From contig CAMYXL010000001.1 in assembly GCA_947303255.1 (NCBI GenBank), positions 18,231 to 82,230 of the forward strand: a stretch of 64,000 nt of DNA. The letters are read 5' to 3'. This DNA is from an uncultured Clostridia bacterium. Its GTDB lineage: Bacteria; Bacillota; Clostridia; Saccharofermentanales; Saccharofermentanaceae. Positions 1 to 64,000 of this stretch are shown in pieces. Within the stretch, counting starts at the first letter, position 1, and every line of letters starts with the position of its first letter. The position numbers were made by a program, and so were the translations under genes. Under the pieces are notes generated by a model. The model was not told the DNA's origin, searched no databases, and saw nothing but the letters and a program-made list of their open reading frames with translations.

Positions 1-739
1 CAAATCTCATGTTACCGAGTCTCTTGTCGAGTTCGTCACGGTTGGTGCAAAGTTCGAGAGGGAAGCATGCGTTCTCGTGTACTTCCTCCTGGGCTTCTCT
101 TACGAGGAGCATGTCTCTTTTGGCGGATGCTTTCCAGTGAATGCTCTTAAGAAGATCGCCCTGTGCGAATTCGCGGATGTCATAGATCTCGGATTCGAGA
201 GAATTGGATTTTACGGTCTTGCTGGATCTGGCAGCTTCGAAATCCGGAAGCCTGTCAGGTCTTAAAGAGATCGGCTTGACTAAGATCTCAGTCTTTCTGT
301 TCTTGTACGGAGTTACATAGAACAGACCGAAAAGATCGTAGATCTTGAGCTTTTCAACTTCATAGTAAAACGCACCGCAGTGTTCTGTATCGACGTTGAT
401 CGGGATATCGACGGGACCGTGACCTAAGTATGTTTTTGTGGTCACTTCACCGGTCATGATATCCGTGATCTTGAAGTCCATAATGTATGCGGATGATATG
501 AGAATGAGCACAGGCTTACCGATGATCTTAAGTTCGGCGATCATCTTGTGATATGTCTCTGCCGGGGTATTTATCTTAACTGTCATTCTCCTTGCCGAGA
601 GTATGAGAGCAACAAGTGAGAGCACAGGGAACAGTATGACTAACATCACACTTATCCATGCGAGCCACTTTTTGTAGAAAAAATAGAACAGCAGCGTACC
701 TATAAGCACAGCCAAATAGATTAGACGGTTCTTAGTCAT
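1..739 (-). CDS. DUF58 domain-containing protein (partial; runs off the window start)
   Basis: Not in the ORF track because no stop lies in the window. Translated by hand from the ATG at 739: MTKNRLIYLAVLIGTLLFYFFYKKWLAW..., two N-terminal hydrophobic segments, then the DUF58-type motif EIYDIREFAQGDLLKSIHWKASAKRDMLLVRE. It lies 10 bp downstream of a MoxR ATPase, the usual pairing. Confidence 0.85.
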   Translation of the reverse strand, partial: MTKNRLIYLAVLIGTLLFYFFYKKWLAWISVMLVILFPVLSLVALILSARRMTVKINTPAETYHKMIAELKIIGKPVLILISSAYIMDFKITDIMTGEVTTKTYLGHGPVDIPINVDTEHCGAFYYEVEKLKIYDLFGLFYVTPYKNRKTEILVKPISLRPDRLPDFEAARSSKTVKSNSLESEIYDIREFAQGDLLKSIHWKASAKRDMLLVREAQEEVHENACFPLELCTNRDELDKRLGNMRF

Positions 740-749
740 AGAGTAAGCC

Positions 750-1682
750 TTAGATCTTAGGAACTGGTACTGTTTCCAATATGTCGTTAACTACTTCGAG
801 GGTTGTTTTCTTGTTGACTTCAGCTTCCTGAGTCAGACGTATTCTGTGGCACATAACAGCAGGGAATACCGACTGAACATCAGAAGGGATAACGTAATTT
901 CTGTTAGACAGATATGCATATGATCTGGTCATGGATGTAAGGATAAGGGAAGCTCTCGGGCTCGCACCTCTAAGAAGATCAACGTGGTCTCTTGTTTTCG
1001 AGACGAGGTCGACGATGTAGTTGACGATATCGTCAGTTACGAACATGTTGCTTACTTCTTCCTGGATCTCCAGAAGCTTATTCGTATCGCAGATCTTCTC
1101 GATCTCGTCCATAGGATTTCTTCCGCCCTTACGGCTCTTGATCATGACCCTCTCTTCAACGTTTGAAGGGTATCCCATCGATACTCTTATAGAGAATCTG
1201 TCGAGCTGTGAATCAGGGATCATGGATGTACCTGAAGCATCGAACGGGTTCTGTGTGGCGAATACTATGAACGGCTTAGGAAGTTCGTATGTGTTGCCGT
1301 CAACGGTAACTTGTCCTTCTTCCATTGCCTCGAGGAGAGCTGACTGTGTACGCGAAGATGCACGGTTCAACTCGTCAGCCAGGAAGAGGTTATGGAATAC
1401 CGCGCCCTGCTGATATCTCATGGTGTCTGAATTCTTATCGTAAACGGAAAATCCCGTAATATCTGAAGGGAGGATATCAGGCGTGAACTGTACACGTCCG
1501 TAGTCAAGTCCCATTGCTTTGGAGAAAGCCAGAGCCATTGATGTCTTACCAACGCCCGGAACATCCTCGATAAGGACGTGACCTCCTGCAAGGATACCTG
1601 TAAGTGTCATGAGGATAACTTTGTCTTTACCGCAAATTATCTTCTTGACTTCGTCCATTATCTGGGTTGTTACTCTGCTCAT
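750..1682 (-). CDS. moxR: MoxR family AAA+ ATPase
   Basis: Walker A DVPGVGKT, RVQFTPDILPSDITG, Walker B LADELNRA, ATQNP and DRF motifs. Start moved to the ATG at 1682, which follows the RBS-like AAGGGGGGAAG. Confidence 0.93.
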   Translation of the reverse strand: MSRVTTQIMDEVKKIICGKDKVILMTLTGILAGGHVLIEDVPGVGKTSMALAFSKAMGLDYGRVQFTPDILPSDITGFSVYDKNSDTMRYQQGAVFHNLFLADELNRASSRTQSALLEAMEEGQVTVDGNTYELPKPFIVFATQNPFDASGTSMIPDSQLDRFSIRVSMGYPSNVEERVMIKSRKGGRNPMDEIEKICDTNKLLEIQEEVSNMFVTDDIVNYIVDLVSKTRDHVDLLRGASPRASLILTSMTRSYAYLSNRNYVIPSDVQSVFPAVMCHRIRLTQEAEVNKKTTLEVVNDILETVPVPKI

Positions 1683-1898
1683 GTTGATCTTCCCCCCTTT
1701 TCTCTGATAGTTCAATTATATGTGACGATAAAACCACTCGCCAACCCGAGAAATTCTAAATAAATCATAGGGAAACACTACAAGATTTATTGAAAAGAAG
1801 TGTTATCTGTCAAATACATGGGATATGCCGTAAATCGCCTATGCACAGATGTTTCCTCCATGTATAATAGAGAAAATCTGAATTCCAAGGGGCAACTT

Positions 1899-4688
1899 AT
1901 GAATAAGATATTAGATTGGAAAAAGTATATCGACTGCGCAACTGAAATCGCAGCCGAGGGAATAGTAATGCTGGAGAATAACGGCTGTCTTCCTCTGAAG
2001 AAGGGCACGAGTGTCGCATTGTTCGGAAGGATGCAGGACCACTACTACAAGAGCGGTACAGGCTCAGGCGGTATGGTCAATGTAAAGCACGTCGTTACCA
2101 TTAGAGAAGCGATCAAGAATTCCGACGGTCTCACGATCGATGAAGATCTCGCCAAGATATATGATGAATTCGACGTAACTAGTCCTATCGATAACGGTGT
2201 GGGCTGGGGCAATGAGCCATGGTCCCAGGAGGAGATGGAACTTACCGATGATATGGTCTCTTCCGCTGCTTCCAAGACCGACACGGCCATAATCATACTC
2301 GCGCGTCTCGCAGGTGAAGACCGCGACAATTCCGATGAGAAGGGCGCTTATGATCTGACTGATAAGGAAGAGGATATGCTCTCCAAGGTCACAAAGGCTT
2401 TCTCTAAGACCATCGTTCTCATCAATTCCGGCGGACTTTTGGACATGTCATTTGTTAAGAAGTATTCTCCTTCCGCAGTCCTTTATGTATGGCAGGCAGG
2501 AATGTCGGGCGCGAATGCGATCCCTCAGGTCCTTCTCGGCAACCAGGCTCCGTCAGGACACCTTTCCGAGACCATCGCCTACAGCATCGAGGATTATCCT
2601 TCCGACAGTAATTTCGGCAAGGGCGACGGCCAGCGCGACAATTATCAGGAAGACGTTTATGTAGGCTACAGATTTTTCGAGACCTTTTCCAAGGACAAGG
2701 TAATGTATCCGTTCGGATTCGGTCTCACGTACACAGAGTTTTCGATAAAGAATATCAAGCTTGACTATAGCGGCGACGTCACGGTTTCCTTTACCGTAGA
2801 GAATGTGGGCTCATACAAGGGCAAGTGCGTTCCGATGGTATTCGCATCCTGTCCTCAGGGTCAGCTCGGCAAGCCTTCCAGAGTCCTTTGCGGTTTCTCG
2901 AAAACATCCGTTCTCCTTCCGGGCGAGAGCGAAGACATGACTATCGTTATTAAGCCTGAGTACTTCGCATCTTATGACGACTCAGGAAAGACAACTAGCC
3001 CGTACTCATGGGTACTCGAAGAAGGAAAGTACGAATTCTTCATCGGCGAAAACGTCAGGGATACAAAGTTCTGCGGCTCATTCGAGATCAACGAACTCAA
3101 GGTCGTTGAGAAGCTCTGGACTGCACTTAAGCCGATCGATAAGTTCGACAGAGTCATTCCGAAGGCAACCGAAAACGGCTACGAAGTTTCATACGAGCCT
3201 GTTCCGACCAGAGAAGTCGAAGCTATCGACAGCAGGTTCGATCACCTGATGGCTGAGATCCCTCAGACAGGAAGAAAAGATATCTCCTTCAAGGACGTAA
3301 AAAGCGGCAAGGCTACATTGGAAGAATTCGTCGCATCAATGGATGACGAGGAACTTGCTCTCATCGTAAGAGGCGAGGGAATGGGAAGCCCTAAGGTCAC
3401 GACAGGTACCGCGGGTGCTTTCGCAGGCGTATCCGAAGAGATGATGGAAAGAGACGTTCCTTCATGCTGCTGTTCCGACGGTCCTTCAGGAATGAGGATC
3501 GACAGCGGTAAGTGCGCTATGGCACTTCCGAACGGATCATGTATCGCCAGCACATTCAACACAGCTCTTGTCGAGGAGCTCTTTGACTACTTCGGCATCG
3601 AGATGTTAAGTAACGAGATCGATGTAATCTTAGGCCCTGGTATCAACATCAGAAGACATCCTCTTAACGGACGTAACTTCGAGTATTTCTCTGAAGATCC
3701 GTTCCTTACGGGTAAGATCGCATGTGCCCAGTTAACGGCTCTTCACAGACATAAGGTAACAGGATGCATCAAGCATTTCTGCACGAACAACAGAGAGAAG
3801 AACCGTCAGACGATGAGTTCCAACGTATCAGAGAGAGCTCTTCGTGAGATCTATCTCAAGGGATTCGAGATGGCAGTTAAAGAAGCTGATGCCAAGTGCA
3901 TCATGACTGTCTATAACAGGATCAACGGCGTATACGGAGCATCCAACTACGAGCTCACGACCGAGATCTTAAGGAGACAGTTCGGCTTCAAGGGAATCGT
4001 AATGTCCGACTGGTGGGCTAACGTTAATTCCGCACCATACGAAGAAGGCCATAAGAGCGTTCAAAGCGAGATGGTACGTGCCCAGAACGACCTTTATATG
4101 TGCTGCCCTCTTGCTGAGCGTAAGGCACTCGACTTTACGGATGTTTATCAGAGCCTCAAGGAAGGTAAGCTTACGAGAGCAGAACTTCAAAGAAGTGCTC
4201 TTAACACTTTGAACTTCGCGCTCAATACTCCTGCAATGGACAGAGTAATGGGTGAGGGCGTAACGGTTGAACATATCGACTCACCGTTTGCAGATGACAA
4301 CGTACCTGTTAAGACAGATGTTTACTTCGAAGTCTTTGACGGAGCAGTAAGCGACCTTACAGCGTTTAAGACTGAAGACGGTCATGACGCGGTATTCGGT
4401 CTTTCCGTTAAGAAGATCGGAACTTATGATTTCAAGATCTACGCTTCTTCCGAACTCGACGAAGTCGCACAGATCCCGATGACATTCTTCTATACCAGTA
4501 TTCCGATCCAGGTTCTTACATGGAACGGAACAGGCGGAAAAGAAGACGTAAGACCGATAAGCGTATTCTGCAGCGGTCAGCCGGCCATCATCAGACTTCA
4601 CTTTGCGACACCGGGCGTTAAGCTCTTAAGGATCGAGACTACCTTCGTCTGTGACGAACGCCTTGAAAAACGGTGGGATTTTTCCTGA
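1899..4688 (+). CDS. GH3 beta-glucosidase/beta-xylosidase with inverted domain order
   Basis: GH3 C-type domain first (IVMLENNGCLPL, GEDRD), then an Fn3-like region (GFGLTYTEF...LCGFSKT), then the barrel domain (DGPSGMR, GPGINIRRHPLNGRNFEYFSEDP, KHF, nucleophile GIVMSDWW). Start taken at ATG 1899 after AAGGGG; no signal peptide. Confidence 0.92.
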   Translation: MNKILDWKKYIDCATEIAAEGIVMLENNGCLPLKKGTSVALFGRMQDHYYKSGTGSGGMVNVKHVVTIREAIKNSDGLTIDEDLAKIYDEFDVTSPIDNGVGWGNEPWSQEEMELTDDMVSSAASKTDTAIIILARLAGEDRDNSDEKGAYDLTDKEEDMLSKVTKAFSKTIVLINSGGLLDMSFVKKYSPSAVLYVWQAGMSGANAIPQVLLGNQAPSGHLSETIAYSIEDYPSDSNFGKGDGQRDNYQEDVYVGYRFFETFSKDKVMYPFGFGLTYTEFSIKNIKLDYSGDVTVSFTVENVGSYKGKCVPMVFASCPQGQLGKPSRVLCGFSKTSVLLPGESEDMTIVIKPEYFASYDDSGKTTSPYSWVLEEGKYEFFIGENVRDTKFCGSFEINELKVVEKLWTALKPIDKFDRVIPKATENGYEVSYEPVPTREVEAIDSRFDHLMAEIPQTGRKDISFKDVKSGKATLEEFVASMDDEELALIVRGEGMGSPKVTTGTAGAFAGVSEEMMERDVPSCCCSDGPSGMRIDSGKCAMALPNGSCIASTFNTALVEELFDYFGIEMLSNEIDVILGPGINIRRHPLNGRNFEYFSEDPFLTGKIACAQLTALHRHKVTGCIKHFCTNNREKNRQTMSSNVSERALREIYLKGFEMAVKEADAKCIMTVYNRINGVYGASNYELTTEILRRQFGFKGIVMSDWWANVNSAPYEEGHKSVQSEMVRAQNDLYMCCPLAERKALDFTDVYQSLKEGKLTRAELQRSALNTLNFALNTPAMDRVMGEGVTVEHIDSPFADDNVPVKTDVYFEVFDGAVSDLTAFKTEDGHDAVFGLSVKKIGTYDFKIYASSELDEVAQIPMTFFYTSIPIQVLTWNGTGGKEDVRPISVFCSGQPAIIRLHFATPGVKLLRIETTFVCDERLEKRWDFS

Positions 4689-4733
4689 CGTAATGATAAA
4701 ATAATAGGAGTTTTTTTATGGAAGGAGAAATGA

Positions 4734-5717
4734 ATGCGACGCGATTACTTTATTTGCGTGTTCTTACTGCTTATCGCGGTAGCACTGTCGTTCGTATGTC
4801 TTCTTCCTGTCTGCTACGCTTATGACGGCGTGATCGCACGTGAAGTTGGTATTATCGAGAAGATCGCGAGTATCCTCTTTGCGGTCGTAACGATAATCGC
4901 TTTCCCGATCCTTACTGCTGTTAAGAAAAAGTTTTGGGCTATGCTCGGTAACGCAGCATTTGGTCTTCTTGCTTTTATCCCGGGAATGTTTCTTCCTGGT
5001 ATGGCTGCTAAGCTTGCAGCTCCTGATGTAGCTATCACTACTACCGTTAAGGCATTCTTCTTTAAGGCGATCTACTCCATGACTTATGCTCCGTTCGTAG
5101 GTCTCGGATCTATAGTAGGCGACAAGGCGGGACAATTCTTTCCGAAGCTCATCCTTCCTATGTCACTTCTTATCTACGGTGCGGTCAAGCTTTTCAGATT
5201 CTACAAAGAGGCATATATCGCTGAAAGACTTGCACCTGTTCCGACTAACGATTCTCCTACGATCAGGACCAGAAAGCCTGATATCCTCGGAACTGTCATC
5301 TCAGCTCCTGTCAACAACAAGACAGCTCCTGAGACAGGTGACGAGACTAAGACCAACATAAGAGTTCCGGATCCTGCTCCGCAACCTAAGCCACAGCCTA
5401 GGCCGCAGCAGCCTCAACCACAACCTCAACCGCAGGTTAGAGCTCCTCAGCCGAAGCCTCAGCCACAGGCTGTAAAGGCACCTGAGCCGAAGCCTCAGAT
5501 CCCGCCTAAGCAACAGCAGAAGCCGACTGAGGGAGTTAGAGCTCCGAATATCAATATCTCATTTGATGCTATTCCTTTGGGAGCTCCTGACGAGAAGCCT
5601 TCCATCAGTGCTCCTGAGAAGAAGGATGTTATCCAGCTTGAGGCTCCGAAGAATAACGATGTCATCATTCTCGATGCGCCTAAGGACAAACCTATCGAGC
5701 TCGGTCCTCCTAAGTAA
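4734..5717 (+). CDS. Hypothetical multi-pass membrane protein with Pro/Gln-rich C-terminal tail
   Basis: About 5 hydrophobic segments in the first 155 aa, followed by a PQPKPQPRPQQPQPQPQPQ tract; RBS GGAG upstream. Confidence 0.7.
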   Translation: MRRDYFICVFLLLIAVALSFVCLLPVCYAYDGVIAREVGIIEKIASILFAVVTIIAFPILTAVKKKFWAMLGNAAFGLLAFIPGMFLPGMAAKLAAPDVAITTTVKAFFFKAIYSMTYAPFVGLGSIVGDKAGQFFPKLILPMSLLIYGAVKLFRFYKEAYIAERLAPVPTNDSPTIRTRKPDILGTVISAPVNNKTAPETGDETKTNIRVPDPAPQPKPQPRPQQPQPQPQPQVRAPQPKPQPQAVKAPEPKPQIPPKQQQKPTEGVRAPNINISFDAIPLGAPDEKPSISAPEKKDVIQLEAPKNNDVIILDAPKDKPIELGPPK

Positions 5718-5782
5718 TGCAGGGTTGAAAAGAGAGGTTTTCCCTTGTAGAATGTGACACAGAATAAAACACGGAGAATAGT

Positions 5783-6583
5783 ATGGCCAAGAATCTTAAA
5801 TTCTGGAAAAAGTATCTTACAACCAGTGAAGACATAAAAGTTGAACAGCAGAATGATGTTGACGCTTTGGAGAAGGGTCTTGAAGGTCTTTCATGGGAGG
5901 AAACTGCCCACAGATCTGCAGGAACCGTAAAGAAGACACATTTCTCACTTGGTGAAGAGATCGGTAACTCCGTTACTCACGCTGTTATGGCCGTATTCTT
6001 CCTTTGCATGATCCCGTACGCCAGTATCAGAGCATATACTCATGCTCCTGAGGGAAAAGAAGTTATCGATGCACTCGGTATCAGCATCTATATGATTTCT
6101 TCTTTCCTCATGTTCCTCGCTTCCACCTGGTATCATTCCACGATGAGAGGCACAACATGGAAATATGTAACGGGTAAGATCGATTATTGTTTCGTATTCG
6201 CCTGCATCGCAGGAACATATACGCCTATCTGGCTTTCCCTTATCGGAGGCGGTGTAGGCTTGGGATTCTGTATCGCTCAGTGGTGTCTCGCCCTCGCAGG
6301 AATCCTTTTTAAATCCCTCATGTACTCCAAGTCCAAGGCCAGCCAGATCATTTCCTGGGTCGTATATTTCCTTTTGGGCTGGATGATCTTTTTCTACATT
6401 GTGGGATTCTTCCACGCAGCATCTCTTCCGTGCTTCTGGCTCGTTCTCGCAGGAACGATCTGCTACACGGTCGGCGTTATCTTCTTCGCCGGTAAGTACA
6501 AGTTCGCACACATGGTATGGCACTTCCTCGTTGACTTCGGTGCTATCTGCCACTTCATCGGACTTGTATATTTCATGAGATAA
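5783..6583 (+). CDS. Hemolysin III / PAQR family membrane protein
   Basis: EEIGNSVTH, STWYHS, KIDYCFVF..IAGTYTP and HMVWHFLV..GAICHF motifs, with about 7 TM segments. Confidence 0.9.
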   Translation: MAKNLKFWKKYLTTSEDIKVEQQNDVDALEKGLEGLSWEETAHRSAGTVKKTHFSLGEEIGNSVTHAVMAVFFLCMIPYASIRAYTHAPEGKEVIDALGISIYMISSFLMFLASTWYHSTMRGTTWKYVTGKIDYCFVFACIAGTYTPIWLSLIGGGVGLGFCIAQWCLALAGILFKSLMYSKSKASQIISWVVYFLLGWMIFFYIVGFFHAASLPCFWLVLAGTICYTVGVIFFAGKYKFAHMVWHFLVDFGAICHFIGLVYFMR

Positions 6584-6617
6584 ATCTCAACTTAAGAATT
6601 AAATGATCGCATTAAAA

Positions 6618-6638
6618 GGGGGCTGATTTTCAGCCCCC
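6618..6638 (-). terminator. Intrinsic terminator hairpin between convergent genes
   Basis: GGGGGCTGA-ttt-TCAGCCCCC; a short T run follows on the minus strand. Confidence 0.65.
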
Positions 6639-6709
6639 AAAAACGATTTGGTTTCTGTCCATGAGGAGAAGACAGAAAGATATTATGAAAACTTACCCAT
6701 GTGTTAAGT

Positions 6710-9688
6710 TCACTTAATAAACTCGAAACTCTTAAGTGACGGATTGCCGACACCCTTGAATGTGAAGAACAACGGATATACGCCGTCCTTAAGGCTTACA
6801 TCTGCAGCACACTTTGTCCATGCTGTGCAGAATGTAACGTCAAACGTAGCGAGAACTTCGCCGTCAAGAGATGTACGAAGTTCGAACGTTCCCTGACCGT
6901 AGCCTCTTGTGGTGATCCTGATACCCTTAAGATCCTTGATGTCGAAGTACTTGAATCCGACAGTCGTTCCGTCAAAGATATCTCTTACATAACCGAGGTT
7001 GTGGTCACCGTCTCGTCCTTCCTGCGTGATGTAAGCAACCTTGTGCTCGCCTACATACATCTGCTTCCTGTCATCGAAAAGGTTACAAGCGATATACGCC
7101 GGGTACTCGCCCTCGCCCTTCAAAGGACCGCCGTTAAGACCACATGATGTGATCTCGACCTGCTTTATCTGACCCTTCTCATCGAAAACAATCTTTTCTG
7201 CGCAGCCCTGTCTTGAATACCAGTCATTGTTGGTCTGTCTGTGGTAGAAGATGTACCACTCGCCGTTGATCTCGATGATGCTTCCATGGTTATTGGCACC
7301 GTAAGCAGTCGGTTTATCTGCAGGCTTATATGTATCGATATGCATGTCGCAGTTACTTACGATAACGCCGCCATACGTAAACTCACCGAGGATATCTTCC
7401 GTATATGCGTAGCAAAGTTCATGCATTACCTGTGAAGAGTAGATGAGGTAATACATGTTTCCTCTCTTCCTTATGGAAGGAGCTTCGAAGAATGCATGAC
7501 CTTCATACTGGGAACCCTTGCTGTGCTGTGTGCTCGGGATCACGAACTCAGGAGCCTTTGTGATAGTGAGCATGTCTTTTCCGAGAACAGTTCTCATACA
7601 ACCGTGACGGCTCGCATCTCCCTGACCGCAGAAACCTGTGAACAGGTATGTTGTATCGCCTTCGGTGAGAACGCCCGGATCGAACTGAGGCTCGTCGCCT
7701 TCCTTCTCACCGAGAAGTGTTCCGTCTTCGTAATGAACATGTCCGTAGAACTCGAACTTGCCCTGCGGCTTATCGCTTACTGCAACTGCAACTACGTTTT
7801 TGTTATCGAGAACATAGTACATGTAGTATCTTCCATCAGGACCTACAGTTACGTCAGGAGCGTAGAGACATCCTCTGTCATCGCCGTTCTGCGGATCGTC
7901 TGATCTTCTGTAAGATACGCCTTCGTATGTCCAGTTTCCGAGATCATCAACTGGAGCAGACCAGGAAACATAATCGCCCGGACAGAAAGCTGTTCCGTTG
8001 AAGAAGTCATGTGAACCATAGACATAGACTCTGTTATTGAATACGTACGGCTCACCGTCAGGTACATATTCCCATGACGGCAGGTAAGGATTGAATGCCT
8101 GCTTTTTCGGAACTTCGTAAAGCTGTACTGCAGGAACTGCTGAGCCGCTTGAAGTCGAAGCAACCGTTCCGAGTGCACTTTGTTCAAGGTGCTCGGAAAT
8201 GAAGTCGATGAACTCTGAAGAAGGATTCTCATCCTGAGTCTTAGCAACAGGTCCTTCAGCTGTAAAGTGCATCTCATTCTTGTAGGAAGGTGAGTACGGC
8301 TTCCACATAGGCATAACCGACTCGTCAACATCATTACCGTTAGGATCGCCTGTCTTGATGAAGTTAACAAAGTAGTTACTCATCTTTCTCGCGAGATCAT
8401 AATGTCTTCCCGTGAACGGTCTCCAGCACTCGTGGAGGTTATCGAAGAAGAACCACAGATCTACGGAATGGAATGTACCCGGATTATCGTATCCCGGAAT
8501 ATCAGGCTCGAAGCAGTAATAGTAGCTAGGCTGATCATTATACTTAAACGCGGTCTTAACGGCACACTCGATTCCGCGAAGCGGTGCATGAAGGTTACCG
8601 TTGACCACAACTTTTGACTCAGGAAGTGAAAGGAACTTATCTGCCTTTTCTCCGAAAATTTCCTTTGCCTTGTTTACGAATTCCTCATCGGATTCAGCAG
8701 CGATAAAGCTCGGGAACTCATCAAAAGTATTACCTGAGATGAGCGGTACATGAGCATGCTTTCCTTCCAAAACGAGTTTGAACGGATCGCCGTCAAGGAA
8801 TACGTTATCGATCATAGGTGTGAAGAAGAAGCCGGTCGAATTACGGAAATCCGAAGCCTTTTCTCTTAAAGTAGCAGCGTCGATCTTACGAGCTTCTTCG
8901 ATAGTTTTTACTCCCAAAGTCTCGAAGAACTTAACGCCCCATGAGCAAGCATCATCAACAGTTCTTGGTGAGATAACAGTATCCTTCATATAAGGAGTCT
9001 GGATGATACCTGAGATGATTACTGCTCTGTTATAAAGTCCGATGCTGGACTTAGCAACAAGATGATTAAGAACGCTTCCTCCGCCTGCTGACTGACCTGC
9101 GATAGTGATGTTGTCAGGGTTGCCGCCGAAGTTTCTTATGTTCTCTTTAACCCACTTGATACCTGCCTGCTGGTCAAGACTTCCGAAGTTGGCAGGAGCA
9201 TCAGGATTTTCCTTGAAAAGATCAGGGTGCGGAAGGAATCCGAAAGCACCGAGTCTGTAGTTTACCGTTACAACGATGATGCCGCGCTTAGCGAGCTGCT
9301 CTCCGTTGAACTCCATCTCTGCAGTGTATCCCCACTGGAATCCGCCGCCGAAGAACCATACCAAAACAGGAAGGTTATCTTCCTTGGTCTTAGCTGGTGT
9401 CCATACGTTCAGGTAAAGACAATCTTCGTCCATCGGAATATCCGGATCTACGTGCCACTCACGGCAATAGATATCCGTTCCGATACCCGGCTGGTCCTGC
9501 ATTGAGATTGGTGCGAATTCAAAGGCGTCATATACGCCGTCCCACTTTTTACAAGGCTGTGGAGCCTTCCAGCGATTCTCTCCAACAGGCGGTGCCGCGA
9601 ACGGTATTCCTTTGAAGACTGAGATCCTGGTGTTGTTGCCTGAAAGACCGCGAACGAGACCATTCGCAGTTTCAACTGTCTTAAGCAT
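6710..9688 (-). CDS. Type-B carboxylesterase fused to GH43 (arabinofuranosidase/xylosidase-like) and a C-terminal CBM6-like module
   Basis: Esterase part: FKGIPFAAPPVG, EDCLYLNVWTP, GGGF, nucleophile GQSAGG, acid GNTFDE, His GTFHSVDL. Ser/Ala linker at about aa 505-530. GH43 part: NPYLPSWEYVPDGEP, YAPD, FDPG, FEAP, NNHG. CBM6-like part: GTTVGFKYFD...GVYPLFFTFKG. No signal peptide. Confidence 0.88.
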   Translation of the reverse strand: MLKTVETANGLVRGLSGNNTRISVFKGIPFAAPPVGENRWKAPQPCKKWDGVYDAFEFAPISMQDQPGIGTDIYCREWHVDPDIPMDEDCLYLNVWTPAKTKEDNLPVLVWFFGGGFQWGYTAEMEFNGEQLAKRGIIVVTVNYRLGAFGFLPHPDLFKENPDAPANFGSLDQQAGIKWVKENIRNFGGNPDNITIAGQSAGGGSVLNHLVAKSSIGLYNRAVIISGIIQTPYMKDTVISPRTVDDACSWGVKFFETLGVKTIEEARKIDAATLREKASDFRNSTGFFFTPMIDNVFLDGDPFKLVLEGKHAHVPLISGNTFDEFPSFIAAESDEEFVNKAKEIFGEKADKFLSLPESKVVVNGNLHAPLRGIECAVKTAFKYNDQPSYYYCFEPDIPGYDNPGTFHSVDLWFFFDNLHECWRPFTGRHYDLARKMSNYFVNFIKTGDPNGNDVDESVMPMWKPYSPSYKNEMHFTAEGPVAKTQDENPSSEFIDFISEHLEQSALGTVASTSSGSAVPAVQLYEVPKKQAFNPYLPSWEYVPDGEPYVFNNRVYVYGSHDFFNGTAFCPGDYVSWSAPVDDLGNWTYEGVSYRRSDDPQNGDDRGCLYAPDVTVGPDGRYYMYYVLDNKNVVAVAVSDKPQGKFEFYGHVHYEDGTLLGEKEGDEPQFDPGVLTEGDTTYLFTGFCGQGDASRHGCMRTVLGKDMLTITKAPEFVIPSTQHSKGSQYEGHAFFEAPSIRKRGNMYYLIYSSQVMHELCYAYTEDILGEFTYGGVIVSNCDMHIDTYKPADKPTAYGANNHGSIIEINGEWYIFYHRQTNNDWYSRQGCAEKIVFDEKGQIKQVEITSCGLNGGPLKGEGEYPAYIACNLFDDRKQMYVGEHKVAYITQEGRDGDHNLGYVRDIFDGTTVGFKYFDIKDLKGIRITTRGYGQGTFELRTSLDGEVLATFDVTFCTAWTKCAADVSLKDGVYPLFFTFKGVGNPSLKSFEFIK

Positions 9689-9828
9689 TGGATATCCTCA
9701 TTTCCGGAAAATAATATCTAAATTCATATTAAGCAAGATAAAATTGTTATACAACGGGACAAATTCTAGGTAAAAAACTGTTAAAGTTCAGCACTTGGGA
9801 AGCCCTTATTGAAATTTGCCCTGTCCTA

Positions 9829-9841
9829 TTGTAACTTACAA
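9829..9841. promoter_or_regulatory. Palindromic operator candidate TTGTAA-C-TTACAA upstream of the arabinose operon
   Basis: Perfect palindrome overlapping a putative -10 (TAACTT, 9832-9837) that lies 17 bp after TTGAAA (9809-9814). A related TTGT-TAT-ACAA occurs at 9744-9754. Resembles the TTGT..ACAA AraR-type boxes of Firmicutes, with different spacing. Confidence 0.4.
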
Positions 9842-9871
9842 CTTAACTAAGAAATAAATTAGGGGGACCTT

Positions 9872-11383
9872 ATGTACAAACTCTTTATCAACACAGGTAA
9901 GGAACTCGGGCACATCAACCCTGAGATCCAGGGACACTTTTCCGAGCATCTCGGCAGATGCATCTACGAAGGTGTCTATGTAGGCGAGAACTCCGATATC
10001 CCGAACACAAACGGTATGCGTAACGACGTAGTCGAAGCTCTCAAAGAAATGAAGATCCCTGTACTTCGTTGGCCGGGCGGATGCTTTGCCGATGAGTATC
10101 ACTGGAAAGACGGAATCGGTCCTAAGGACCAGAGAAAGAAGATGATCAACACCAACTGGGGCGGTGTTACCGAAGACAACTCTTTCGGTACTCACGAGTT
10201 CATGGAGCTTGCCGAGCAGCTGGGTTGTAAGACATACGTTAACGGTAACGTCGGAAGCGGTACCGTTCAGGAGATGAGCGAGTGGGTCGAGTACATGACA
10301 TTCGACGGCGTTTCTCCAATGGCAGATCTCAGAAGAAAGAACGGAAGAGAAAAGCCATGGACAGTTGACTACTTCGCAGTAGGTAACGAGACTTGGGGAT
10401 GCGGCGGTAACATGGTACCTGAGTACTACGCTAATCTTTATAAGCACTATCAGACATTCGTTAAGCAGTTTAATCCGGATAAGAAGATCAAGAAGATCGC
10501 TGTAGGTCCTACAGATAAGGACTACAACTGGACTGAGACAATGCTTCGCGAGTGCTTCAGACAGCAGGGAACATTCCCACAGAATTTCGGTTACATGGAC
10601 GGACTTACGCTCCATTACTACACACTTCCTTATGACTGGGACAAGAAGGGAAGTGCCACAGGCTTTAACGACAAAGAGTGGTACATGACTCTTGCTAAGA
10701 CATTCTGCATGGAAGAATTCATTGAGAAGCATTCAGCTATCATGGACAGATACGATCCTGAGTGTAAGATCGGTCTCATGGTCGATGAGTGGGGTACATG
10801 GTACGACGTAGAGGAAGGAACAAATCCCGGATTCCTTTACCAGCAGAATACTATAAGAGATGCGTTGATCGCAGCTATCAACCTCAACATCTTCAACAAG
10901 CACTGTAAGAGAGTCAAGATGGCTAACATCGCTCAGCTTGTTAACGTTCTTCAGGCAGTTATCCTTACTGAAGGCGACAAGATGATCAAGACTCCGACAT
11001 ATTACGTATTCAGGATGTACAGCTATCATCAGGACAACGAGCTTCTCGAGAGTTCCGTTAACACAGACAAGATCGGTCTTGAGGAGCAGTACATGGTTCC
11101 TAATCTTACCGAGTCTGTTTCCAAAGCTAAGGACGGCAAGATCCATATCACATTGGGCAATCTCTCATGCACGGATTCCTATGATCTTGAGAGCTGTCTT
11201 ATGGGTGAGACCATCAAGTCCGTTAAGGCTTCGATCGTTGCAGGTAAGATGGATGATCACAACACATTTGATGCTCCGAATGTAGTTGAGGAGAAAGTTT
11301 TCGAGAATATAAGCTTTGAGGGAGACAAGATCAAGTTCACTATGCCTGCTTCAAGCGTAATGCACATCGAAGTAGAGATCTGA
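9872..11383 (+). CDS. abfA: GH51 alpha-L-arabinofuranosidase
   Basis: [28 protein letters not shown], acid/base [11 protein letters not shown], nucleophile [18 protein letters not shown]. Confidence 0.95.
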
Positions 11384-11384
11384 C

Positions 11385-11630
11385 ATGGGCAAGATCTGCA
11401 GAAGATGCCTTTTAAGCGACATCAGCAAAGAGCAGTATGAGGCTTTGATCGTGGAAGGTCTTAAGGCTTTGCCGCCTGAGGATCTTGTTGATGGATATTC
11501 CTGCTCGAAAAGGCTGGAAATCTGCAGAGAATGTGAGAAACTAAATGAAGGAACTTGTCTCGCTTGCGGATGCTTTGTCGAGATAAGAGCGGCACTTAAA
11601 AAGGGCAGATGCCCGTATAACAAATGGTGA
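11385..11630 (+). CDS. Small Cys-rich protein (DUF6171-like)
   Basis: 81 aa with 9 Cys (CRRC, CREC, CLACGC, C-terminal CPYNKW); packed between the GH51 gene (1-bp gap) and the kinase gene. Confidence 0.75.
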   Translation: MGKICRRCLLSDISKEQYEALIVEGLKALPPEDLVDGYSCSKRLEICRECEKLNEGTCLACGCFVEIRAALKKGRCPYNKW

Positions 11631-13231
11631 TAACTATGGACTACAAAAATCTTCTTGCTGAAGGCAAATGCGTACTCGGAATCGAATTCGGTTCCACAAG
11701 GATCAAGGCAGTTCTCGCTGACATGAACGGCAACCCGATCGAATTCGGTGACCACATGTGGGAGAACGATCTTAAGGACGGCATCTGGACATATTCCGAA
11801 GATGCTATCTGGGGCGGACTTCAGGACGCTTACAAAAATCTCAAGGACAACGTAAAGGCTAAGTACGACGTTACACTTAAGTCTTTCGCGGCTATCGGTT
11901 TCTCCGCGATGATGCACGGCTACATCGCTCTTGATTCAAAGGACGAACTTCTCGTTCCGTTCAGGACATGGAGAAACACTATTACTGAGGAAGCAGCAGA
12001 TAAGCTTACAGAAGCTTTTGATTTCAACATTCCTCAGAGATGGAGCATCTCACATCTTTATCAGGCTATCTTAAACGGTGAAGAGCACGTTAAGGATATC
12101 TCATTCCTTACTACTCTCGCAGGTTATGTTCACTACAAGCTCACAGGCGTTAAGGCTTTGGGCGTAGGCGACGCATCAGGTATGTTCCCGATCGATTCGG
12201 ATACTATCGATTACGATTCCGGAATGCTCGGCATCTTCGCTGACATGATCAAGGATAAGAACTTCCCATGGGATCTTAAGGGTATCCTTCCTAAGGTCCT
12301 GAACGCAGGTGAGAACGCAGGAACACTTACCGCAGCAGGCGCTAAGCTTCTCGACGTTGAGGGCGATCTTAACGAGGGAATCCTCCTTTGCCCGCCGGAA
12401 GGTGACGCAGGAACAGGTATGGTCGCTACGAATTCCGTAGCTCCTGAGACAGGTAATATCTCTGCAGGAACTTCAGTTTTCGCCATGGTGGTTCTTAAGA
12501 AAGCAATGTCCAAGCTTCACAGAGAGATCGATATGGTAACTACACCTTCAGGTGCTCCTGTTGCCATGGTTCACTGCAATAACTGTACATCCGAGATCAA
12601 TGCTTGGGCTAACCTTTTCGATGAGTTCGGAAAGCTTATGGGAGCTAACTTCGACAAGGGCGAGATCTTCGGTAAGCTCTACGGATGCGCTCTTGACGGC
12701 GATAAGGATTGCGGCGGACTTGTAGGCTATAACTATCTTTCCGGTGAGCCTGTAACAGGTTTCATGAACGGAAGTCCACTCTTCATGAGAAGTGCAGAGG
12801 ACAGCTTCACGCTTCCTAACTTTATGAGAATGCAGCTTTATTCCGCACTCGCATCTTTGAAGATCGGCATGAACATCCTTACGGATGAGGAGAAGGTCGA
12901 GATCAAGAAGATGTTCGGTCACGGCGGTTTCTTCAAGACACCTAAGGCGGGACAGACAGTCTGCTCCGCAGCTATCAAAGCTCCGATCTGCCTTTTGACA
13001 ACAGCAGGTGAGGGCGGTGCATGGGGTATCGCAGTCCTTGCTCTTTATGCGGCTAAGAAAGATTCCTACGCAACACTCGAGAGCTTCCTCGAAGAGGAGA
13101 TCTTCAAGAGTGCCGAGGCAACTGAACTCATGGCTTCCGACGAAGACGTTAAGGGCTTCGACAAGTTCATGGAAAGATATGTTGCAGGACTTGCTACAGA
13201 GAAGAGCGCAACAGAAGTACTTATCAAGTGA
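11624..13231 (+). CDS. FGGY-family pentulose kinase, probably L-ribulokinase
   Basis: [43 protein letters not shown] and GHGG motifs; lies directly before araD. Alternative start at 11636. Confidence 0.85.
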
Positions 13232-13239
13232 GGTTAATT

Positions 13240-13935
13240 ATGCTGGAAGACATTAAGCAAAGAGTATACGAAGCAAATATGCTTCTTCCTAAGTTCGGAC
13301 TCGTTACTTTTACATGGGGTAACGTAAGTGAGATCGACAGGGAGAAGGGACTTGTAGTTATTAAGCCGAGCGGCGTTCCTTATGAGACGATGAAGCCTGA
13401 GGATATGGTCGTTCTCGATCTTGACGGAAACAGAGTCGAAGGTTCCATGAAGCCTTCTTCCGATGCTCCGACACACATCTATCTTTACAAGAAGTTCCCG
13501 AAGATCGGAGGCGTTGTTCATACGCATTCTTCATTCGCTACTTCATGGGCTCAGGCAGGCCGTGATGTTCCTTGCTACGGAACAACACACGCCGACTATT
13601 TCTACGGAAATATCCCTTGCGCACGTTCCCTCACAACAGAGGAGATCGAAGGCGAGTACGAGCTCAACACAGGTGTCATCATCGGTGAGGAATTCGACAA
13701 GCGCGGCATCGACTACGAGGCAGTTCCGGGCGTTCTTTGCACCAACCACGGACCATTTACATGGGGTAAGGACGGCCACGAGGCTGTTCATAACGCAGTA
13801 GTTCTCGAGGAAGTAGCAAAGATGGCGTTCAGGACTGAGATCATCAACAAGGACGTTAAGCCTGCTCCTCAGAATATCCAGGATAAGCACTACTTCAGAA
13901 AGCACGGAGCAAATGCTTACTACGGACAGAATTGA
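13240..13935 (+). CDS. araD: L-ribulose-5-phosphate 4-epimerase
   Basis: [63 protein letters not shown] at 13240 follows GAGG. Confidence 0.96.
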
Positions 13936-13957
13936 TACGATATAAATGATTTCATAG

Positions 13958-13993
13958 ACTGATCTCCTTTTCGAAAAAGGGGATCAGTTTTTT
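13958..13993 (+). terminator. Intrinsic terminator of the ara operon
   Basis: ACTGATCTCCTTT-tcgaa-AAAGGGGATCAGT stem followed by a T run. Confidence 0.8.
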
Positions 13994-14076
13994 ACCCGAT
14001 AAAACCGGAGATTTGCAATCGGTTCGGGTCTCTATATATAATAATAAAGACTTTTTTCGCGTATGAGGGGCATAAA

Positions 14077-15852
14077 GTGAGAAAAACCAAGACAAGCAGC
14101 ATCCTTAACAGCATGAACCTGAATACCAAGTTCATGGTTATTTACGTTGTCTGTATTATCTTCCCTCTCATACTTACTGACGGCTTCATCCTCCGTGCTC
14201 TCTATAACGAAGAGACCAGTAACGCGAGACACAACAGGGAAGCTGAGGCCCAGGCCGTTTACGATTCGGTCCTTTACAGTACATGGAACTACGACTTCTT
14301 CATCGCCAGCGCCATCGATAAGAACAAAGTCATCAACCAATTCCTCGATAAGAGTTATGCTGCTCCGTACGATTACTACAGCGCTTACACGCAGGACGTT
14401 TCCAACTCTTTCTTTAAGACACTTGCGGGCCTCCGAAGCGACAAGATCGTAATCTATGCCGATAACCCGACCATCCTTAACGGCGGTAACTTCAGACCAT
14501 TAAGTTCCGGCAAGAACGAAGAGTGGTACAAGAGATTTGTCGAACTTAATACCGACGAAGCTCTGCTTGTTTTCTACGACAGATCCGAGCGTTTTCTGGA
14601 ACAGAAAAAATTTATGTATGTTAAGAGAATGACGGAGATCAAATCTTCCAAAGAGAAGATAATCACCATCACCAACACCTACAGCAGCATGATGAACTCC
14701 CTCGACAGCATTCCGACCAGCAGCGGCGATGATATCTATGTCGTAACCAATAAATATGTTCCTATCTCGAACCAGGGCGACAATGTCCTTTATAACGACA
14801 TCAAGGACCGCATAGAGCGCGGCAGGAACATGACGGTCAAAGAAGGAAGCCTCAACACCACCGACTTCAAGATATACGTATTCAGCGACGAGGTCATGGT
14901 CCTTTCCGTCATCAGGAACAATTCCAGATTCCTGTTCCCGCTCATACTCTTAACACTCCTTCTTCCTCTTCTTGTCATGAAGCTTATCGAAAACTCTATC
15001 CTTCGAAGGATCAATCAGCTCCAGGATGCTTTCGTCGGTAACAGATCACAGACCTTCAGGACAATCGAGGATATTGACGGTAATGATGAGATAGCATCTC
15101 TTATGATCAACTACAACAACATGGTAAGACTTAACAACGAGCTTACCAACACGATCTATAAGGAGAAACTCAAGGATCAGCAGAACCACATCGCCCGTAA
15201 GAACGCAGAACTTCTCGCCCTTCAGAGCCAGATCAATCCGCACTTCCTGTTCAACGCTCTCGAGAGTATAAGAATGCACAGTATCCTCAAGGGCGAGGAC
15301 GAGACAGCTGAGATGGTAGAAAAGCTGGCGGTCATGGAGCGTCAGAACGTTGACTGGCAGCACGACTCCGTTACGGTCGGTGAGGAGACCGAGTTCATCA
15401 AGGCTTACCTTCAGCTCCAGAGCTACCGATTCGGTGACCGTCTCACATTCGACATCGATATAGCTGAAGGATGCGAGAACTATCTCATCCCTAAGCTCAC
15501 TTTGGTTACATTTGTTGAGAATGCCTGCGTACACGGCATCGAGTCCAAGTCTTCCCAGGGATGGATCTTTGTAAGAGTTTATCCGGATAAAGATAATGAA
15601 TACTTATATATAGAAGTAGAAGATACCGGTGACGGAATGAGCGAAGCCGAAGTTCAGAAACTGGCTAAGAGAATGAATTCCGTTACCATCGACACAATCA
15701 AGCAGGTTAAGCACGTCGGAATCCTCAACGCATGTTTGAGAATGAAGATGATGTTTGATGATAAGGCAAAGTTTTATGTGGATAGCGAACAGGGCGTTGG
15801 CATGGCGGTAGTGATCAAGATACCGATCGAAAACTTAACAAAGAGGGGTTAA
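14077..15852 (+). CDS. YesM-type sensor histidine kinase
   Basis: Two TM segments, HAMP region, ALQSQINPHFLFNALESI, TFVENACVHG, VEDTGDGM, SEQGVG. GTG start. Confidence 0.92.
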   Translation: MRKTKTSSILNSMNLNTKFMVIYVVCIIFPLILTDGFILRALYNEETSNARHNREAEAQAVYDSVLYSTWNYDFFIASAIDKNKVINQFLDKSYAAPYDYYSAYTQDVSNSFFKTLAGLRSDKIVIYADNPTILNGGNFRPLSSGKNEEWYKRFVELNTDEALLVFYDRSERFLEQKKFMYVKRMTEIKSSKEKIITITNTYSSMMNSLDSIPTSSGDDIYVVTNKYVPISNQGDNVLYNDIKDRIERGRNMTVKEGSLNTTDFKIYVFSDEVMVLSVIRNNSRFLFPLILLTLLLPLLVMKLIENSILRRINQLQDAFVGNRSQTFRTIEDIDGNDEIASLMINYNNMVRLNNELTNTIYKEKLKDQQNHIARKNAELLALQSQINPHFLFNALESIRMHSILKGEDETAEMVEKLAVMERQNVDWQHDSVTVGEETEFIKAYLQLQSYRFGDRLTFDIDIAEGCENYLIPKLTLVTFVENACVHGIESKSSQGWIFVRVYPDKDNEYLYIEVEDTGDGMSEAEVQKLAKRMNSVTIDTIKQVKHVGILNACLRMKMMFDDKAKFYVDSEQGVGMAVVIKIPIENLTKRG

Positions 15853-15857
15853 TTCAA

Positions 15858-17453
15858 ATGTTGAAAGTAATGCTAATTGATGATGAGCCGTATATCCTTC
15901 AGGGACTTCAGGTCCTGGTCAACTGGGAGAGTGAAGGTTACGAGATCGCAGCTGTAATGACTAACGGCAAGGACGCGTACAACTACCTTAAGGAGAATCA
16001 GGTCGATCTCATCATCTCCGATATCCAGATGCCTAACATGACGGGTATCGAACTTCTTGACGCGATCACCAAGGAGAACATCTCCGATGCGAAATTTGTA
16101 ATCCTCACAGGCTACGATGATTTCTCATACATGCAGAAAGCGATCCGCAACAACTGCTTCGACTACATCCTTAAGCCTGTTAACAAAGAGGAGCTCATTA
16201 CCCTTCTTCGAAAAGTATCCAATCTTAATAAGGAATCTATAATATTAAAAGAGAACCAGGAAAAAATGGCGGATGCTTATCTTGCTTCCAATGTCATCTC
16301 ACTTCTCAAAGGAAAGTACGGCGACGACGACCTGGCATATGTTAATAACCACATGCAGATCACGGGCGGCGTCAGGTTCATCGACATCGAGCTTGCCGAC
16401 GAATACGAGAATGCCGAAGCAACCGATTCCGACGACTACGATATGCGACTTATCCAAAGGCAGCTCTATAATGCCTGCAGGGAAGTCCTCAAAGAGAACG
16501 CCAACCATTTCATTTTCGACGTATCTTATGATGAAGATAATTATGATATAGGTTTTATATACTGTGACAACATGGCGACCAGGCGAGACCTCTCCGAGGA
16601 AGAGTTCCTGAACCTCATGCTCCGCAAGATCGAAGTCATCATGACAAAACCTATAAGAATGCTCTGCGGTAAGAAAGTCCCGAGCATCGCAGCCCTGTCA
16701 AAGTCTTACAGCTCCTGCAGCAGACTTAACAGTATCAAGGGTTTCCATAACCAGAAGAAGATCTATCTCTACGAAGATGAAGTGCAGGTAGGCCAGAACG
16801 GCATCATCCTTTGCAAGAACACCATCGATGATGTCATCGCCTCTATCGAAAACAATGACACCGAGAAGATCGATTCCGAGATCGACCGTCTCTATGCCGA
16901 GATGGGTTCCGGAGAAAACAAGGGCAGCACCATCGACCTCAACATCAACTACCTTCTCTTCCAGCTCATACACCTGGCTAGCGAGCAGGATGACAGTATC
17001 AACCAGGAAGAGATCGTCCAGTACATTTCCGAGCACTCTTTCGAGAGCACACTGAACCGAGGAAGTAATCAGCATATGAAGCGATTCGCCAAAGAGTATG
17101 CCAATTATCTTTCCGAACTTCGAAAAAGTGTATCCCGCGGAATCCTGGCAGATGTCGAAAACGAGATCAAGGATCACTTCGCAGAAAATATCTCCCTACG
17201 TTATTTAGGGGACAAATATCATATCAACAGTTCGTACTTAGGCCAGGTTTTCCGTAAGAAATACGGGATGAGTTTCAAAAACTACCTGACAAATTATAGG
17301 ATCAAGGAAGCAGCCAAGCAGGTTATCAATACTGAGAAGAAGATCAACCAGATTGCAGAGGATGTAGGCTATAAAGATACGGACTACTTTATCCGCAAAT
17401 TCATTGAAATAAAGGGCTGTACGCCGTCTAAGTACCGAAAAACCAACCGCTGA
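15858..17453 (+). CDS. YesN-type response regulator (REC plus AraC HTH)
   Basis: LIDDE, DLIISDIQMP, LTGY, YILKP; C-terminal INSSYLGQVFRKKYG and IAEDVGYKDTDYFIRKF..GCTPSKYR. Confidence 0.94.
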   Translation: MLKVMLIDDEPYILQGLQVLVNWESEGYEIAAVMTNGKDAYNYLKENQVDLIISDIQMPNMTGIELLDAITKENISDAKFVILTGYDDFSYMQKAIRNNCFDYILKPVNKEELITLLRKVSNLNKESIILKENQEKMADAYLASNVISLLKGKYGDDDLAYVNNHMQITGGVRFIDIELADEYENAEATDSDDYDMRLIQRQLYNACREVLKENANHFIFDVSYDEDNYDIGFIYCDNMATRRDLSEEEFLNLMLRKIEVIMTKPIRMLCGKKVPSIAALSKSYSSCSRLNSIKGFHNQKKIYLYEDEVQVGQNGIILCKNTIDDVIASIENNDTEKIDSEIDRLYAEMGSGENKGSTIDLNINYLLFQLIHLASEQDDSINQEEIVQYISEHSFESTLNRGSNQHMKRFAKEYANYLSELRKSVSRGILADVENEIKDHFAENISLRYLGDKYHINSSYLGQVFRKKYGMSFKNYLTNYRIKEAAKQVINTEKKINQIAEDVGYKDTDYFIRKFIEIKGCTPSKYRKTNR

Positions 17454-17459
17454 TTGCGT

Positions 17460-17469
17460 GAAACGTTTC
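17460..17469. promoter_or_regulatory. LacI-family-like operator GAAACGTTTC
   Basis: Perfect 10-bp palindrome with a central CG, upstream of the ABC transporter gene. Confidence 0.4.
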
Positions 17470-17630
17470 GTTGCAAATTGCCCAAAAAAAACTGACAAAT
17501 TATATTATTGTTATGTAGAATTTGTCTGTATTTATGTAAGAGTTCATAGGGTGTTGCCACAATTCTACCTATTTTATAATTTAGGTACCAATATACTGCG
17601 TCAGCAGTAAATATAATGAGGAGGCTTTAA

Positions 17631-19400
17631 ATGAAAAAGAAGTTATTTGCAGTTGTTATGGCTTCAATGATGGCAGTTTCTGCTCTCGCTGCTTGTACTG
17701 ATAAGAACGGTACAGACACTACAGCAGGTACAGCTGCTGCGCCAGACACAACAAATGCTGAAGGCGAAGCTGTTTACTCTCAGGAAGCTATCTTGGACAT
17801 GAAGATGTTCGCAGCAATGGCTGGTACAGAGATCAACAGCGGAAACAAGATCCAGGAATTGATCGCTGAGAAGACAGGTGTCCGTCTTAAGGAGACATGG
17901 CTTACAGGTCAGCAGGCTGGTGAGGCTATCGGTGCTATCATCGCATCCGGTGAGCTCCCTGACTTGATCGATGGTGGTGACGGTTCCGTTACTCTCTGGG
18001 AGAATGATTTGCTTGTAGCATGGGATCCTTATCTCGATATGTATCCAAACCTCAAGGAAATGTATACAGACGAGGAGTGGGATAAGTTCCGTATGGAAGA
18101 TGGTCACATCTATTGGGCTAACGTATTCGGTAACCACTATAAGGGAATCGATACATCAACAGGCCACAATGGTGAGGCTTTCTGGATCCAGGTTCGTGTA
18201 CTTGAGGATGCTGGTTATCCACAGGTTCAGACATTGGATGAGTACTTCGAGCTTCTTGACAACTATGTAGAAAAGTATAAGACAATGCCAGACGGTGAGA
18301 CACCTCTCATTGCTTACACAGCTCTTACAGATGGTTGGAAGTATTTCTGTCTTGAGAACCCTCCGATGTTCTTGGATGGTTATCCGAACGATGGTTGCTG
18401 TATCGTTAACGTTGACGATCCTGCTAACCCTGTAGTTGTTGACTACAACACAACAGACACAGCTAAGAAGTATTTCCAGAAGTTGAACGAAGAGTGGAAG
18501 AAGGGATCTATCAACCCTGACTTCGCTACACAGTCCTACGATGACTACATCTCCATGCTTTCTACAGGCCGTGTACTCGGTTTGTGTGACCAGTATTGGG
18601 ACTTCGCATACAGCCTTATGGGTCCATTCGCACAGAATCTTGACAGCCTTGACGGCGGACGTCTTGACGAACTCGGATGTGACTATGTACCTCTCGGTCT
18701 TACAATCGAGGCTGGTATGGAAAACCAGTGGCACTCTTACGGTGACGAGCTCAACCAGTCTTCTGGTGTAGCAGTTACAACTTCTTGTCCAGACCCTAAC
18801 CTCGCATTCAAGTTCTTGAGCGACGTTCTCGAGCAGGATGTTCACGATCTCCGTTTCTGGGGTATCGAAGGTGAAGACTACCTCGTTGGTGACGATGGTC
18901 TCTACTACAGAACAGAAGAGATGAGACAGCTCTGGAAAGATGACGATTATAAGGCTAACCACATCTGTTCTTATTCCTACTGCCCACAGTGGCTCGGAAT
19001 CAGCCGTGATGGTAAGAACGCTATGATGCCTTCTGAGCAGACATCTGAGTTCTATGCAGGTCTCGCTGAGCCTCTCGCTAAGTGCTTCCAGGCTTACGGC
19101 GCTGCTACATACGCTGACATGATCGGTTCACCTGATTGCGGACAGTACCCATGGTACCCACTCTGGTCTTGGTCAAACAACCTCAGCAACGACACTGACG
19201 GTGGTATCGCTTGGCAGAAGATGGGTGAAGTTAAGCACGAGTGGCTCCCTAAGATCGTTATGTCTAACAACTTCGAGTCTGACTGGAATTCTTACCTCGC
19301 AGCATATGCTGAGTGTAAGCCAGAGGACTTCCTCGCAGAGGCACAGGCAGAGGTTGATGCTAGACTTGCAACAGCTAGAGAGAATGGCTACGAAGGCTAA
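17631..19400 (+). CDS. ABC transporter sugar-binding lipoprotein
   Basis: Lipoprotein signal ending in lipobox LAAC; IAEKTGV, IIASGELPDLI, FWGIEGEDY; strong RBS GAGGAGG; codon bias similar to tuf and fusA. Confidence 0.92.
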   Translation: MKKKLFAVVMASMMAVSALAACTDKNGTDTTAGTAAAPDTTNAEGEAVYSQEAILDMKMFAAMAGTEINSGNKIQELIAEKTGVRLKETWLTGQQAGEAIGAIIASGELPDLIDGGDGSVTLWENDLLVAWDPYLDMYPNLKEMYTDEEWDKFRMEDGHIYWANVFGNHYKGIDTSTGHNGEAFWIQVRVLEDAGYPQVQTLDEYFELLDNYVEKYKTMPDGETPLIAYTALTDGWKYFCLENPPMFLDGYPNDGCCIVNVDDPANPVVVDYNTTDTAKKYFQKLNEEWKKGSINPDFATQSYDDYISMLSTGRVLGLCDQYWDFAYSLMGPFAQNLDSLDGGRLDELGCDYVPLGLTIEAGMENQWHSYGDELNQSSGVAVTTSCPDPNLAFKFLSDVLEQDVHDLRFWGIEGEDYLVGDDGLYYRTEEMRQLWKDDDYKANHICSYSYCPQWLGISRDGKNAMMPSEQTSEFYAGLAEPLAKCFQAYGAATYADMIGSPDCGQYPWYPLWSWSNNLSNDTDGGIAWQKMGEVKHEWLPKIVMSNNFESDWNSYLAAYAECKPEDFLAEAQAEVDARLATARENGYEG

Positions 19401-19447
19401 TATCACTTTTTGAAAGTCCATGAAAATGGCAATAGTTAAGTAATGTG

Positions 19448-19486
19448 GTGGCAACCACGGTAGATGCTGTGGTTGCCACTATTTTT
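19448..19486 (+). terminator. Stem-loop between the binding-protein and permease genes
   Basis: GTGGCAACCAC-N10-GTGGTTGCCAC (11-bp perfect stem) followed by TATTTTT. Confidence 0.65.
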
Positions 19487-19504
19487 AAGGGGGAATGGTT
19501 AAGC

Positions 19505-20470
19505 ATGAGTCTTTCGTCTACTTCTAGTCGTCGTAAAAAGAAGGCGAGTAATGGTGTTGAGTTCACCGCGAAAGAATTCAAACGTCAGTGGATACTCGTA
19601 GTTATTGCAGTTCTCTATGTTATTTACGGCGTAATCTTCAATTACCTGCCACTTGCTGGATGGATTATGGCTTTCCAGAATTATAAGTATAAGACAGGTA
19701 TCTTTGGTTCTAAGTTTGTAGGACTTGATAAGTTTAAGTTCTTGTTCTCTGATGACAAGTTCTTACAGGTTATCAGAAACACATTCTGCATGGGTGCGCT
19801 GATCCTTATCTTCAGTACAGTCATGGCAATTGCATTTGCGATCTTGCTCAATGAGATCAAAAACATTATGGGCAAAAAGTTGGTTCAGACAATCTCTTAT
19901 TTGCCTCACTTCCTTTCATGGATCGTTGTTTGTGGTATCGTTTCAGATACACTTTCTTCTACAGGAATTATTAACGAGCTTCTCACAAAGTTCGGTATTT
20001 TAGATAAACCTTTCTTGTTCCTTGGTAGTAAGCCGGCTTTCTGGCCGATCGTTGTAATCACTAACCTTTGGAAAGAGACAGGTTGGAATGCGATCATCTA
20101 TCTCGCAGCTATTACTTCTATCGACCCGGCTCTCTATGAGTCAGCTTCCATCGATGGTGCAGGACGTTTCCAGAAGATGTGGTATGTAACACTTCCTTCC
20201 ATCCGTCCTACAATCATGATTCTCTTGTTGATGAACATCGGTAACGTTCTTAACGCTGGTTTCGAGCTCCAGTACATCTTGGGTAATGGTCTTGTACAGA
20301 GCGTTTCCAGAACAATCGATATCTACGTCCTCGACTGGGCTATCAACGGTAGAAACATGGACTTCTCACTTGGTACCGCTGCCGGTATCTTTAAAACCGC
20401 GGTTTCCCTTGTCTTGATCGTTGGCGGTAACATGATCGCCAAGAAGACAGGCGATGAGCGTCTGTTCTAA
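19505..20470 (+). CDS. Carbohydrate ABC transporter permease (LplB-like)
   Basis: SKFVGLDKF, QTISYLPHFLSWIVV, WKETGWNAIIYLAAI, EAA loop ESASIDGAGRFQ. Start taken at ATG 19505. Confidence 0.93.
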   Translation: MSLSSTSSRRKKKASNGVEFTAKEFKRQWILVVIAVLYVIYGVIFNYLPLAGWIMAFQNYKYKTGIFGSKFVGLDKFKFLFSDDKFLQVIRNTFCMGALILIFSTVMAIAFAILLNEIKNIMGKKLVQTISYLPHFLSWIVVCGIVSDTLSSTGIINELLTKFGILDKPFLFLGSKPAFWPIVVITNLWKETGWNAIIYLAAITSIDPALYESASIDGAGRFQKMWYVTLPSIRPTIMILLLMNIGNVLNAGFELQYILGNGLVQSVSRTIDIYVLDWAINGRNMDFSLGTAAGIFKTAVSLVLIVGGNMIAKKTGDERLF

Positions 20471-20485
20471 GGAGGGAAGTAGAAA

Positions 20486-21406
20486 ATGGCAATTAGTACA
20501 GGTAAGCCTATCAAGAGAAAGATGGCACCGGAGGATTTGATCTTTACTATCTTCAATACTCTTTTCATGGTATTGTTCGCAGTAGTAACTCTCTATCCGG
20601 TATTAAACACATTAGCTTATTCATTTAATGACGGTTCTGACGCCGTAAGAGGCGGTATCCACCTCTTGCCTCGTGTATTCTCTCTTAAGAGTTACAAGAC
20701 CGTTTTGCACAAAGAAGGTATCTTGACCGGTGCAAAGATTACAGTATTGAGAACAATCATCGGTACACTTGCATCTCTTGCAGCTAACGCATTGCTCTCA
20801 TTCATCTTGAGCCGTAAGAAGTTCCTCTTTAAGTCAGGACTTTCACTTTTCTGGATCATCACAATGTACGCTAACGGTGGTTTGATTCCTACAATGGTTC
20901 TTTTCAGATCCCTCCACCTCACAGGTACATTCTGGGTATACGTAATCCCTGGTCTCGTAAGTGCATTCAACGTAATGGTTATGAGAACATACATGGCTGG
21001 TATCCCTGATTCCCTTGAAGAATCTGCTCAGCTCGAAGGTGCTGGTTACATGACAGTCTTCTTGAGAATCATCTCTCCACTCTGTAAGCCGGTTTACGCT
21101 ACAATCGCTTTGTTCGTAGCTGTATATCATTGGAACTCCTGGTTCGATGCTATGCTCTATAACAGAATGAATACTCAGTACACAACACTCCAGTACGAGT
21201 TGATGAAGCTCTTGGACTCTGTAGCAAACCAGGGCCAGGGCGGCGGCGGAGCAGCTTCTCACACACGTGAGTCTGTTGCTACAGTAGTTCCGATCACTGT
21301 TAGATCTGCTGCTACAATCGTTACCATCGCACCTATCATCTGTCTGTATCCATTCCTTCAGAGATACTTCGTTACAGGTCTTACAATCGGTGGTGTTAAA
21401 GAGTAA
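20486..21406 (+). CDS. Carbohydrate ABC transporter permease (LplC-like)
   Basis: LYPVLNTLAYSF, GGLIPT, EAA loop ESAQLEGAG, WNSWFDA, YPFLQRYFVTGLTIGGVKE. Confidence 0.93.
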   Translation: MAISTGKPIKRKMAPEDLIFTIFNTLFMVLFAVVTLYPVLNTLAYSFNDGSDAVRGGIHLLPRVFSLKSYKTVLHKEGILTGAKITVLRTIIGTLASLAANALLSFILSRKKFLFKSGLSLFWIITMYANGGLIPTMVLFRSLHLTGTFWVYVIPGLVSAFNVMVMRTYMAGIPDSLEESAQLEGAGYMTVFLRIISPLCKPVYATIALFVAVYHWNSWFDAMLYNRMNTQYTTLQYELMKLLDSVANQGQGGGGAASHTRESVATVVPITVRSAATIVTIAPIICLYPFLQRYFVTGLTIGGVKE

Positions 21407-21433
21407 TTATCATACACACTTTATAAAATCTCT

Positions 21434-21466
21434 GAAAGCCTGCCTTGGTCTTCAAGGCAGGCTTTC
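21434..21466 (+). terminator. Strong hairpin between the permease and GH10 genes (weak terminator or stabiliser)
   Basis: GAAAGCCTGCCTTG-gtctt-CAAGGCAGGCTTTC, a 14-bp perfect stem with no long T tract. Confidence 0.55.
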
Positions 21467-21500
21467 CTAAACATTGAAAACATTTTATCATTAGGTCAAT

Positions 21501-22718
21501 ATGAATATTCCCGAAAACAGAAAATCAAAAATCAGACTTATCACCGAAGATACGAACGGAAATGCTATTTGCAACGAGACTATGCATATTGATCTTCAGA
21601 AGCATAAGTTTTTGTTCGGATGCGGTGCTTTCGACATCAATAACTACATGAATACTGATGACGAAGAGCAGAAGAAGTTTTTCGAAGAAAGGACCAATAA
21701 GTGGCTTGATGTATTTAACTATGCGACACTTCCTTTCTACTGGGGTCAGTTTGAGCCTGAGGAAGGACAGCCGCATACAGAGCAGCTTATGAGAACAGCG
21801 AAGTTCCTTAAGGAAAAGAATGTGACGGTTAAAGGTCACCCGCTATGCTGGCACACGGAATGTGCTCCTTGGCTCATGAAGTATGACAATCCGACGATCA
21901 TGGAAAAGCAGCTTCAGAGGATCGACAGGGAAGTAGCAGGTTTTAAAGGTCTCATCGATATGTGGGATGTTATTAATGAAGTAGTCATCATGCCTGTTTT
22001 CGATAAGTACGATAATGCTGTTACGAGACTTTGCAATGAGTACGGACAGGTAGGTCTGGTTAAGAGAGTTTTCGATGAGGCAAGAAAGAATAATAAGGAT
22101 GCGACGCTGCTTATAAATGACTTCAACACTTCCCCTAAGTATGAGGATCTGTTGGAAAGGATCCTTGATGCAGGCGTGGAAGTTTCCGCCATCGGAATCC
22201 AGTCCCATCAGCATCAGGGTTATTGGGGCAAGGAGAAGATCCTGGATGTTTTGGAGAGATTTTCCAGATTCGGACTTCCGATCCACTTTACGGAGAATAC
22301 GTTGGTTTCAGGAACTGCGATCCCTGAGTATATCGTTGACCTGAACGACTGGCAGGTAGATGAATGGCCGTCGACTCCTGAACTCGAGGAAGTTCAGAAG
22401 AACAACATGAAGGAGATGTACACGACTTTGTTCGAGTGTCCTCAGGTCGAGGCGATCACAACATGGGATTTCACGGACGGTGCGTGGCTTAAGGCTCCTT
22501 CGGGTTTCCTTAGAACTGACAATTCCATCAAGCCTTCGTATGTTATGATGAAGGAGCTTATTCACAAAGAGTTGAGCACAAACGAAGAAATTGTTACCGA
22601 TTCTGACGGCGCCGTAACGGTTGAAGGTTTTAAGGGAGAATATATAATTACATATGGAGAAAAACCGGCGAAGTTTACGATCGATGACGGAATCGACACA
22701 GTAAAGATCGTATTCTGA
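21501..22718 (+). CDS. GH10 endo-1,4-beta-xylanase, intracellular
   Basis: YWGQFEP, KGHPLCWH, acid/base WDVINE, LLINDFN, GIQSH, nucleophile IHFTE; no signal peptide. Confidence 0.9.
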   Translation: MNIPENRKSKIRLITEDTNGNAICNETMHIDLQKHKFLFGCGAFDINNYMNTDDEEQKKFFEERTNKWLDVFNYATLPFYWGQFEPEEGQPHTEQLMRTAKFLKEKNVTVKGHPLCWHTECAPWLMKYDNPTIMEKQLQRIDREVAGFKGLIDMWDVINEVVIMPVFDKYDNAVTRLCNEYGQVGLVKRVFDEARKNNKDATLLINDFNTSPKYEDLLERILDAGVEVSAIGIQSHQHQGYWGKEKILDVLERFSRFGLPIHFTENTLVSGTAIPEYIVDLNDWQVDEWPSTPELEEVQKNNMKEMYTTLFECPQVEAITTWDFTDGAWLKAPSGFLRTDNSIKPSYVMMKELIHKELSTNEEIVTDSDGAVTVEGFKGEYIITYGEKPAKFTIDDGIDTVKIVF

Positions 22719-22746
22719 GCTAAATAATTACCTGAGGTGTGACTGA

Positions 22747-24261
22747 ATGAATTTTTTGAAGCCTGACAGTCCTGTCATGCGACTTATAAGTAAGATCGCG
22801 GACATTCTTGTTCTGAATATACTTACCATTATCTGCAGTATCCCGATAGTGACTATCGGTGCTGCCGTTACTGCTAATTTCAGCGTAGCCATGAAGGTAG
22901 TTAAGGATGAGGACAACGGCGTCTTTCTTCCTTATTTCAAGGCGTTTAAGAAGAACTTTAAGCCGGCAACGCTGGCTTGGATTGTTTTGGGTATGGCTAT
23001 ATTCCTCATAGTCATCGACTGGAGATGGATCATACAAAACGGTTGGGGAACAACACCGTTCGTGTACAGATTCCTCGTTGTGTTTATGAGTGCGTTTGTG
23101 TGGCTCATTACGCTTTCGATCTTTCCTCTTATCGCAAGATATGAGATGAAGATGATGGAATATTTCAAGGCTGCACTTATACTTTCCATAACTAGATTCA
23201 TTCCGCTTGCACTCGTTTCTTTGTTCATGCTCGGATCCGTTATTGCATGTATTTGGTATGCCAGATGGTTCCCGCTCCTTTATGCGTTCTGCACTCTTAC
23301 ATCCATGTACTTCCTCTGCCTTATCTATATAAAGGCATTTAATCGTCTTGAGATGAAGCAAAAGGAAGGCGAAGAGGGAGAAGAGAGCGAAGAAGAGAAT
23401 TCAGAAGAAACTGAAGAACCGGAAATCATCGAAGAAGCTGAAGAGGTCAAGGAAGAGGAGATACCTGAAACAGAGGGAGCTCCTGTACCGGTAAATGCTT
23501 CGATCATGGAAGAGGTATCTCATGCTCAGGCCGTAAAAGAACTTCATAAGGAAATGGAGATCGATACGGAAAGAGAGCCTGAAGAGGAGATAAAGGGAAA
23601 CAAGCTCACCAAGTTCATCAGAACGGAAAAGAAGAAACTTAAGGGGCTTACCACTAAGCAGAAGATCGGTTACTTCGTTCAGTACTATCTTCCTATAGTT
23701 ATCCTCCTTCTTGTTTTCATAGTCGGTGTATCATGGTTTGGCCACGACATATACGTTAACCATAAGATCATCCTTAAGGGCGGTATGATCAACTGTCAGG
23801 TTTCTGACGCCGGCCGAAAGTATGTGACTGACGGTTTTGTCGAGAGCCTTGGCTATACGACAAAGCAGAGGACAGCACTTTTGTCCGATACAAATCTGGA
23901 TTTCAAGTCTGATATCGAATTTGAGGAGCGTTATCTTGATATCTCGCTTCGTGCACAGATGGCTACAGGAACATTCTCCTATCTTCTCATTCGTGATGAT
24001 GCAATGTACAACTACACGAGAGATGACTATTTTACAGATCTTAATACTCTTATCGATATCAACGAGTATTTTGAAGAGGATGAGATATACTACGGAGCAG
24101 AGGATGTACCGGTAGGATTGAAGCTCAGGATCGATACAGTAAGAAAACTGGGCCTTTCCGAAGATCATGATTACTATGTTGTTTTCGGATACAATACGGG
24201 CGAGATGAAGACACAGAATGATTTCATCGGTTATCTGTTTGACCTTGATCCTGAAGCATAA
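22747..24261 (+). CDS. YesL (DUF624) membrane protein fused via an acidic linker to a second membrane-anchored domain
   Basis: N-terminal DSPVMRLISKIADILVLNILTIICSIPIVTIGAA (YesL), a Glu-rich linker at about aa 200-285, then KQKIGYFVQYYLP plus a TM helix and a soluble domain. Confidence 0.8.
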   Translation: MNFLKPDSPVMRLISKIADILVLNILTIICSIPIVTIGAAVTANFSVAMKVVKDEDNGVFLPYFKAFKKNFKPATLAWIVLGMAIFLIVIDWRWIIQNGWGTTPFVYRFLVVFMSAFVWLITLSIFPLIARYEMKMMEYFKAALILSITRFIPLALVSLFMLGSVIACIWYARWFPLLYAFCTLTSMYFLCLIYIKAFNRLEMKQKEGEEGEESEEENSEETEEPEIIEEAEEVKEEEIPETEGAPVPVNASIMEEVSHAQAVKELHKEMEIDTEREPEEEIKGNKLTKFIRTEKKKLKGLTTKQKIGYFVQYYLPIVILLLVFIVGVSWFGHDIYVNHKIILKGGMINCQVSDAGRKYVTDGFVESLGYTTKQRTALLSDTNLDFKSDIEFEERYLDISLRAQMATGTFSYLLIRDDAMYNYTRDDYFTDLNTLIDINEYFEEDEIYYGAEDVPVGLKLRIDTVRKLGLSEDHDYYVVFGYNTGEMKTQNDFIGYLFDLDPEA

Positions 24262-24303
24262 GAGATAAACAAACAACTAAAAGCGGCTAACAGCCTAAAT
24301 GAT

Positions 24304-24334
24304 AAAAACAGGTCTCACAGGGACCTGTTTTTTA
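24304..24334 (+). terminator. Intrinsic terminator of the xylan operon
   Basis: AAAAACAGGTCTC-aca-GGGACCTGTTTTT followed by TTATT. Confidence 0.8.
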
Positions 24335-24342
24335 TTGGGAAT

Positions 24343-24495
24343 AAATACAGTTGATTCTCCCTGTTGCCAGGGAGCAAACACAGGATTTAAGGCTAAAATC
24401 CAGTATTCAGTCCCTGTTCAATAGGGATATAGCACTGGAGAATGAGTCAAAATCTATTTGATGATCCCTGTAGTCAGGGAGTGTTTACTGTATTT
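24343..24495. repeat. Array of three 46-47-bp palindromic units
   Basis: Consensus AAATMCAGT-N6-TCCCTG-N4/5-CAGGGA-N6-ACTGKATTT; units at 24343-24388, 24396-24442 and 24450-24495, joined by 7-bp linkers. Confidence 0.75.
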
Positions 24496-24504
24496 TCAAA
24501 AGCA

Positions 24505-24545
24505 CAAAAAAGAGGTTGTCTCAACATTTAAGTGAGACAACCTCT
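24505..24545 (-). terminator. Intrinsic terminator of the decarboxylase operon
   Basis: AGAGGTTGTCTCA-N9-TGAGACAACCTCT preceded by an A run on the + strand, i.e. a T tail on the - strand. Confidence 0.85.
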
Positions 24546-24575
24546 GTTATGTTGTAATATACGTGACTTTAGTTA

Positions 24576-25772
24576 TTACTTACCGAAGAGGCTCAAGAGA
24601 ACGCCTGCGGCAACTGCAGAACCGATAACACCTGCTACGTTTGGACCCATAGCGTGCATCAGCAGGAAGTTGGAAGGATTAGCCTTCTGGCCTTCCTTAT
24701 TAGAAACACGTGCTGCCATTGGAACAGCGGATACACCGGCTGAACCGATGAGCGGGTTGATCTTTCCGCCTGAAACTGCATACATAACCTGACCGATGAG
24801 AAGACCACCGATTGTGGAGAATGCGAAAGCGATAAGACCCAAGATGATGATCTTGATAGTATCGAACTTAAGGAAGTTAGCACCCTGAGCTGTAGCACCA
24901 ACCGTAACACCCAAGAAGATAGTTACGATGTTACACAGAGCATTCTGTGCTGTATCGGAGAGACGCTCTGTTACGCCGGACTCACGGAAGAGGTTACCGA
25001 GCATGAGCATTCCGAGGAGAGGACCTACAGAAGGGAGAAGGAGAGTACAGATAACTGTAACGATGATAGGGAAGCAGATCTTCTCTACCTTTGATACGTT
25101 TCTGAGCTGTTCCATCTTAACTTCACGCTGCTTCTTTGTTGTAAGGAGCTTCATAAGCGGTGGCTGGATCATTGGGATCAAAGCCATGTATGAATAAGCT
25201 GCGATAGCGATAGCAGGAAGGATCTCAGGAGCAAGCTTTGTTGTAAGGAAGATAGCCGTAGGGCCGTCTGCACCACCGATGATAGCGATGGAAGCTGCCT
25301 GGTTAGCTGTAAAGCCAAGGAGAGAAGCTACAACGAAAGCAAATGAGATACCGAACTGAGCACCTGCACCCATGAAGAGTGAGGAAGGACGAGCGATCAA
25401 TGGTCCAAAGTCTGTCATGGCACCGACTGCCATAAAGATGAGACAAGGGAAGATAGAAAGCTTAACTCCAAGATAGATGAAGTCAAGAAGTCCGACGCTT
25501 ATAGCACTGTCCATGCCCGCTTCTTTACCTGTACCGAGGAGTTCCCAGTGGATGTGTCCGCCGGAGAATATCTCTGGGTGATAAAGATCAGCGAGAGGAA
25601 GATTGCTCAAGAGCATACCGAATGCGATCGGAAGCAAGAGCAATGGCTCGAACTTCTTTCCGACTGCCAAATAGATGAGCACGAAGGAAAGAACGAGCAT
25701 GATGGCATTACGGATGTCGATGTTAGCGAATCCGGATGACTGCCACAAGTTCATTAATGCATCAATAAACAC
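24576..25772 (-). CDS. oadB: Na+-translocating decarboxylase beta subunit
   Basis: FEPLLLLPIAFG, IFPCLIFMAVGAMTDFGPL, IIGGADGPT, AYSYMALIPMIQPP, GVSAVPMAAR, HAMGPNVAGVIGSA. Confidence 0.96.
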   Translation of the reverse strand: MFIDALMNLWQSSGFANIDIRNAIMLVLSFVLIYLAVGKKFEPLLLLPIAFGMLLSNLPLADLYHPEIFSGGHIHWELLGTGKEAGMDSAISVGLLDFIYLGVKLSIFPCLIFMAVGAMTDFGPLIARPSSLFMGAGAQFGISFAFVVASLLGFTANQAASIAIIGGADGPTAIFLTTKLAPEILPAIAIAAYSYMALIPMIQPPLMKLLTTKKQREVKMEQLRNVSKVEKICFPIIVTVICTLLLPSVGPLLGMLMLGNLFRESGVTERLSDTAQNALCNIVTIFLGVTVGATAQGANFLKFDTIKIIILGLIAFAFSTIGGLLIGQVMYAVSGGKINPLIGSAGVSAVPMAARVSNKEGQKANPSNFLLMHAMGPNVAGVIGSAVAAGVLLSLFGK

Positions 25773-25787
25773 TTTTAAGGCCTCCTA

Positions 25788-26183
25788 TCAAGAAATACTT
25801 AAGAGGACGTCGCCTGTGTTTACGGAAGCACCCTTGGATGTGAGAACCTGAGCTACTGTACCGGAACATGGTGCGTAGATCTCGTTCTCCATTTTCATAG
25901 CTTCGAGGATGCAAACGAGGTCGCCTTCGTTTACTTTAGCGCCGACTGCAACCTTAACGTTAAGGATAGTGCCCGGCATTGGTGCTGTAACAGGAGTTGT
26001 ACCTGCCTGAGCTGTAGCAGCAGGAGCTGCAGCTGGAGCAGCGGCTGCAGGTGCGGCAGCAACAGGAGCTGCGGCAACAGGAGCAGGAGCTGCCGTAACG
26101 GTTGTGGTCTTAAGAAGATTAGCTTTGCCCTTCTCTACCTCAACCTCATATTCTTTATCGTTGATTGTAACTTTATAGATCAT
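25788..26183 (-). CDS. Biotin carboxyl carrier subunit of the decarboxylase
   Basis: Ala/Pro linker, VTAPMPG, biotinylation motif EAMKM. Confidence 0.93.
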
Positions 26184-26197
26184 TTGAGGTATCTCCT

Positions 26198-26578
26198 TTA
26201 CTTGTTCTCTACGAGAGTGATGGATTTGAATACGAGCTCAGAAAGAGGAATGCCCGTATTGTCGCTTACGATAGCCATGATCATAGCAGCTGTCTTCTCA
26301 TCGCAGCCCTTAAGCTTAAGGCTTCCGGAAGAGAACTCTTCCTCAGCAACAGGAGCTGCAGCAGCTTCAGTAGCAGCAGGCTTTGTACCTGCAGGCTCTT
26401 CCTTCTTGGAAGTTACCTTCTCGATACCGCCGATGATGAATGAGAAGATCTTGATCGCAACACAGATGAGCAAAAGGACACCGAAAACGACAGCAATGGT
26501 AAATCCGGCTACAGCAAGTGCCTCAGGCAATGTTGCCTGATCTGGACCTGTGAGCAGATAAACAGCATAGTTAGTCAT
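26198..26578 (-). CDS. oadG: Decarboxylase gamma/delta subunit (OadG family)
   Basis: Single TM ([14 protein letters not shown]), Ala/Pro linker, AAMIMAIVS segment; position within the operon. Confidence 0.85.
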
Positions 26579-26583
26579 TTATC

Positions 26584-27966
26584 TTAGTCCTCCTTCTTCT
26601 CGATTGTGTAGTTAACAGTATTGGATTCCTGTTCCTCACGGTATTCGAAGAACTTTTCTGCATTTGTTGGGAATGCGATCCAGGAGAGAACGTCCTCATC
26701 AGATCTTGCGATCTTGCCGAGTTCCTTCTTGGCATCTTCGAACTGTGGCTTCAATGTATCAGCGAAACGGCATGTGATGATCTCTTCGTCACCCCAAACC
26801 TTCTTAACGAGATCCTGGTTAACTTCGCCCGGAGCCTTACCGTACTCACCCTTGAGGTAAGCCTTAACTTCCTTGGAAACGTTCTTATAACGCTCACCTG
26901 CGAGTACGTTAGCTGTAGCCTGAACACCAACCATCTGGCTGATAGGTGTTACGAGCGGTGGGTAACCCAAATCTTTTCTTACGTTTGGAACTTCTGCGAG
27001 AACCTCGTCGAGTCTGTCGTATGCGTTCTGAGCCTTGAGCTGAGCTACGAGGTTAGAGAGCATTCCGCCAGGTACCTGATATACGAGAGCATCTGTCTTT
27101 GTGCCCATTACGTACGGATCAAGTCCGCCGGACTCGAGGAACTTAGCCTTAACAGGAGCGAAGAAGTCGTTGATCTCTTTGAGCTTCTTGGAATCGAGTG
27201 TTGTCTCGTATCCGAGCTGCTCAAGAGCATACTTCATTGTCTCTGTAGCAGGCTGAGCAGTACCGCCTGAGAACTGTGAGATAGCGCAGTCGATACCGTC
27301 GCATCCTGCCTCAACAGCCTTGAGGTATGTCATTGGGCCGAGGCCTGTTGTTGCATGTGTGTGGAGGAATACAGGGAGCTTAGTGGAAGACTTCAAAGCC
27401 TTGATGAGCTTATAAGCTTCGTCTGGTCCCATGATACCGGCCATATCCTTGATACAGATGGAGTGAACACCCATATCCTCGAGTTCCTTACCCATCTGGG
27501 CATACTTCTCGAGTGTGTGAACCGGGCTTGTTGTATAGCAGATACAGCCCTGAGCGTGCTTACCGCACTTAAGTACTTCGTCTACTGCGACCTGGATATT
27601 TCTGAAGTCGTTCAAAGCATCGAAGATACGGAAGATATCCATTCCGTTCTCTGCTGATTTTCTGACGAAGAGTCTTACTACGTCATCCGGATAGTGCTTG
27701 TAACCGAGGATGTTCTGTCCTCTGAGAAGCATCTGGAGAGGTGTCTTAGGGCACTTAGCCTTGATTTTTCTAAGTCTCTCCCACGGATCCTCGTTCAAGT
27801 AACGAAGGCAGGAATCGAATGTAGCGCCGCCCCAGCACTCGAGTGAGTAGTAGCCGGCATTGTCCAAAGTCTCGAGGATGCCTTCGAAGTCTGAGAACGG
27901 CAAACGTGTAGCGATCAATGACTGGTTAGCGTCACGAAGTACCGTCTCGGTAATGTTAACTTTCAT
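26584..27966 (-). CDS. oadA: Oxaloacetate decarboxylase alpha subunit (carboxyltransferase only, no biotin domain)
   Basis: ITETVLRDANQSLIATR, ECWGGATFD, LRGQN, IKDMAG, HTHAT, YQVPGGM, GYPPLVTPISQMVG. Confidence 0.92.
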   Translation of the reverse strand: MKVNITETVLRDANQSLIATRLPFSDFEGILETLDNAGYYSLECWGGATFDSCLRYLNEDPWERLRKIKAKCPKTPLQMLLRGQNILGYKHYPDDVVRLFVRKSAENGMDIFRIFDALNDFRNIQVAVDEVLKCGKHAQGCICYTTSPVHTLEKYAQMGKELEDMGVHSICIKDMAGIMGPDEAYKLIKALKSSTKLPVFLHTHATTGLGPMTYLKAVEAGCDGIDCAISQFSGGTAQPATETMKYALEQLGYETTLDSKKLKEINDFFAPVKAKFLESGGLDPYVMGTKTDALVYQVPGGMLSNLVAQLKAQNAYDRLDEVLAEVPNVRKDLGYPPLVTPISQMVGVQATANVLAGERYKNVSKEVKAYLKGEYGKAPGEVNQDLVKKVWGDEEIITCRFADTLKPQFEDAKKELGKIARSDEDVLSWIAFPTNAEKFFEYREEQESNTVNYTIEKKED

Positions 27967-28077
27967 AAAGTCACGCTCCTTATAATATAGTTATTTTTAA
28001 TAATAAACATTATTTCACCTATATGAGTATATTCAAATCCTCATTGGTTGTATAGTCAGAAAAACATGTTTTTTGTT

Positions 28078-28563
28078 TCATTTTTCTCCGAAACATGCCG
28101 TTATCTCATCAAGTATGTCTGACACCTTTGAAAGGAAGATTTCTTCTTTCGGAGCCTCCTCCTCGAAAAAGAGCATTATCGGAAGTCTGTCTTCCTTGGT
28201 AAAGAGCAGGAAGCAGGAGTTTTCGTTCCTTTTCGAGCGGTTCTTGGTATATGCCTGAAGATCACCGATTATTATGTCGATGGTGCTTTTCGAAAAGTCG
28301 TCCACAAACTCTTCCTTGGCCTTGAAAAGAAGTTGCTTTGCCTCAAGGACGGTCATCTTTGTGAGCTTGTCGTCTAAAACAGGGTTCATGTAAAAGTAGT
28401 CCATGACAGGGAAGAAGTCCTTGCCGCCGACCTTTACGGAGGATGAGTGCCTTACGACGTAGATGTCGCTGTCGGGTTTAAGTGTGCCGTCGTCAAGATC
28501 GGACTTAAGAGATTCCAGGATCTCCTCGTAATCGATGGAATCGTATGAAGTGGTTGAATTCAT
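28078..28563 (-). CDS. Hypothetical protein
   Basis: 161-aa ORF with RBS GGAGG before the ATG at 28563; no recognised motif. Confidence 0.6.
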   Translation of the reverse strand: MNSTTSYDSIDYEEILESLKSDLDDGTLKPDSDIYVVRHSSSVKVGGKDFFPVMDYFYMNPVLDDKLTKMTVLEAKQLLFKAKEEFVDDFSKSTIDIIIGDLQAYTKNRSKRNENSCFLLFTKEDRLPIMLFFEEEAPKEEIFLSKVSDILDEITACFGEK

Positions 28564-28616
28564 AAAAGTACCTCCGTATAATAAGTCAGTTCCCATTCTA
28601 CCCTCGAAAAATGGTG

Positions 28617-28645
28617 TTTACAACAAATACCTGAGGTGATAGAAT
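28617..28645 (+). promoter_or_regulatory. Sigma-A promoter of the str operon
   Basis: TTTACA-N17-TAGAAT with an extended TG at 28637-28638. Confidence 0.6.
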
Positions 28646-28725
28646 AAATTGCTCGCGGGAGAACTGCGCCCATTTTTTGCGCGCGTTTTTTCGAGAAGCC
28701 AAATAAAACGAAAGGAGAAGTATTG

Positions 28726-29154
28726 ATGCCAACGTTCAATCAATTAGTTAAGTCCGGCAGACACGATAAGACATACAAGTCTGCTTCACCGGCATTGCTC
28801 TTCGGCTTGAACACAATCCACAAGAAGGAAACAGACAGTTTCTCTCCTCAAAAGCGTGGTGTGTGCACGGTTGTTAAAACAACGACACCTAAGAAGCCTA
28901 ACTCGGCTCTTCGTAAGGTTGCTCGTGTACGTTTGACAAACGGCTATGAAGTAACAGCATATATTCCGGGTATCGGACACAACCTGCAGGAGCACTCCGT
29001 TGTACTCATCAGAGGCGGACGTGTTAAGGATCTTCCTGGTGTACGTTATCACATCGTTAGAGGTACACTCGACACAGCAGGCGTTGCTAACCGTATGCAG
29101 GCTCGTTCCAAGTACGGCGCTAAGAAGCCAAAGGCTGCAAAAGTAAAGAAGTAA
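28726..29154 (+). CDS. rpsL: 30S ribosomal protein S12
   Basis: [40 protein letters not shown]. Confidence 0.99.
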
Positions 29155-29322
29155 TCCTATTGCAGGATTGGACAACAAAAGTGATCAGTACTTTGTTCAT
29201 AGATCATATCTACTGGGCTAAAGCTATCTGAGCACCTGACACGGGTCCAAAAGAACAACTGAAACGTGAGTACCTATGGTTTCAGATCAAAAAACTGATA
29301 ATCATTAAAGGAGGGAAGACAA

Positions 29323-29793
29323 GTGCCAAGAAAGGGCAATATCCCAGTTAGAGAAGTGCTCCCTGATCCGCTTTACAATGATGTTAAGGTATCTAAGCTT
29401 ATCAACAACATCATGCTTGACGGTAAAAAGGGTGTAGCACAGAAAATTTGCTACGACGCTTTCGATATCATCAAAGAGCGTACGGGCTCCGAGCCTTTGG
29501 AAGTTTTCTACAAGGCTCTCGAAAATGTTATGCCTGTTCTCGAGTGTAAGGCAAGACGTGTCGGTGGTGCAAACTACCAGGTACCTCTTGAAGTACGTCC
29601 TGCAAGACGTCAGACACTCGGACTTCGTTGGATCGTTACATATGCTAGACAGAGAAGCGAGCGCACAATGAAAGAGCGTCTTGCTGCAGAGCTCATCGAT
29701 GCATCAAACGAGACAGGCGGAGCTTTCAAGAAGAAAGAAGACATGCACAAGATGGCAGATGCAAACCGTGCATTTGCTCATTACAGATGGTAA
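29323..29793 (+). CDS. rpsG: 30S ribosomal protein S7
   Basis: [36 protein letters not shown] start. Confidence 0.99.
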
Positions 29794-29814
29794 TTACTAA
29801 GGAGCATTGAAACG

Positions 29815-31881
29815 ATGAATAGAGAGTATCCACTCGAAAGAACAAGAAATATCGGTATCATGGCTCACATCGACGCAGGTAAGACAACAACTACTGAGCG
29901 TATCCTTTACTACACAGGTATCAACCGTAAGATGGGTGAGGTTCACGAGGGTGCTGCTACGATGGACTTCATGGTACAGGAGCAGGAGAGAGGTATTACT
30001 ATCCAGTCTGCTGCTACAACAGCTCCTTGGAAGAATCACCGTATCAACATCATCGATACTCCAGGCCACGTTGACTTCACAGTTGAGGTTGAGCGTTCCC
30101 TTCGTGTATTGGACGGTGCCGTTACGGTTATGTCCGCTAGAGGCGGTGTTGAGCCTCAGACAGAAACAGTTTGGAGACAGGCTGAGCACTACGGTGTACC
30201 ACGTATGGTATACGTAAACAAGATGGATATCTTGGGTGCTAACTTCTTCAGAGTTGTCGACATGATCAAGGATCGTTTGAAGAGCAACGCTGTTGCTATC
30301 CAGATCCCGATCGGTGCAGAGGACAGCTTCGAAGGAATTATCGACCTCATGACACTCCGTGCTGAGGTTTACACAAGTGAAGACGGTATGCAGTATGAGG
30401 ACCGTGAGGTTCCTGCTGACATGATGGATCTCGTTCAGGAGAAGAGAGATCTCATGATCGAGAAGATCGCCGAGACAGATGAAGAACTCACAATGAAGTT
30501 CCTCGAAGGCGAAGAGATCAGCGTTGACGAGCTCAAGGCTGCACTTCGTAAGGCTACAGTAGCATGCGAGATCATCCCTGTTATCTGTGGTACATCTTTG
30601 AGAAACAAAGGTGTTCAGATGATGCTCGACGCTATCGTTGACTACATGCCATCACCACTTGATATCAAGGCTATTTCAGGTGTTAACCCTGATACAGAAG
30701 AGGAAGAGACACGTCCTGCATCTGATGAAGAGCCATTCGCAGCTCTTGCATTCAAGATCATGACAGACCCATTCGTAGGTAAGCTTTGCTTCTTCCGTGT
30801 ATATTCAGGTGTACTTGATGCAGGTTCTTATGTTCTTAACGCAACAAAGAACAAGAAGGAGCGTATTGGACGTATCGTTCAGATGCACGCTGACTCCCGT
30901 AAGGAGATCGAAAAGGTTTACTCAGGTGATATCGCTGCTGCTATCGGTCTTAAGGACACAACAACAGGTGATACGCTCTGTGATGAGAACCATCCGATCA
31001 TCCTCGAGTCCATGGAGTTCCCGGAGCCTGTTATCGAAGTAGCTATCGAGCCTAAGAGCCGTGCTTCACAGGAGAAGATGATCATCGCTCTCCAGAAGCT
31101 CGCAGAAGAGGATCCTACATTTAAGACATATACCAACCAGGAAACAGGACAAACGATCATCGCAGGTATGGGTGAGCTTCACCTCGATATCATCGTTGAC
31201 CGTCTCCTCCGTGAGTTCAAGGTTGAGGCTAACGTAGGTGCTCCTCAGGTTTCCTATAAGGAGACAATCCGTAAGACTGTTGAGTGCGAAGGTAAGTTCG
31301 TACGTCAGTCCGGTGGTCACGGTCAGTACGGTCACTGCTGGCTCAGACTTGAGCCACAGGAGCCAGGTACAGGCTATCAGTTCCTTAACGAGACTGTCGG
31401 CGGTTCCATCCCTAAGGAGTTTATCGCTCCTATCGATGCCGGTGTACAGGAAGCTATGCAGGCCGGTATCCTCGGCGGATTCCCTGTAGTAGACGTTAAG
31501 GTTACAGTATTCGACGGTTCCTACCACGATGTCGACTCTTCAGAAATGGCATTTAAGATCGCAGGTTCCATGGGATTCAAGGCTGGTATGGCTAAGGCTG
31601 ATCCTTGCCTCCTCGAGCCAATCATGAAGGTTGACGTTGAAGTACCTGATGAGTACTTGGGTGACGTTATCGGCGGTCTTAACGCTCGTCGTGGTCAGAT
31701 CAAGACTATCGAGCCTGAGAACGGTTCACAGCAGATCACTGCTGAAGTACCTCTCGCACAGATGTTCGGTTACGCAACGGCTCTCCGTTCCACAACTCAG
31801 GGACGTGGTACCTTCGTAATGCAGATCAGCCACTTCGCTGAGACACCTAAGAGCATCATGGAAGAGGTTCTTAAGAAATAA
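29815..31881 (+). CDS. fusA: Elongation factor G
   Basis: [34 protein letters not shown]. Confidence 0.99.
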
Positions 31882-31962
31882 GTTTGATTTAATATCGCAA
31901 GATTTTAAATACAACAGACACATCGTTATCTTCTCGGCGGTAAGCCTAATGGGTTTTTCTAC

Positions 31963-31991
31963 TTGAAACCGAGTGTTAAATCTTTTAAAAT
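31963..31991 (+). promoter_or_regulatory. Internal sigma-A promoter for tuf
   Basis: TTGAAA-N17-TAAAAT in the fusA-tuf spacer. Confidence 0.7.
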
Positions 31992-32056
31992 AGGTTTTAT
32001 CGCGAGAATATAGCGGAAAGAAATTTTATCGTAATTTTCTAAGGAGGAAAATTAAA

Positions 32057-33259
32057 ATGGCTAAGGAAAAGTTTGTACGTAATAAGCCACACGTAAACAT
32101 CGGTACAATCGGTCACGTTGACCACGGTAAGACAACTCTTACAGCTGCTATCACAAAGGTACTCGCTATGAAGGGTGGAGCTGAGTTCAAGGATTACAGC
32201 AACATCGACTCCGCACCCGAGGAAAGAGCTCGTGGTATCACGATCAACACAGCACACGTTGAGTACGAGACAGAGACACGTCACTATGCACACGTTGACT
32301 GCCCCGGCCACGCTGACTACATCAAGAACATGATCACTGGTGCTGCTCAGATGGACGGCGCTATCCTCGTAGTTTCCGCTGCTGATGGCCCGATGCCACA
32401 GACTCGTGAGCACATCCTTCTCGCTCGTCAGGTTGGCGTTCCTTACATCGTTGTATTCATGAACAAGTGCGACCAGGTTGATGACGAAGAGCTTCTCGAG
32501 CTCGTTGAGATGGACATCCGTGACCTCTTGAACCAGTACGAGTTCCCAGGTGATGATACACCAATCATCCGTGGTTCTGCTCTTGCTGCAATCGAGTCTT
32601 CTTCTACAGATATCAACGCTCCTGAGTATGCTCCTATCGTTGAGCTCATGAAGGCTGTTGATGAGTATATCGCTACACCAGAGCGTCCAACAGATAAGCC
32701 ATTCCTTATGCCTGTTGAGGACGTATTCACAATCACAGGTCGTGGTACAGTTGCTACAGGCCGTCTCGAGAGAGGTGTTGTTAAGGTTGGTGACGCTGCT
32801 GAGATCGTTGGTCTCCAGGATGAGCCTAAGTCCACAACAATCACAGGTGTTGAGATGTTCCGTAAGCAGATGGATCAGGCTGAGGCTGGTGACAACATCG
32901 GTGCTCTTCTCCGTGGTATCGACCGTAAGGAAGTTGAGAGAGGTCAGGTTCTTGCTAAGCCAGGTACAATCACACCTCACACAAAGTTCACAGGTCAAGT
33001 TTACGTATTGACAGCAGAAGAGGGTGGCCGTCATAAGCCATTCTTCAACGGTTATCGTCCACAGTTCTACTTCAGAACAACAGACGTTACAGGTGTTGCA
33101 CATCTCCCAGAGGGAACAGAAATGTGTATGCCTGGTGACCACGTAACAATCTCCGTTGAGCTTATCACACCTATCGCTATGGAGCAGGGTCTTAAGTTCG
33201 CTATCCGTGAGGGTGGTCATACAGTTGGTGCTGGTACAGTTTCCACAATCGTTGAGTAA
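32057..33259 (+). CDS. tuf: Elongation factor Tu
   Basis: [35 protein letters not shown]. Confidence 0.99.
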
Positions 33260-33287
33260 TCTTTACTGATTATTGAATGAAATTAAC

Positions 33288-33317
33288 AGAGGTCGTCTTC
33301 GGATGGCCTCTTTTTTT
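33288..33317 (+). terminator. Intrinsic terminator of the str operon
   Basis: AGAGGTCGTC-TTCG-GATGGCCTCT followed by a T run. Confidence 0.9.
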
Positions 33318-33365
33318 GTCCGAAAAAAGTTATAATTGATATCGGGGAGAACGGAGGATAAAGTC

Positions 33366-34061
33366 ATGAAAGACAAGAAAACAATCGTTTCTGCGATACT
33401 GTCGGTCATTGCGGTCGTTGCATTTATCTATTCTTACTTTACTGAAGAGTATTGGGCTTTCATCGCGGCAGTGGGACTAAGCTTTATTGTCTATTCGATC
33501 ATGTTCCTTTTCGCGGACAGGAATAAAAAAGAAAGCAAGCTTAGGATCACTTTGGCAGTGATGGCTGTGACCGGAGTTTATCTGATGGTCACGAGCCTTC
33601 TTTGGGGTATCGGCCCTTATGATATAAGCGATTGGATAAATGACCATATCTGGTCTTTAATATTCCTGGCAGTCGTATTTATAGGAATAACGCTGATGGC
33701 AGCTAGCCTTGATATCGTAAACTCAAGAAAGAGGATGTGTGATCTGGAGGTCGTTGCCGAGTGCGTGGAACTTGCCGAGAAGATCGAAGGTGAAGACGAA
33801 AGGCCGACCTATTCTCCAATATGGGAGTTCAACCATGACGGTGAGATGAAAAGGATACAAAGGGAGTTTTATACCAATGTTAAGAAATGGCTCCCGGTGA
33901 TCGGTGAGAAGAGAACGCTGCACATCAATTCGGTGACTTTCGATGATTATTATGAGGATAAACCTTCTGATGCTTTTAGTAAGGTATTCCTTTTCATAGG
34001 ACTGGGATTCACGGTGATCGGATTATTCGCCACGGTGATCGCGATATTATTCATACAATGA
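33366..34061 (+). CDS. Membrane protein with a DUF3592-like C-terminal beta domain
   Basis: Four N-terminal TM segments, then YSPIWEFNHDGE...IGEKRTLHIN and a final TM; RBS GGAGG. Confidence 0.65.
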   Translation: MKDKKTIVSAILSVIAVVAFIYSYFTEEYWAFIAAVGLSFIVYSIMFLFADRNKKESKLRITLAVMAVTGVYLMVTSLLWGIGPYDISDWINDHIWSLIFLAVVFIGITLMAASLDIVNSRKRMCDLEVVAECVELAEKIEGEDERPTYSPIWEFNHDGEMKRIQREFYTNVKKWLPVIGEKRTLHINSVTFDDYYEDKPSDAFSKVFLFIGLGFTVIGLFATVIAILFIQ

Positions 34062-34065
34062 CAAC

Positions 34066-34086
34066 GGCTGCTTCGGCAGCCTTTTT
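34066..34086 (+). terminator. Intrinsic terminator
   Basis: GGCTGC-TTCG-GCAGCC-TTTTT. Confidence 0.8.
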
Positions 34087-34184
34087 GATGAGAATACTCA
34101 AAACTTCATAAAATCTTAAGGACTTTGCTTATATCATCTTAATCGGGGTATGGGTAGAATAAAGTTACATAAGGAGGAGAAGCC

Positions 34185-34880
34185 ATGGCAAACATTCTTA
34201 TATGCGACGACGAGAGGGACATTGTTAACGCGCTCAAGATATATCTCAATGATCCCGATTACGTGCTTTTCGAGGCGCACAACGGAAAGGAAGCCGTTGA
34301 TATCGTACGAGATGAGGAAATACATCTGGTCCTGCTGGACATCATGATGCCGGTAATGGACGGAATACAGGCAATGTCGCGTATAAGAGAAACGAGCAAC
34401 GTCCCGATAATCCTTCTTACCGCGAAAAGCGAAGATGCTGATAAGGTACTGGGCTTAAACGTCGGAGCAGACGACTATATAACAAAACCCTTCAGCCCGC
34501 TAGAGGTTTGTGCCAGAGTAAGATCACAGCTTCGCAGATACCTAAGTCTCGGCGCCGGCGCCACGAAGACTTCGGTAGTGCTTACGATAGGAGGTCTGGA
34601 ACTTGACGACAATTCAAAGACCGTGACCTTGGACGGCGAGCAGATATCTCTGACCAAGAAAGAATTTGAGATATTGAAGCTTTTGATGGAGAACCCGAAC
34701 AGAGTGTTTTCGCCGAAAGAGATCTACAGCAAGGTCTGGAATGAAGATCCGATAGGAACGGACAACACCGTCGCAGTACATATTAGACATCTGAGAGAAA
34801 AGACTGAGATCAATCCCGCAGAGCCGAGATATATAAAGGTTGTTTTCGGACAGGGATATAAGATCCAGAAGGGAAAGTGA
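34185..34880 (+). CDS. OmpR/PhoB-family response regulator
   Basis: ILICDDE, LVLLDIMMP, LLTAK, GADDYITKPF; winged helix LTKKEFEIL...VAVHIRHLREK. Confidence 0.95.
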   Translation: MANILICDDERDIVNALKIYLNDPDYVLFEAHNGKEAVDIVRDEEIHLVLLDIMMPVMDGIQAMSRIRETSNVPIILLTAKSEDADKVLGLNVGADDYITKPFSPLEVCARVRSQLRRYLSLGAGATKTSVVLTIGGLELDDNSKTVTLDGEQISLTKKEFEILKLLMENPNRVFSPKEIYSKVWNEDPIGTDNTVAVHIRHLREKTEINPAEPRYIKVVFGQGYKIQKGK

Positions 34881-34881
34881 A

Positions 34882-36801
34882 ATGAAAAACTTTTTTAGGA
34901 CATTTGTGGGAAAAGGAATCCTATATACTGCTGTGATCCTGTCGACACTGATGTTTCTGGCGTCGATCTGCAGTGCAGGTTATATGATCTTCAGTGATTA
35001 CTACAAGTCAAGTGAAGAAGATCTTAGAAAGACCGAACTGGAACGGTATGCCAATAACCATCTGGAAATGCAGTTCTATAACAACTTTAACTTTACAACC
35101 GGTAAACTCGATAATGTAATGGTAAATGACGACGGCAACTTCCTTTTCAGGATCTCGGATAAGGATGGAAACGTTATCTTAACGTCCCATCATGAGCCGG
35201 CGGAATATACATATAAAGAGTATATTACCGTTCTTCCGAGAGAAGATGTTACTATTACGGAGGGTACCAGATACGATGTTACCAGCCATTCGAGCAGCAG
35301 CATGGTTTCTGATTACCTGATAAAGCTCAACGATAAGCAGGAACTCTTTATCCTCGAAGGCGGTCTTGATCCGGAACTTAAGTATATAGATGATTTCAAG
35401 CTGTTTCTGACGTTCCATCACACCCTCTATACATTGAAGTACGGGATCTACTTTATCGGAATAGCATCATTCGTTCTTATGATTGTTTCCTTTGTCGCTC
35501 TCATGTGCGTATCCGGAAGACGGCCTAAGAAAGAAGAGATCGTACCGTGGTACTTCCATAAGGTTCCGTATGAACTGTTGCTGGTTCCGTTTGTGTTTGT
35601 CATGCTGATCGGAGCCTCAAGCTTCAACGGAGATGAAGAGATTGTGGTGACGCTTCTGGGAATAATGTATCTGTTCTTCCCGTTACTGTGCATGAGTACA
35701 GCCGTAAGGATAAAGACTCATACCCTTATCAAAAACACCCTGACTTACAAGGCTATCATGCTCTGCTGGAAGATCCTGAAGCTTATCGGAAAAGGCATCT
35801 ATGCAGTTCTTAAGAACATGGGGATCCTCTATAAAGTTCTCATCGCTCTTTTCGTAATGATGTGCTTCTGGTTTGTGATGATAGGCGTCCATGACAGAAG
35901 AGCGAATGTATTCCTTTTCTTCATGACAGCTCTGATCGTTATTCCGGCTATCATCGCTGTTGTTCTACAGATCAATAAGCTCAGGAAGGGCGCTAAGGAA
36001 CTGGCAGCAGGAAACTTCGATCATGTGATCGATACAAAGTGGATGCTTCCGGAGATCAGAAAGCACGCGGAAGATCTGAACAATATTGCTGAAGCACAGA
36101 AGATCGCAGTTGCCGAGAAGGTAAAAAGCGAGAGGATGAAGACTGAACTTATCACAAACGTTTCTCACGACATCAAGACTCCTCTTACATCTATTATCAA
36201 TTATGCCGATCTCATTTCCAAAGAGGAGACGACCAGTGAGAAGGGAAAAGAGTATTCTGAAGTTTTGGTAAGACAGTCGGTAAGACTTAAGACGCTTTTG
36301 GAAGATCTCGTTGAGGCATCGAAGGCTTCCACCGGAAACTTAGAAGTCGATCTTCAGCCGTGTGACGCACAGGTTTTCGTGACTCAGTGCGCAGGCGAGT
36401 TTGAAGAGAAGATGAGCAATGCGAATTTAACGCTCGTGACTAACGTGCCTGATGAATCCATAAGGATCATGGCTGACGGCAGAAGGATGCAGAGAGTTTT
36501 CGATAATCTTCTGAATAATGCCTGCAAGTATTCGCTTCCGGGAACCAGAGTTTATGTGGATCTTCAGGACAATGGCACTGATGCGGTGTTCGTTTTCAAG
36601 AACACGTCAAAGGAGCCGCTCAACATGTCGGAAGAAGAACTCATGGAGCGATTCACCAGAGGCGATTCCTCGAGAAACACTGAAGGCAGCGGCCTCGGAC
36701 TCTCGATCGCGGGCAACCTCGCGGAACTTCAGAACGGCAAGCTGAGACTATCTACGGACGGAGACCTTTTTAAGGCTACTCTGACCTTTCCTAAGATATA
36801 A
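34882..36801 (+). CDS. Membrane-bound sensor histidine kinase (HisKA)
   Basis: Multiple TM segments, ITNVSHDIKTPLTSII, NLLNNACKY, RFTRGD, GSGLGLSIA. ATG at 34882. Confidence 0.93.
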   Translation: MKNFFRTFVGKGILYTAVILSTLMFLASICSAGYMIFSDYYKSSEEDLRKTELERYANNHLEMQFYNNFNFTTGKLDNVMVNDDGNFLFRISDKDGNVILTSHHEPAEYTYKEYITVLPREDVTITEGTRYDVTSHSSSSMVSDYLIKLNDKQELFILEGGLDPELKYIDDFKLFLTFHHTLYTLKYGIYFIGIASFVLMIVSFVALMCVSGRRPKKEEIVPWYFHKVPYELLLVPFVFVMLIGASSFNGDEEIVVTLLGIMYLFFPLLCMSTAVRIKTHTLIKNTLTYKAIMLCWKILKLIGKGIYAVLKNMGILYKVLIALFVMMCFWFVMIGVHDRRANVFLFFMTALIVIPAIIAVVLQINKLRKGAKELAAGNFDHVIDTKWMLPEIRKHAEDLNNIAEAQKIAVAEKVKSERMKTELITNVSHDIKTPLTSIINYADLISKEETTSEKGKEYSEVLVRQSVRLKTLLEDLVEASKASTGNLEVDLQPCDAQVFVTQCAGEFEEKMSNANLTLVTNVPDESIRIMADGRRMQRVFDNLLNNACKYSLPGTRVYVDLQDNGTDAVFVFKNTSKEPLNMSEEELMERFTRGDSSRNTEGSGLGLSIAGNLAELQNGKLRLSTDGDLFKATLTFPKI

Positions 36802-36830
36802 TTTACTCCTATTCACCACCTTAAGTAAAA

Positions 36831-36869
36831 GCAGAGGCATTTGAGTCAATTCAGATGTCTCTGTTTTTT
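36831..36869 (+). terminator. Intrinsic terminator
   Basis: CAGAGGCATTTGA/TCAGATGTCTCTG stem (includes G-U pairs) followed by a T run. Confidence 0.7.
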
Positions 36870-36978
36870 GCAAGATTCGGTGTAAAAAATGTTTATATGA
36901 TTGAACAAATAAACAAGTTGATTTTTCCGCCATTTAGAGTATATTCATAAAGGACTATTTTCGAAAAAGGAGAAAAGC

Positions 36979-37809
36979 ATGGGTAATGATGGCGGCTCCC
37001 GTATGGAGATCAATTTTGCCAAGCGTATCGTAGTCAAAGTCGGTACTTCTACGATCACTTATGAGACAGGCCGTATGAACCACGGCAATATTGACAGGCT
37101 CTGCCGTGCCATTGCCGACCTTATGAATGCGGGTAAGGAAGTTGTACTCGTAACATCAGGCGCAATCGGTGTTGGTATAGGATGCCTTAATCTCCCCGAA
37201 AAGCCCACATCCATCCGTGAGAAACAGGCTATCGCTTCAGTAGGTCAGTGCGAGCTCATGAATGCATACATGAGAAGCTTTGCCGAGTATTCTTATGCCT
37301 GCGGTCAGATCCTCCTTACAAAGGACGACCTTCTCGACAATCTCACGAAGTCCAATATCAACAATACATTCGAGGCGCTCTTGGAGAAGAGGATCATTCC
37401 GGTAGTTAACGAGAATGACTCCGTTTCCACAGCTGAGATCCTTCATAACGGAACATTCGGTGATAACGATACATTGTCTGCTCAGGTTGCAACTCTCGTA
37501 AACGCAGACCTTCTTATCATCCTTTCCGATATCAACGGTCTTTATGACGACAACCCGCGTGAGAATCCGGACGCTAAGAGGATCTCTTATGTTGAGGAGA
37601 TCACTGACGAGATGCTCCAGTCTTCCACAGGCGCAGGTTCCAAGCTCGGCACAGGCGGAATGTTTACCAAGCTTACAGCTATGCAGAAGGTTACATCCCA
37701 CGGCATCAACGGTGTTATTGCCGAGGGTTCTGATCCTCATGTCTTGGGTAAGATCCTGGATTGCGAGGACATCGGAACATTCTTCCAGTCCAAGGCTCCG
37801 GTCATTTAA
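36979..37809 (+). CDS. proB: Glutamate 5-kinase (no PUA domain)
   Basis: IVVKVGTS, VTSGAI, GQILLT, VNENDSV, FGDNDTLSA, GTGGMFTK. Confidence 0.95.
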   Translation: MGNDGGSRMEINFAKRIVVKVGTSTITYETGRMNHGNIDRLCRAIADLMNAGKEVVLVTSGAIGVGIGCLNLPEKPTSIREKQAIASVGQCELMNAYMRSFAEYSYACGQILLTKDDLLDNLTKSNINNTFEALLEKRIIPVVNENDSVSTAEILHNGTFGDNDTLSAQVATLVNADLLIILSDINGLYDDNPRENPDAKRISYVEEITDEMLQSSTGAGSKLGTGGMFTKLTAMQKVTSHGINGVIAEGSDPHVLGKILDCEDIGTFFQSKAPVI

Positions 37810-38312
37810 ACCGCGTATTTTTCCAGCATATCAATAAGTATTTGAGCAGCACCCCTGATCGTTTCCGGACAGGGGCGCTTTTTATAGTACTCCTCTGTTC
37901 TCGGGGCAGGGACGAACGTGCCTTCGGACTTTTCAAGGCCCAGTATCTCGCGACATATTATGGATCCGTTCTTTTCTCGAAAAAGCTCAGCCGCTTCCTG
38001 GACGAGCCTGTAGTTCTCTGTCTTCGCTTCATGGTCTTTGCCTTCGGTCTGTCCCGCGAAAAGGCCCAGCACTATCAGGATCCCCGAAAAAGCTCCGCAG
38101 ACTTCTCTCAGCCTTCCCATGCCGCCGCCAAATGAAGCAGACATGCGAAGTGCGATATTCTCATCCACATCGAAAAGGTCACAGAAGGAGACGACTACAC
38201 TCTGCGAGCAGTTGAAACCCTCAAAAAACATTCGCTTAGCCTTATCGGCACGGTTCTCACCATTGCCGTCGACTCTTATTAATTCTTTGTTGATCTTAGC
38301 GTATGCCATCAT
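37806..38312 (-). CDS. C-GCAxxG-C-C family putative redox-active protein
   Basis: GFNCSQSV, FGGGMG..REVCGAFSG, GSIICREIL, RPCPETI. Confidence 0.88.
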   Translation of the reverse strand: MMAYAKINKELIRVDGNGENRADKAKRMFFEGFNCSQSVVVSFCDLFDVDENIALRMSASFGGGMGRLREVCGAFSGILIVLGLFAGQTEGKDHEAKTENYRLVQEAAELFREKNGSIICREILGLEKSEGTFVPAPRTEEYYKKRPCPETIRGAAQILIDMLEKYAV

Positions 38313-40627
38313 TAACCTCCAGGCTGGCCGCCGTCCTGATTATTCGGATCAGGAGTTATCGGCTGTCCGTCAGGACCGATCTCTACATCAGGAGTAGGTG
38401 TCGGCGGAGGTGTATGGATCGGACACGGATCGTCAGGGAGGAGATAGCTTCCTTCTACGAAGTAGTCCGTATAGACTGATCCGCTCTCATTACAGTAATC
38501 AGTTGCCAGATAACCTGTACTGCAAACGGTCGCCTGAACGATGGTATCAGGCTTATTGAAGTCGAGACCCGAGCAGTCGTCGTGGATCTGAGTCATTATG
38601 TTGAACCAGATCTTGATGGCGTTGTTTCTGTCAACGTCAGGGATGACTGTCTGTCTTAGTCTGTTGTCGTATCCGTACCAGACTGCGCAGGAATAATAAG
38701 GAGTGTAACCGCAGAACCACTTATCGAGGTTATCATCAGTCGTACCTGTCTTACCTGCTGCAGGGATAACTTCACCGTTGGAGTTAACGATCTGCTGAGC
38801 ATTACTTGAAGCGGTACCGTATTCGATAACGTCCACGAGCATATCAGTCATAAGGAATGACGTCTCCTGCGAGAAAACCCTGTACTTAGGAGGGTTGCAC
38901 TCAAGAATTACGTTGTTGTTCGAATCGATTACCTTTGTATATGCGTAAGGCTGTGTAAATGTGCCTTCAGCTGCGAGTGTGTTATATGCGCCTGCCATCT
39001 CGAGCGGTGTCATACCGACTGTGAAAGCACCGATAGCCTGAGCCGGATAGTATCCGTCTTCCAGTCTGTCGATACCCATTCTGGATAAGAACCACAGAGC
39101 AGTCTCGCCCGTGACATCATTCCAGACTTGAACGGCGATGGTATTCTTGGATCTCGCGACCGCCTGACGTATCGTCATGGTTCCCGCATAAGACCTGTCC
39201 GCGTTAAGCGGCCATACCTGATCCGGATTGTTCGGATTAAGGTGACATTCGTAGTCGTCGTAGATAGTTGCCGGAGCGATCTTCTGAAGCTGCAGTGCCG
39301 GCGCATAGTCTATAAGCGGCTTGATGGATGAACCAGGTGACCTGTTGGCCGATACCGCTCGGTTAAGTCCCAGGTTAACGGTCTTTTCCCCGTAGCCGCC
39401 CTGCATACCCGCTATGGCGCCTGTCTGTACGTTGATGACGACGATACCTGCCTGAGGTTTCTCAGGAAGATTAACGAGAAGCGACGGGTCATTCTGGAAC
39501 AGGCTCTCCGTCATTACTGTCTCATCGAGCACCTCCTGAACGTTCGGCTCCATAGTCGTATAGATGTGATAGCCTCTGTTGTAGACGAGGGTAGCTGCAA
39601 GTGAAGTGGAGATGTTACGCTGTTTGCTCAGGTCATTGATAACTTCCTGGATAGCGTACTCAGCAAAGTAGGAATTGATACTCGTTGAAGAATGGGTATC
39701 CTTGGATTTGAAGTTCAGCTCTGTGTTGAGAGCCTCATCGTATTCGTCCTTGGTGATGGAACCGAGCTCGTACATTTTCGAGAGGACGATCCTTTGTCTT
39801 CTTAAGGCGTTACGGCGTCCGGACTCACGGAGCGGATTATAGTAGGACGGGCTCTTAGGAAGACCTGCGAGGAATGCACACTCAGCGATGTTAAGTTCGC
39901 TGGCGTTCTTTCCAAAGTAGTTCTGCGCAGCAGACTGGATGCCTACATAGTTGTTACCCATAGGAGCGAGGTTGATGTAAAGTTCCATGATCTCGTCCTT
40001 GGTAAGGTCCTGCTCAAGAGCCATGGCGGAATACCACTCCTGAACCTTACGGGATGTGGAGTGCTCGTCCTGACCTGTGATGAGCTTAACTGTCTGCTGT
40101 GTAATGGTGGAACCGCCGTATGTAGCAGTACCGCCGTTGGCGAGGGCTGAGAGAACGGCACTGCCGATACGCTTAACGTCGATACCGGAGTGGGTGTAGA
40201 AACGCTCATCCTCGATGGCGATGATAGCTTCGTCGATATATGTGTCCTTTACGTCAGCGAAAGAAACGTAGATCCTGTCAACGTTCTCGCTTCCGACAAG
40301 CTTCGCGATAACGTTGCCTTCGCTGTCGTAAACGAATGAAGTCTGAACATCTTCTGTGTGGGTAAGGTCGCCGATCGAAAGAGGTTCTGCCGTATTAACG
40401 TAGCCCAGGAGCATTCCTCCGCCAAAGCCGCCGAGGATAAATGCAAGGCATAGAACGAGTACGAGACCGATCTTAAGGATGTCAGATGCGAAACCTATGA
40501 ACTCCCTGTAGATACTTCTGTCGAAGCCCGACCTTGTCGGTTTGCCCTTGAGAGTTGATCGAAGCTCACTTGCCAGTGCCGTCTTTTCCGGCGGTACCGG
40601 TTTGGAGGTTCTCTGCCTGTTGTCCAT
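38312..40627 (-). CDS. Class A penicillin-binding protein (PBP1A)
   Basis: Transglycosylase motifs EDERF, GGSTITQQ and RKVQE; transpeptidase motifs SSIK, SKN and KTG; Pro-rich C-terminus. Start taken at ATG 40627 (the ORF extends to 40645). Confidence 0.95.
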   Translation of the reverse strand: MDNRQRTSKPVPPEKTALASELRSTLKGKPTRSGFDRSIYREFIGFASDILKIGLVLVLCLAFILGGFGGGMLLGYVNTAEPLSIGDLTHTEDVQTSFVYDSEGNVIAKLVGSENVDRIYVSFADVKDTYIDEAIIAIEDERFYTHSGIDVKRIGSAVLSALANGGTATYGGSTITQQTVKLITGQDEHSTSRKVQEWYSAMALEQDLTKDEIMELYINLAPMGNNYVGIQSAAQNYFGKNASELNIAECAFLAGLPKSPSYYNPLRESGRRNALRRQRIVLSKMYELGSITKDEYDEALNTELNFKSKDTHSSTSINSYFAEYAIQEVINDLSKQRNISTSLAATLVYNRGYHIYTTMEPNVQEVLDETVMTESLFQNDPSLLVNLPEKPQAGIVVINVQTGAIAGMQGGYGEKTVNLGLNRAVSANRSPGSSIKPLIDYAPALQLQKIAPATIYDDYECHLNPNNPDQVWPLNADRSYAGTMTIRQAVARSKNTIAVQVWNDVTGETALWFLSRMGIDRLEDGYYPAQAIGAFTVGMTPLEMAGAYNTLAAEGTFTQPYAYTKVIDSNNNVILECNPPKYRVFSQETSFLMTDMLVDVIEYGTASSNAQQIVNSNGEVIPAAGKTGTTDDNLDKWFCGYTPYYSCAVWYGYDNRLRQTVIPDVDRNNAIKIWFNIMTQIHDDCSGLDFNKPDTIVQATVCSTGYLATDYCNESGSVYTDYFVEGSYLLPDDPCPIHTPPPTPTPDVEIGPDGQPITPDPNNQDGGQPGG

Positions 40628-40750
40628 CTTAAAAACCTCATTCATATAATATTAGATAACTATTTTACCACTTTTCGAAAAGGACTATACAAATAATCGA
40701 AAATTGCCACAAAGTGCTACAATAGGGTGAAGTTCGAATCGGAGGCCTAA

Positions 40751-42076
40751 ATGGAAAAGATCAAGGCAAGAACCCTCGGAAATGAAGGCCAGGGAATAGG
40801 AAATCTCAGTAGCGGCAAAGTGTTCTTTGCCGAGGGCCTGCTGCCGGGCGAAGAAGCCATGGCCGAGGTAGTCTCCGATAAGAAAAAGATCATGATCGCG
40901 AAGGTAACAGAGCGCCTTTCTGATTCCCCTCAAAGGATCATCCCTTCATGCGAAAACTACGGTAAGTGCGGCGGGTGCGATATCATGCACATGACCTCTG
41001 ACCTTGAACTGTCATTTAAGCAGAACAAGGTAAAGGAAGCACTTCAAAGGATCGGAGGGCTGGATATCGAAGTAAATGATATCATCGACTCGCCGAGAAG
41101 GCTTAACTACCGTAATCACATGCAGTATGTGATCTACGGAATGGACATCGGGCTTCGCTCACAGAGCAGCAATGACTTCGCGTGCTGTGACGGATGCATG
41201 ATCGAATACGAAGCTTTTTCGAAGATAAGAAAGATCATGAAGGAATGTTTTGAATATCACCCGACCACACTTTTCTCGTCACTTATCCTGAGAGGGTCCG
41301 AGAGAACGGGGGAGTATCTCATGGAGTTCGTGACCGAGAGCAGTCAGAGTCATGAGATACTCATCAGAGATGCTCAAAAGTATATCGAGTCCATGAATGT
41401 TTTCGAGAAGATAAATGAGACGATCGACGGTGAACTTAAAGGCATTGTACTTCAGATGTGCGGAGATAAGACATCGAGGAGGACCAGGAGCGGCAAGCGT
41501 GTGGTGCTCTGCGGCAAGGACTATTTCCATGAGATCTTAAGTGACAGAAGATTCAGGATAAGAGCTGGCGCGTTCTTCCAGGTGAATACCGAAGGCGCGG
41601 AGAAATTATATGCTCCGGTAAGAGAGTTCGTTAAGGACGCGGAAGTTCTCTATGACCTGTTCTGCGGTACGGGATCCATCGGTCTATGCTGCGCATCACC
41701 TGATACGCGACTGTTCGGTATCGAGGTATCATCGGAGGCAGTGTCTTCGGCCAAGACGAATGCGGAACTTAACGGGATTACGAATGCCGATTTCGTTGTT
41801 AAGCAGGCGGAGAGATTTGACTTTGACGGAGGCGATCTTCCGAAGCCTGATGCGGTCATCGTTGACCCGCCGAGAAAGGGTATGGATATAGCTCTGATCG
41901 CGAAGCTCAAAAAGCTCGCGCCGCAGAAGATCGCGTATGTATCATGCGATCCTGCAACACTCGCGAGAGACCTTAAGTACCTAGCGACTGACTATGAAGT
42001 CTTGAGCGTAACGCCGGTAAATATGTTTCCGTATTCGCATCATGTTGAAACGGTGGTCTTGATGTCCCGTGTCTAA
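40751..42076 (+). CDS. rlmD: 23S rRNA (uracil-5)-methyltransferase RlmD/RumA
   Basis: TRAM-like N-terminus, CENYGKCGGC, FFQVN, DLFCGTG, VDPPRKG, YVSCDPATLARD, HVETV. Confidence 0.95.
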   Translation: MEKIKARTLGNEGQGIGNLSSGKVFFAEGLLPGEEAMAEVVSDKKKIMIAKVTERLSDSPQRIIPSCENYGKCGGCDIMHMTSDLELSFKQNKVKEALQRIGGLDIEVNDIIDSPRRLNYRNHMQYVIYGMDIGLRSQSSNDFACCDGCMIEYEAFSKIRKIMKECFEYHPTTLFSSLILRGSERTGEYLMEFVTESSQSHEILIRDAQKYIESMNVFEKINETIDGELKGIVLQMCGDKTSRRTRSGKRVVLCGKDYFHEILSDRRFRIRAGAFFQVNTEGAEKLYAPVREFVKDAEVLYDLFCGTGSIGLCCASPDTRLFGIEVSSEAVSSAKTNAELNGITNADFVVKQAERFDFDGGDLPKPDAVIVDPPRKGMDIALIAKLKKLAPQKIAYVSCDPATLARDLKYLATDYEVLSVTPVNMFPYSHHVETVVLMSRV

Positions 42077-42081
42077 CATAA

Positions 42082-42112
42082 AAAGACCTCCATATCAGGT
42101 ATAGAGGTCTTT
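42082..42112. terminator. Hairpin between convergent rlmD and ECF genes
   Basis: AAAGACCTC-N13-GAGGTCTTT. Confidence 0.55.
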
Positions 42113-42142
42113 GGTATATATCCGGGTTTGGAGAGACTTCAA

Positions 42143-43657
42143 TCAGCCTACTTTTTCTGCGCTGACTATGGTGCCTCTGTCTATTACTGCACCTTCATCA
42201 AATTCAGCAATGATAGTGTACAAAGAATCCTGGTAGAAAGCGAATCTCACAGTACAATCCTCATATTCGTACACGTAATAAGCATAATCATCACTTATCT
42301 CCGGCGTAGTATCTGCTCCTGCGTTAGCAACTAAGTCTTCAGGTGTCATAGTGAGAGGGAACTCAAATTCGATCCCATCTTCCCATGCATCGATATAATC
42401 AGAATTGAAACAGACACCGCATACTACGCAGTCAATAATGGTTCCGTCTGTTTCTGCTCTTGCGATAAAGAATATCGGACAACTCCAATTCTTTCCTTCA
42501 GGACGATCCGTTTCTTCGTCCATATCAAACACGTTTAAGACCACCACATCTCCGGTCTCTACCGGATCATCAAGCTGGTTGTCATAAGCAAAGTCTCTGT
42601 CCAGCATGTATGCACCTACATAGCATCCGGTATCAACAAGATCCTGAACGGTGGAATTATTCATGGTGATAACATCTCCGTTGACCTTTACTTTCATGTC
42701 GTCGAAGTTGACATAATTCCTGCCGTCAGCACCAAAATCAAAATCTGTTCCGACTCTGTCCAGATTTCCTCCAGCTTCGTTGGATTTCGTTTTTGACTCA
42801 TCATCAGGATCGATCTCAGAGATCTCGTTTCCTGCATTCTTTTTGATATTCTCTTTCGAAAGAGGATCCTCATCTTTGTGTGTAGCGTAATAAACAATAC
42901 CTGTTGTGGCGGCGCCTGCAAGTACGATTGCGGCAATAGTAATAATGATCTTTTTCATGGCAAATTCTGTCCCTTTCGTTATTGCTTTGGAAGCAAGTTT
43001 TGAACCGGCTGCTTTTGTTGCAGCCTTAGTTGTTGATGCGGACAGATTTGAAAGTGAAGACGGCATTGGCTTAAAAGGCACCTGCTCGGCTTCTTTTGTA
43101 AATAGTTTCGTTAAGAATGGTACGACCATATAAAGTTTTGTGTCGTTGTCTTTTTCATATTTTTCGACCTCCTTCTTGATTTTTTTCTTGGCAGAATTAA
43201 TGCGCCACGATACTGTTCCTTCAGGAATATTGAGAGCTTTAGCGATCTCTTTGGTACTCATCTCGTCAAAGTAAAACAGGATGAGTGTCCTACGGATATC
43301 TTCAGACAAAGAATTGTTGATGATATCCATGATGATCTTGCGCATCTCGGCAGACTCGATTATTGAGTCAGGCAGGAAATCCTCGGGAACAGTCTCGACT
43401 GTGTCAAAGAACTCGTCATCAACGTTATCCGTTTTCGTTCTGGTAATACGATTCAGGGATTTGTTGGCTGCGACCTTTTTAAGCCATGGCAGAGTCTTAC
43501 TCTTATCCTTAATGCTGTCGTATGAGTTAAACAGAGAGATAAAAGTGTCCTGTACGATGTCCTGTGCATCATCTTCATTTTTCAGAAGAGAAAATGCTGT
43601 CCAGTACACCGCGCGATAGGCTTCGTTATAGATCTTTTCCAGTTCTTTGTCGGTCAT
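42143..43657 (-). CDS. ECF sigma factor fused to a TM helix and an acidic extracytoplasmic domain
   Basis: Sigma2 region (DAQDIVQDTF, LPWLKKVAANKSLN), sigma4 region (LFYFDEMSTKEIAKALNIPEGTVSWRIN), TM segment KKIIITIAAIVLAGAATTGIVYYA, and an Asp/Glu-rich C-terminal domain of about 240 aa. Start taken at ATG 43657 after GGAG. Confidence 0.88.
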   Translation of the reverse strand: MTDKELEKIYNEAYRAVYWTAFSLLKNEDDAQDIVQDTFISLFNSYDSIKDKSKTLPWLKKVAANKSLNRITRTKTDNVDDEFFDTVETVPEDFLPDSIIESAEMRKIIMDIINNSLSEDIRRTLILFYFDEMSTKEIAKALNIPEGTVSWRINSAKKKIKKEVEKYEKDNDTKLYMVVPFLTKLFTKEAEQVPFKPMPSSLSNLSASTTKAATKAAGSKLASKAITKGTEFAMKKIIITIAAIVLAGAATTGIVYYATHKDEDPLSKENIKKNAGNEISEIDPDDESKTKSNEAGGNLDRVGTDFDFGADGRNYVNFDDMKVKVNGDVITMNNSTVQDLVDTGCYVGAYMLDRDFAYDNQLDDPVETGDVVVLNVFDMDEETDRPEGKNWSCPIFFIARAETDGTIIDCVVCGVCFNSDYIDAWEDGIEFEFPLTMTPEDLVANAGADTTPEISDDYAYYVYEYEDCTVRFAFYQDSLYTIIAEFDEGAVIDRGTIVSAEKVG

Positions 43658-43975
43658 TTTTTCTGTCTCCTTTTTGTCCGCATCTACTCTATAGACACAT
43701 GACAAAAGAGATTTCTTGGGTGGTTCGAAAAAATTTTTACTCTTGGATTTTATCATCATTGCCGGAGCGTTGTCTAAACATATGTGGAAACGCGTTGCTG
43801 TTGCGAGCTTAGAAAGTGATCCGTAAGGCTTTAAATATCAAGGATATTTTGGTGAATATTGTCATTATATTGATTATAATGTGGGCAATTTCAGAAAGTT
43901 TTTTCGAGCAAATGAAACAAAAGGCATACCATTATCTGTCTATGATGAGTATCTAAAACGTATGAGGAGAAAACT

Positions 43976-44977
43976 ATGGAAAAGAAGAAATCAGGAAAAG
44001 CCCGCAAGATCGTAAAGAATATCTTCAAGGTATTGGGCATTATTCTCGCGGTCATCGCGGCAGTTATCGTGATCCTGGCTATCAGGAATGTTATCAAGAA
44101 CAGTAGCGACAGAAAAAAGTGCGAGAACGCATACGGCGAATACTATACGACCGAGAGCGGCGACCGCATGAACTATACTTTCTACGACAGCGATTCGGAG
44201 AAGGTTGCGGTCATCCTTCCGGGATACGGATGCGCGTCGGTGCACTATGAATTCGATTCTTTCGCGAAGGCGATCAATGATGACTATAAGCTCATCCTCG
44301 TTGAGCCTTTGGGCTACGGATTAAGTGATGAGGCATCGACACCGAGAACTGTGGAGAATTACTGCAGCGAGCTTCACGGACTTTTAAGTTCGCTCGGATA
44401 TGATAAGTACACGCTTATCGCACACTCCATCGGAGGAATCTATTCGCTCTACTATGCGAACGAGTATCCTGATGAGGTCGAGGCTTATATCGGTATTGAT
44501 TCGTCTGCGCCTCATCAGCAGGATGCGGATATCTGGATGGCTAAGCCGAAGAATACTGCGTTTCTCTATAAGCTCATGAATATCGGTCTTTCCAAGACGG
44601 GAATCTACCGTACACTGACTGAACTTGGCGGAACCAAGGCTTTTGATACTGTGCCGACTCTGACTGAGGATGAGAAAGAGAAATTCCTCGCGCTTACCTG
44701 CTACACGGCTATGAACAAGACGCAGATGGATGAGATGGCTAATATCGAGGACAACTTCAAGAAGACATATGATCTGAAGTTCCCGGAAAGCATTCCGGTC
44801 CTCTATGTCCTGTGTTCGAGCAATGTTGAGATGATGCCGGGATGGGAGCAGATCCACAAAGACCTGGTGACGAATCCGAAGAGTAAGGTCATCGTCATCG
44901 AAGGTGAGCATTACCTCCACTACACGAGCTTTGATGCTTTGATAAGTGAGATCGATAATTGGAGTTACGAAGAATGA
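43976..44977 (+). CDS. Membrane-anchored alpha/beta hydrolase
   Basis: N-terminal TM, ILPGYG, GYGLSD, nucleophile AHSIGG, EGEHYLH. Confidence 0.85.
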   Translation: MEKKKSGKARKIVKNIFKVLGIILAVIAAVIVILAIRNVIKNSSDRKKCENAYGEYYTTESGDRMNYTFYDSDSEKVAVILPGYGCASVHYEFDSFAKAINDDYKLILVEPLGYGLSDEASTPRTVENYCSELHGLLSSLGYDKYTLIAHSIGGIYSLYYANEYPDEVEAYIGIDSSAPHQQDADIWMAKPKNTAFLYKLMNIGLSKTGIYRTLTELGGTKAFDTVPTLTEDEKEKFLALTCYTAMNKTQMDEMANIEDNFKKTYDLKFPESIPVLYVLCSSNVEMMPGWEQIHKDLVTNPKSKVIVIEGEHYLHYTSFDALISEIDNWSYEE

Positions 44978-44979
44978 TC

Positions 44980-45007
44980 AAAAGGCTGTCTGAAAAGACA
45001 GCCTTTT
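44980..45007. terminator. Intrinsic terminator (bidirectional type)
   Basis: AAAAGGCTGTCT-GAAA-AGACAGCCTTTT. Confidence 0.85.
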
Positions 45008-45225
45008 GTTGTCATAATATTGAGATTGTGTCTATATAATTATTTTGTCATCGAAATATAATAATTTTGTTTAAGAAGTTTTGACCATCAAAGCTTTGTT
45101 TTTTGGTTAAATGTCGCATTCAAAGCGGTTTTCGTGCTAATATGTAATCATTCTTAAATATCAGATTTCGTTGATTAATGTTCAGTAATTTTGTATCATC
45201 ATCTTATGACAAGGAGGTATTCATT

Positions 45226-47289
45226 ATGCTCAAAAAATTTAAGCTACAAGTAACATCCCTGGCTATTGCTTTGACTATGCTCGCGGGAGGAGTAACAGTC
45301 ATGGCGGACGAGGAAAAGCCGGAGTTTTCTCCTATCTCTGCTGGTACGACAGTAACTGTTGAGGAGACAAAGTATTACACTTTTACTCCTGAGGAAGACG
45401 GACTTTATCTTTTTGATTCCAGCGCCATTGAAGATGGACCTGATGAGGGTGATCCTCTTATGTATATATATTTATCTTCCGATATAGATAATTCCATTAT
45501 ATATGCGTGTCTGGATGATGATAATGAAGGACACTGTTTCAGTGGTTTGGTTAGATTGAAAGCTGGCAAAGAATACTTTTTGTGGGTTGGCTTTTATAAT
45601 AGTGAAGAAATTGGCACATGCTCATATAACTTTACCATTAAAAGTTATGCAGGTTATGGTTTTACCGACAAGGAAACTTTTGATTTCATGCTTGTAGATC
45701 CTAATAGCAAGCTCTCAATTAATTTCCCTCAATATAAGGTTCCAGATGATGAATTATTTAGTGATGTAAAAGAATATGCATATTCTTTTCCTGCTAAATC
45801 GAAGCTTAGTGATTCTGTGATATCATTTGATGATGGTGCTGCTGAGAATACATGGGTCGGTATAGGTTTGGAGGGGCTTTATGATACAAAATTGATCAAT
45901 ATTTTTGTCATGGAAGATGAACCGGAAGTTTTGGAATCCGGAAAGACAATAAGCATCAATAACACTTTTGAATATACAGAGTTAGATGATGAAGATTCTA
46001 TCGGTGAAGACGATGACGAGGAAGAACTTGCAATCGAGCCTGGTTCATGGTATACGGGAGAACTACAGGGTTTATATTCATTCACTCCTGAGAAGAACGG
46101 AACAGCTAAGATCAGCATTACAAATATGAAATCTGGACTTCCGATGATCGCCCTTTTCGACCAGGATTACAACCTGATCAAAAAAGAGGTCGGATGTGAT
46201 ATAGATGATATGTATATGTATCTTGGATATGAGGAAGGCATGGTAGAGGGCAATATTCCGCAATCATTGGATACAGACGGCGAAGAAGAGGAAGATGTTG
46301 AGGTCGAACCTGAGGATACCAAAGAGGATGTAAAGCCTGTATCTTACGAGGATATCTGTATCGAGGCAACACTTGAAGGCGGAAAGACATACTATGTTGC
46401 AATCCCGTTCTATATTGTTGAAGCTGTAAAACTTGACACAGTTCTTGATCTGACTCTTGATTTCGAAGAAGAGAAGGAAGAAGAAAAGAACGACGACGAC
46501 AACAACAATAACAATAACAACAACGGCAACGAGAACGGCAATGGCAACGAAGATTCCAATAAGGATGAGAAAAATGTAGAGGCTTTTGTTAAGAGACTTT
46601 ACGAGGAAGTATTCGGCCGTGACGCTGATGAGGGCGGATTGAAGTACTGGGTAGACAGGATCAATAACGGCGCTACAGGTGCAGATGTTGTTAAGGAATT
46701 CCTGGCAAGCCCTGAGTTTGACGGAAAGAAACTTAATGATGAGGATTTCGTTATCAAGCTTTACAGCATTTTCTTCGGACGTGTTCCTGGCAAGGACGAG
46801 ATTAAGTTCTGGGTAGATTCTCTGAAGACTGATTCCAGAGATACGGTTGTCAACAACTTCATCAATACGACAGAGTGGGATGAGTTCTGCAAGTCATACG
46901 GAGTCAAGTCCGGTGCGAGATTCCCGATCAATGATCCGTCGAATATCCTGGATTTCGCGAAGAGACTTTACACATGCTGTCTTGAGAGAGACCCTGATGA
47001 GAGCGGACTTAATTTCTGGAATGATGCACTTGTAAATCATAAGATGACAGGTACACAGGTTGCCAAGGAGTTCTTCTGGTCAGCTGAGTTCATGTCATTC
47101 AAGACAAGCGATGCTGAGTTCATCACAAGACTTTACAGAACGATGATGGGTCGTGAGCCTGAGCCGGAAGGATTCGCATTCTGGATGAACGATATCAAGG
47201 TCGAGTCACGTGAGCAAGTATTCATGGGATTTGCACAGTCTCCTGAGTTCAAGAGCGTTTGCGAGAAGTGCGGTATTTCCTGGATGTGA
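45226..47289 (+). CDS. Secreted acidic surface protein with C-terminal DUF4214 repeats
   Basis: Signal peptide ending VTVMA-DEE; two YxFTPExxG beta modules; Asn/Gly/Glu linker; three repeats of the F(V/A)xRLY...GR..D..G..(Y/F)W...F..S.EF type. Confidence 0.8.
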   Translation: MLKKFKLQVTSLAIALTMLAGGVTVMADEEKPEFSPISAGTTVTVEETKYYTFTPEEDGLYLFDSSAIEDGPDEGDPLMYIYLSSDIDNSIIYACLDDDNEGHCFSGLVRLKAGKEYFLWVGFYNSEEIGTCSYNFTIKSYAGYGFTDKETFDFMLVDPNSKLSINFPQYKVPDDELFSDVKEYAYSFPAKSKLSDSVISFDDGAAENTWVGIGLEGLYDTKLINIFVMEDEPEVLESGKTISINNTFEYTELDDEDSIGEDDDEEELAIEPGSWYTGELQGLYSFTPEKNGTAKISITNMKSGLPMIALFDQDYNLIKKEVGCDIDDMYMYLGYEEGMVEGNIPQSLDTDGEEEEDVEVEPEDTKEDVKPVSYEDICIEATLEGGKTYYVAIPFYIVEAVKLDTVLDLTLDFEEEKEEEKNDDDNNNNNNNNGNENGNGNEDSNKDEKNVEAFVKRLYEEVFGRDADEGGLKYWVDRINNGATGADVVKEFLASPEFDGKKLNDEDFVIKLYSIFFGRVPGKDEIKFWVDSLKTDSRDTVVNNFINTTEWDEFCKSYGVKSGARFPINDPSNILDFAKRLYTCCLERDPDESGLNFWNDALVNHKMTGTQVAKEFFWSAEFMSFKTSDAEFITRLYRTMMGREPEPEGFAFWMNDIKVESREQVFMGFAQSPEFKSVCEKCGISWM

Positions 47290-47314
47290 TCGTAAGATCT
47301 AACGCTAACTATTT

Positions 47315-47344
47315 GGGGGAGCCTGAGCGGCTCCCTCATTTTTT
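47315..47344 (+). terminator. Intrinsic terminator
   Basis: GGGGGAGCC-tgagc-GGCTCCCTC followed by ATTTTTT. Confidence 0.75.
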
Positions 47345-47549
47345 GGACTTTTTTGGTGAGTCAGGCGGTTTTGGTCCAAGATTTCTTGGACCATTTGGTG
47401 CCCGGAACGTGTTTTGGTCCAAGTTTGATGCTGATCCGGCAAGGTGAAGGGGCAATTTGAACGGTAACTTGGACCAAATGGGTGAGAAGTGACGATTTGG
47501 TCCAAGAAAAGTTGGACCATTTTGCCTGCGCGGAGACATTTGGTCCAAG
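47343..47549. repeat. Array of four TTGGACCA-N21-TGGTCCAA inverted-repeat units
   Basis: Units at 47343-47379 (first core degenerate, TTGGACTT), 47386-47422, 47469-47505 and 47512-47548; gaps between units of 6, 46 and 6 bp. Confidence 0.8.
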
Positions 47550-47640
47550 AATGCCGTGAAGTTGTTATAGTTAAGCCGTTATTATATAATCTCGGTGTAA
47601 GTTCGCCGCCTTTTTCGAGCGGCAGGAAAAAGAGGTTAGT

Positions 47641-48567
47641 ATGAAAGCTGATTTGGATGAGAGGACGGAGTTTATCCGTAACGGTTCTCTTCACGCGGAT
47701 TTGCTCGATGTCAGTGATGACGGTCTGTTGCAGTACTTTGATCTTTACTGCGACCTTCATAAGGCGAAGACCATGCTGGGCGATGTGGATTATTCCATGG
47801 AGAAGTCCCTGGACCCTGAGAAGAAGCGCGTGGTGGACGTTAACCGCATCCTTCCGTATGATGACGCTGAATTCGTGAAGCTTTCGTACCTGGCGCTTTT
47901 CGGCAGGAAGGCTCTTGTGCGCGAAGTCGAAGAGACGCTTTATCTTTTTCGAAAAGGCGAGAGGAGCAAACTCGACATACTCCTTACAATGGCAGCATCC
48001 GATGAGGGCAGATATAAGAACGTGTCGCTCACGGGCATCGACACTGTCGGCGTGAACGAGCTCCTTAAGTTCGAGGACCGCGAGTTCATCCGCGTGGCAT
48101 ACGCGCTGATCTTCGCCAGAAGATCCGACATCGAAGGCGAGGAGCAGTACCTGAGAGTCCTAAGGGAGAAGGGTTCCACGAAGGCACAGATCTTGAAGAT
48201 GCTCAGAAATTCCGAAGAGGCGGATAAGATCGGCGTTACGATCACAGGCCTTGATGAAGCTGCCGCAGTGGCCCCGCAGGAGAAGAAGATCTACACGCTG
48301 CCTGTGATAGGCAAGATCGCGAGACTTCTCCGCGGCGTAAAAAATCTCAACGAAGACGTCAGGACGCTTAAGGCAAGCGACGTAAATATCTATGACAAGC
48401 TCAGCACCAGGATCGCGACGACAGACGATACCGTAAGGGAGCTGAAGTTCAACGACGAGCTCAAGCAGGAGAATATCCGCAACACGGACGCGAAGGTCTA
48501 TGAGCTTCAGAAGGAAGTAGACGAGCTCAAAAAGCAGATCGAGATCCTTACGAAGGAAAGCAGGTGA
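47641..48567 (+). CDS. DUF4214-like repeat protein with C-terminal coiled coil
   Basis: Two repeats (DDAEFVKLSYLALFGRKA, EDREFIRVAYALIFARRSD), the segment IYTLPVIGKIARLL, and a heptad-rich C-terminus; no signal peptide. Confidence 0.75.
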   Translation: MKADLDERTEFIRNGSLHADLLDVSDDGLLQYFDLYCDLHKAKTMLGDVDYSMEKSLDPEKKRVVDVNRILPYDDAEFVKLSYLALFGRKALVREVEETLYLFRKGERSKLDILLTMAASDEGRYKNVSLTGIDTVGVNELLKFEDREFIRVAYALIFARRSDIEGEEQYLRVLREKGSTKAQILKMLRNSEEADKIGVTITGLDEAAAVAPQEKKIYTLPVIGKIARLLRGVKNLNEDVRTLKASDVNIYDKLSTRIATTDDTVRELKFNDELKQENIRNTDAKVYELQKEVDELKKQIEILTKESR

Positions 48568-48571
48568 TCCT

Positions 48572-49087
48572 TTGAACATAGAAAGGATCGCTTCCTCTAA
48601 GCCCGTGAACGACATCATGGCGGACCTCATCGAATCGAAGGTCCTGAGTATCCTCGTTGACGAGAACATCTCATCCGACAATCTTAACAATATCCTCAAG
48701 GCCCTCTACATCTACATCTGCAGGGCCGATTACGAGATCATGCTCTACATGGTAAAGGACGGCAGTGAGCCGAAGGTCCTCGAGACCGCCACCGAGATGA
48801 GCCTCATGAGCAGCATCAAATACATCGACGGCGACGACGATCAGAAGATGCTGTCGTACCTTCTGTCCTGCGACATGATGATAACCGATAATGAATCTTC
48901 CGATCTTTTGTCTCTTTCTCGAAAACTCTATCTTCCGAGGATCGTCATAAAAGAAAACGGAAGCCTTAAGTTCGAGGACGGCATCCTCAAACTCAACAGT
49001 GATCCTGTTGATATCTGTTCCGCTTTTAAGCTCGTGAAGGATAAAGCTCACAGAGACGAATTAAGCGGACACAGAAGACTGGTGTGA
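48572..49087 (+). CDS. Hypothetical protein in the glycan cluster (possibly a GT-B C-terminal-like fold)
   Basis: TTG start with RBS GCAGGTG; CDMMITDNESS-like segment; tightly packed in the operon. Confidence 0.55.
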   Translation: MNIERIASSKPVNDIMADLIESKVLSILVDENISSDNLNNILKALYIYICRADYEIMLYMVKDGSEPKVLETATEMSLMSSIKYIDGDDDQKMLSYLLSCDMMITDNESSDLLSLSRKLYLPRIVIKENGSLKFEDGILKLNSDPVDICSAFKLVKDKAHRDELSGHRRLV

Positions 49088-49100
49088 AAGGGGTAAGAAG

Positions 49101-50144
49101 ATGAGAATTGCAATTGCTACAGTTCAGGTACCTTTCACCACAGGTGGCGCAGAGATACTTACCGGAATGCTCAAAGACGAGCTCATCAAGCGCGGACACA
49201 AGGCGGAGATCGTAAGCATTCCGTTCAAGTGGTATCCGTGGCAGTCTCTGGTTCAGTGCATGAACATGGGACGTCAGATAGATCTCACGGAAGCAAGCGG
49301 CGAGAAGATCGACAAGGTCATCGCCATGAAGTTTCCTGCCTACTACCTAAAGCACGACAACAAGGTCCTCTGGCTCATGCATCAGCACCGCCAGGCCTAC
49401 GACATGTGGGATACCGACTACAGCGACATCCGTAAGTGGGAAAACGGCGAGGAGATAAGAGACTTCATCCGCGACTGCGACAGAAAATACATAGGCGAAT
49501 GCAAAGGAAGGTTCACCATCTCCGGCAATACCACCGGAAGGCTCAAACACTTCCTAGGGATCGATTCGGAAGTTTTGTATCATCCTCCGAAGGATCACGA
49601 GAAACTTCACGCGGACGAATACGGCGACTTTATCTTCTATCCGAGCAGGATCACGCAGATAAAGAGACAAAGACTCCTGGTCGAAGCAGCACGCTACACC
49701 AAGACCGGTGTTAAGGTCGTGATCGCAGGCGGCGGAAGCGAAGAAGAGATCTCTTATCTTAAGGAGAAGATCGCCGAATATAAATTGGAAGACAAAGTAA
49801 AGCTCGCGGGATTTATCTCCGATGAGGAGAAGATCGATATGTATGCCAAGTGCCTCGGCGTATATTTTGGCGCCTATGATGAGGACTACGGATATATAAC
49901 TCTCGAAGCATTTTTCTCCGAGAAACCTGTCATCGTCCATAAGGATGTAGGCGGACCTCTCGAGTTCGTAAGAGACGGCGAGAACGGATTTGTGATCGAT
50001 GCGGATCCGAAGGTGATCGCGGAGAAGATGGACAGACTTTTCGAGCAGAAAGAAGAAGCAAAGAAACTCGGCACATGCGGCAAGCAGACCCTGCTTAACA
50101 TGAACATGGACTGGGATTACGTAATAAAGAGACTGTTGGAATGA
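49101..50144 (+). CDS. GT4 glycosyltransferase
   Basis: VPFTTGGAE, PSRITQIKRQRLLVEA, EDYGYITLEAF, GGPLEFV. Confidence 0.9.
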   Translation: MRIAIATVQVPFTTGGAEILTGMLKDELIKRGHKAEIVSIPFKWYPWQSLVQCMNMGRQIDLTEASGEKIDKVIAMKFPAYYLKHDNKVLWLMHQHRQAYDMWDTDYSDIRKWENGEEIRDFIRDCDRKYIGECKGRFTISGNTTGRLKHFLGIDSEVLYHPPKDHEKLHADEYGDFIFYPSRITQIKRQRLLVEAARYTKTGVKVVIAGGGSEEEISYLKEKIAEYKLEDKVKLAGFISDEEKIDMYAKCLGVYFGAYDEDYGYITLEAFFSEKPVIVHKDVGGPLEFVRDGENGFVIDADPKVIAEKMDRLFEQKEEAKKLGTCGKQTLLNMNMDWDYVIKRLLE

Positions 50145-50155
50145 GGAGAAGCTAA

Positions 50156-51322
50156 GTGACAAAACCTACTTTACTATACGGCAGCCCGTTCGCTCCGAAG
50201 ATGAGCGGAATCTCCGATTATTCGGTGATCCTGGTTAATGCGCTTTCTGAGTTCTTTGACGTGACGCTCTATACCGATAACTACGAGATCGAGGCTTCTG
50301 ACGTTAAGGATTTTAAGGTGCTGAAGCACGGCGTGGACGAGATCGACTTCGACTCTTTTGACTACCGTCTCTATAACATGGGCAATAACGCAGAGTACCA
50401 CATCTACATCTACGATGCGGCAGTGGAGCACCCGGGCGCGCTTATCATGCACGACCTTTCCATCTGCGACTTTATGCAGGGATATATCAAGGCCAAGGGT
50501 TATCCGTATTATTCGTACATCTATGAGAACTTCGGCCTGGAGGCTTTTACGATCCTTAAGGAAGCGAAGATCGACAAGACTTTCGGCAAGGGCATCGTGT
50601 CGAAGCTCATGCTTAACGACGGGCTTCTTAAGTCAGGCAACAAGATAATCGTTCACTCGGATTATTCGAGAAACAAGATCCTGGAGACGGGACTTGTAAG
50701 TGAAGATAAGATCAGAAAGATCAAGATGATCGAGCAGATAAAGACAGGGGAGGAGTTCATCCCGAAGGCCGATCTCATCAGTAAGTTCAAGATCCCTGAA
50801 GACGCGGTGATCATCTGCGCTTTCGGATTCGCGAGCGACTTTAAGTTCAATGTGGAGACTGCCCGTGCGGTCAAGGAACTTAACAGGGAACTTGATAAGA
50901 AGCTGTGCTACGTCATGGTCGGATCAGGTAACTACGCTGACGAAGAGATCAAGGAAGGCGAAGTTATCAAGACGGGCTTTACGACTATCGAGGAGTTCAA
51001 CAGCTTCGTTAACTGCGCCGACATTATCGTTAACTTAAGATATCCGCCGCTGGGTGAGACTTCAGGTTCCATGTTAAGGATCCTGCAATTAGGTAAGCCG
51101 TGTATCACCAATAACGGCGGCTGGTTTTCTGAGATCCCTGACGACACCGTTATCAAGATCTCAGTCGATAACGTCGAGCAGGAACTTAAGATGACACTTA
51201 AGGAACTTGTAACTGATCCCGAGAAGGCGAAGGATGTGGGTGACAATGCTGCGGCGTACATCAGGGAGAACCACGGGAAAAGTCTCATAGCTAAGGAGTT
51301 TTACGATTATCTCACGAGATGA
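50156..51322 (+). CDS. GT4 glycosyltransferase
   Basis: SPFAPKMSGISDYS, YNMGNN..H, LRYPPLGETSGS, GKPCI. Confidence 0.87.
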   Translation: MTKPTLLYGSPFAPKMSGISDYSVILVNALSEFFDVTLYTDNYEIEASDVKDFKVLKHGVDEIDFDSFDYRLYNMGNNAEYHIYIYDAAVEHPGALIMHDLSICDFMQGYIKAKGYPYYSYIYENFGLEAFTILKEAKIDKTFGKGIVSKLMLNDGLLKSGNKIIVHSDYSRNKILETGLVSEDKIRKIKMIEQIKTGEEFIPKADLISKFKIPEDAVIICAFGFASDFKFNVETARAVKELNRELDKKLCYVMVGSGNYADEEIKEGEVIKTGFTTIEEFNSFVNCADIIVNLRYPPLGETSGSMLRILQLGKPCITNNGGWFSEIPDDTVIKISVDNVEQELKMTLKELVTDPEKAKDVGDNAAAYIRENHGKSLIAKEFYDYLTR

Positions 51323-51331
51323 TTTGATATA

Positions 51332-52366
51332 ATGAGCATAATGAATAAAAGTGATATCGACATCGTCATATACTGGGTCGACGGATCCGACGAGAAGTGG
51401 CTTTCGAAGAAGGCTTCTTATTCACCTGCTTCAAATACTGACATGTCCGCTGCCAGATACAGGGATACCGAGACATTGAAGTATACCTTTAGGGGCATAG
51501 AGAAGTTCATGCCATGGGTAAATAATGTTTATTTTGTTACCGATGAGCAGCTTCCGGATTGGCTCAACAAAGAGGCTCCGAACCTTAAGCTCGTCGACCA
51601 CAAGGACTTCATCCCGCACGAGTATCTTCCTACTTTCAGCGCCAACCCTATAGAACTGAACTTTCACAGGATCGCGGGTCTTAATGAGAAGTTCATCGTG
51701 TTCAACGATGACTTCATTACGACTGCGCCGACTAAGCCGGAGGACTTCTTTATCGACGGCAAGCCGAGAGATATCTTCATGGAATATCCGATCATGTGCG
51801 GCGGCAAGACCCCTGTGTTCTCGTCGCTTTTGACCAATACATATAATCTGATCGGAAAGCATTTCGACAGGAGCGATTATAAGAAGAGACTTAAGTCCAA
51901 GATCCTGTCATTTAAGTACGGCAAGTACTATTTCTATAATCTCATGATGTACATGATGCCGTTCCCGAAGTTCTTCGGACTTCTGACGCCTCACTTCGCG
52001 AGACCTTATCTCAAGTCGACATTCGAGAAGGTCTGGAAGGAGGAGGGCGATGCTCTCGACAAAGTCTGCCACAACAGGTTCAGGTCGAGCGAAGATATCA
52101 ATATCTACGCCATGCGCCTGTGGAACCTCATGGAGGGCAACTTCGTTCCGGGCAATATCCACAAGGACGGCAAGGCGTACCTTCTGACGAGCATTGAAGA
52201 TACGAAGGCAGCCGCATCCGAGATAAAGAGCAGCAGGCGTAAGCTCATCTGCATCAACGACAACCTGGAAGAGAAGGATTTTGACGAGGCCAAGAAGATA
52301 TTCCTGGGCGCTCTGGAAGAGATCTTACCTGAGACTTGTGTTTTCGAAAAAGGTGAGAAAAGATGA
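51332..52366 (+). CDS. Stealth-family hexose-1-phosphate transferase
   Basis: CR1 IDIVIYWVDGSD; CR2 LKYTFRGIEKFMPW and DHKDFIP..LPTFSANPIE..FNDD; CR4 ICIND. Confidence 0.9.
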   Translation: MSIMNKSDIDIVIYWVDGSDEKWLSKKASYSPASNTDMSAARYRDTETLKYTFRGIEKFMPWVNNVYFVTDEQLPDWLNKEAPNLKLVDHKDFIPHEYLPTFSANPIELNFHRIAGLNEKFIVFNDDFITTAPTKPEDFFIDGKPRDIFMEYPIMCGGKTPVFSSLLTNTYNLIGKHFDRSDYKKRLKSKILSFKYGKYYFYNLMMYMMPFPKFFGLLTPHFARPYLKSTFEKVWKEEGDALDKVCHNRFRSSEDINIYAMRLWNLMEGNFVPGNIHKDGKAYLLTSIEDTKAAASEIKSSRRKLICINDNLEEKDFDEAKKIFLGALEEILPETCVFEKGEKR

Positions 52367-53370
52367 GCGAACCCAAGGTCTCGATAATCATAGCTGTCTA
52401 CAATACCGAGAAGTACCTCAAGGACTGCATCGAATCAGTCCTTTCCCAGGACTACGAAAACATCGAGCTGTTCCTGGTGGACGACGGCAGCACCGACGGA
52501 TCTCCTGCCATCATGGATTCCTATGTGGAGAAATATCCGTCCAAGGTCGTCAAGCTCACCAAGGAGAACGGCGGTCAGGCATCCGCGAGAAATCTCGCAC
52601 TGGATAAGATCTCCGGCGAATATCTGACATTCATGGATTCCGACGACTACATCGCCAAGGACTACATAAGGACCCTCATCACTGAGGCGGCCGCGCACGA
52701 TGCCGACATGGTCGCATCGGGCCAGTTCAAGGTTGGCGAGGACGGCCATATCATCGACACCATCCGCTATAAGGTTACCGACGGCAAGTCGCTTCAGAGG
52801 CGTCTTAATATCGCGGGCAAGCTCTACAGGACCGAGTACGTCAGAAGGTTCAATATCAAGTTCCCGGAAGGCAAGCTCTACGAGGATAATTCTTTCAACT
52901 TCCTGGCGTTCTTCCTAAGCCCGAACGTTAGGATCCTTCCTTACGAGGGCTACAACCAGGTGGTCCACGAGGGCAGCACGACAGCTAAACTGATCGACCA
53001 CAAAAAGCTCCCGTTCGACAACTGGAGCTACTGCATAAGGACAGTCAAGGAAAAGGCCGTCCCTGGCGTTGACATGGACCTTTTCGACATCACGGTCCTG
53101 AGTTTTTTCACGTATTTTCTCATCATCCGCAACAGGAAAAGGGAGTACCTTCCGAACGAGGACCGCCAAAACTCCATGGACAATGCCTATGCCATCTCCG
53201 ACATGTTCGAAAACATGACCAACGAGTTTTTCGGAGACTTCAAGAAGAATAAATACAGGAGTCTTTTCTCGGGGCTCCCGCTGAAGCAGGTCCTGGGCGT
53301 CCGCGTTTTTTATTCATACGCATCGAGGAAAAAACTTCGAAAACTTGTTAAAATGTTGTATCGATTCTAA
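52363..53370 (+). CDS. GT2 glycosyltransferase
   Basis: VSIIIAVYN, VDDGSTDGS, NGGQASARN, FMDSDD, YED. Confidence 0.92.
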   Translation: MSEPKVSIIIAVYNTEKYLKDCIESVLSQDYENIELFLVDDGSTDGSPAIMDSYVEKYPSKVVKLTKENGGQASARNLALDKISGEYLTFMDSDDYIAKDYIRTLITEAAAHDADMVASGQFKVGEDGHIIDTIRYKVTDGKSLQRRLNIAGKLYRTEYVRRFNIKFPEGKLYEDNSFNFLAFFLSPNVRILPYEGYNQVVHEGSTTAKLIDHKKLPFDNWSYCIRTVKEKAVPGVDMDLFDITVLSFFTYFLIIRNRKREYLPNEDRQNSMDNAYAISDMFENMTNEFFGDFKKNKYRSLFSGLPLKQVLGVRVFYSYASRKKLRKLVKMLYRF

Positions 53371-53382
53371 TGAGGTCCGGCC

Positions 53383-54429
53383 ATGAGATACTATGTCACA
53401 GAAAGAGAGTTTGACGAATACGACAGCGTCACCGCCCGCGCCAAGGCAAGGGATGATGCTGAATCGATCGTGAAGGAACTGGGTTACATGCCTATCGTTA
53501 TCGACGTGCCGGACAGATCTTCCTTCAGCATTCCCCGTAAGATCTGGTGGCAGATAAGGATCGTCCCTGTATGGGTCAGGAATCTTAAGCAGGTCACAAA
53601 GGGCGACGAGCTCTTTATCCAGTTCCCGTTCAGGGAGCATTCTGTCTTTCTTCCTCTTGTTCTTCGAAAAAGCAGGAAGAAGGGCGTCAGGATCGTCATG
53701 CTCGTTCACGACTTTGAACTTTTCAGAGCCCTCAAGGACAGTGGGAAAACTATTTTCGATAAGGTAAAGAATTACTTTGATGCAAAGAGCCTTAAGTATG
53801 CGAGCAAGGTCATCCTCCATAACGATAAGATGATCAAGGCGGCCAAAGAGAAGGGCTTAAGCGAACTTCGCCTTATAGACCTTCAGATATTCGATTATCT
53901 TACGGACGCGCCGATCTCCGGTAAGCGCGGTCTTAACGAGCCTTTGATCGTGGCAGGTAATCTCATGAGAAGCAAGTCCGGATACCTCTACGAACTTCCG
54001 TCCGACCTTAAGATCAATCTCTACGGTCCGGGCTACGAAGGCGAGGCGACGGATAATATCAACATCATGGGTGCTTTCCCGCCTGAGGAACTTCCGGGTA
54101 AGCTCGAAGGAAGCTTCGGTATCGTCTGGGACGGTCCGACCGCAGCGACCTGCGACGGCGTTTTCGGAAAGTACCTTACTATCAATAATCCTCATAAGAC
54201 GTCGCTTTATCTCGCGTCAGGTCTTCCGGTCATCATCTGGAAGGAAGCGGCCCTGGCGGATTTCATCGTCAAGAACGGCCTGGGGATCGCGGTCAACAGC
54301 CTAAGCGAGATACCTATGAGACTTAAGTCCATGAGTGAAAGCGACTATAACAAAATGGTCGCCAATACAAAGGACATTAGTGGCAAATTACGAACAGGTT
54401 TCTTTCTGAAAAAAGCACTCAAAGAGTAG
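53383..54429 (+). CDS. Galactofuranosyltransferase-like glycosyltransferase (WbbI/Gtf3-type)
   Basis: ARAKARDD, LVHDFE, FDYL, AGNL, FGIVWDG, YLTINNPHKTSLYLASGLPVIIW. Confidence 0.8.
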   Translation: MRYYVTEREFDEYDSVTARAKARDDAESIVKELGYMPIVIDVPDRSSFSIPRKIWWQIRIVPVWVRNLKQVTKGDELFIQFPFREHSVFLPLVLRKSRKKGVRIVMLVHDFELFRALKDSGKTIFDKVKNYFDAKSLKYASKVILHNDKMIKAAKEKGLSELRLIDLQIFDYLTDAPISGKRGLNEPLIVAGNLMRSKSGYLYELPSDLKINLYGPGYEGEATDNINIMGAFPPEELPGKLEGSFGIVWDGPTAATCDGVFGKYLTINNPHKTSLYLASGLPVIIWKEAALADFIVKNGLGIAVNSLSEIPMRLKSMSESDYNKMVANTKDISGKLRTGFFLKKALKE

Positions 54430-54457
54430 ATTATTTATGCTATAATTCATTCTGTTT

Positions 54458-55669
54458 ATGAGTGAGAGTATTAAACAGAAACAAAGAAGTATATTCAAAG
54501 TTAACTTATTGGGGATAGGCAGCGGACTTTTGATATTCTTTACGCTGTGCGCGTTTGTGACCGCAATTGCGCTTATCCTTCTGTTTATGTTCCACGGTTT
54601 TTCCGACACCATCATCGATTACGGCAGGATCATTGCAGGCATCGCTTTGTTCGAGAACCCGTTCCTTTGGGCGGGAATACTTCTCATCTACATGTCATCC
54701 GCTTATCTTGATTTTAATTCCAAGGTCATCGGCGCACTTTGCTGCCTCGTACCTATCGTTCATTTTGCGGTCCTGGTCCTGATCCTCAAGGTCAGCATCC
54801 GCGAGTACAGAAACGAGAAGATGAGACTCGCACTTCAGGAAACAGGCGCGGTATCAGACGTATGCGGCACCAAGTACCCGATCCTTCTGATCCACGGAAT
54901 CTTCTTCAGAGACTTCCAGGCACTGAGTTATTGGGGCCGTATTCCTTATTATCTCGAAAAAAACGGCGCAAAGATCTTCTACGGCGATCACGAATCCTGT
55001 GAGAACGTCGAAAAGAGCGCAGAAGATATCGCAGCAAGGATCCGCGAGATCGTTGAGACAACTGGCTGCGAGAAAGTCAACATCATCGCACATTCCAAGG
55101 GCGGCCTTGACGTTAAGTATGCTGTTGCAAAGATGGGCATCGAGAAGCATGTCGCTTCGATAACGACCATCAGCACACCTCACTACGGCTGTGAATATGC
55201 AGACTATTTCCTCGGACTTATCCCTGGTAAGGCTAAGCCTGTTCTCTCATACATCGCCAATTCCATTTTCAAAAGACTCGGCGACCGTAACCCGGACGTT
55301 CTTTCCGCAGTTGAGGAATTGACTGTCGAGAGATGTCTTGAACTTAACCGTGAGACTTCCGACTTCGATTTGGAGGCCAACGGCATCTACACCCAGAGCT
55401 TCGGATCAGGCTTAAGATACGGCAGGAGCGGCATTCTTCCTCTGGATCTGTTCTGCAGGGTAGTCGACAGATTTGACGGTCCGAACGACGGTCTTGTCGG
55501 ACTTGCTTCATTCCGTTGGGGCGAGAAATATACGCTTCTTGATAACGGCAGGAGAAGAGGAATCTCCCACGGCGATATGATCGACATCACCAGAGACAAG
55601 GTTCCGGGTTTTGATGTTTGCTCATTTTATATCGATCTTGCCAGCAATCTTCGTTGCAGAGGTCTTTAA
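54458..55669 (+). CDS. Membrane-anchored triacylglycerol lipase-like alpha/beta hydrolase
   Basis: Three N-terminal TM segments, YPILLIHG, YWGRIP, nucleophile AHSKGG, TPHYG, NDGLV, ISHGD. Confidence 0.85.
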   Translation: MSESIKQKQRSIFKVNLLGIGSGLLIFFTLCAFVTAIALILLFMFHGFSDTIIDYGRIIAGIALFENPFLWAGILLIYMSSAYLDFNSKVIGALCCLVPIVHFAVLVLILKVSIREYRNEKMRLALQETGAVSDVCGTKYPILLIHGIFFRDFQALSYWGRIPYYLEKNGAKIFYGDHESCENVEKSAEDIAARIREIVETTGCEKVNIIAHSKGGLDVKYAVAKMGIEKHVASITTISTPHYGCEYADYFLGLIPGKAKPVLSYIANSIFKRLGDRNPDVLSAVEELTVERCLELNRETSDFDLEANGIYTQSFGSGLRYGRSGILPLDLFCRVVDRFDGPNDGLVGLASFRWGEKYTLLDNGRRRGISHGDMIDITRDKVPGFDVCSFYIDLASNLRCRGL

Positions 55670-55730
55670 ACTTTACTCCTAAATGTGTAAAATACTACAA
55701 GATGAACAGTTTGATGGGAGAAGTGTTTCT

Positions 55731-56423
55731 TTGATCGGTTATTATGACTACACAGTTTGGCTGACGTATTGCTCACTGATTTCGGCAGGAATCGGTATCT
55801 TCAGCTCCCTTAGTGGCGGCGGCCACCCGTATATCGGAATGTTCTTCCTTCTTTTATCCGGACTTTGCGACGCTTTTGACGGCAAGGTTGCCAGGACCAA
55901 GAAGAACAGGACAGAGATGCAGATCGATTTTGGTATCCAGATCGATTCTCTTGCCGACCTTGTAGCCTTCGGAGTTCTTCCTGCCAGCATCGGCGTCAGT
56001 ATGCTCCGCATCTTCGATCACACATGGGGATTCCATCCGAGAACAGCATCAACGCTTCTCGTTCACCTTGCTCTTTATACCGTTTTGGTATTCTACGTTC
56101 TTGCAGCACTTATTAGACTTGCTTACTTTAACGTTCTCGAAGCTCAGAGAAGAAGAGACGGCGGTACAGGCGCCAACAAGGAATACAGAGGTCTTCCTGT
56201 TACGTCCGCTGCTCTTTTGTTCCCGACAGTGCTTCTCGTTCAGTACGCAACTTCTATCGATATCACGTTCACTTATTTCGCTACGATACTCGTTACGGGT
56301 ATTCTCTTCATCACCCCGTTCAAGCTTAAGAAGCCGGGTACCAGAGATATCCTCATCATGGTCGGTATCGGCGCACTTGAACTTGCTGCTCTCATCGTTA
56401 TGAAGATCATTGCCCGCAGGTAA
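55731..56423 (+). CDS. pssA: CDP-diacylglycerol--serine O-phosphatidyltransferase
   Basis: CDP-alcohol phosphotransferase motif DAFDGKVAR...FGIQIDSLADLVAFG and YRGLP; adjacent to psd. TTG start at 55731 after GGGAG (the ORF extends to 55683). Confidence 0.85.
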   Translation: MIGYYDYTVWLTYCSLISAGIGIFSSLSGGGHPYIGMFFLLLSGLCDAFDGKVARTKKNRTEMQIDFGIQIDSLADLVAFGVLPASIGVSMLRIFDHTWGFHPRTASTLLVHLALYTVLVFYVLAALIRLAYFNVLEAQRRRDGGTGANKEYRGLPVTSAALLFPTVLLVQYATSIDITFTYFATILVTGILFITPFKLKKPGTRDILIMVGIGALELAALIVMKIIARR

Positions 56424-56434
56424 GGAGTCCGACA

Positions 56435-57280
56435 TTGCCCCAGCCACCGATCAAGATCCAACCCGACAGCAAGAGTTTGCGATTCCTCTATAAGAACCCA
56501 ATCGGAAGAGTATTCCTTAAGCTTTTGTGCGCTCCTTGGCTTTCCAAGGTCTGCGGCGCATATCTTTCTTCGTCTTTTTCGAGACCTTTGATCAATTCTT
56601 TTGTTCGAAAAAACGGTATCGACATGTCCCAGTATGAGAACCGTCCGTACCACGATTTCAACGATTTCTTTACCCGTAAGATAAATCCCGAACTTCGTCC
56701 GGTGGACATGGATCCTGAGGCTTTTGTCGCACCTTGCGACGGCCTTCTTACGGTTTTCCCGATCGACAAGGACACGGTGCTTCCTGTTAAGCAGAGCAAC
56801 TACAAGATCACTGATCTTCTTGATTCTCCTGAAGAAGCGAAAATGTTCGAAGACGGCATCTGCCTTGTCTTCAGACTCTGCGTCGATCATTATCACAGAT
56901 ATTTCTTCTTTGATGACTGCGAAGTCGGAAAGCCTCAATTCATTAAGGGCAAACTTCACACGGTCCGTCCGATAGCTCTTGAGACGGAGCATGTTTTCAC
57001 GACAAACAGCAGGGAGAAGACACTTCTTAAGACCAGGAACTTCGGTAACGCCATGCAGGTCGAAGTCGGCGCCATGCTCGTCGGCAAGATCAAGAACCAC
57101 GACATCTCTTCAGCCAAAAGAGGCGATGAGAAGGGCATGTTCCTTTACGGCGGCTCCACAGTCATCCTCCTTCTCGAAAAAGACCGCGTCAATCTTTACG
57201 AGGATTTTTTCAGGAATTCTTCAGAGTATGCCGAGACTCCTGTCAAGTTCGGCGAGAAGCTCGGCGAAATTTGCCGATGA
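56435..57280 (+). CDS. psd: Phosphatidylserine decarboxylase proenzyme
   Basis: FNDFFTRK, APCDG, DHYHR, EVGAMLVGKI, self-cleavage motif GGST. Confidence 0.92.
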   Translation: MPQPPIKIQPDSKSLRFLYKNPIGRVFLKLLCAPWLSKVCGAYLSSSFSRPLINSFVRKNGIDMSQYENRPYHDFNDFFTRKINPELRPVDMDPEAFVAPCDGLLTVFPIDKDTVLPVKQSNYKITDLLDSPEEAKMFEDGICLVFRLCVDHYHRYFFFDDCEVGKPQFIKGKLHTVRPIALETEHVFTTNSREKTLLKTRNFGNAMQVEVGAMLVGKIKNHDISSAKRGDEKGMFLYGGSTVILLLEKDRVNLYEDFFRNSSEYAETPVKFGEKLGEICR

Positions 57281-57334
57281 CTTTTTCGCGTGAGCATATA
57301 TAATATATAACGATTTTAATTTTCAGAGGTTATT

Positions 57335-58261
57335 ATGATCTTCAATAATATTCTTGAGGCGATGGGAAGCACTCCGCTCGTCAAACTATCGAAAATGGTC
57401 GGTCCTGACAGCGCGAGGATCCTCGTTAAGGTCGAGGGCCTGAACGTCGGAGGTTCCATCAAGACCAGAACAGCATATAACATGATCAGGGCTGCCGAGG
57501 AAAAAGGCCTTATCAACGAGAACACCATAATTGTTGAGCCGACCAGCGGCAACCAGGGTATCGGCCTTGCTCTCGTCGGAGCAGTAAGAGGCTATAAGAC
57601 TATCATCATCATGCCTGACTCCGTCAGCGAAGAGAGAAAGAAACTTGTTGAGCACTACGGCTCTCAGGTTATCCTGATCCACGACGCAGGCAACATCGGT
57701 GCTTGTATCGAAGAGTGTCTCCAGACTGCTCTTAGGATGCAAAGGGAAGATCCGAATGTCTTCGTTCCGCAGCAGTTCGAGAATCCTGCCAATCCTGCAG
57801 TTCACAAGAAGCAGACAGGTATCGAGATCTTAAACCAGGTTGACGGACATATCCACGGTTTCTGCTCCGGTATCGGAACAGGAGGAACCATCACGGGTAT
57901 CGGTGAGGTGCTTAAGTCTGAGAACCCGGATATCGAGATCTGGGCTGTAGAGCCTGAGCACGCGGCTATCCTTTCAGGCGGTTCCATCGGAACACATCTT
58001 CAGATGGGAATCGGCGACGGCGTAATCCCGAAGATATTGAATCAGGATATCTACAACGATATCTGCATCGTAAAAGACGAAGAAGCTATCCAGGCAGCCA
58101 AAGACCTGGCTTCCAAGGAAGGCATCATGTGCGGTATCTCAAGCGGAACCAATGTGGCAGCTGCTTTGAAGCTCGCCAAGAAACTGGGCCCGGGCAAGAC
58201 GGTGGTAACGGTCCTTCCGGACACAGCCGAGAGATACTTCTCGACACCGCTTTTTGACTGA
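57335..58261 (+). CDS. cysK: Cysteine synthase A
   Basis: GSTPLV, GSIKTR (PLP lysine), PTSGNQG, QQFENPAN, GIGTGGT, GISSG. Confidence 0.93.
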   Translation: MIFNNILEAMGSTPLVKLSKMVGPDSARILVKVEGLNVGGSIKTRTAYNMIRAAEEKGLINENTIIVEPTSGNQGIGLALVGAVRGYKTIIIMPDSVSEERKKLVEHYGSQVILIHDAGNIGACIEECLQTALRMQREDPNVFVPQQFENPANPAVHKKQTGIEILNQVDGHIHGFCSGIGTGGTITGIGEVLKSENPDIEIWAVEPEHAAILSGGSIGTHLQMGIGDGVIPKILNQDIYNDICIVKDEEAIQAAKDLASKEGIMCGISSGTNVAAALKLAKKLGPGKTVVTVLPDTAERYFSTPLFD

Positions 58262-58268
58262 TAATATC

Positions 58269-58301
58269 ACGGCACGTCCAACGATCCGGGCGTGCCGTTT
58301 T
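58269..58301 (+). terminator. Intrinsic terminator
   Basis: ACGGCACGTCC-N8-GGGCGTGCCGT-TTT. Confidence 0.7.
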
Positions 58302-58424
58302 GCAATTTGAAAACAAAATAGAATAAACTATTTGCAAGCCTGAGATATATACACCCTTAGCTTAAATGTTAGAATTATACCGTAAGTTTAAAGCTTGTTT
58401 CTTTATACGTTATGGAGTAAAAAA

Positions 58425-59315
58425 ATGACAAACATCAAGATTCATCAGTGCCCGTCCTGCGGCGGCAATCTCACCGTAGACAACGACAGACAAATGTATC
58501 ATTGCTCTTTCTGCGGCAGCTCTTTCGATTATGAGTATTTTCGAGAAGAACAGGCTCATGAGATGGGCGAGAAATACTTAAGCAGAGGCGAGTATGCCGC
58601 AGCTATCGATCTTTATAAGTTCGTATTGGATAAGAATCCGCATGATTTTATTTCTCTCAGGGGTCTGATGCTCGCGTCGGCACGCCTGAAGGAGATGAAG
58701 GAACTGACCTCCAAAGTCGGCACTGAAGGTTTCTCATATGACACAAAGCAGGTTGATTTCATCTGCGGCAGTGCTTCTCCGGATGACAAAGAATATTTTG
58801 ACGGTATGTCAAAGATTTATTCCGATATTAAGTCCGTCTCGGCCCTGGTCGAAGAGCAGAATGTTCTTCGTAAGGAAAAGAGGAGGATCGAGGACAAGAT
58901 CCATCTCGAGCTCAAGAGCCGTGAAGAGTGCAGTGTCAAAGACAGATACGGAACCGGACATGATCCGATAAAGGCTTTTATAGCGATGACCGCTATCTGC
59001 GGATTTTTCCTTCTGGTAATCCTCGTCCTGGTGATAGTAGGACTTTTTACGGAAGATTGGGTAGTCGGAATCGGTTTTATGCTCCTTCTTCTGGCGGTCC
59101 CGTTGACAATCATCGATTTTTTGATAGTATTCCCGCGCTTCAAGAAGGCAAGGGAGATCGATGCCAGGATCGGTAAATACGGCATCGAGTCCGGCAAGCG
59201 TCAGAGAAGGATCAACGAGCTGGGCGAGCTGATCGACAAGGAGTCTTCAGCCATCAAGCATGCGTGCTCCGACCTTATGAAGAAGGACACAAAGATCATG
59301 AATGAACTCAAATAA
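58425..59315 (+). CDS. Hypothetical protein: Zn-ribbon, helical/coiled-coil region and two TM segments
   Basis: CPSCGG...CSFCG at the N-terminus, a TPR-like helix pair, a coiled coil and two hydrophobic segments. ATG at 58425 after GGAG. Confidence 0.65.
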   Translation: MTNIKIHQCPSCGGNLTVDNDRQMYHCSFCGSSFDYEYFREEQAHEMGEKYLSRGEYAAAIDLYKFVLDKNPHDFISLRGLMLASARLKEMKELTSKVGTEGFSYDTKQVDFICGSASPDDKEYFDGMSKIYSDIKSVSALVEEQNVLRKEKRRIEDKIHLELKSREECSVKDRYGTGHDPIKAFIAMTAICGFFLLVILVLVIVGLFTEDWVVGIGFMLLLLAVPLTIIDFLIVFPRFKKAREIDARIGKYGIESGKRQRRINELGELIDKESSAIKHACSDLMKKDTKIMNELK

Positions 59316-59320
59316 TATAA

Positions 59321-59345
59321 GTGACTGTCTCATTGAGGCAGTCAC
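59321..59345. terminator. Hairpin after the hypothetical gene
   Basis: GTGACTGTCTC-att-GAGGCAGTCAC. Confidence 0.6.
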
Positions 59346-59360
59346 TAAATATTTGTAGGA

Positions 59361-59592
59361 ATACTAACCTGATCGGTCTTTTTTGTAAATAAGGTTAGTA
59401 TAAATCGGTCTTACAAATAATCGAGTACTAACCCTTTTTTCGAAAACATGCATGATGGTAAGTGTTTTTCTACATGATCGAAAATAAAATACTAACCTAA
59501 AACGCGATAATTGCCATATTGATTAGTACGACTTCAGATTTCCGGCGAAATATACTAACCTTTTGGCAGATTTTCACGATTTTGATCAGTAC
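59361..59592. repeat. Phased array of four 63-64-bp units, each TACTAACC-N23-GGTTAGTA
   Basis: Forward cores at 59362, 59426, 59490 and 59553; reverse cores at 59393, 59457, 59521 and 59584 (the last three degenerate). Confidence 0.75.
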
Positions 59593-59659
59593 TCAACAGG
59601 ATGAATCTGAGGGAATCGTGTCTTTTTTGAGACAACCCTCAGTTTTTTTCGAAAATAAA

Positions 59660-59733
59660 AGTCAAAAAAAGTCAAAAAGCTATTGACAAACACTGAAAAC
59701 GGGACGATAATACTAATATCAAAGAAAGTCAAA
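59660..59733 (+). promoter_or_regulatory. CtsR-repressed sigma-A promoter
   Basis: CtsR box AGTCAAA-AAA-AGTCAAA (59660-59676); -35 TTGACA (59683); -10 GATAAT (59706, 17-bp spacer); second box TATCAAA-GAA-AGTCAAA (59717-59733), with further GTCAAA copies downstream. Confidence 0.88.
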
Positions 59734-59781
59734 GTCAAAATCAAAGTCGAATTTGACCAAAGCAGGAAGGGAGGAACAGAT

Positions 59782-60252
59782 GTGGCTAGACTCGTTGATG
59801 TTATAGAGTTAATGATCAAAGAGATGCTGGACGAGAACAACGGCAAGGCGACCATAAGCAGAAGCGATCTCGCTGAGAGAGCGAACTGCGTGCCTTCGCA
59901 GATAACCTACGTGTTGTCCACCAGATTCTCGTCAGGTAACGGATATATAGTCGAGAGCCGAAGAGGCGGCGGCGGACAGATCACCATCAGGCGAGCGAAG
60001 ATCATCAGCAAGGGAGAGTACCTGCAGTCGGTGCTTAACGCGGTAGGCAATGATCTTACTCAGCAGCAGGCGAAGATCTATCTGACCAATCTCGTATCGA
60101 GCGGTGCGATCTCACCTCATGAGGCGACAGTCGTTATGGCGACGGTGTCGGACAGAGCTCTGGTCCATGTTGATTCCGATATAAGGTCTGTGGTAAGAGC
60201 CGATATTTTCAAGAATGCTTTGGTAAGTCTGATGTTAGACGGTGCGAGCTGA
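59782..60252 (+). CDS. ctsR: Class III stress gene repressor CtsR
   Basis: MARLVDVIE, LAERANCVPSQITYVLSTRF, GYIVESRRGGGG. GTG start after GGGAGG. Confidence 0.95.
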   Translation: MARLVDVIELMIKEMLDENNGKATISRSDLAERANCVPSQITYVLSTRFSSGNGYIVESRRGGGGQITIRRAKIISKGEYLQSVLNAVGNDLTQQQAKIYLTNLVSSGAISPHEATVVMATVSDRALVHVDSDIRSVVRADIFKNALVSLMLDGAS

Positions 60253-60268
60253 AAGGAAGTGATACATA

Positions 60269-60898
60269 ATGCGTTGTGAAAGATGCGGAAAGATAGTAGA
60301 TAAATCATATACAAATTATAACGGCAGGTTTTTCTGTCCGGAATGTGCCAAGGAGTTGGGACTTCCTGATGCGGCTACTCTTGCCAGCAGTGCATTCAGG
60401 TTCCTGGATGACGGACTTACGTCATTCTTCCCTCTCATGAGAGAGCAGTTGGAGTTCTCCCCTACGAGAAGCCAGATCAAATGCCCTAAGTGCGGTACGA
60501 CTCTGAAGGAGTTCGAAGCAACGGGCAATCTCGGATGCATTGAGTGCTACAACACTTTTAATGAATCCGTTATGAGACTTCTCATGAGACTTCAGGCAGA
60601 CAACCACTATAGAGGAAGGTCTCCGGGTATCGCATCCGAACCTATGGAAGACAGCAAAGAGACCAAGGAGATCGATGCAGCAGAGATCGGTTCCAATTCC
60701 GAGAGCAAGGAGCCTGAGGTTTCTCCTGCCAAGGAGATCGCGGCTGACGAGAATAAGCTCCTCAAGTATTCCAATGCAGATATCGGAATGCTCACTAACG
60801 AGGACTTAAACGAAGCCATCAAACTAGCTGTAGCTCATGAAGATTACCTTCTTGCAGCAAAATTCAGAGATGAACTCAGAAGCAGGGAGGGCGTGTAA
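60269..60898 (+). CDS. mcsA: McsA (CxxC motifs plus UVR domain)
   Basis: CERC, CPEC, CPKC, GNLGCIECY; UVR-like LNEAIKLAVAHEDYLLAAKFRDELR. Confidence 0.9.
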   Translation: MRCERCGKIVDKSYTNYNGRFFCPECAKELGLPDAATLASSAFRFLDDGLTSFFPLMREQLEFSPTRSQIKCPKCGTTLKEFEATGNLGCIECYNTFNESVMRLLMRLQADNHYRGRSPGIASEPMEDSKETKEIDAAEIGSNSESKEPEVSPAKEIAADENKLLKYSNADIGMLTNEDLNEAIKLAVAHEDYLLAAKFRDELRSREGV

Positions 60899-61876
60899 AT
60901 GAAGTGGTACGAAGAAAACGGTGAGAACAGTGATGTTATCCTTACATCAAGAGTCGTTGTGAGGCGTAACATAAAAGGATATTCCTTCCCTTCGAAAATG
61001 GATGACAGCGAGCGCGAGACCGTACAGCATCTCGTTACTGCAAAGGCAGAGGAGCTCGGTTACGAAGTAAAGATCGAGGAGCCTGCTTCGAATATTCCTG
61101 ATGCGCTCAAAAAGCGCGGCAGTGACGCCATGTTCCAGAGCAGTGACGAAGCGATCGGTGCCATGATCAACAAGATCAACCACCTGACCTTCTACGGAAA
61201 CATCAGAGGCTCCAATGTCAAAGAGATGTTCACGAGAGTCGAGAAGATGGTCATCGATTTCGAGAGAGCATTCGATATGGCTTATTCCGAGAGATTGGGC
61301 TTCCTTACGGCAGAACCTCAGAACGTAGGTTCCGGAATCACGGTGGATATCGTTGTAGCTATTCCGGGAATCGTTAAGTCGGGAACTTTCCCTTCACTTC
61401 AGAAGAAGCTTACGGTTGCCGAGTGGAGACTTAAGCCTTACATCAATCAGAACAGCGGCATCAAAAGACCTGAGACTTTGTTCTCTCTTACCAATGTCGC
61501 TACTCTCGGCATCGGTGAAGACAAGCTCTACGAGCGCGCCATCACGATAATCAACGACATCATCAAAGTCGAGCGTATGTGCCGTGAGGCTATCTATAAG
61601 AAGAACAGACTGGTCGTCGAAGATCAGTACTACAGAGGATACGGACTTTTGAAGTTCTGCAGGAAGATCGAACTTCCTGAGGCACTCGAAGTACTCGGCT
61701 GGATCAGATTCGGCTTAGGTCTTATCGATGACAAGGAAACGGGGATCACACTCTCCGTCATTAATGAGATAACAGAAAAACTATGTAAAGAATACGACCT
61801 GCATCCGCGCAGCTTCAACAGACACAATGAGCAGCGTGCAGCGTATATCAAGGAAATACTGGAAAGGGGTGAATGA
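60899..61876 (+). CDS. mcsB: McsB homolog with a degenerate arginine-kinase active site
   Basis: Position in the ctsR operon; [44 protein letters not shown]. The NEED and CPTN motifs are absent. Confidence 0.85.
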
Positions 61877-64000
61877 TCATGAAATTTGGAGAAGGTGCCA
61901 TTCAATTGATATCTGATTCCTGGCTTTTCGCCAAGGCATTCAAATGTGAGACGATCGGAAGCGAATTCCTGCTTCTTGCCATGTGCAATCTCAATTGCCC
62001 TGCCAAGAATATTCTTGAAGTTCAGGGTATTACCGATGAGAAGGTAATCGAGTGTATCGAAAGAAACGAGAGAACAACAATGCAAAAGCCGAGCGACGAA
62101 GAGATCGCCAGCATCGACTTTGAAGAAGGTCTTCACGCTTGCCGTGTTGATACAAAGCGAGTACTTGCAGAGGCCGATATCGTTGCCAACAGATTCGGTG
62201 ACGGAATCGTTACTCCTGAGCATATCTTAAGTGTCCTTGCCTCGAAAAGGAGTTTTACAGCTGCCAAGATCATGATCTACCTCAATGCAGATCTTGAGGC
62301 CATCAGACAGCAGACACTCGCTGCTATCATGGGTTCAGGAGACGACGACTTTATGGACGGCGGTTCCTCTGAAGAATCTCCGCGTCAGTCTGCAGCAGCA
62401 AATCTGGCCAGAATGGGCTCGAAAAAGAGCGCAAAGGGCAAGCATCCTACATTGGACAAGTTTGGTAAGAATCTTACTCAGCTTGCCAAGGACGGCAAGA
62501 TCGATCCGGTTATCGGAAGAGAAGAAGAGATCAACCGTGTAATGCAGATCCTCGCCAGAAGAACAAAGAACAATCCTTGTCTCGTTGGTGAGCCTGGTGT
62601 AGGTAAGACAGCTATCGCTGAAGGCCTTGCACTTAAGATCGCTGAAGGAGACGTACCTGATATCCTTAAGGGTAAGACTGTATTCAATATCGAAGTAGGC
62701 TCAATGGTTGCAGGTTCCAAGTTCAGAGGTGACTTTGAAGAGAGGATCCAGAAGGTCCTTGATGAAGCATCCTCCAACGAAGACATCATCCTCTTTATCG
62801 ATGAGATCCATACTCTCGTAGGAGCAGGTGACGGCGGCAACGGTTCCCTTGATGCAGCAAACATCATGAAGCCGATGCTCACAAAGGGCGAGCTTCAGAT
62901 CATCGGTGCTACGACACTTGATGAATACAGCAAGATCATCGAGAAAGATTCAGCTCTCGAGAGAAGATTCCAGAAAGTTCTTATCGAAGAACCTTCACAG
63001 GCAGATGCCATCCTTATCCTTAAGGGACTTCGCCCGCGTTACGAAGAGCATCACAAGATCAAGATCAGTGATGAGGCTATCGAACAGGCAGTTCTCCTGT
63101 CGACCAGATATCTGTCCGACAGATTCCTTCCTGATAAAGCCATCGACCTTATCGATGAGGCAGCAGCGAAAAAGAGGATCAACTTCCAGGTATCCACGGA
63201 ACTTAATACCCTCACCAGCAGACTTACTGAAGTAGGTAACCTCAAGAAGGTCGCTGCTGAGAAGATGGAGTTTGAGAAAGCTCAGGAACTTCACGTTCAG
63301 GAGCAGGAGATCGAGAAGAGGATCGAGGAACTTAAAAATACCAACAAGCCGGATAACGACGGCTTTACAGGTGAGCTCACCGTAGAAGATATCGCAGAAG
63401 TCCTTGCCAAGTGGTCAGGTATCCCTGTATCTAAGATCACGGAGTCTGATGCAGAGAAGCTTAAGACATTGGAGGATGAGCTTAAGTCAAGAGTTATCGG
63501 TCAGGATGAGGCAGTAAGTGCCATTGCACGTGCCATCAGAAGAAGCCGTCTGGGTCTTAAGGATCCTAAGCGTCCTTCCGGATCGTTCATCTTCCTCGGT
63601 ACTACCGGTGTAGGTAAGACTGAGCTTGCAAGAGCACTCGCAGAGGTAATGTTCGGTAATGAGAATGCACTTGTCAGGATCGATATGTCCGAGTACATGG
63701 AAAAGCACGATGTAAGTAAACTCATCGGATCGCCTCCGGGCTATGTCGGATACGATGAGGGAGGTCAGCTTACAGAGAAGATAAGAAGACATCCTTATTC
63801 GGTAGTCCTTTTCGATGAGATAGAGAAGGCGCATCCTGATATCTTTAACAGCATGCTCCAGATCCTGGATGACGGAAGACTTACTGACGGTAAGGGCCGG
63901 CTCGTAGATTTTAAGAATACTATTATAATAATGACTTCTAATATAGGTGCGCGTATGCTCACTGCAGAAGCGAGCCGCAAGATCGGATTCGAGCTCGAGG
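61873..64000 (+). CDS. clpC: ClpC AAA+ unfoldase (partial; runs off the window end)
   Basis: Not in the ORF track (no stop in window). Translated in frame from ATG 61873 (alternative start 61879): two Clp N repeats, [27 protein letters not shown] (62587), [26 protein letters not shown], second Walker [45 protein letters not shown]. Confidence 0.96.

Follow-up and report, generated by a model that had tools for sequence, protein, structure and literature searches.

A strain-variable array of short inverted cores before ctsR is one copy of a small non-coding repeat family in rumen Clostridiales

The phased array of short inverted cores that lies upstream of ctsR in the 64-kb stretch of DNA analysed here (the window) is one copy, hereafter E1, of a small, strain-variable non-coding repeat family in rumen Clostridiales. 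E1 is an indel relative to relatives and has a unit-for-unit homologous sibling (E2) at an unrelated locus; unit number in the family is four, three, one or zero, by recombination or slippage between identical cores, and the cores are conserved far beyond the spacers. The array is neither a conserved platform for ctsR control nor a CRISPR- or TIGR-like guide array. The explanation that we consider fairly probable is a lineage-specific hairpin-module repeat of the REP/BIME/BOX kind, in which selection or gene conversion maintains the cores, and recombination between cores adds and removes modules.

Layout of the array and of the ctsR locus

Four copies of TACTAACC lie on the + strand, starting at 59362, 59426, 59490 and 59553 with periods of 64, 64 and 63 bp, and 23 nt past each of them lies an inverted copy, which matches exactly in unit 1, those of units 2-4 being degenerate. 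The locus comprises the following features:

58425-59315, + strand: upstream gene from the ORF list, whose 296-aa product has transmembrane segments and, at its N terminus, a zinc ribbon (context, outside the element)
59320-59346, + strand: hairpin 1, the terminator stem of the upstream gene, AGTGACTGTCTCA TTG AGGCAGTCACT, parted from its T-run
59347-59360, + strand: leader of the inserted element, AAATATTTGTAGGA (inverted repeat; minimum-free-energy fold)
59361-59424, + strand: unit 1, with arm ATACTAACCT (59361-59370), 20-nt loop, inverted arm AAGGTTAGTAT (59391-59401) and linker
59425-59488, + strand: unit 2, with arm GTACTAACCC, loop containing TTTTTTCGAAAA, degenerate inverted arm ATGGTAAGTGT and linker
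59489-59551, + strand: unit 3 (63 bp), with arm ATACTAACCT, loop, degenerate inverted arm TTGATTAGTAC and linker
59552-59592, + strand: unit 4, with arm ATACTAACCT, loop and degenerate inverted arm TTGATCAGTAC
59361-59370, 59425-59434, 59489-59498 and 59552-59561, + strand: forward cores, [AG]TACTAACC[TC]
59391-59401, 59455-59465, 59519-59529 and 59582-59592: inverted cores, AAGGTTAGTAT (exact), ATGGTAAGTGT, TTGATTAGTAC and TTGATCAGTAC, respectively
59593-59649, + strand: tail, with the motif GAATCGTGTC and TTTTGAGACA in a long hairpin, then T7 (59643-59649)
59658-59751, + strand: ctsR control region, native and outside the element, near-identical in relatives without the array
59658-59680 and 59725-59751: CtsR boxes
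59683-59711: ctsR promoter, TTGACA-17-GATAAT (-35 at 59683-59688, -10 at 59706-59711)
59782-60252: ctsR

The first-pass annotation had described a phased array of alternating inverted cores with unrelated spacers upstream of the ctsR promoter, and its cores, periods and position are all as described. The alternation itself is exact in unit 1, where 10 of 10 arm positions form Watson-Crick pairs, but only degenerate in units 2, 3 and 4 (7, 8 and 6 of 11, with two G:T pairs in addition in unit 2). Likewise, the spacers (20-nt loops and 22-23-nt linkers) are identical to one another at chance level (3-10 of 23 positions), as claimed, except that the loop and the linker of unit 1 have ATCGGTCTT in common. 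The helical arithmetic is sound, distances of 31, 33 and 64 bp corresponding to about three, three and six turns. Chance was excluded as the source of the phasing: the 64-kb window holds six exact TACTAACC/GGTTAGTA sites versus 1.1 expected, five of them within the array (the sixth, at 47634, is merely a ribosome-binding site plus ATG), none of 100 shuffles contained at least six, and for four sites in the 466-bp intergenic region the probability of three spacings equal within 1 bp is 1.6e-4. Within E1 the forward arms show no change at 32 positions and the inverted arms five at 32 (Fisher p = 0.053), an odd combination of perfect forward and decayed inverted arms that fits a pure hairpin model poorly.

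In the predicted fold, the leader (59347-59360) can pair with 59409-59419 to give a longer unit 1 hairpin, and the outer stem of the tail hairpin, also seen as an inverted repeat, is formed by 59607-59613 and 59636-59642. Tail hairpin and T7 jointly constitute an intrinsic-terminator-like end of E1, the T7 (59643-59649) probably being the native T-run of the upstream gene. E1 is made up of a 14-nt leader, four 64-bp modules and the hairpin tail, about 295 bp in all, each module consisting of a 10-bp arm, a 20-nt loop, an inverted arm and a 22-23-nt linker. Its ends (AAATATTTGTAGG... and ...GACAACCCTCAG) are not inverted repeats, and of the two features that define a MITE, terminal inverted repeats and a target-site duplication, neither was found.

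Presence, absence and unit number in relatives and strains

The gene order pssA-psd-cysK-zinc-ribbon gene-ctsR is kept in relatives, and comparison with them shows E1 to be an insertion of about 295 bp (about 59347-59642) that separates the upstream gene's terminator stem from the T-run. In three more distant relatives with the same gene order (L069, L168 and L001) the T-run comes right after the stem, with TCGAAAA and the CtsR boxes next and with neither array nor leader; the orthologous hairpins read GGGACTGTCC..GGGCAGTCC plus T-run in L069 and AGGACTGTTCGG..CGGACAGTCC plus T-run in L168, whereas in the window AAATATTTGT replaces the T-run directly after the stem at 59320-59346. At least two copies of TACTAAC were present in none of 79 CtsR loci. 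The nearest relative (L164-166, upstream protein 86% identical) carries one unit, ATACTGACCT-N19-AGGTCAGTA, and in L165 the inverted arm and tail of this unit are homologous to the unit 4 inverted arm and tail of E1. Its core shows a compensatory change, TACTGACC/GGTCAGTA, such that AACC/GGTT in the window and in L140 (the genome carrying E2, see below) co-varies to GACC/GGTC. A possible TTTTCGAAAA duplication on both flanks of the L165 unit is not seen at E1 or E2. Among strains, one metagenome contig of run X1 joins 59375 to 59620, with 244 bp lost between 10-bp direct repeats, and loop length differs by 2 nt in L165 and in one strain of run X10.

A related-looking array has the cores TACTGGAT/ATCCAGTA, and several relatives again have arrays, built on other cores, immediately before ctsR, which could hint at a site-specific role. 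Arrays are carried by two of the 26 intergenic regions in the window, however, and this census suggests that other-core arrays before ctsR occur at about the background rate, the relatives' loci having been fetched by CtsR and hence forming a biased sample. A special tie of such arrays to ctsR could not be demonstrated on these grounds. The window also holds a second, unrelated short-core array at 47343-47552, after another terminator, and other core families occupy comparable intergenic regions of relatives.

A tie to the zinc-ribbon protein, which has a weak Pfam match to Zn_Ribbon_TF, was rejected: orthologues of the window's gene in L069, L168 and L001 stand without an array, the gene upstream of E2 encodes an unrelated 524-aa secreted protein, and a zinc-ribbon protein near E2 has only the ribbon motif in common with that of the window.

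A homologous sibling at an unrelated locus

When 185,579 species genomes were scanned for three phased cores, 84 loci emerged, of which a single one proved to be a true sibling, namely E2 in a yak-rumen Clostridiales MAG (L140); the other 83, mostly arrays of the CRISPR kind and otherwise tandem repeats, merely include TACTAACC and lack inverted cores. E2 resides in a species related to, but different from, that of the window, between a lipoprotein-like gene and a convergent GntR/ABC-transporter operon, and its neighbours are LUD, MatE, GntR and ABC-transporter genes along with proteins lacking Pfam matches. It has four units with the same cores as E1 at 64, 64 and 64 bp, with all inverted arms intact; the forward cores are identical across all eight units of the two elements. 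Aligned in register, the spacers of E1 and E2 agree at 77 of 166 positions (46%), against 47.7 ± 5.6 in shuffles, and none of 20,000 shuffles attained 77. Unit-pair scores were best on the diagonal: in unit 1, 13 of 23 loop and 12 of 25 linker positions are identical, and 14 of 23 positions match in the loop of unit 4. The tails are homologous as well, that of E2 reading AGGRAATCRTGTC..TTGAGACA..TTTTCGA.

E2 varies among contigs whose permease is 100% identical, with four units in L171, L172 and L176 and one unit in L173-175, the one-unit allele being an exact 192-bp deletion between TACTAACCTAA repeats. A three-unit variant also exists, and relatives with permeases of 76% and 65% identity have nothing at this site.

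One copy is present in the 64 kb of the window's genome and one is assembled in the L140 MAG. From metagenomes that mix strains and species, we infer further copies: contig depth over the E2 array is 3-5x that of its flanks, loose ends have other contexts (for example ...TAGTATCGGA|TAAATGAATCATGTCAC... in four runs), and a third copy, known as such loose ends, has the tail motif found in E1 and E2. Assemblies break at or near the arrays in L177, L170 and L184-189. Co-occurrence of E1 and E2 in one genome, considered because of similar depth, was rejected, as runs X30-X32 hold the L140 locus and not the upstream gene or array of the window.

Known systems and alternative explanations

Of the three readings offered by the first-pass annotation (a cooperative binding platform, a REP-like array and a dual-spacer RNA array), the REP-like one is favoured by the polymorphic insertion, the family's occurrence at unrelated intergenic sites, the adjacency to terminators and the conservation of arms over spacers. 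A REP is an imperfect palindrome, GC-rich, about 20-40 nt long and headed by a conserved GT(A/G)G, and within BIMEs successive REPs alternate in orientation at regular distances (PMC2817692), while a REPIN consists of two conserved inverted REPs with a less conserved spacer between them (PMC3116915). Like these, the family described here is extragenic and near gene 3' ends or terminators (E1 after a terminator stem, E2 between convergent genes), consists of short inverted sequences that alternate at regular spacing, combines conserved arms and looser spacers with hairpin potential, and differs in cluster size as well as in presence or absence between close relatives. Unlike REPs, its arms are AT-rich 10-mers, [AG]TACTAACC[TC], that are not self-complementary, have no GTAG/GTGG head and enclose 20-nt loops; its copy number appears low and not above 100 per genome, REPs being present in tens to hundreds of copies; it seems to travel as a fixed block of four modules plus tail; and, in contrast to REP/RAYT systems, in which the same repeats flank a cognate Y1 transposase gene, no RAYT is found among the 40 window ORFs and the host belongs to the Clostridiales.

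BOX elements are built from modules, differ in how many they contain and lie preferentially downstream of genes (PMC3049150). The BOX type (boxA-boxB(n)-boxC in Streptococcus) is defined by set terminal modules, internal modules in variable number and a multitude of copies per genome. With BOX of Streptococcus, RUP and SPRITE, the family has in common a Firmicutes host, a modular non-coding make-up with variable internal modules and predicted stem-loops, and leader, tail and module numbers of four, three or one are BOX-type features. BOX-type repeats are also enriched downstream of genes and between convergent genes, and some act as terminators or operon 3' extensions (PMC3049150). BOX has no sequence similarity to E1, however, and its modules are conserved over their full length, whereas here only the 10-bp arms are kept and the four modules differ.

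For the hairpin-module repeat that we favour, the functional part would be the conserved inverted arms, with the outer TACT...AGTA fixed and the inner positions free to co-vary. The arms may work by forming a hairpin, in RNA or in DNA that is single-stranded, or they may be recognised by a protein that acts in trans, has its gene elsewhere and copies the element; such copying would resemble that of REP/REPIN/BIME with Y1 transposases or that of BOX-type modular repeats. To its host the element would be mostly a passenger, dispensable for ctsR control, and on the + strand it would extend the upstream transcript at its 3' end by four stem-loops and a terminator and shield ctsR from read-through.

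Alternatively, the cores could be phased sites for a di- or oligomeric DNA-binding protein (a regulator, a nucleoid-associated protein, or DNA gyrase as at BIME-2) that would wrap or bridge about 250 bp and act on the ctsR promoter or on local supercoiling. Protein binding is known for REP/BIME elements (PMC2817692), and such a platform would suit the forward cores that stayed identical in eight units while the spacers drifted to 46% identity, the 64-bp spacing strictly held in both elements, the placement of the cores on about the same face of the helix and the recurrence of other-core arrays upstream of ctsR. Yet relatives with the same promoter and CtsR boxes do without the array, co-existing strains have it deleted or down to one unit, and E2, flanked by the 3' ends of convergent genes, has no promoter in its vicinity, such that the proposed cooperative platform for the ctsR promoter found no support. 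The 2-nt variation in loop length, the periods of 54, 62 and 75 bp in related arrays, the decaying inverted cores of E1 and the lack of a candidate binding protein among the 40 window ORFs also argue against protein binding, which we judge unlikely.

A bolder proposal, and in our view an improbable one, is that, in rumen Lachnospiraceae-like Clostridiales, TACT...AGTA arrays form the cis part of an as yet undescribed system whose trans protein, encoded elsewhere, recognises the stems. If true, this protein would be a hairpin-specific transposase or recombinase or an RNA-binding protein, and the arrays, far from inert repeats, would represent a new class of modular mobile elements targeting terminator-promoter gaps (among them, in many lineages, the gap before ctsR) or else a new kind of stem-loop RNA array.

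An RNA made from the + strand, as a structured non-coding RNA gene or RNA array, is quite improbable. Its four stem-loops would offer stems as protein handles and loops and linkers as guides or decoys, in a CRISPR/TIGR- or sRNA-like fashion with the protein encoded elsewhere. The terminator-like tail hairpin with T7 on the + strand, the similar E2 tail, folding energies well below those of shuffles (z = -5.5 for E1 and -8.6 for E2), the compensatory arm change in L165 and the E2 stem mismatches, all four of which are G:T on the + strand, point towards RNA. The mismatches of E1 units 3 and 4 are A:C on that strand, however, and G:U and A:C arm mismatches number six and five, giving no net strand bias. 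Conservation lies in the stems, whereas sRNAs usually have conserved loops. A permissive Rfam scan of 58800-60200 gave noise only, and a tRNA/tmRNA scan gave nothing. In four rumen metatranscriptomes RNA contigs were sparse; they reached cysK, the upstream gene, ctsR (from about 59734), mcsB and clpC, and none lay over 58983-59733, a weak negative.

The guide-array form of this idea had been raised by analogy to TIGR arrays, which E1 resembles in its two alternating repeats of 8-12 nt, two classes of variable segment and rho-independent terminator end, and stem-loop variants of TIGR arrays with poorly conserved sequence exist (PMC12045711; bioRxiv 10.64898/2026.09.09.750476). The analogy fails in unit geometry, spacers being 20 and 22-23 nt in a 64-nt unit here versus 9 nt (up to 12) in a 36-nt unit; in the repeats, which are inverted copies of each other and border the variable segments with ACC[TC] and [ATG][AGT]GG rather than sharing UG...CCA (box D and box C); in the adjacent Nop-domain gene tas, neither such a gene nor cas being present beside E2; and in the spacers, which are homologous between E1 and E2 and therefore not independently acquired (PMC12045711). 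The 40 window ORFs scanned include no cas, Nop-domain, transposase (Y1_Tnp included) or recombinase gene. CRISPR arrays typically have a period like the one of about 64 bp seen here, but their direct repeats are near-identical over 23-47 nt, alternate with unique spacers and, orphan arrays aside, come with cas genes, whereas here only 10-nt arms are repeated, both full copies have four units and their spacers are homologous. The suggested comparison with phage and plasmid sequences (blastn, 11-nt words, 50,697 phage and 72,556 plasmid records) yielded no spacer match below E = 1. In viral contigs the forward-inverted-forward pattern had no match, and the 30 matches to the single-unit pattern, none with a 23-nt gap and none in arrays, are ordinary long palindromes. 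The CRISPR/TIGR reading was rejected for its unit geometry, missing associated genes and spacer homology.

We consider it very improbable that the cores are site-specific recombination sites (shufflon-, invertase- or res-like) for programmed inversion or deletion. The res sites of Tn3/gamma-delta, shufflon sfx and the plasmid parC/parS iterons are likewise phased arrays of inverted half-sites, each of which binds a dimer. The exact four-to-one and four-to-three unit deletions with junctions inside cores would agree with recombination sites, and the alternating orientation would permit inversions that preserve the architecture. Against this, 12 DNA runs gave no strand-switch joints at E1 or E2 (a weak negative, as contigs hide rare variants), the X1 deletion is at an unrelated 10-bp repeat, pointing to ordinary microhomology-mediated loss, and the 20-23-bp segments are too short for inversion between adjacent sites. 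Unlike res, sfx and par sites, the array has no adjacent recombinase or partition gene, its half-sites are parted by 20 bp of unconserved sequence, and it is chromosomal, intergenic and polymorphic in presence or absence. Finally, a 64-bp segment that was duplicated in tandem and decays neutrally, or a pattern due to chance, would fit tandem units of equal length but is effectively refuted, because decay would hit cores and spacers alike, whereas the spacers are at chance level with TACTAACC exact in four of four, because the same cores and period occur at an independent locus and in another species, and because the shuffle and phasing statistics rule out chance.

Much work has been done on the small interspersed hairpin repeats of Proteobacteria (REP, BIME, REPIN) and streptococci (BOX, RUP), and to our knowledge, and as far as literature searches showed, such repeats have hardly been described in rumen or gut Clostridia. 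The hairpin-module family reported here is unusual in that it forms a fixed four-module block whose modules differ, with only the 10-bp inverted arms and their spacing preserved, and in that it is seen varying among four, three, one or zero units within and between closely related strains. It also cautions that relatives should be checked before promoter-side phased arrays are called regulatory platforms or guide arrays. If the enzyme that copies it were found, the partnership of hairpin repeat and transposase would be extended to the Firmicutes, and the family would provide a strain-typing marker for rumen metagenomes.

The array upstream of ctsR and its flanks

The hairpin-repeat element in the window (E1, ~295 bp: leader, four units and hairpin tail) carries four forward cores, [AG]TACTAACC[TC], that start at 59361, 59425, 59489 and 59552 with periods of 64, 64 and 63 bp, and in every unit the forward core is followed by a 20-nt loop and an inverted core. 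The inverted core of unit 1 is exact (AAGGTTAGTAT, 59391-59401), those of units 2-4 are degenerate (ATGGTAAGTGT, TTGATTAGTAC and TTGATCAGTAC). The sequence of the region agrees exactly with the cores, periods and inverted cores listed by the first-pass annotation, which had also correctly placed the array 5' of the ctsR promoter. The array's borders are the stop codon of a zinc-ribbon gene and the ctsR control region:

58425-59315: zinc-ribbon membrane-protein gene, whose stop codon is the left border of the array's intergenic region
59320-59346: hairpin with a 12-bp stem, directly 3' of that stop codon, without a T-run
59607-59613 / 59636-59642: outer stem of a longer tail hairpin (outer and inner stem), after unit 4
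59643-59649, + strand: seven T right after the tail hairpin, together terminator-like
59658-59680 and 59725-59751: CtsR boxes of the ctsR control region
59683-59711: predicted ctsR promoter, TTGACA-17-GATAAT
59782-60252: ctsR, followed by mcsA, mcsB and clpC

The array is thus enclosed by two hairpins, the terminator stem at 59320-59346 to its left and, to its right, the hairpin at 59607-59642 with its T-run. The CtsR operator repeats, AAAGTCAAA N AAAGTCAAA, form two sets, one on each side of the -35/-10 promoter (59658-59751), and this control region hardly varies between relatives that cannot otherwise be aligned over the upstream intergenic sequence.

Exact TACTAACC/GGTTAGTA sites occur six times in the 64-kb window versus 1.1 expected (0/100 shuffles reached six), five of them within the array and the sixth, at 47634, being a start codon with its ribosome-binding site. 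For four sites in an intergenic region of 466 bp, the probability of spacing equal within 1 bp is 1.6e-4, and similarity among the loops and linkers is at chance level, in line with the dissimilar intervening sequences described earlier. Based on this site excess, the spacing probability and the chance-level loops and linkers, the pattern is real and non-random, and chance phasing, the explanation that the first-pass annotation had set against its own claim, is excluded. In E1 the forward arms are perfect versus five changes in the inverted arms (Fisher p = 0.053), and a strand-consistent wobble pattern was not found among the arm mismatches. A pure hairpin model does not account for this, nor does a model of two half-sites alone.

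Insertion at the ctsR site and variation among strains

The window's organism is a Clostridiales bacterium from ruminant gut metagenomes, with a zinc-ribbon protein that shares 44% identity with one of Butyrivibrio sp. AE2032. None of 79 metagenomic loci fetched by their encoded CtsR has at least two TACTAAC motifs. The gene order pssA-psd-cysK-zinc-ribbon gene-ctsR is common to the window and three relatives, L069, L168 and L001 (zinc-ribbon proteins ~59%, ~56% and ~50% identical to the window's), and each of the three has the orthologous terminator stem with its T-run immediately after it, then TCGAAAA and the CtsR boxes. Since the stem is directly joined to the T-run in these relatives, the window has ~295 additional bp (roughly 59347-59642) between stem and T-run.

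The nearest relative (L164-L166; upstream protein 86% identical) has one unit only at the orthologous site, ATACTGACCT-N19-AGGTCAGTA (L165 3452-3490, also in L164 and L166), with a loop 2 nt shorter and a compensatory change in which a forward-arm A-to-G is matched by an inverted-arm T-to-C (arms TACTGACC / GGTCAGTA). The sequence 3' of this unit, CA.AC.GGATGAA, is homologous to that after unit 4 of the window. On both flanks of the L165 unit lies TTTT(G)CTCGAAAA / TTTTCGAAAA, possibly a target duplication; TTTTCGAAAA is also present inside unit 2 of E1, and this recurrence may or may not be meaningful. Terminal inverted repeats and a clear target duplication were looked for and not found. Near-identical strains keep the array with a few SNPs and a 2-nt loop deletion, and in a bovine gut metagenome (run X1) a 92-nt contig joins 59375 to 59620 over a 10-bp direct repeat, GTCTTTTTTG, with loss of 244 bp of the array, the full form co-existing at similar depth.

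A sibling element and other arrays

Three phased TACTAACC were sought in 185,579 species, each represented by one genome, and 84 loci came up, 83 of which are CRISPR arrays or tandem repeats without inverted cores. The one locus sharing the architecture of E1, L140 in a yak-omasum Clostridiales MAG, carries the sibling element E2: four units of exactly 64 bp, arms [AG]TACTAACC[TC], 20-nt loops and four inverted arms, each of them intact, located between the end of a 524-aa secreted or lipoprotein-like gene and a GntR/ABC-ATPase/ABC-2-permease operon that ends convergently. E1 and E2 can be aligned in register end to end, tail included (AGGRAATCRTGTC...TTGAGACA...TTTTCGA), and their loops and linkers, compared unit by unit, are identical at 77/166 positions versus 47.7 ± 5.6 in composition-matched shuffles, a value reached by 0/20,000 shuffles, with off-diagonal unit pairs lower. 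The in-register alignment, in which diagonal unit pairs are best, therefore indicates that the four modules are unlike each other but correspond one-to-one between E1 and E2. From this comparison, the family appears to spread as a four-module block whose spacers are diverged homologous sequence and not independently acquired inserts.

E2 matches E1 in instability. Contigs encoding a 100% identical permease carry either a four-unit E2 allele (L171, L172 and L176) or a one-unit allele (L173-L175), where the leader and the unit 1 arm run straight into the loop and inverted arm of unit 4, with loss of exactly 192 bp between TACTAACCTAA repeats; a three-unit variant occurs in another run (joint 268 to 333). 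Modules are lost by recombination or slippage between identical cores. Relatives with 76% and 65% identical permease have terminator hairpins only at the E2 site. Metagenome contig depth over the L140 array is 3-5 times that of its flanks, and loose ends lead from the array into other contexts (four runs show another tail, TAAATGAATCATGTCAC..., and two runs another unit 2 loop), both pointing to further copies in these communities. Assembly breaks are frequent at such arrays (L177, L170 and every contig of a relative with a 68% identical zinc-ribbon protein). As X30-X32, the best runs for L140, lack the window's upstream gene and array (a ctsR ~95% identical is present), E1 and E2 reside in different, related species.

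Alternating inverted-core arrays of quite different sequence occur right in front of the ctsR promoter in several other lineages among the CtsR-anchored metagenome loci:

L034 2079-2330 (and L033): TACCGACA-N23-TGTCGGTA, three units, period 75 bp, tail terminator
L052 2278-2390: doubled TTCTACCT/AGGTAGAA, period 62 bp, abutting the CtsR boxes
L014 2261-2384: alternating inverted short cores
L024 23-266: likewise
L022 1968-2300: likewise
L037 317-430: likewise
L017 2197-2307: likewise
L039 488-554: likewise

The 68%-identity relative, probably the species carrying E2, has repeats downstream of its zinc-ribbon gene (L184 2960-3376, L186 1390-1853 and L187 3950-4193). They consist of a 112-bp tandem repeat in ~2.5 copies, with abundant GTACAGTT..AACTGTAC palindromes, and then alternating AAATCCAGTA / TACTGGATTT cores (TACTGGAT/ATCCAGTA) with a 54-bp period, and all contigs of this relative end inside or just before these repeats. 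An outer TAC[CT]...[AG]GTA is common to several of these cores. Arrays occupy 2/26 intergenic regions of the window, a share similar to that of array-bearing ctsR-upstream regions, a sample moreover chosen through CtsR, and we therefore claim no specific link between arrays and ctsR; the recurrence at this position may reflect a hot spot or an ascertainment effect.

The window has a second array, with a different core, at 47343-47552. Its core, the quasi-palindromic TTTGGTCCAAG / CTTGGACCAAA (TTGGWCCAA), occurs seven times, in both orientations, and the array includes a 126-bp higher-order repeat as well as near-perfect palindromes of 22 bp at 47372-47393 and 47498-47519; it starts right 3' of the terminator hairpin of a DUF4214 gene (47314-47338) and upstream of another DUF4214 gene's promoter. 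A direct-repeat cluster at 25989-26352 (AACAGGAG / AGGAGCTG motifs), within an 811-bp stretch between oxaloacetate decarboxylase beta and alpha-like genes, probably belongs to a small unlisted gene or a repetitive linker.

Nature of the element

We favour, with moderate confidence, the reading of E1 as a lineage-specific hairpin-module repeat element of the REP/BIME/BOX kind, as it is extragenic and terminator-adjacent, has alternating inverted arms at fixed spacing around poorly conserved spacers, shows hairpin potential (folding z = -5.5 and -8.6 for the elements), a compensatory arm change and variable module number, and is patchily present in close relatives with several copies at unrelated sites. 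Of the three options in the first-pass annotation, the REP-like one is thus borne out by the insertion, the variable module number, the sibling at an unrelated site and the alternating inverted arms, and the other two, a ctsR binding platform and a TIGR-like array, fall away. REPs in BIMEs are regularly spaced with alternating orientation (PMC2817692), as are the short conserved arms of E1; REPINs consist of two conserved inverted REPs flanking a less conserved spacer (PMC3116915), an arrangement that the inverted arms of E1 resemble; and BOX elements are modular, vary in module number, prefer sites downstream of genes and sometimes serve as 3' extensions or terminators (PMC3049150), E1 and E2 likewise being modular, variable in module number and located 3' of genes. 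Unlike REPs, E1 has no GC-rich self-palindrome and no GTAG head, and it therefore falls outside the REP family proper, though it is of the same general kind. We consider it improbable that E1 is instead the cis part of a mobile or RNA system, as yet undescribed, that recognises hairpins.

Cas, Nop-domain, transposase and recombinase domains are absent from the 40 ORFs scanned across the window, which upholds the earlier remark that no Nop-domain or cas gene is seen there; these ORFs have ordinary chromosomal functions (xylan and arabinan enzymes, rpsG-fusA-tuf, a penicillin-binding protein, two-component systems, glycosyltransferases, pssA/psd/cysK and the ctsR operon). In a 538-aa ORF (42143-43759, - strand), the first ~200 residues contain ECF-type sigma-70 regions 2 and 4, and a long C-terminal extension without a Pfam match follows; the product may combine a sigma factor with a sensor or anti-sigma-like domain. 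An Rfam search of the E1 region gave no match. In four rumen metatranscriptomes contigs are sparse and fall on cysK, the upstream gene, ctsR (from about 59734-59740, 3' of the predicted promoter), mcsB and clpC; 58983-59733 is covered by none, a weak negative at this sparse depth.

A cooperative platform at the ctsR promoter is contradicted by relatives that keep the promoter and CtsR boxes without the array, by co-existing strains in which the array is dispensable and by E2, which sits where no promoter exists. A CRISPR- or TIGR-type array is rejected on geometry, missing boxes, the lack of Cas or Nop-domain genes among the window ORFs scanned and the lack of spacer matches: the TIGR stem-loop variant requires two 14-nt spacer intervals between stem arms (bioRxiv 10.64898/2026.09.09.750476), whereas the variable segments of E1 are 20 and 22-23 nt, TIGR boxes are absent and its two repeats are inverted copies of one another. 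Comparison of the spacers with phage and plasmid sequences, proposed in the first-pass annotation, gave nothing below E = 1, and no such arrays were found in viral contigs.

For a hairpin-module repeat, the arms would be kept because they are needed for propagation, or else homogenised by gene conversion. Read on the + strand, E1 would contribute four stem-loops as well as a stem for the pre-existing T-run, whereby termination ahead of ctsR would be preserved, and its effect on the host is probably incidental.

Follow-up and report, generated by a model that had tools for sequence, protein, structure and literature searches.

The 64-kb window analysed here, i.e. the whole stretch of 64,000 nucleotides, comes from a rumen bacterium and carries a canonical stress-response operon, ctsR-mcsA-mcsB-clpC, on its forward strand. 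The third gene of this operon encodes a predicted pseudokinase, hereafter McsB*. The operon and its control region comprise the following features:

59660-59676, + strand: CtsR operator, a perfect heptad direct repeat (AGTCAAAAAAAGTCAAA) adjoining the -35 hexamer.
59683-59711, + strand: sigma-70-type promoter (TTGACA, 17 nt spacer, GATAAT; 11/12 consensus positions), a consensus match only.
59717-59733, + strand: second, imperfect CtsR box (TATCAAAGAAAGTCAAA; 2 mismatches), just 3' of the -10 hexamer.
59782-60252, + strand: ctsR, 156 aa from a GTG start, with Pfam domains CtsR and CtsR_C (the mechanical ORF starts at 59683).
60269-60898, + strand: mcsA-like gene, 209 aa, with two CxxC-CxxC zinc ribbons, a long linker rich in acidic residues and a UVR motif at the C-terminus.
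60899-61876, + strand: mcsB-like gene for the predicted pseudokinase, 325 aa, an ATP-gua_Ptrans homologue with a phosphagen-kinase-like domain (residues ~1-205) and a dimerisation domain (residues ~206-325).
61879-64000, + strand: clpC, first 707 codons, with a strongly diverged N-terminal domain; the gene continues past the end of the window.

The operator at 59660-59676 shows zero mismatches to RGTCAAANANRGTCAAA, and an identical box lies 5' of ctsR in four relatives (loci L005, L006, L017 and L028). The second box is weak when taken alone, with at least two matches in 13 of 100 shuffles. The ctsR product matches the solved CtsR 3h0d (E=6e-26), retains the RGGGG wing loop and is likewise 156 aa long in relatives. 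In the proposed mechanism, CtsR represses the operon via operators on both sides of the promoter. An Rfam scan of the 64-kb window gave no matches.

The mcsB-like ORF is uninterrupted; it adjoins mcsA (stop at 60898) and is separated by 2 nt from clpC (ATG at 61879). These coordinates bear out the preliminary description of an intact ORF coupled to mcsA and clpC. The ATP:guanido phosphotransferase domain is present (Pfam PF00217, ATP-gua_Ptrans; 80.5 bits vs. a cut-off of 22.4), and phmmer aligns the protein with B. subtilis McsB of known structure (8wtb/6tv6; E=1e-27). The McsB_C dimerisation domain (PF27454) is precomputed for this protein and its homologues. All 10 columns of this domain that are conserved in canonical McsB are retained, including R272-E287, in agreement with the earlier claim that the C-terminal domain had been kept. 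Structure prediction, one of the checks then proposed, yielded an AF2 model (pLDDT 78) with the McsB fold, 6fh1, 6fh3 and 6tv6 being the top Foldseek matches over the full length (TM 0.73-0.77). The family-specific NCBIfam models stay below their cut-offs, at 153 bits vs. 385 for the best one (protein arginine kinase, NF002194) and 125.9 vs. 500 for NF053707; at NCBI, the close homologues P0002 and P0010 are named ‘hypothetical protein’. We confirm that 60899-61876 encodes a full-length McsB homologue in which the phosphagen-kinase fold is retained, as is the C-terminal dimerisation domain.

When 1.84 billion proteins were searched with a profile, the ~30 top clusters (50% identity) were all degenerate and fell into one deep NJ clade. 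Their hosts are rumen and gut Oscillospiraceae, including Saccharofermentans, Mageeibacillus and the isolate KHP2, and make up a large and abundant group of gut and rumen Clostridia. The order ctsR-mcsA-mcsB-clpC is kept at every clade locus where the fetched DNA covers the flanks. Five other hits of the search (P0030, P0031, P0035, P0051 and P0081) were set aside as irrelevant, being long, tandem multi-domain phosphagen kinases with mostly canonical motifs, which are probably eukaryotic.

The catalytic site of McsB consists of a Cys and the NEEDH motif, and the C167A mutant is inactive (PMC11046695; PMC12467219). We compared McsB* with the solved B. subtilis McsB (8wtb/6tv6) and 99 canonical representatives. 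None of the 7 core catalytic and ATP-binding residues is kept (B. subtilis R31, E121, R125, C167, R176, R207 and E212; C167 corresponds to C157 of S. aureus), and E120, D122, G208 and G211 are likewise lost. SSRIRLARN reads TSRVVVRRN (R31 to V20, A33 to R22; R29 and R34 retained), and NEEDH reads NKINH (E120 to K92, E121 to I93, D122 to N94; H123 retained as H95), with R125 to T97 as a further change in the LNEEDHIRIQ segment. The LTSCPTNVGTGLRAS segment is replaced (C167 to E139, R176 to T148), VRGIYGEGS has become LKPYINQNS (R207 to K179, G208 to P180, E212 to Q184), and the EKHLIS segment, with the conserved E89 and S94, is a gap in McsB* and its 7 closest relatives. Every substitution listed in the preliminary description, which had claimed a systematic loss of the catalytic motifs, was found in the sequence; its coordinate for MINK (61163) is correct, while GFLT, which it placed at 61301, starts at 61298.

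Four of the five ATP-arginine positions (R29, R31, R125, R176 and R207) are lost. Only R29 remains, as R18, and its equivalent is present in just 39% of the clade. These five positions and E212, to which we assign an ATP-binding role as in phosphagen kinases, are 100% conserved in canonical McsB. General divergence does not account for this pattern. Among 48 columns conserved at ≥90% in canonical McsB, McsB* keeps 27, and the retained columns include 0 of the 9 catalytic, NEED and ATP-arginine columns vs. 27 of the 39 others (Fisher p=1.8e-4), so the catalytic loss exceeds what such divergence would lead one to expect. McsB* would be unable to bind ATP productively or to phosphorylate arginine, with its fold, dimerisation domain and McsA-binding surface retained.

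Pseudoenzymes are occasionally active via relocated residues. McsB* could still be an enzyme of this kind, performing phosphotransfer or a different activity through relocated or non-canonical residues, given that H95 (the His of NEEDH), R23-N24, E131 and G144/G146 are clade-invariant in the former active-site region and that constraint is as strong on the kinase-like domain as on the dimerisation domain. We regard this as quite improbable, since no acidic or Cys residue is conserved in the clade at or beside the lost positions. E121 is replaced by I, G, V or K, and C167 by E, D, S, R or N, with a Cys in 0 of 33 clade members. In addition, T, V, K or Q stand in for the ATP arginines, none of them consistently, and the newly conserved residues are a W, a P and C228, the last of which lies in the dimerisation helix.

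Across relatives, the dN/dS of the mcsB-like gene is 0.05-0.10 overall, 0.03-0.10 for the kinase-like domain and 0.05-0.11 for the dimerisation domain, a range similar to that of ctsR and clpC (0.014-0.15). This comparison, also proposed in the preliminary description, indicates strong purifying selection. More than 30 independent MAGs and one isolate carry an intact ORF, and no frameshift or stop occurs across more than 30 genomes at 29-98% identity. Many independent samples from cattle, goats, sheep, yaks and horses yielded this same sequence. In addition, contigs from rumen metatranscriptomes are 99-100% identical to the gene, DNA carry-over being possible for these matches. It is therefore extremely improbable that the gene is being lost, as a kinase inactivated recently and now in neutral drift, or that it is an artefact of assembly or sequencing. 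Such a reading would fit with one trend: relative to ClpC, McsB* diverges faster than its canonical counterpart, and McsB* and McsA together outpace ClpC and CtsR more than canonical pairs do. The faster evolution of McsB* relative to ClpC points to a partly relaxed constraint. Nevertheless, dN/dS and the clade-wide intact ORFs rule out a pseudogene or neutral drift, and the presence of the gene in one isolate and in many independent metagenomes of ruminants and horses rules out an assembly artefact. McsB* is a motif-less homologue under purifying selection with transcript matches, which is our working definition of a pseudokinase. The earlier proposal of a kinase-dead but retained McsB is thus supported, at the sequence level, by motif loss, dN/dS and clade-wide fixation, and the phenomenon extends further than that proposal had envisaged.

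The presumed partner of McsB* is also retained. The mcsA-like product aligns with B. subtilis McsA (8wtb_B; E=1.4e-9) and, across the Z2 domain, with S. aureus McsA (8gqd_E). Both zinc fingers are retained and the gene has a dN/dS of 0.08-0.14; the NCBIfam McsA score is 52.6 bits for a cut-off of 210, and the Pfam UVR match is weak. The McsA-contact loop of S. aureus McsB spans Y147-Y153 (PMC12467219). The corresponding loop of McsB*, A128-S130-E131-G134-F135-L136, varies little or not at all across the clade. The dimer salt bridge is retained as R246-E261, equivalent to R272-E287 in B. subtilis and R262-E277 in S. aureus. The pArg receptor pocket of McsB is formed by R337, D338, S285 and R341 (PMC8370763; bioRxiv 10.1101/2025.11.26.690658). 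These positions read H309, N310, L259 and R313 here; three of the four are changed and only R341 is kept. Within the clade, R341 is found in 30 of 33 members and D338 in at most 1 of 33, while neither R337 nor S285 is among the four commonest residues at its position. McsB* also lacks the autophosphorylation site R194. Finally, three residues are newly conserved and clade-specific, namely W176 and P180 in the former lid loop and C228 in the dimerisation helix; their conservation suggests a new surface.

The ClpC encoded in the window has Pfam domains AAA_2, AAA_lid_9 and AAA, with a single Clp_N repeat detected, and ClpC is 855-864 aa long in relatives. Its N-domain displays R9 to G, H33 to F, T81-P82-R83 to R-V-D and T105 to P, and retains the equivalents of E32, K85 and E106. 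E32 and E106 are the residues through which pArg binding has been abolished in experiments. The TPR, R9 and H33 residues lost in the clade sit at or next to the pArg sites; together with the altered pArg pocket of McsB, their loss further supports the kinase-dead reading. TPR81-83 is replaced by R-[LIV]-[DE] in 31/31 clade genomes, whereas TPR is found in 16/16 half-degenerate and canonical genomes; R9 is replaced by D, E, G or S in 31/31 clade genomes and T105 by P in 30/31. This clade-specific remodelling, conserved in its turn, is indirect evidence that McsB* may bind the ClpC N-domain.

The co-variation between McsB and the ClpC N-domain counts as one phylogenetic event. We also considered, and rejected, a rule whereby writer and reader are always lost together. 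Despite the 31/31 vs. 0/16 association, at least four further lineages (L071-L074) have lost the kinase site independently and keep a canonical or near-canonical TPR in the ClpC N-domain. Loss of the kinase therefore need not entail a remodelled N-domain.

In the clade, changes affect the kinase site (the writer), the pArg pocket of McsB and motifs at or beside the pArg sites of ClpC alike; this operon has therefore most likely given up pArg tagging. Signalling by pArg would persist if a canonical mcsB were encoded elsewhere in the genome, the dead copy serving as a decoy, an inactive heterodimer partner or a competitor for McsA, CtsR or ClpC. Heterodimers are conceivable, as the dimerisation interface residues are fully conserved, and ClpC retains E32 and E106. 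Such a regulatory paralogue is nonetheless improbable. In every relative, the mcsB-like gene is found at the orthologous position of the operon, and clade-wide changes in the McsB pArg pocket and in TPR and R9 of ClpC are unexpected if pArg is used. A second canonical mcsB would have refuted the preliminary description by its own terms; a tblastn search with 7 canonical McsBs found only the gene at 60899-61876, with no second ATP-gua_Ptrans homologue, a weak test confined to the 64-kb window; the LMW-PTP motif CxGNxCRS of YwlE was likewise absent from this window, an equally weak test. Moreover, among 56 loci of GTDB species representatives, each record had a single McsB-type match, with search patterns biased to the degenerate type.

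The best explanation, to which we give a probability of about 0.6, is that an McsB orthologue has turned into a pseudokinase that partners McsA, CtsR and ClpC without phosphorylation. The second zinc finger of McsA would bind the kinase-like domain via the conserved contact loop, and two McsA-McsB* pairs would dimerise via the R246-E261 salt bridge. The assembly would work stoichiometrically rather than catalytically. As an adaptor or anti-repressor that needs no phosphorylation, it would bind CtsR and/or dock on the co-evolved N-domain of ClpC, and heat release of CtsR would depend on CtsR's own glycine-loop thermosensor, in line with established knowledge. Hence, this clade of gut Clostridia probably runs CtsR/ClpC quality control without arginine phosphorylation, and McsB* may have an adaptor or scaffold role. 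Current models hold that McsB must autophosphorylate for CtsR to be captured, for McsB to oligomerise and for ClpC to be activated. The adaptor function of B. subtilis McsB and its capture of CtsR do depend on autophosphorylation (bioRxiv 10.1101/2025.11.26.690658), so a phospho-independent version would need a new interface.

A related reading makes the dead kinase domain a ligand or stress sensor: a small molecule or unfolded protein would bind to it, and the signal would reach McsA, CtsR or ClpC without phosphotransfer. Purifying selection on the kinase-like domain, the retention of R341 from the former phosphate-binding pocket (30/33) and the newly conserved W176 and P180 in the former lid loop are all compatible with it. 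We consider it unlikely, as no ligand-binding motif can be named; it also overlaps heavily with the phosphorylation-independent partnership described above, from which only the input differs. A broader version of that partnership can be put forward tentatively. In the clade, the pArg tag system would have been rewired into a phosphorylation-free one, with stoichiometric McsA-McsB* on the co-evolved ClpC N-domain (R-[LIV]-[DE]). On this view, McsB has become a pseudokinase repeatedly, in at least five lineages, which would imply that its non-catalytic scaffold function is ancestral and able to stand alone.

The clade offers a natural separation-of-function experiment, in which the roles of McsA-McsB can be considered apart from phosphorylation, and its cultured members (isolate KHP2, Saccharofermentans acetigenes and Mageeibacillus indolicus) are available for experiments. 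In addition, an ‘mcsB’ annotation alone is unsafe ground for inferring pArg signalling. To our knowledge, no dedicated protein-arginine kinase other than McsB has been described, and in Gram-positive bacteria pArg is seen as the equivalent of the ubiquitin degradation tag.

McsB* shares its two-domain fold with the McsB of B. subtilis, Geobacillus stearothermophilus and S. aureus (PDB 6FH1, 6TV6, 8GQD, 8WTB), as well as the mcsA-clpC slot under a CtsR operator, the McsA-contact loop, R272-E287 and R341. It differs from them by an identity of only ~25% and by the absence of the NEEDH acids, the Cys, 4/5 ATP arginines, the RGxxGE lid, the E89-S94 segment, R337/D338/S285 and R194. Some Firmicutes, such as streptococci and lactococci, possess CtsR and a Clp ATPase and are not known to carry mcsA or mcsB. 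They resemble the clade in controlling Clp expression through CtsR without McsB-made pArg, for which intrinsic CtsR thermosensing would suffice. However, the genes were deleted there, whereas here purifying selection maintains mcsA together with a dead mcsB, implying that a non-catalytic task remains.

MecA covers both pArg sites of the ClpC N-domain (PMC12583610). The mode proposed for McsB* resembles that of MecA-type adaptors, i.e. non-enzymatic docking on the ClpC N-domain, activation and substrate delivery, although MecA is unrelated to McsB* in sequence and fold, and McsB*-ClpC binding is only proposed here. Reviews on pseudoenzymes (PMC12599244, PMC10211241) treat Hanks-type Ser/Thr pseudokinases; McsB appears only in the reference list of the former, on bacterial pseudokinases, and is unmentioned in the latter. 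The literature searched contained no phosphagen-kinase-fold protein-arginine pseudokinase and no paper on a kinase-dead McsB clade. Like these other bacterial and eukaryotic pseudokinases and pseudoenzymes, McsB* is a catalytically degenerate homologue of an active enzyme that selection has maintained, presumably for scaffolding or allosteric regulation.

The mcsB-like gene lies on the plus strand, within a class III heat-shock operon of the classical type (59.6-64.0 kb) that is operated by CtsR:

59320-59346, terminator of the upstream gene
59660-59676, plus strand, perfect CtsR operator AGTCAAAAAAAGTCAAA (motif match)
59683-59711, plus strand, predicted promoter TTGACA-17-GATAAT (11 of 12 consensus matches)
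59717-59733, plus strand, second, imperfect CtsR operator (motif match)
59782-60252, plus strand, ctsR (Pfam CtsR and CtsR_C)
60269-60898, plus strand, mcsA-like gene
60899-61876, plus strand, mcsB-like ORF (325 aa)
from 61879, plus strand, clpC, extending beyond the window end

The encoded CtsR is canonical, RGGGG wing included. Near-identical DNA was found in gut metagenomes of cattle, goat and sheep, and the closest genomes are MAGs labelled as Clostridia or Ruminococcaceae bacterium; the source organism is a ruminant-gut bacterium. Upstream of the ctsR promoter, an unusually long intergenic stretch carries five copies of the octamer TACTAACC (59362-59560), four of them direct (59362, 59426, 59490 and 59553, spacing ~63 nt) and one inverted (59393). 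A single further copy occurs elsewhere in the 64 kb (47634, minus strand), and the array was not found in the shorter intergenic regions of the relatives L005, L006 and L017. The copies may form a binding-site array or be left over from an insertion. Immediately upstream of the operon, and parted from ctsR by the terminator, a gene at 58395-59315 codes for 306 aa with a CxxC...CxxC zinc ribbon at the N-terminus and hydrophobic segments at the C-terminus. A homologous ORF occupies the same position in relatives L004-L007, with a weak Pfam Zn_Ribbon_TF match for the L004/L005 product and no Pfam match for L006/L007.

The best PDB match of the McsB-like protein is B. subtilis McsB (8wtb/6tv6, E ~1e-27, phmmer against PDB sequences). 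It was aligned with 156 members of the family, reference positions following B. subtilis numbering. R31 is replaced by V20, E120/E121/D122 by K92/I93/N94 (H123 being retained), R125 by T97, C167 by E139, R176 by T148, R207 by K179, G208 by P180 and E212 by Q184. Published work assigns the catalytic site to the Cys and to NEEDH (PMC11046695; PMC12467219); C167A serves as an inactive McsB mutant (PMC11046695), and Cys157 of S. aureus McsB has been termed "catalytically essential" (PMC12467219). Each substitution listed in the preliminary description was seen in the phmmer alignments with B. subtilis McsB. Its deletion of EKHLIS is confirmed too, the block with the conserved E89 and S94 being missing here and in the seven closest relatives; only the start of the GFLT motif had to be moved, from 61301 to 61298. 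Among the 48 columns that are at least 90% conserved in 99 canonical representatives, 27 are retained, including all 10 of the C-terminal dimerisation domain and none of the 9 catalytic, NEED and ATP-arginine columns (Fisher p = 1.8e-4). The loss of catalytic columns is thus targeted, and the protein is very probably dead as an arginine kinase.

We then considered whether the gene is decaying or an artefact. Orthologues were fetched with their DNA at 97, 94, 85, 74, 72, 70, 42 and 38% protein identity, and all share the ctsR-mcsA-mcsB-clpC arrangement.

Table. dN/dS in the operon (Nei-Gojobori, pairs with unsaturated dS)
mcsB-like gene, whole: 0.05-0.10
mcsB-like gene, kinase-like domain: 0.03-0.10
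mcsB-like gene, dimerisation domain: 0.05-0.11
ctsR: 0.02-0.10
mcsA: 0.08-0.14
clpC: 0.014-0.15

The gene is therefore not evolving neutrally, a check proposed in the preliminary description, whose reading of a kinase-dead McsB retained in the operon is supported, as far as sequence analysis goes, by constraint, catalytic columns and the C-terminal domain. Measured against ClpC, McsB-like proteins and McsA have diverged more quickly than their canonical counterparts (at ~68% ClpC identity the McsB-like proteins are ~37% identical, while canonical McsB is ~40% identical at ~60%); constraint is therefore reduced yet still strong. Bovine rumen metatranscriptome contigs match the gene at 99-100% identity, with DNA carry-over possible and contig depth not equal to expression level. 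The AF2 model (pLDDT 78, pTM 0.75) superposes full-length on solved McsB structures (TM 0.73-0.77); the fold, dimerisation domain included, is therefore preserved. The gene is real, constrained and expressed, and the decay or artefact reading is refuted.

To place this loss in the family, a profile of 15 close homologues was run against 1.84 billion representative proteins, giving 5580 members. The catalytic set (R31, E121, R125, C167, R176, R207 and E212) is absent from all of the ~30 best-scoring clusters, with 0-3 of the 7 residues left, and these clusters form one clade in a neighbour-joining tree, apart from the 99 fully canonical sequences. A scan of GTDB species representatives gave 56 loci, among which ~32 species-level genomes carry the fully degenerate type. 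The clade is labelled Saccharofermentans, Mageeibacillus sp. UBA6976 (both genera in Oscillospiraceae per NCBI), Ruminococcaceae/Oscillospiraceae/Clostridiales MAGs and the cultured isolate "Ruminococcaceae bacterium KHP2"; MAG hosts are cattle, yak, sheep, goat, deer, buffalo and horse. Identity within the clade falls to ~30% with the ORF still intact, and the loss of the kinase site is therefore ancient. Further degenerate sequences are scattered inside canonical parts of the tree. The four that were fetched, L071 (P0070), L072 (P0056), L073 (P0148) and L074 (P0142), keep 0-1 of the 7 catalytic residues each and lost the site in events separate from that of the main clade; the full ctsR-mcsA-mcsB-clpC context is seen for L072 and L074, mcsA-mcsB-clpC for L073, and only the downstream clpC on the short contig of L071. 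Loss of the kinase site in operon-borne McsB has thus occurred on at least five occasions. Members of a half-degenerate group (Firmicutes CAG:341, Eubacterium CAG:251 and relatives; loci L044-L046, L048-L050, L052, L054, L055, L057 and L061) retain CEEDH and three arginines (R29/R31/R125), with the catalytic Cys changed to N or S, R176 to K and the RGxxGE lid lost. These may be weak or altered kinases. For the fully degenerate proteins, it is quite improbable that relocated residues sustain residual or new catalysis, since no substitute residues are consistently conserved.

The positions that contact McsA or build the dimer are retained. The loop contacting the McsA zinc finger (S. aureus McsB Y147-Y153; PMC12467219) ranks among the two best-conserved stretches in the clade, and the inter-subunit salt bridge R262-E277 of S. 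aureus (R272-E287 in B. subtilis) is kept as R246-E261. McsA is intact: it has the two CxxC-CxxC zinc fingers as well as the UVR/coiled-coil end, and its Z2 domain can be aligned with that of solved McsA. Its NCBIfam score is only 52.6 bits against a cut-off of 210. Between Z2 and the C-terminal UVR motif, residues ~118-170 form an extended acidic linker rich in Ser, Glu and Pro, without counterpart in B. subtilis McsA (187-residue chain, 8wtb). In two family members, P0126 (541 aa) and P0162 (531 aa), a canonical McsB (NEEDH or GEEDH with the CP loop) is naturally fused to an N-terminal McsA-like zinc-finger region, which fits with McsA as an obligate kinase subunit. The allosteric pArg receptor site of McsB (R337, R341, S285 and D338; PMC8370763; bioRxiv 10.1101/2025.11.26.690658) is also lost: R337 and D338, found in 67/99 and 77/99 canonical sequences, are essentially absent from the clade, as is S285, and R341 is retained in 30/33. 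The autophosphorylation site R194 corresponds to S166. Three residues are newly conserved and specific to the clade: C228 and, in what was the lid loop, W176 and P180.

The N-domain of ClpC is remodelled as well. In the window it is unusually diverged, with a single Clp_N repeat by Pfam and N-domain-only PDB matches of at most ~25 bits.

Table. ClpC N-domain positions (B. subtilis) in 47 genomes: 31 of the fully degenerate clade vs. 16 half-degenerate and canonical
T81-P82-R83: R-[LIV]-[DE] 31/31 vs. TPR 16/16
R9: D/E/G/S 31/31 vs. R, K or Q
H33: not His vs. H 16/16
T105: P 30/31 vs. T 14/16
E32: kept 21/31 vs. E 16/16
E106: kept 27/31 vs. E 16/16
K85: K or R throughout vs. K 16/16

T7 lies in the pArg1 pocket, R9 and R122 at or near pockets, and E32A/E106A is used for disabling the pockets (PMC12583610); judging from the internal repeat, T81-P82-R83 would be the repeat-2 counterpart of T7-E8-R9. 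Because the replacement residues are themselves conserved, they point to a changed function, not decay. This change is a single phylogenetic event. The N-domain is fully canonical in the half-degenerate group, and canonical or near-canonical (TPR or near-TPR) in the four independent lineages. Resting-state contacts and MecA binding involve the same sites (PMC12583610), which could be a separate reason for their retention.

We propose that the Z2 domain of McsA binds the McsB-like protein and that two such pairs dimerise. This stoichiometric, phosphorylation-free complex would sequester CtsR and/or act as an adaptor on the ClpC N-domain. The glycine loop of CtsR is the heat sensor, and heat sensing would fall to it. 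To this reading as a whole, an arginine-kinase-dead protein that acts as a partner in the CtsR/ClpC circuit, we give a probability of roughly 0.6. That the protein is instead a ligand or stress sensor is unlikely, and this role overlaps with the proposed one. Somewhat less likely still, it could modulate a second, canonical McsB elsewhere in the genome; none was found in the 64 kb window.

In full-text literature searches, no account of kinase-dead McsB proteins was found, and a 2025 review of bacterial pseudokinases has McsB papers in its reference list only (PMC12599244). The protein described here is homologous to McsB and resembles a pseudoenzyme derivative of it in its mode of working. 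It lacks the defining catalytic features and misses the curated family threshold (153 vs. 385 bits), and the annotation "protein arginine kinase" should therefore be avoided for it; NCBI labels its close homologues P0002 and P0010 "hypothetical protein". With a function that we infer, these clade-wide proteins amount to a natural separation-of-function in the pArg system that is solid and can be tested.

What the first reader, a model, noticed from the sequence alone, without database searches (positions are those of the whole stretch)
61873..62260. ClpC N-domain has lost both phospho-arginine phosphate-binding motifs, matching the dead McsB
Seen, ungapped register to recalled B. subtilis ClpC: repeat 1 FTERA becomes FGEGA (TEH becomes SEF); repeat 2 YTPRA becomes CRVDT, a charge reversal of Arg to Asp (TEH becomes PEH). 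Known: the T-x-R-A motifs bind the pArg phosphate and the two glutamates bind the guanidinium. The glutamates are kept, and the AAA+ modules are highly conserved. Inference: writer and reader have co-degenerated, giving a re-wired substrate-recognition surface, possibly for a new degron or adaptor.
Basis: partly seen in the sequence, partly recalled or inferred. Interest (0 to 1): 0.65.

Follow-up and report, generated by a model that had tools for sequence, protein, structure and literature searches.

The report
ClpC blind to phospho-arginine tags
In about a hundred uncultured rumen Clostridia species, the kinase that phosphorylates arginine, the phosphatase that reverses it and the ClpC domain that reads the mark have all lost their key residues, yet the proteins stay under strong selection, so the stress-protease machinery seems to have been repurposed.

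Summary
In an ungapped register against B. subtilis ClpC (checked against PDB 5HBN), FTERA is FGEGA and YTPRA is CRVDT. Both glutamates (E31, E116) are kept.

The loss is clade-wide:
- All ~95 species of the window's genus score as degenerate on McsB. All 31 operons read there have ClpC T81→Arg and R83→Asp/Glu.
- Seven sister genera and 57 canonical-McsB operons from ~45 Clostridia families all keep [T/S]81, R83, E32 and E106.
- I found a third co-loss. The YwlE-type phospho-arginine phosphatase domain, fused to TsaC, has lost its catalytic P-loop arginine in this genus only.

This is not decay:
- The N-domain still folds as a Clp_N domain (pLDDT 90).
- dN/dS is 0.01–0.06.
- Its most conserved patch is the changed site itself: invariant Arg91, acidic residue 93, and Pro-Glu-His at 115–117.
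- Residues that hold ClpC in its resting state in S. aureus (T7, R9, D356) are also replaced.

The coupling is one-way. ClpC pocket loss occurs only where McsB is degenerate or absent, but several dead-McsB lineages keep canonical pockets.

Most likely ClpC here cannot recognise phospho-arginine and works with non-catalytic McsA/McsB. This is a new variant of a known system, and no biochemistry has tested it.

The parts
59660..59676 (+). CtsR operator (perfect heptad direct repeat AGTCAAAAAAAGTCAAA) just upstream of ctsR. A weaker second copy lies at 59717-59733.
   Evidence: Pattern search, 0 mismatches. It shows the operon is still a class III heat-shock unit.
59683..60252 (+). ctsR. The true start is probably downstream of the listed TTG, because the operator copies overlap the 5' end of the ORF.
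   Evidence: Pfam CtsR and CtsR_C, E 6e-28 and 3e-16. The RGGGG wing is kept.
60269..60898 (+). mcsA, with two CxxC...CxxC zinc ribbons and a UVR-like tail.
   Evidence: NCBIfam McsA match far below cut-off (52.6 against 210 bits). An mcsA-like ORF is present in 31/31 operons read in this genus.
60899..61876 (+). mcsB pseudokinase. NEEDH is NKINH, SCPTN is AEPQN, GLR is GIT, VRG..GEGS is LKP..NQNS.
   Evidence: Alignment to PDB McsB 8WTB/6TV6, motif table, PF00217 81 bits against about 200-266 in canonical McsB. dN/dS 0.04-0.09.
61873..64000 (+). clpC. First 709 of 862 codons; the gene ends at window coordinate 64461, outside the window.
   Evidence: It is the only Clp_N / Hsp100 gene in the genome.
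61888..61896 (+). G6-E7-G8, at the position of B. subtilis T7-E8-R9 (N-cap of helix 1; pArg1 pocket and resting-state contact with the neighbouring M-domain).
   Evidence: PMC12583610 gives the roles of T7 and R9.
61960..61968 (+). S30-E31-F32, at the position of T31-E32-H33. The pArg2 glutamate is kept.
   Evidence: Across the genus the glutamate at this position is kept in only 50% of species.
62140..62160 (+). C90-R91-V92-D93-T94-K95-R96, at the position of Y80-T81-P82-R83-A84-K85-K86. The genus-wide motif is R-[VIL]-[DE]-x-[KR]-R.
   Evidence: R91 is 30/30, an acidic residue at 93 is 30/30, K/R95 is 30/30 and R96 is 28/30 in the genus. The canonical set has T/S81 57/57 and R83 57/57.
62215..62223 (+). 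P115-E116-H117, at the position of T105-E106-H107. The pArg1 glutamate is kept.
   Evidence: P is 30/30, E 27/30 and H 30/30 in the genus. Pro at this position is also common with canonical McsB in this order.
63034..63036 (+). P388 in GLRPRYE, at the position of S. aureus D356 (Mtb D364), the AAA1 partner of N-domain K85 in the resting state.
   Evidence: D in 42/42 class-wide operons with canonical McsB. In this genus it is P 19, S 7, G/Q/K/L 1 each, and never D or E. Role from PMC12583610.
63982..63990 (+). I704-G705-F706, the ClpP-docking loop.
   Evidence: Sequence read directly. One ClpP gene is in the genome.

Best explanation
This ClpC belongs to a genus-wide lineage of roughly 100 uncultured rumen Clostridia species in which phospho-arginine signalling has been dismantled while its proteins were kept.

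Shown by sequence:
- McsB has lost the catalytic Glu, the Cys and the ATP-binding arginines.
- The YwlE-type phospho-arginine phosphatase domain (fused to TsaC/Sua5) has lost its P-loop arginine.
- Both ClpC N-domain pArg pockets have lost the helix-capping threonine. The second pocket also carries a charge reversal (T81 to Arg, R83 to Asp/Glu).
- The N-domain still folds as a Clp_N double repeat.
- It is under strong purifying selection.
- Its best-conserved surface is the changed site itself (R91, D/E93, K/R95, R96, P115-E116-H117).

Inferred:
- ClpC here no longer recognises phospho-arginine.
- The heat-shock (CtsR) operon now makes a ClpCP protease whose N-domain uses the converted patch for a phosphorylation-independent contact. 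The most plausible partner is the co-transcribed, co-accelerated, non-catalytic McsA/McsB pair, because no MecA or ClpS gene is present.
- T7, R9 and D356 anchor the autoinhibited resting state in S. aureus ClpC, and mutating them there gives adaptor-independent activity. All three are replaced here, so this ClpC is probably not held in the canonical N-domain-anchored resting state and must be controlled differently.
For: - Register and substitutions.
- McsB motifs dead in the window and in every operon read in the genus.
- Bimodal PF00217 scores: 67-126 bits in about 95 species of the genus against 193-219 bits in seven sister genera.
- Sister genera and same-order families keep S/T-x-R, T-x-R and both glutamates.
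- YwlE-type P-loop is VLFVC[TS]GNTCRSP in 14 sister-genus genomes, and CKNNRALS / CDDNTCLS / CDDNINLS (Arg to Leu) in all 6 genus members read. The roles of C7-X5-R13 and of Thr at PX5 come from PMC8001253.
- Class-wide association: 0/48 against 8/14 lineages.
- YwlE-type genes were found in three of four canonical-McsB control genomes (the fourth has a YwlE-like gene with Ile at the specificity position) and in no other degenerate-McsB lineage checked; one hit, from lineage f19, could not be read.
- Fold retained: AlphaFold2 pLDDT 89.9, pTM 0.85. Foldseek top hits are ClpC N-domains including 5HBN, target-normalised TM-score 0.83-0.87.
- Purifying selection: N-domain dN/dS 0.009-0.055, McsB 0.037-0.09.
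- Conservation switch at the pArg2 position.
- D356 replaced throughout the genus.
- Roles of T7, R9, K85-D356, E32 and E106 in pArg binding and in the resting state: PMC12583610.
- The genome has one ClpP, one Hsp100, no MecA and no ClpS.
- mcsA is kept in 31/31 operons.
- At equal D1 divergence (0.17), the N-domain and McsB have diverged about 1.5 times more in this genus than in the sister genera.
Against: - There is no biochemistry. Loss of pArg binding is inferred from residues, and I could not read the primary structure paper (Trentini 2016) to confirm the exact phosphate ligands.
- Both glutamates survive in this genome.
- Dead-McsB lineages f45 and f8 keep canonical ClpC pockets, and so do most McsB-less lineages and, per the literature, Actinobacteria. 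Pocket residues are therefore conserved for reasons other than McsB, and their loss here is not a simple consequence of kinase death.
- The partner of the new patch is unknown. No complex model could be made.
- The partial correlation of N-domain and McsB distances is as high in sister genera (0.69) as in this genus (0.74), so it does not single out a new interface.
- Within the window's family, all the degenerate species form one clade, which counts as a single evolutionary event.
Confidence: 0.6

Rival explanations
1. The changes are mainly about autoinhibition, not recognition. The N-domain substitutions (T7, R9, T81/R83) and the D356 replacement abolish the N-domain-anchored resting state. 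The result is a constitutively primed ClpC controlled only by CtsR-dependent transcription. The conserved R91-D/E93-PEH patch is an internal structural solution, for example an intramolecular salt bridge filling the old pocket, and has no new ligand.
For: - In S. aureus ClpC, T7D, R9A, K85A, D356A and E32A/E106A all give MecA-independent proteolysis (PMC12583610).
- All of T7, R9 and D356 are replaced here, and D356 is never acidic in the genus.
- Position 9 is mostly Asp/Glu in the genus, opposite the retained E435.
- No MecA or ClpS gene is present.
Against: - It does not explain why mcsA and the dead mcsB are kept in every operon under dN/dS below 0.1.
- Derepressed ClpC mutants are described as toxic in the literature.
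- The M-domain tip EFEKA, which is needed for the resting state, is conserved.
- Lineage f30/g90 lost the pocket residues but kept D/E356.
Confidence: 0.2
2. Neutral drift. Once the kinase died, the pArg pockets were freed from constraint and are simply decaying. The N-domain has no specific new role.
For: - The pArg1-side residues and E32 vary within the genus (E32 is kept in 50%).
- The ratio of N-domain to D1 divergence is 3.8 in the genus against 2.4-2.6 elsewhere.
- Other dead-McsB lineages show piecemeal losses such as R83K, E106D and E106H.
Against: - N-domain dN/dS is 0.009-0.055 among close relatives.
- R at position 81 and an acidic residue at 83 are invariant in 30/30 divergent species. 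This is a switch, not scatter.
- The predicted fold is confident.
- No truncations or stop codons are seen in about 95 species.
Confidence: 0.12
3. The N-domain still reads phospho-arginine, or another phospho-mark, through different residues. The mark would be written by an unrecognised kinase, as proposed for Actinobacteria, which lack McsB.
For: - Both glutamates, the guanidinium ligands whose mutation abolishes pArg binding, are kept in this genome.
- pArg and conserved ClpC1 pockets exist in Actinobacteria without McsB (PMC9604228, PMC10149685).
Against: - The only YwlE-type phosphatase domain has lost its catalytic arginine.
- Both helix-capping threonines are gone. A ClpC2 T99A mutation alone abolishes pArg binding (PMC13345244).
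- R83 is replaced by an acid, which would repel phosphate.
- Half of the genus has also lost E32.
Confidence: 0.06

Closest known systems
B. subtilis / S. aureus ClpC with its phospho-arginine-reading N-domain (PDB 5HBN; ctsR-mcsA-mcsB-clpC class III heat-shock operon)
   Same: - Same operon order, with a CtsR operator.
- Same ClpC architecture: Clp_N double repeat, D1, short M-domain with an EFEKA tip, D2 and an IGF loop for ClpP.
- Same N-domain fold (target-normalised TM-score about 0.85).
- Both pocket glutamates are present.
   Different: - T7 to Gly, R9 to Gly, T81 to Arg, R83 to Asp.
- The AAA1 residue D356, which pairs with K85, is Pro.
- McsB is catalytically dead.
- There is no MecA.
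- N-domain identity to characterised ClpC is only 22-26%.
McsB protein arginine kinase (PDB 6FH1, 6TV6, 8WTB) with its activator McsA
   Same: Phosphagen-kinase-like domain plus C-terminal dimerisation domain, with full-length alignment. It is encoded between mcsA and clpC.
   Different: The NEEDH motif, the catalytic Cys167 and three phosphate-binding arginines/Glu are all replaced. It scores 153 bits against a 385-bit NCBIfam cut-off.
YwlE / PtpB phospho-arginine phosphatase (LMW-PTP with Thr at P-loop position 5)
   Same: The domain is linked to TsaC/Sua5, as ywlC and ywlE are neighbours in Bacillus. Sister genera carry the exact CTGNTCRS signature.
   Different: In this genus the P-loop arginine is Leu (CKNNRALS in this genome). 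The domain survives only as the tail of a TsaC fusion.
Mycobacterial ClpC1 N-domain and ClpC2 (pArg pockets kept without any McsB)
   Same: They show that the ClpC-type N-domain and McsB need not be lost or kept together.
   Different: This is the opposite pattern. Here writer, eraser and reader are all retained as genes but are chemically disabled.
ClpI of Actinomycetota (Clp unfoldase class lacking both pArg sites; PMC10149685)
   Same: An Hsp100 N-domain without either pArg site.
   Different: ClpI is a separate paralogue family alongside ClpC. Here the sole, operon-linked ClpC orthologue itself has changed.

Membership tests
ClpC (class I Hsp100 unfoldase partnering ClpP) | Two AAA+ modules with Walker A and B motifs | tested here: met
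   GEPGVGKT / FIDEIH and GTTGVGKT / LFDEIEKAH. Pfam AAA, AAA_2 and AAA_lid_9.
ClpC (class I Hsp100 unfoldase partnering ClpP) | Clp_N double-repeat N-domain | tested here: met
   PF02861 matches. AlphaFold2 pLDDT 89.9. Foldseek top hits are ClpC N-domains.
ClpC (class I Hsp100 unfoldase partnering ClpP) | Short M-domain with a conserved Phe tip, and an IGF-type ClpP loop | tested here: met
   MEFEKA (F467) and KIGFEL (I704-F706). One ClpP gene is in the genome.
ClpC (class I Hsp100 unfoldase partnering ClpP) | Genomic context ctsR-mcsA-mcsB-clpC with a CtsR operator | tested here: met
Phospho-arginine-reading ClpC N-domain (as in 5HBN) | Helix-N-cap Thr/Ser at positions 7 and 81 | tested here: not met
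   G6 and R91. The canonical set has T/S at both positions in 57/57 operons.
Phospho-arginine-reading ClpC N-domain (as in 5HBN) | Arg83 (invariant with canonical McsB) and a basic residue at position 9 | tested here: not met
   D93 and G8. R83 is 57/57 in the canonical set. Position 9 is R or K in all but four of the 57, which have S or G.
Phospho-arginine-reading ClpC N-domain (as in 5HBN) | Glu32 and Glu106 (guanidinium ligands; E32A/E106A abolishes binding) | tested here: met
   E31 and E116 are present. Across the genus, E32 is kept in 50% and E106 in 90%.
Phospho-arginine-reading ClpC N-domain (as in 5HBN) | Measured binding of pArg | not testable with these tools
   Needs ITC or MST with recombinant N-domain.
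McsB protein arginine kinase | ATP:guanido phosphotransferase catalytic domain | tested here: met
   PF00217 at 80.5 bits (cut-off 22.4).
McsB protein arginine kinase | NEEDH motif and catalytic Cys167 | tested here: not met
   NKINH and AEPQN. Motif definition from PMC11046695.
McsB protein arginine kinase | NCBIfam equivalog cut-off | tested here: not met
   Best is 153 bits against a 385-bit cut-off.
YwlE-type phospho-arginine phosphatase | C-X5-R P-loop with Thr at position 5 | tested here: not met
   The own-genome TsaC-fused domain reads CKNNRALS. Its two other LMW-PTPs read CHGNICRS (Ile, the pTyr type).

The most novel reading that the evidence does not exclude
In this roughly 100-species rumen genus the phospho-arginine degradation pathway has been turned into a phosphorylation-independent one. 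The invariant R-[VIL]-[D/E]-x-[K/R]-R plus P-E-H patch, built on the former pArg2/pArg1 residues of the ClpC N-domain, would be a new docking site for the non-catalytic McsA/pseudo-McsB pair or for an unmodified degron. ClpC would have given up the N-domain-anchored resting state. Similar conversions may be under way independently in other Clostridia families with pseudo-McsB. That would make kinase-independent adaptor activity a general second function of McsB.
Probability: 0.3. Interest if true: 0.75.

Novelty: new variant of a known kind. Interest (0 to 1): 0.62.

Why it matters
The pArg-ClpC pathway is the bacterial counterpart of ubiquitin tagging, and the ClpC N-domain is a drug and BacPROTAC target.

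- This argues that McsA/McsB have a function that does not need kinase activity.
- It separates the two jobs of the pocket residues. Lineages with a dead kinase and intact pockets point to the autoinhibition or adaptor role. Lineages that lost both show what changes when that role goes too.
- It supplies natural variants at T7, R9, T81, R83 and D356 for testing the recent resting-state model of ClpC control.
- It shows that genome annotation as 'protein arginine kinase' is wrong for many Clostridia.

Tried and rejected
- Primary literature: I tried to read Trentini 2016, Suskiewicz 2019 and Weinhäupl 2018 for the exact pArg ligands. None is held. I relied instead on PMC12583610, PMC13345244 and PMC11046695. 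The BacPROTAC paper did not list the pocket residues.
- Locus search: the search for related loci with an alignment of the genus McsB sequences failed because no stretch was conserved enough.
- Homologue search: the word-indexed search on the N-domain gave only 9 close homologues. That was enough for an AlphaFold2 alignment but not for a census.
- Mirror-tree test: the N-domain against McsB test was not discriminating. The partial correlation is 0.74 in the genus and 0.69 in the sister genera. My first version used unaligned D1 segments and was discarded.
I could not test whether R91 salt-bridges to E31 or E116, and no complex prediction was possible.
- I considered an alignment artefact and rejected it, because three independent alignments and the model's helix N-caps agree.
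- I considered a second, canonical ClpC/ClpB/ClpE or a second McsB elsewhere in the genome and rejected it.
- A literature search for 'McsB pseudokinase' found nothing relevant.
Full report
**What is there.**

Window 59683-64000 holds a class III heat-shock operon: ctsR (59683-60252), mcsA (60269-60898), mcsB (60899-61876) and clpC (from 61873). A perfect CtsR operator, AGTCAAAAAAAGTCAAA, sits at 59660-59676.

clpC overlaps the mcsB stop by 4 nt and runs past the window end. The genome contig gives an 862-aa protein ending at window coordinate 64461. It has:
- two intact AAA+ modules;
- an M-domain tip, MEFEKA;
- a KIGFEL ClpP-docking loop.

It is the only Clp_N / Hsp100 protein in the 94%-complete genome. 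That genome also has one ClpP, no MecA and no ClpS.

**Checking the observation.**

I confirmed my recalled B. subtilis ClpC N-domain as 100% identical to PDB 5HBN.

| B. subtilis | This ClpC |
|---|---|
| F6-T7-E8-R9-A10 | F5-G6-E7-G8-A9 |
| T31-E32-H33 | S30-E31-F32 |
| Y80-T81-P82-R83-A84 | C90-R91-V92-D93-T94 |
| T105-E106-H107 | P115-E116-H117 |

An AlphaFold2 model of residues 1-165 is confident (pLDDT 89.9, pTM 0.85). It places G6 and R91 at the N-caps of helices 1 and 5. Foldseek returns ClpC N-domains as best matches, including 5HBN, at target-normalised TM-score 0.83-0.87 and 22-26% identity. The domain is therefore a real Clp_N fold with changed pocket residues.

**What the residues do.**

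All of the following comes from PMC12583610:
- The N-domain has two pArg pockets.
- E106 is the crucial determinant of pArg1, and T7 is part of that site, with R9 at or near it.
- E32 is the determinant of pArg2.
- The same pockets anchor the autoinhibited resting state, through T7-E426 and R9-E435 contacts to the neighbouring M-domain and a K85-D356 contact to AAA1.
- T7D, R9A, K85A, D356A and E32A/E106A all make ClpC active without MecA.

In ClpC2, mutating the conserved pocket threonine (T99A) abolishes pArg binding (PMC13345244).

I could not obtain the primary structure paper. The role of R83 as a phosphate ligand therefore rests on its invariance (below) and on my own recollection.

**McsB.**

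The adjacent McsB aligns over its full length to solved McsB structures, but the catalytic motifs are gone:
- NEEDHIRIQ is NKINHLTFY;
- SCPTNVGTGLRAS is [13 protein letters not shown];
- VRGIYGEGS is LKPYINQNS.

The catalytic Cys167 and the NEEDH motif define the active site (PMC11046695).

**Phylogenetic extent.**

I scored PF00217 across 143 genomes of the window's family. The result is strictly bimodal:
- 67-126 bits in all of the roughly 95 species of the window's genus that have a match;
- 193-219 bits in the complete genes of the seven sister genera.

I read 31 operons from the genus:
- All lack E121 and C167, and most of the other catalytic-site residues scored are also replaced.
- All have ClpC T81 to Arg and R83 to Asp/Glu.
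- All keep mcsA.

Eleven sister-genus operons and eight from other families of the order have McsB with NEEDH, CPTN and VRG..GE.S, except that one sister genus has only C167Y. Their ClpC has S-E-R or T-x-R in repeat 1, T-[NP]-R in repeat 2, and both glutamates.

**A third co-loss.**

The genome's only YwlE-like domain is the C-terminal part of a 602-aa TsaC/Sua5 fusion on contig C19, outside the window.
- In 14 sister-genus genomes its P-loop is VLFVC[TS]GNTCRSP. This is the YwlE signature, with the catalytic C-X5-R and the Thr that specifies pArg (PMC8001253).
- In all six genus members read it is CKNNRALS, CKNNRTLS, CDDNTCLS, CDDNTCMS or CDDNINLS. The essential arginine is Leu in five and Met in one.
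- The two other LMW-PTPs of this genome read CHGNICRS, the pTyr type.

Writer, eraser and reader are therefore all chemically disabled in the same clade.

**Is the coupling general?**

In a 400-genome sample of the class, most McsB score 1e-55 to 1e-79, and several lineages score far lower. I fetched 26 weak-scoring and 40 canonical operons.

With the earlier loci this gives 57 operons in about 45 families with the full McsB catalytic set. All 57 have [T/S]7, E32, [T/S]81, R83 and E106 in ClpC.

Among lineages with degenerate McsB:

| Lineage | ClpC pocket residues |
|---|---|
| Window's genus | lost |
| f30, genera g90, g102, g212 | lost |
| f30/g229 | E106D |
| f19 | R9N; one genome R83K |
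| f72 | T7N, E106H |
| f27 | R83K |
| f45 (two genera) | intact |
| f8 (two genera) | intact |
| f30/g221 | intact |
| C167Y-only sister genus | intact |

At lineage level the loss is 0/48 against 8/14 (Fisher p about 9e-7). At family level it is 0/41 against 5/7 (p about 1e-5). These counts ignore finer phylogenetic structure.

YwlE-type genes (CTGNTCRS) were found in three of four canonical-McsB control genomes (in f30 and f45); the fourth has a YwlE-like gene with Ile at the specificity position. No degenerate-McsB genome checked had one. Those carry only ArsC-type, pTyr-type or other non-YwlE LMW-PTPs, or none, and one hit from lineage f19 could not be read. This independently supports calling those McsB proteins dead.

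Genomes with no McsB at all mostly keep T-P-R and both glutamates (seven lineages). Two have lost R83.

So pocket loss is seen only where McsB is dead or absent, but kinase death does not force it. This fits the literature: the pockets also serve autoinhibition and adaptor docking, and they are conserved in Actinobacteria without McsB (PMC9604228, PMC10149685).

**Decay or re-wiring?**

- Against four close relatives, N-domain dN/dS is 0.009-0.055, D1 is 0.010-0.068 and McsB is 0.037-0.090. Both 'dead' parts are under strong purifying selection.
- Across 30 divergent species of the genus, mean N-domain p-distance is 0.65. That is as large as across the whole class for canonical ClpC.
- The only invariant or near-invariant N-domain positions are R91 (30/30), an acidic residue at 93 (30/30), K/R95, R96, G111, P115, E116 (27/30), H117 and L119. 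E32 is kept in only half, and the T7/R9 side varies.
- Position 81 is thus a conservation switch: Thr in 55/57 canonical operons, Arg in 30/30 in the genus.
- At equal D1 divergence (0.17), the N-domain and McsB have diverged about 1.5 times more in this genus than in the sister genera.

**Autoinhibition contacts.**

The AAA1 residue that pairs with K85 (S. aureus D356, in GLRDRYE) is Asp in 42/42 class-wide operons with canonical McsB. In this genus it is Pro (19), Ser (7) or another non-acidic residue, and Pro388 in the window. It is Glu/Asp in 7 of 11 sister-genus operons.

Position 9 is mostly Asp/Glu in the genus, while its partner E435 is kept. The E426 position is Leu here. Three contacts whose mutation derepresses S. 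aureus ClpC are therefore naturally altered.

**Interpretation.**

- Shown: co-degeneration of the McsB active site, the YwlE P-loop and the ClpC pocket residues in one large clade. The fold and purifying selection are retained, and there is a new invariant patch.
- Inferred: ClpC here does not read pArg. The operon still provides a heat-inducible ClpCP protease. The converted patch serves a phosphorylation-independent contact, most plausibly with the retained McsA/pseudo-McsB, since no MecA or ClpS exists. The canonical N-domain-anchored resting state is probably not formed.
- Main rival: the changes reflect only loss of autoinhibition, with the patch being structural.
- Neutral drift and residual pArg reading are less likely (see the rival explanations).

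**Context.**

Earlier notes of this scan report kinase-dead McsB kept beside ClpC in a WOR-3 group and a gut spirochaete (not checked here). Pseudo-McsB may therefore be common. The simultaneous change of ClpC and YwlE is what this locus adds. I found no paper describing pseudo-McsB or a pArg-blind ClpC orthologue.

Related contigs come from rumen and yak-omasum metagenome-assembled genomes labelled only 'Clostridia/Clostridiales/Ruminococcaceae bacterium'.

Noticed in passing
own genome contig C19, about 18867-19346 (minus strand), outside the window: A 602-aa fusion of TsaC/Sua5 with a YwlE-like LMW-PTP domain. In this genus the domain's P-loop arginine is Leu (CKNNRALS), while sister genera have the YwlE signature CTGNTCRS. 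The fusion to an essential tRNA-modification enzyme may explain why the dead domain was not deleted.
   Followed up: yes
loci L104-L128 (other Clostridia families, labelled f8, f19, f27, f30, f45, f50, f72): McsB lacking the catalytic Cys and other active-site residues recurs in at least seven other families of the class. No YwlE-type phosphatase gene was found in any of those genomes (one LMW-PTP hit, from lineage f19, could not be read). In f50 clpC is not adjacent.
   Followed up: partly
L050-L052 (sister genus g20), L106/L108/L112 (f8), L110 (f27): The same Cys167-to-Tyr substitution in McsB recurs in three unrelated lineages. In g20 it is the only change from the canonical catalytic set, so this McsB may still be active.
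   Followed up: no
window 59660-59676 and 59717-59733: A perfect and an imperfect CtsR operator repeat. The second lies inside the ORF-finder's TTG-start ctsR frame, so the real ctsR start is probably further downstream, near the start of the Pfam domain at residue 37.
   Followed up: partly
window 63034-63036 (ClpC P388): The AAA1 aspartate that pairs with N-domain K85 in the ClpC resting state (S. aureus D356, Mtb D364) is Pro here. It is never acidic in the genus, although it is Asp in 42/42 operons with canonical McsB across the class.
   Followed up: yes
window 58395-59315, and genome contigs C7, C13, C45: The membrane protein upstream of the operon starts with a zinc-ribbon motif (Y-x-C-S/T-F-C-G...F-D/N-Y-E-Y/F-F). 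The motif recurs in at least three paralogues elsewhere in the genome. Its function is unknown.
   Followed up: no
whole genome: ClpC is the only Hsp100-type unfoldase. No ClpB, ClpE, MecA or ClpS was found. A simple motif scan for Lon (KDGPSAG) also found nothing, which is weak evidence only.
   Followed up: partly
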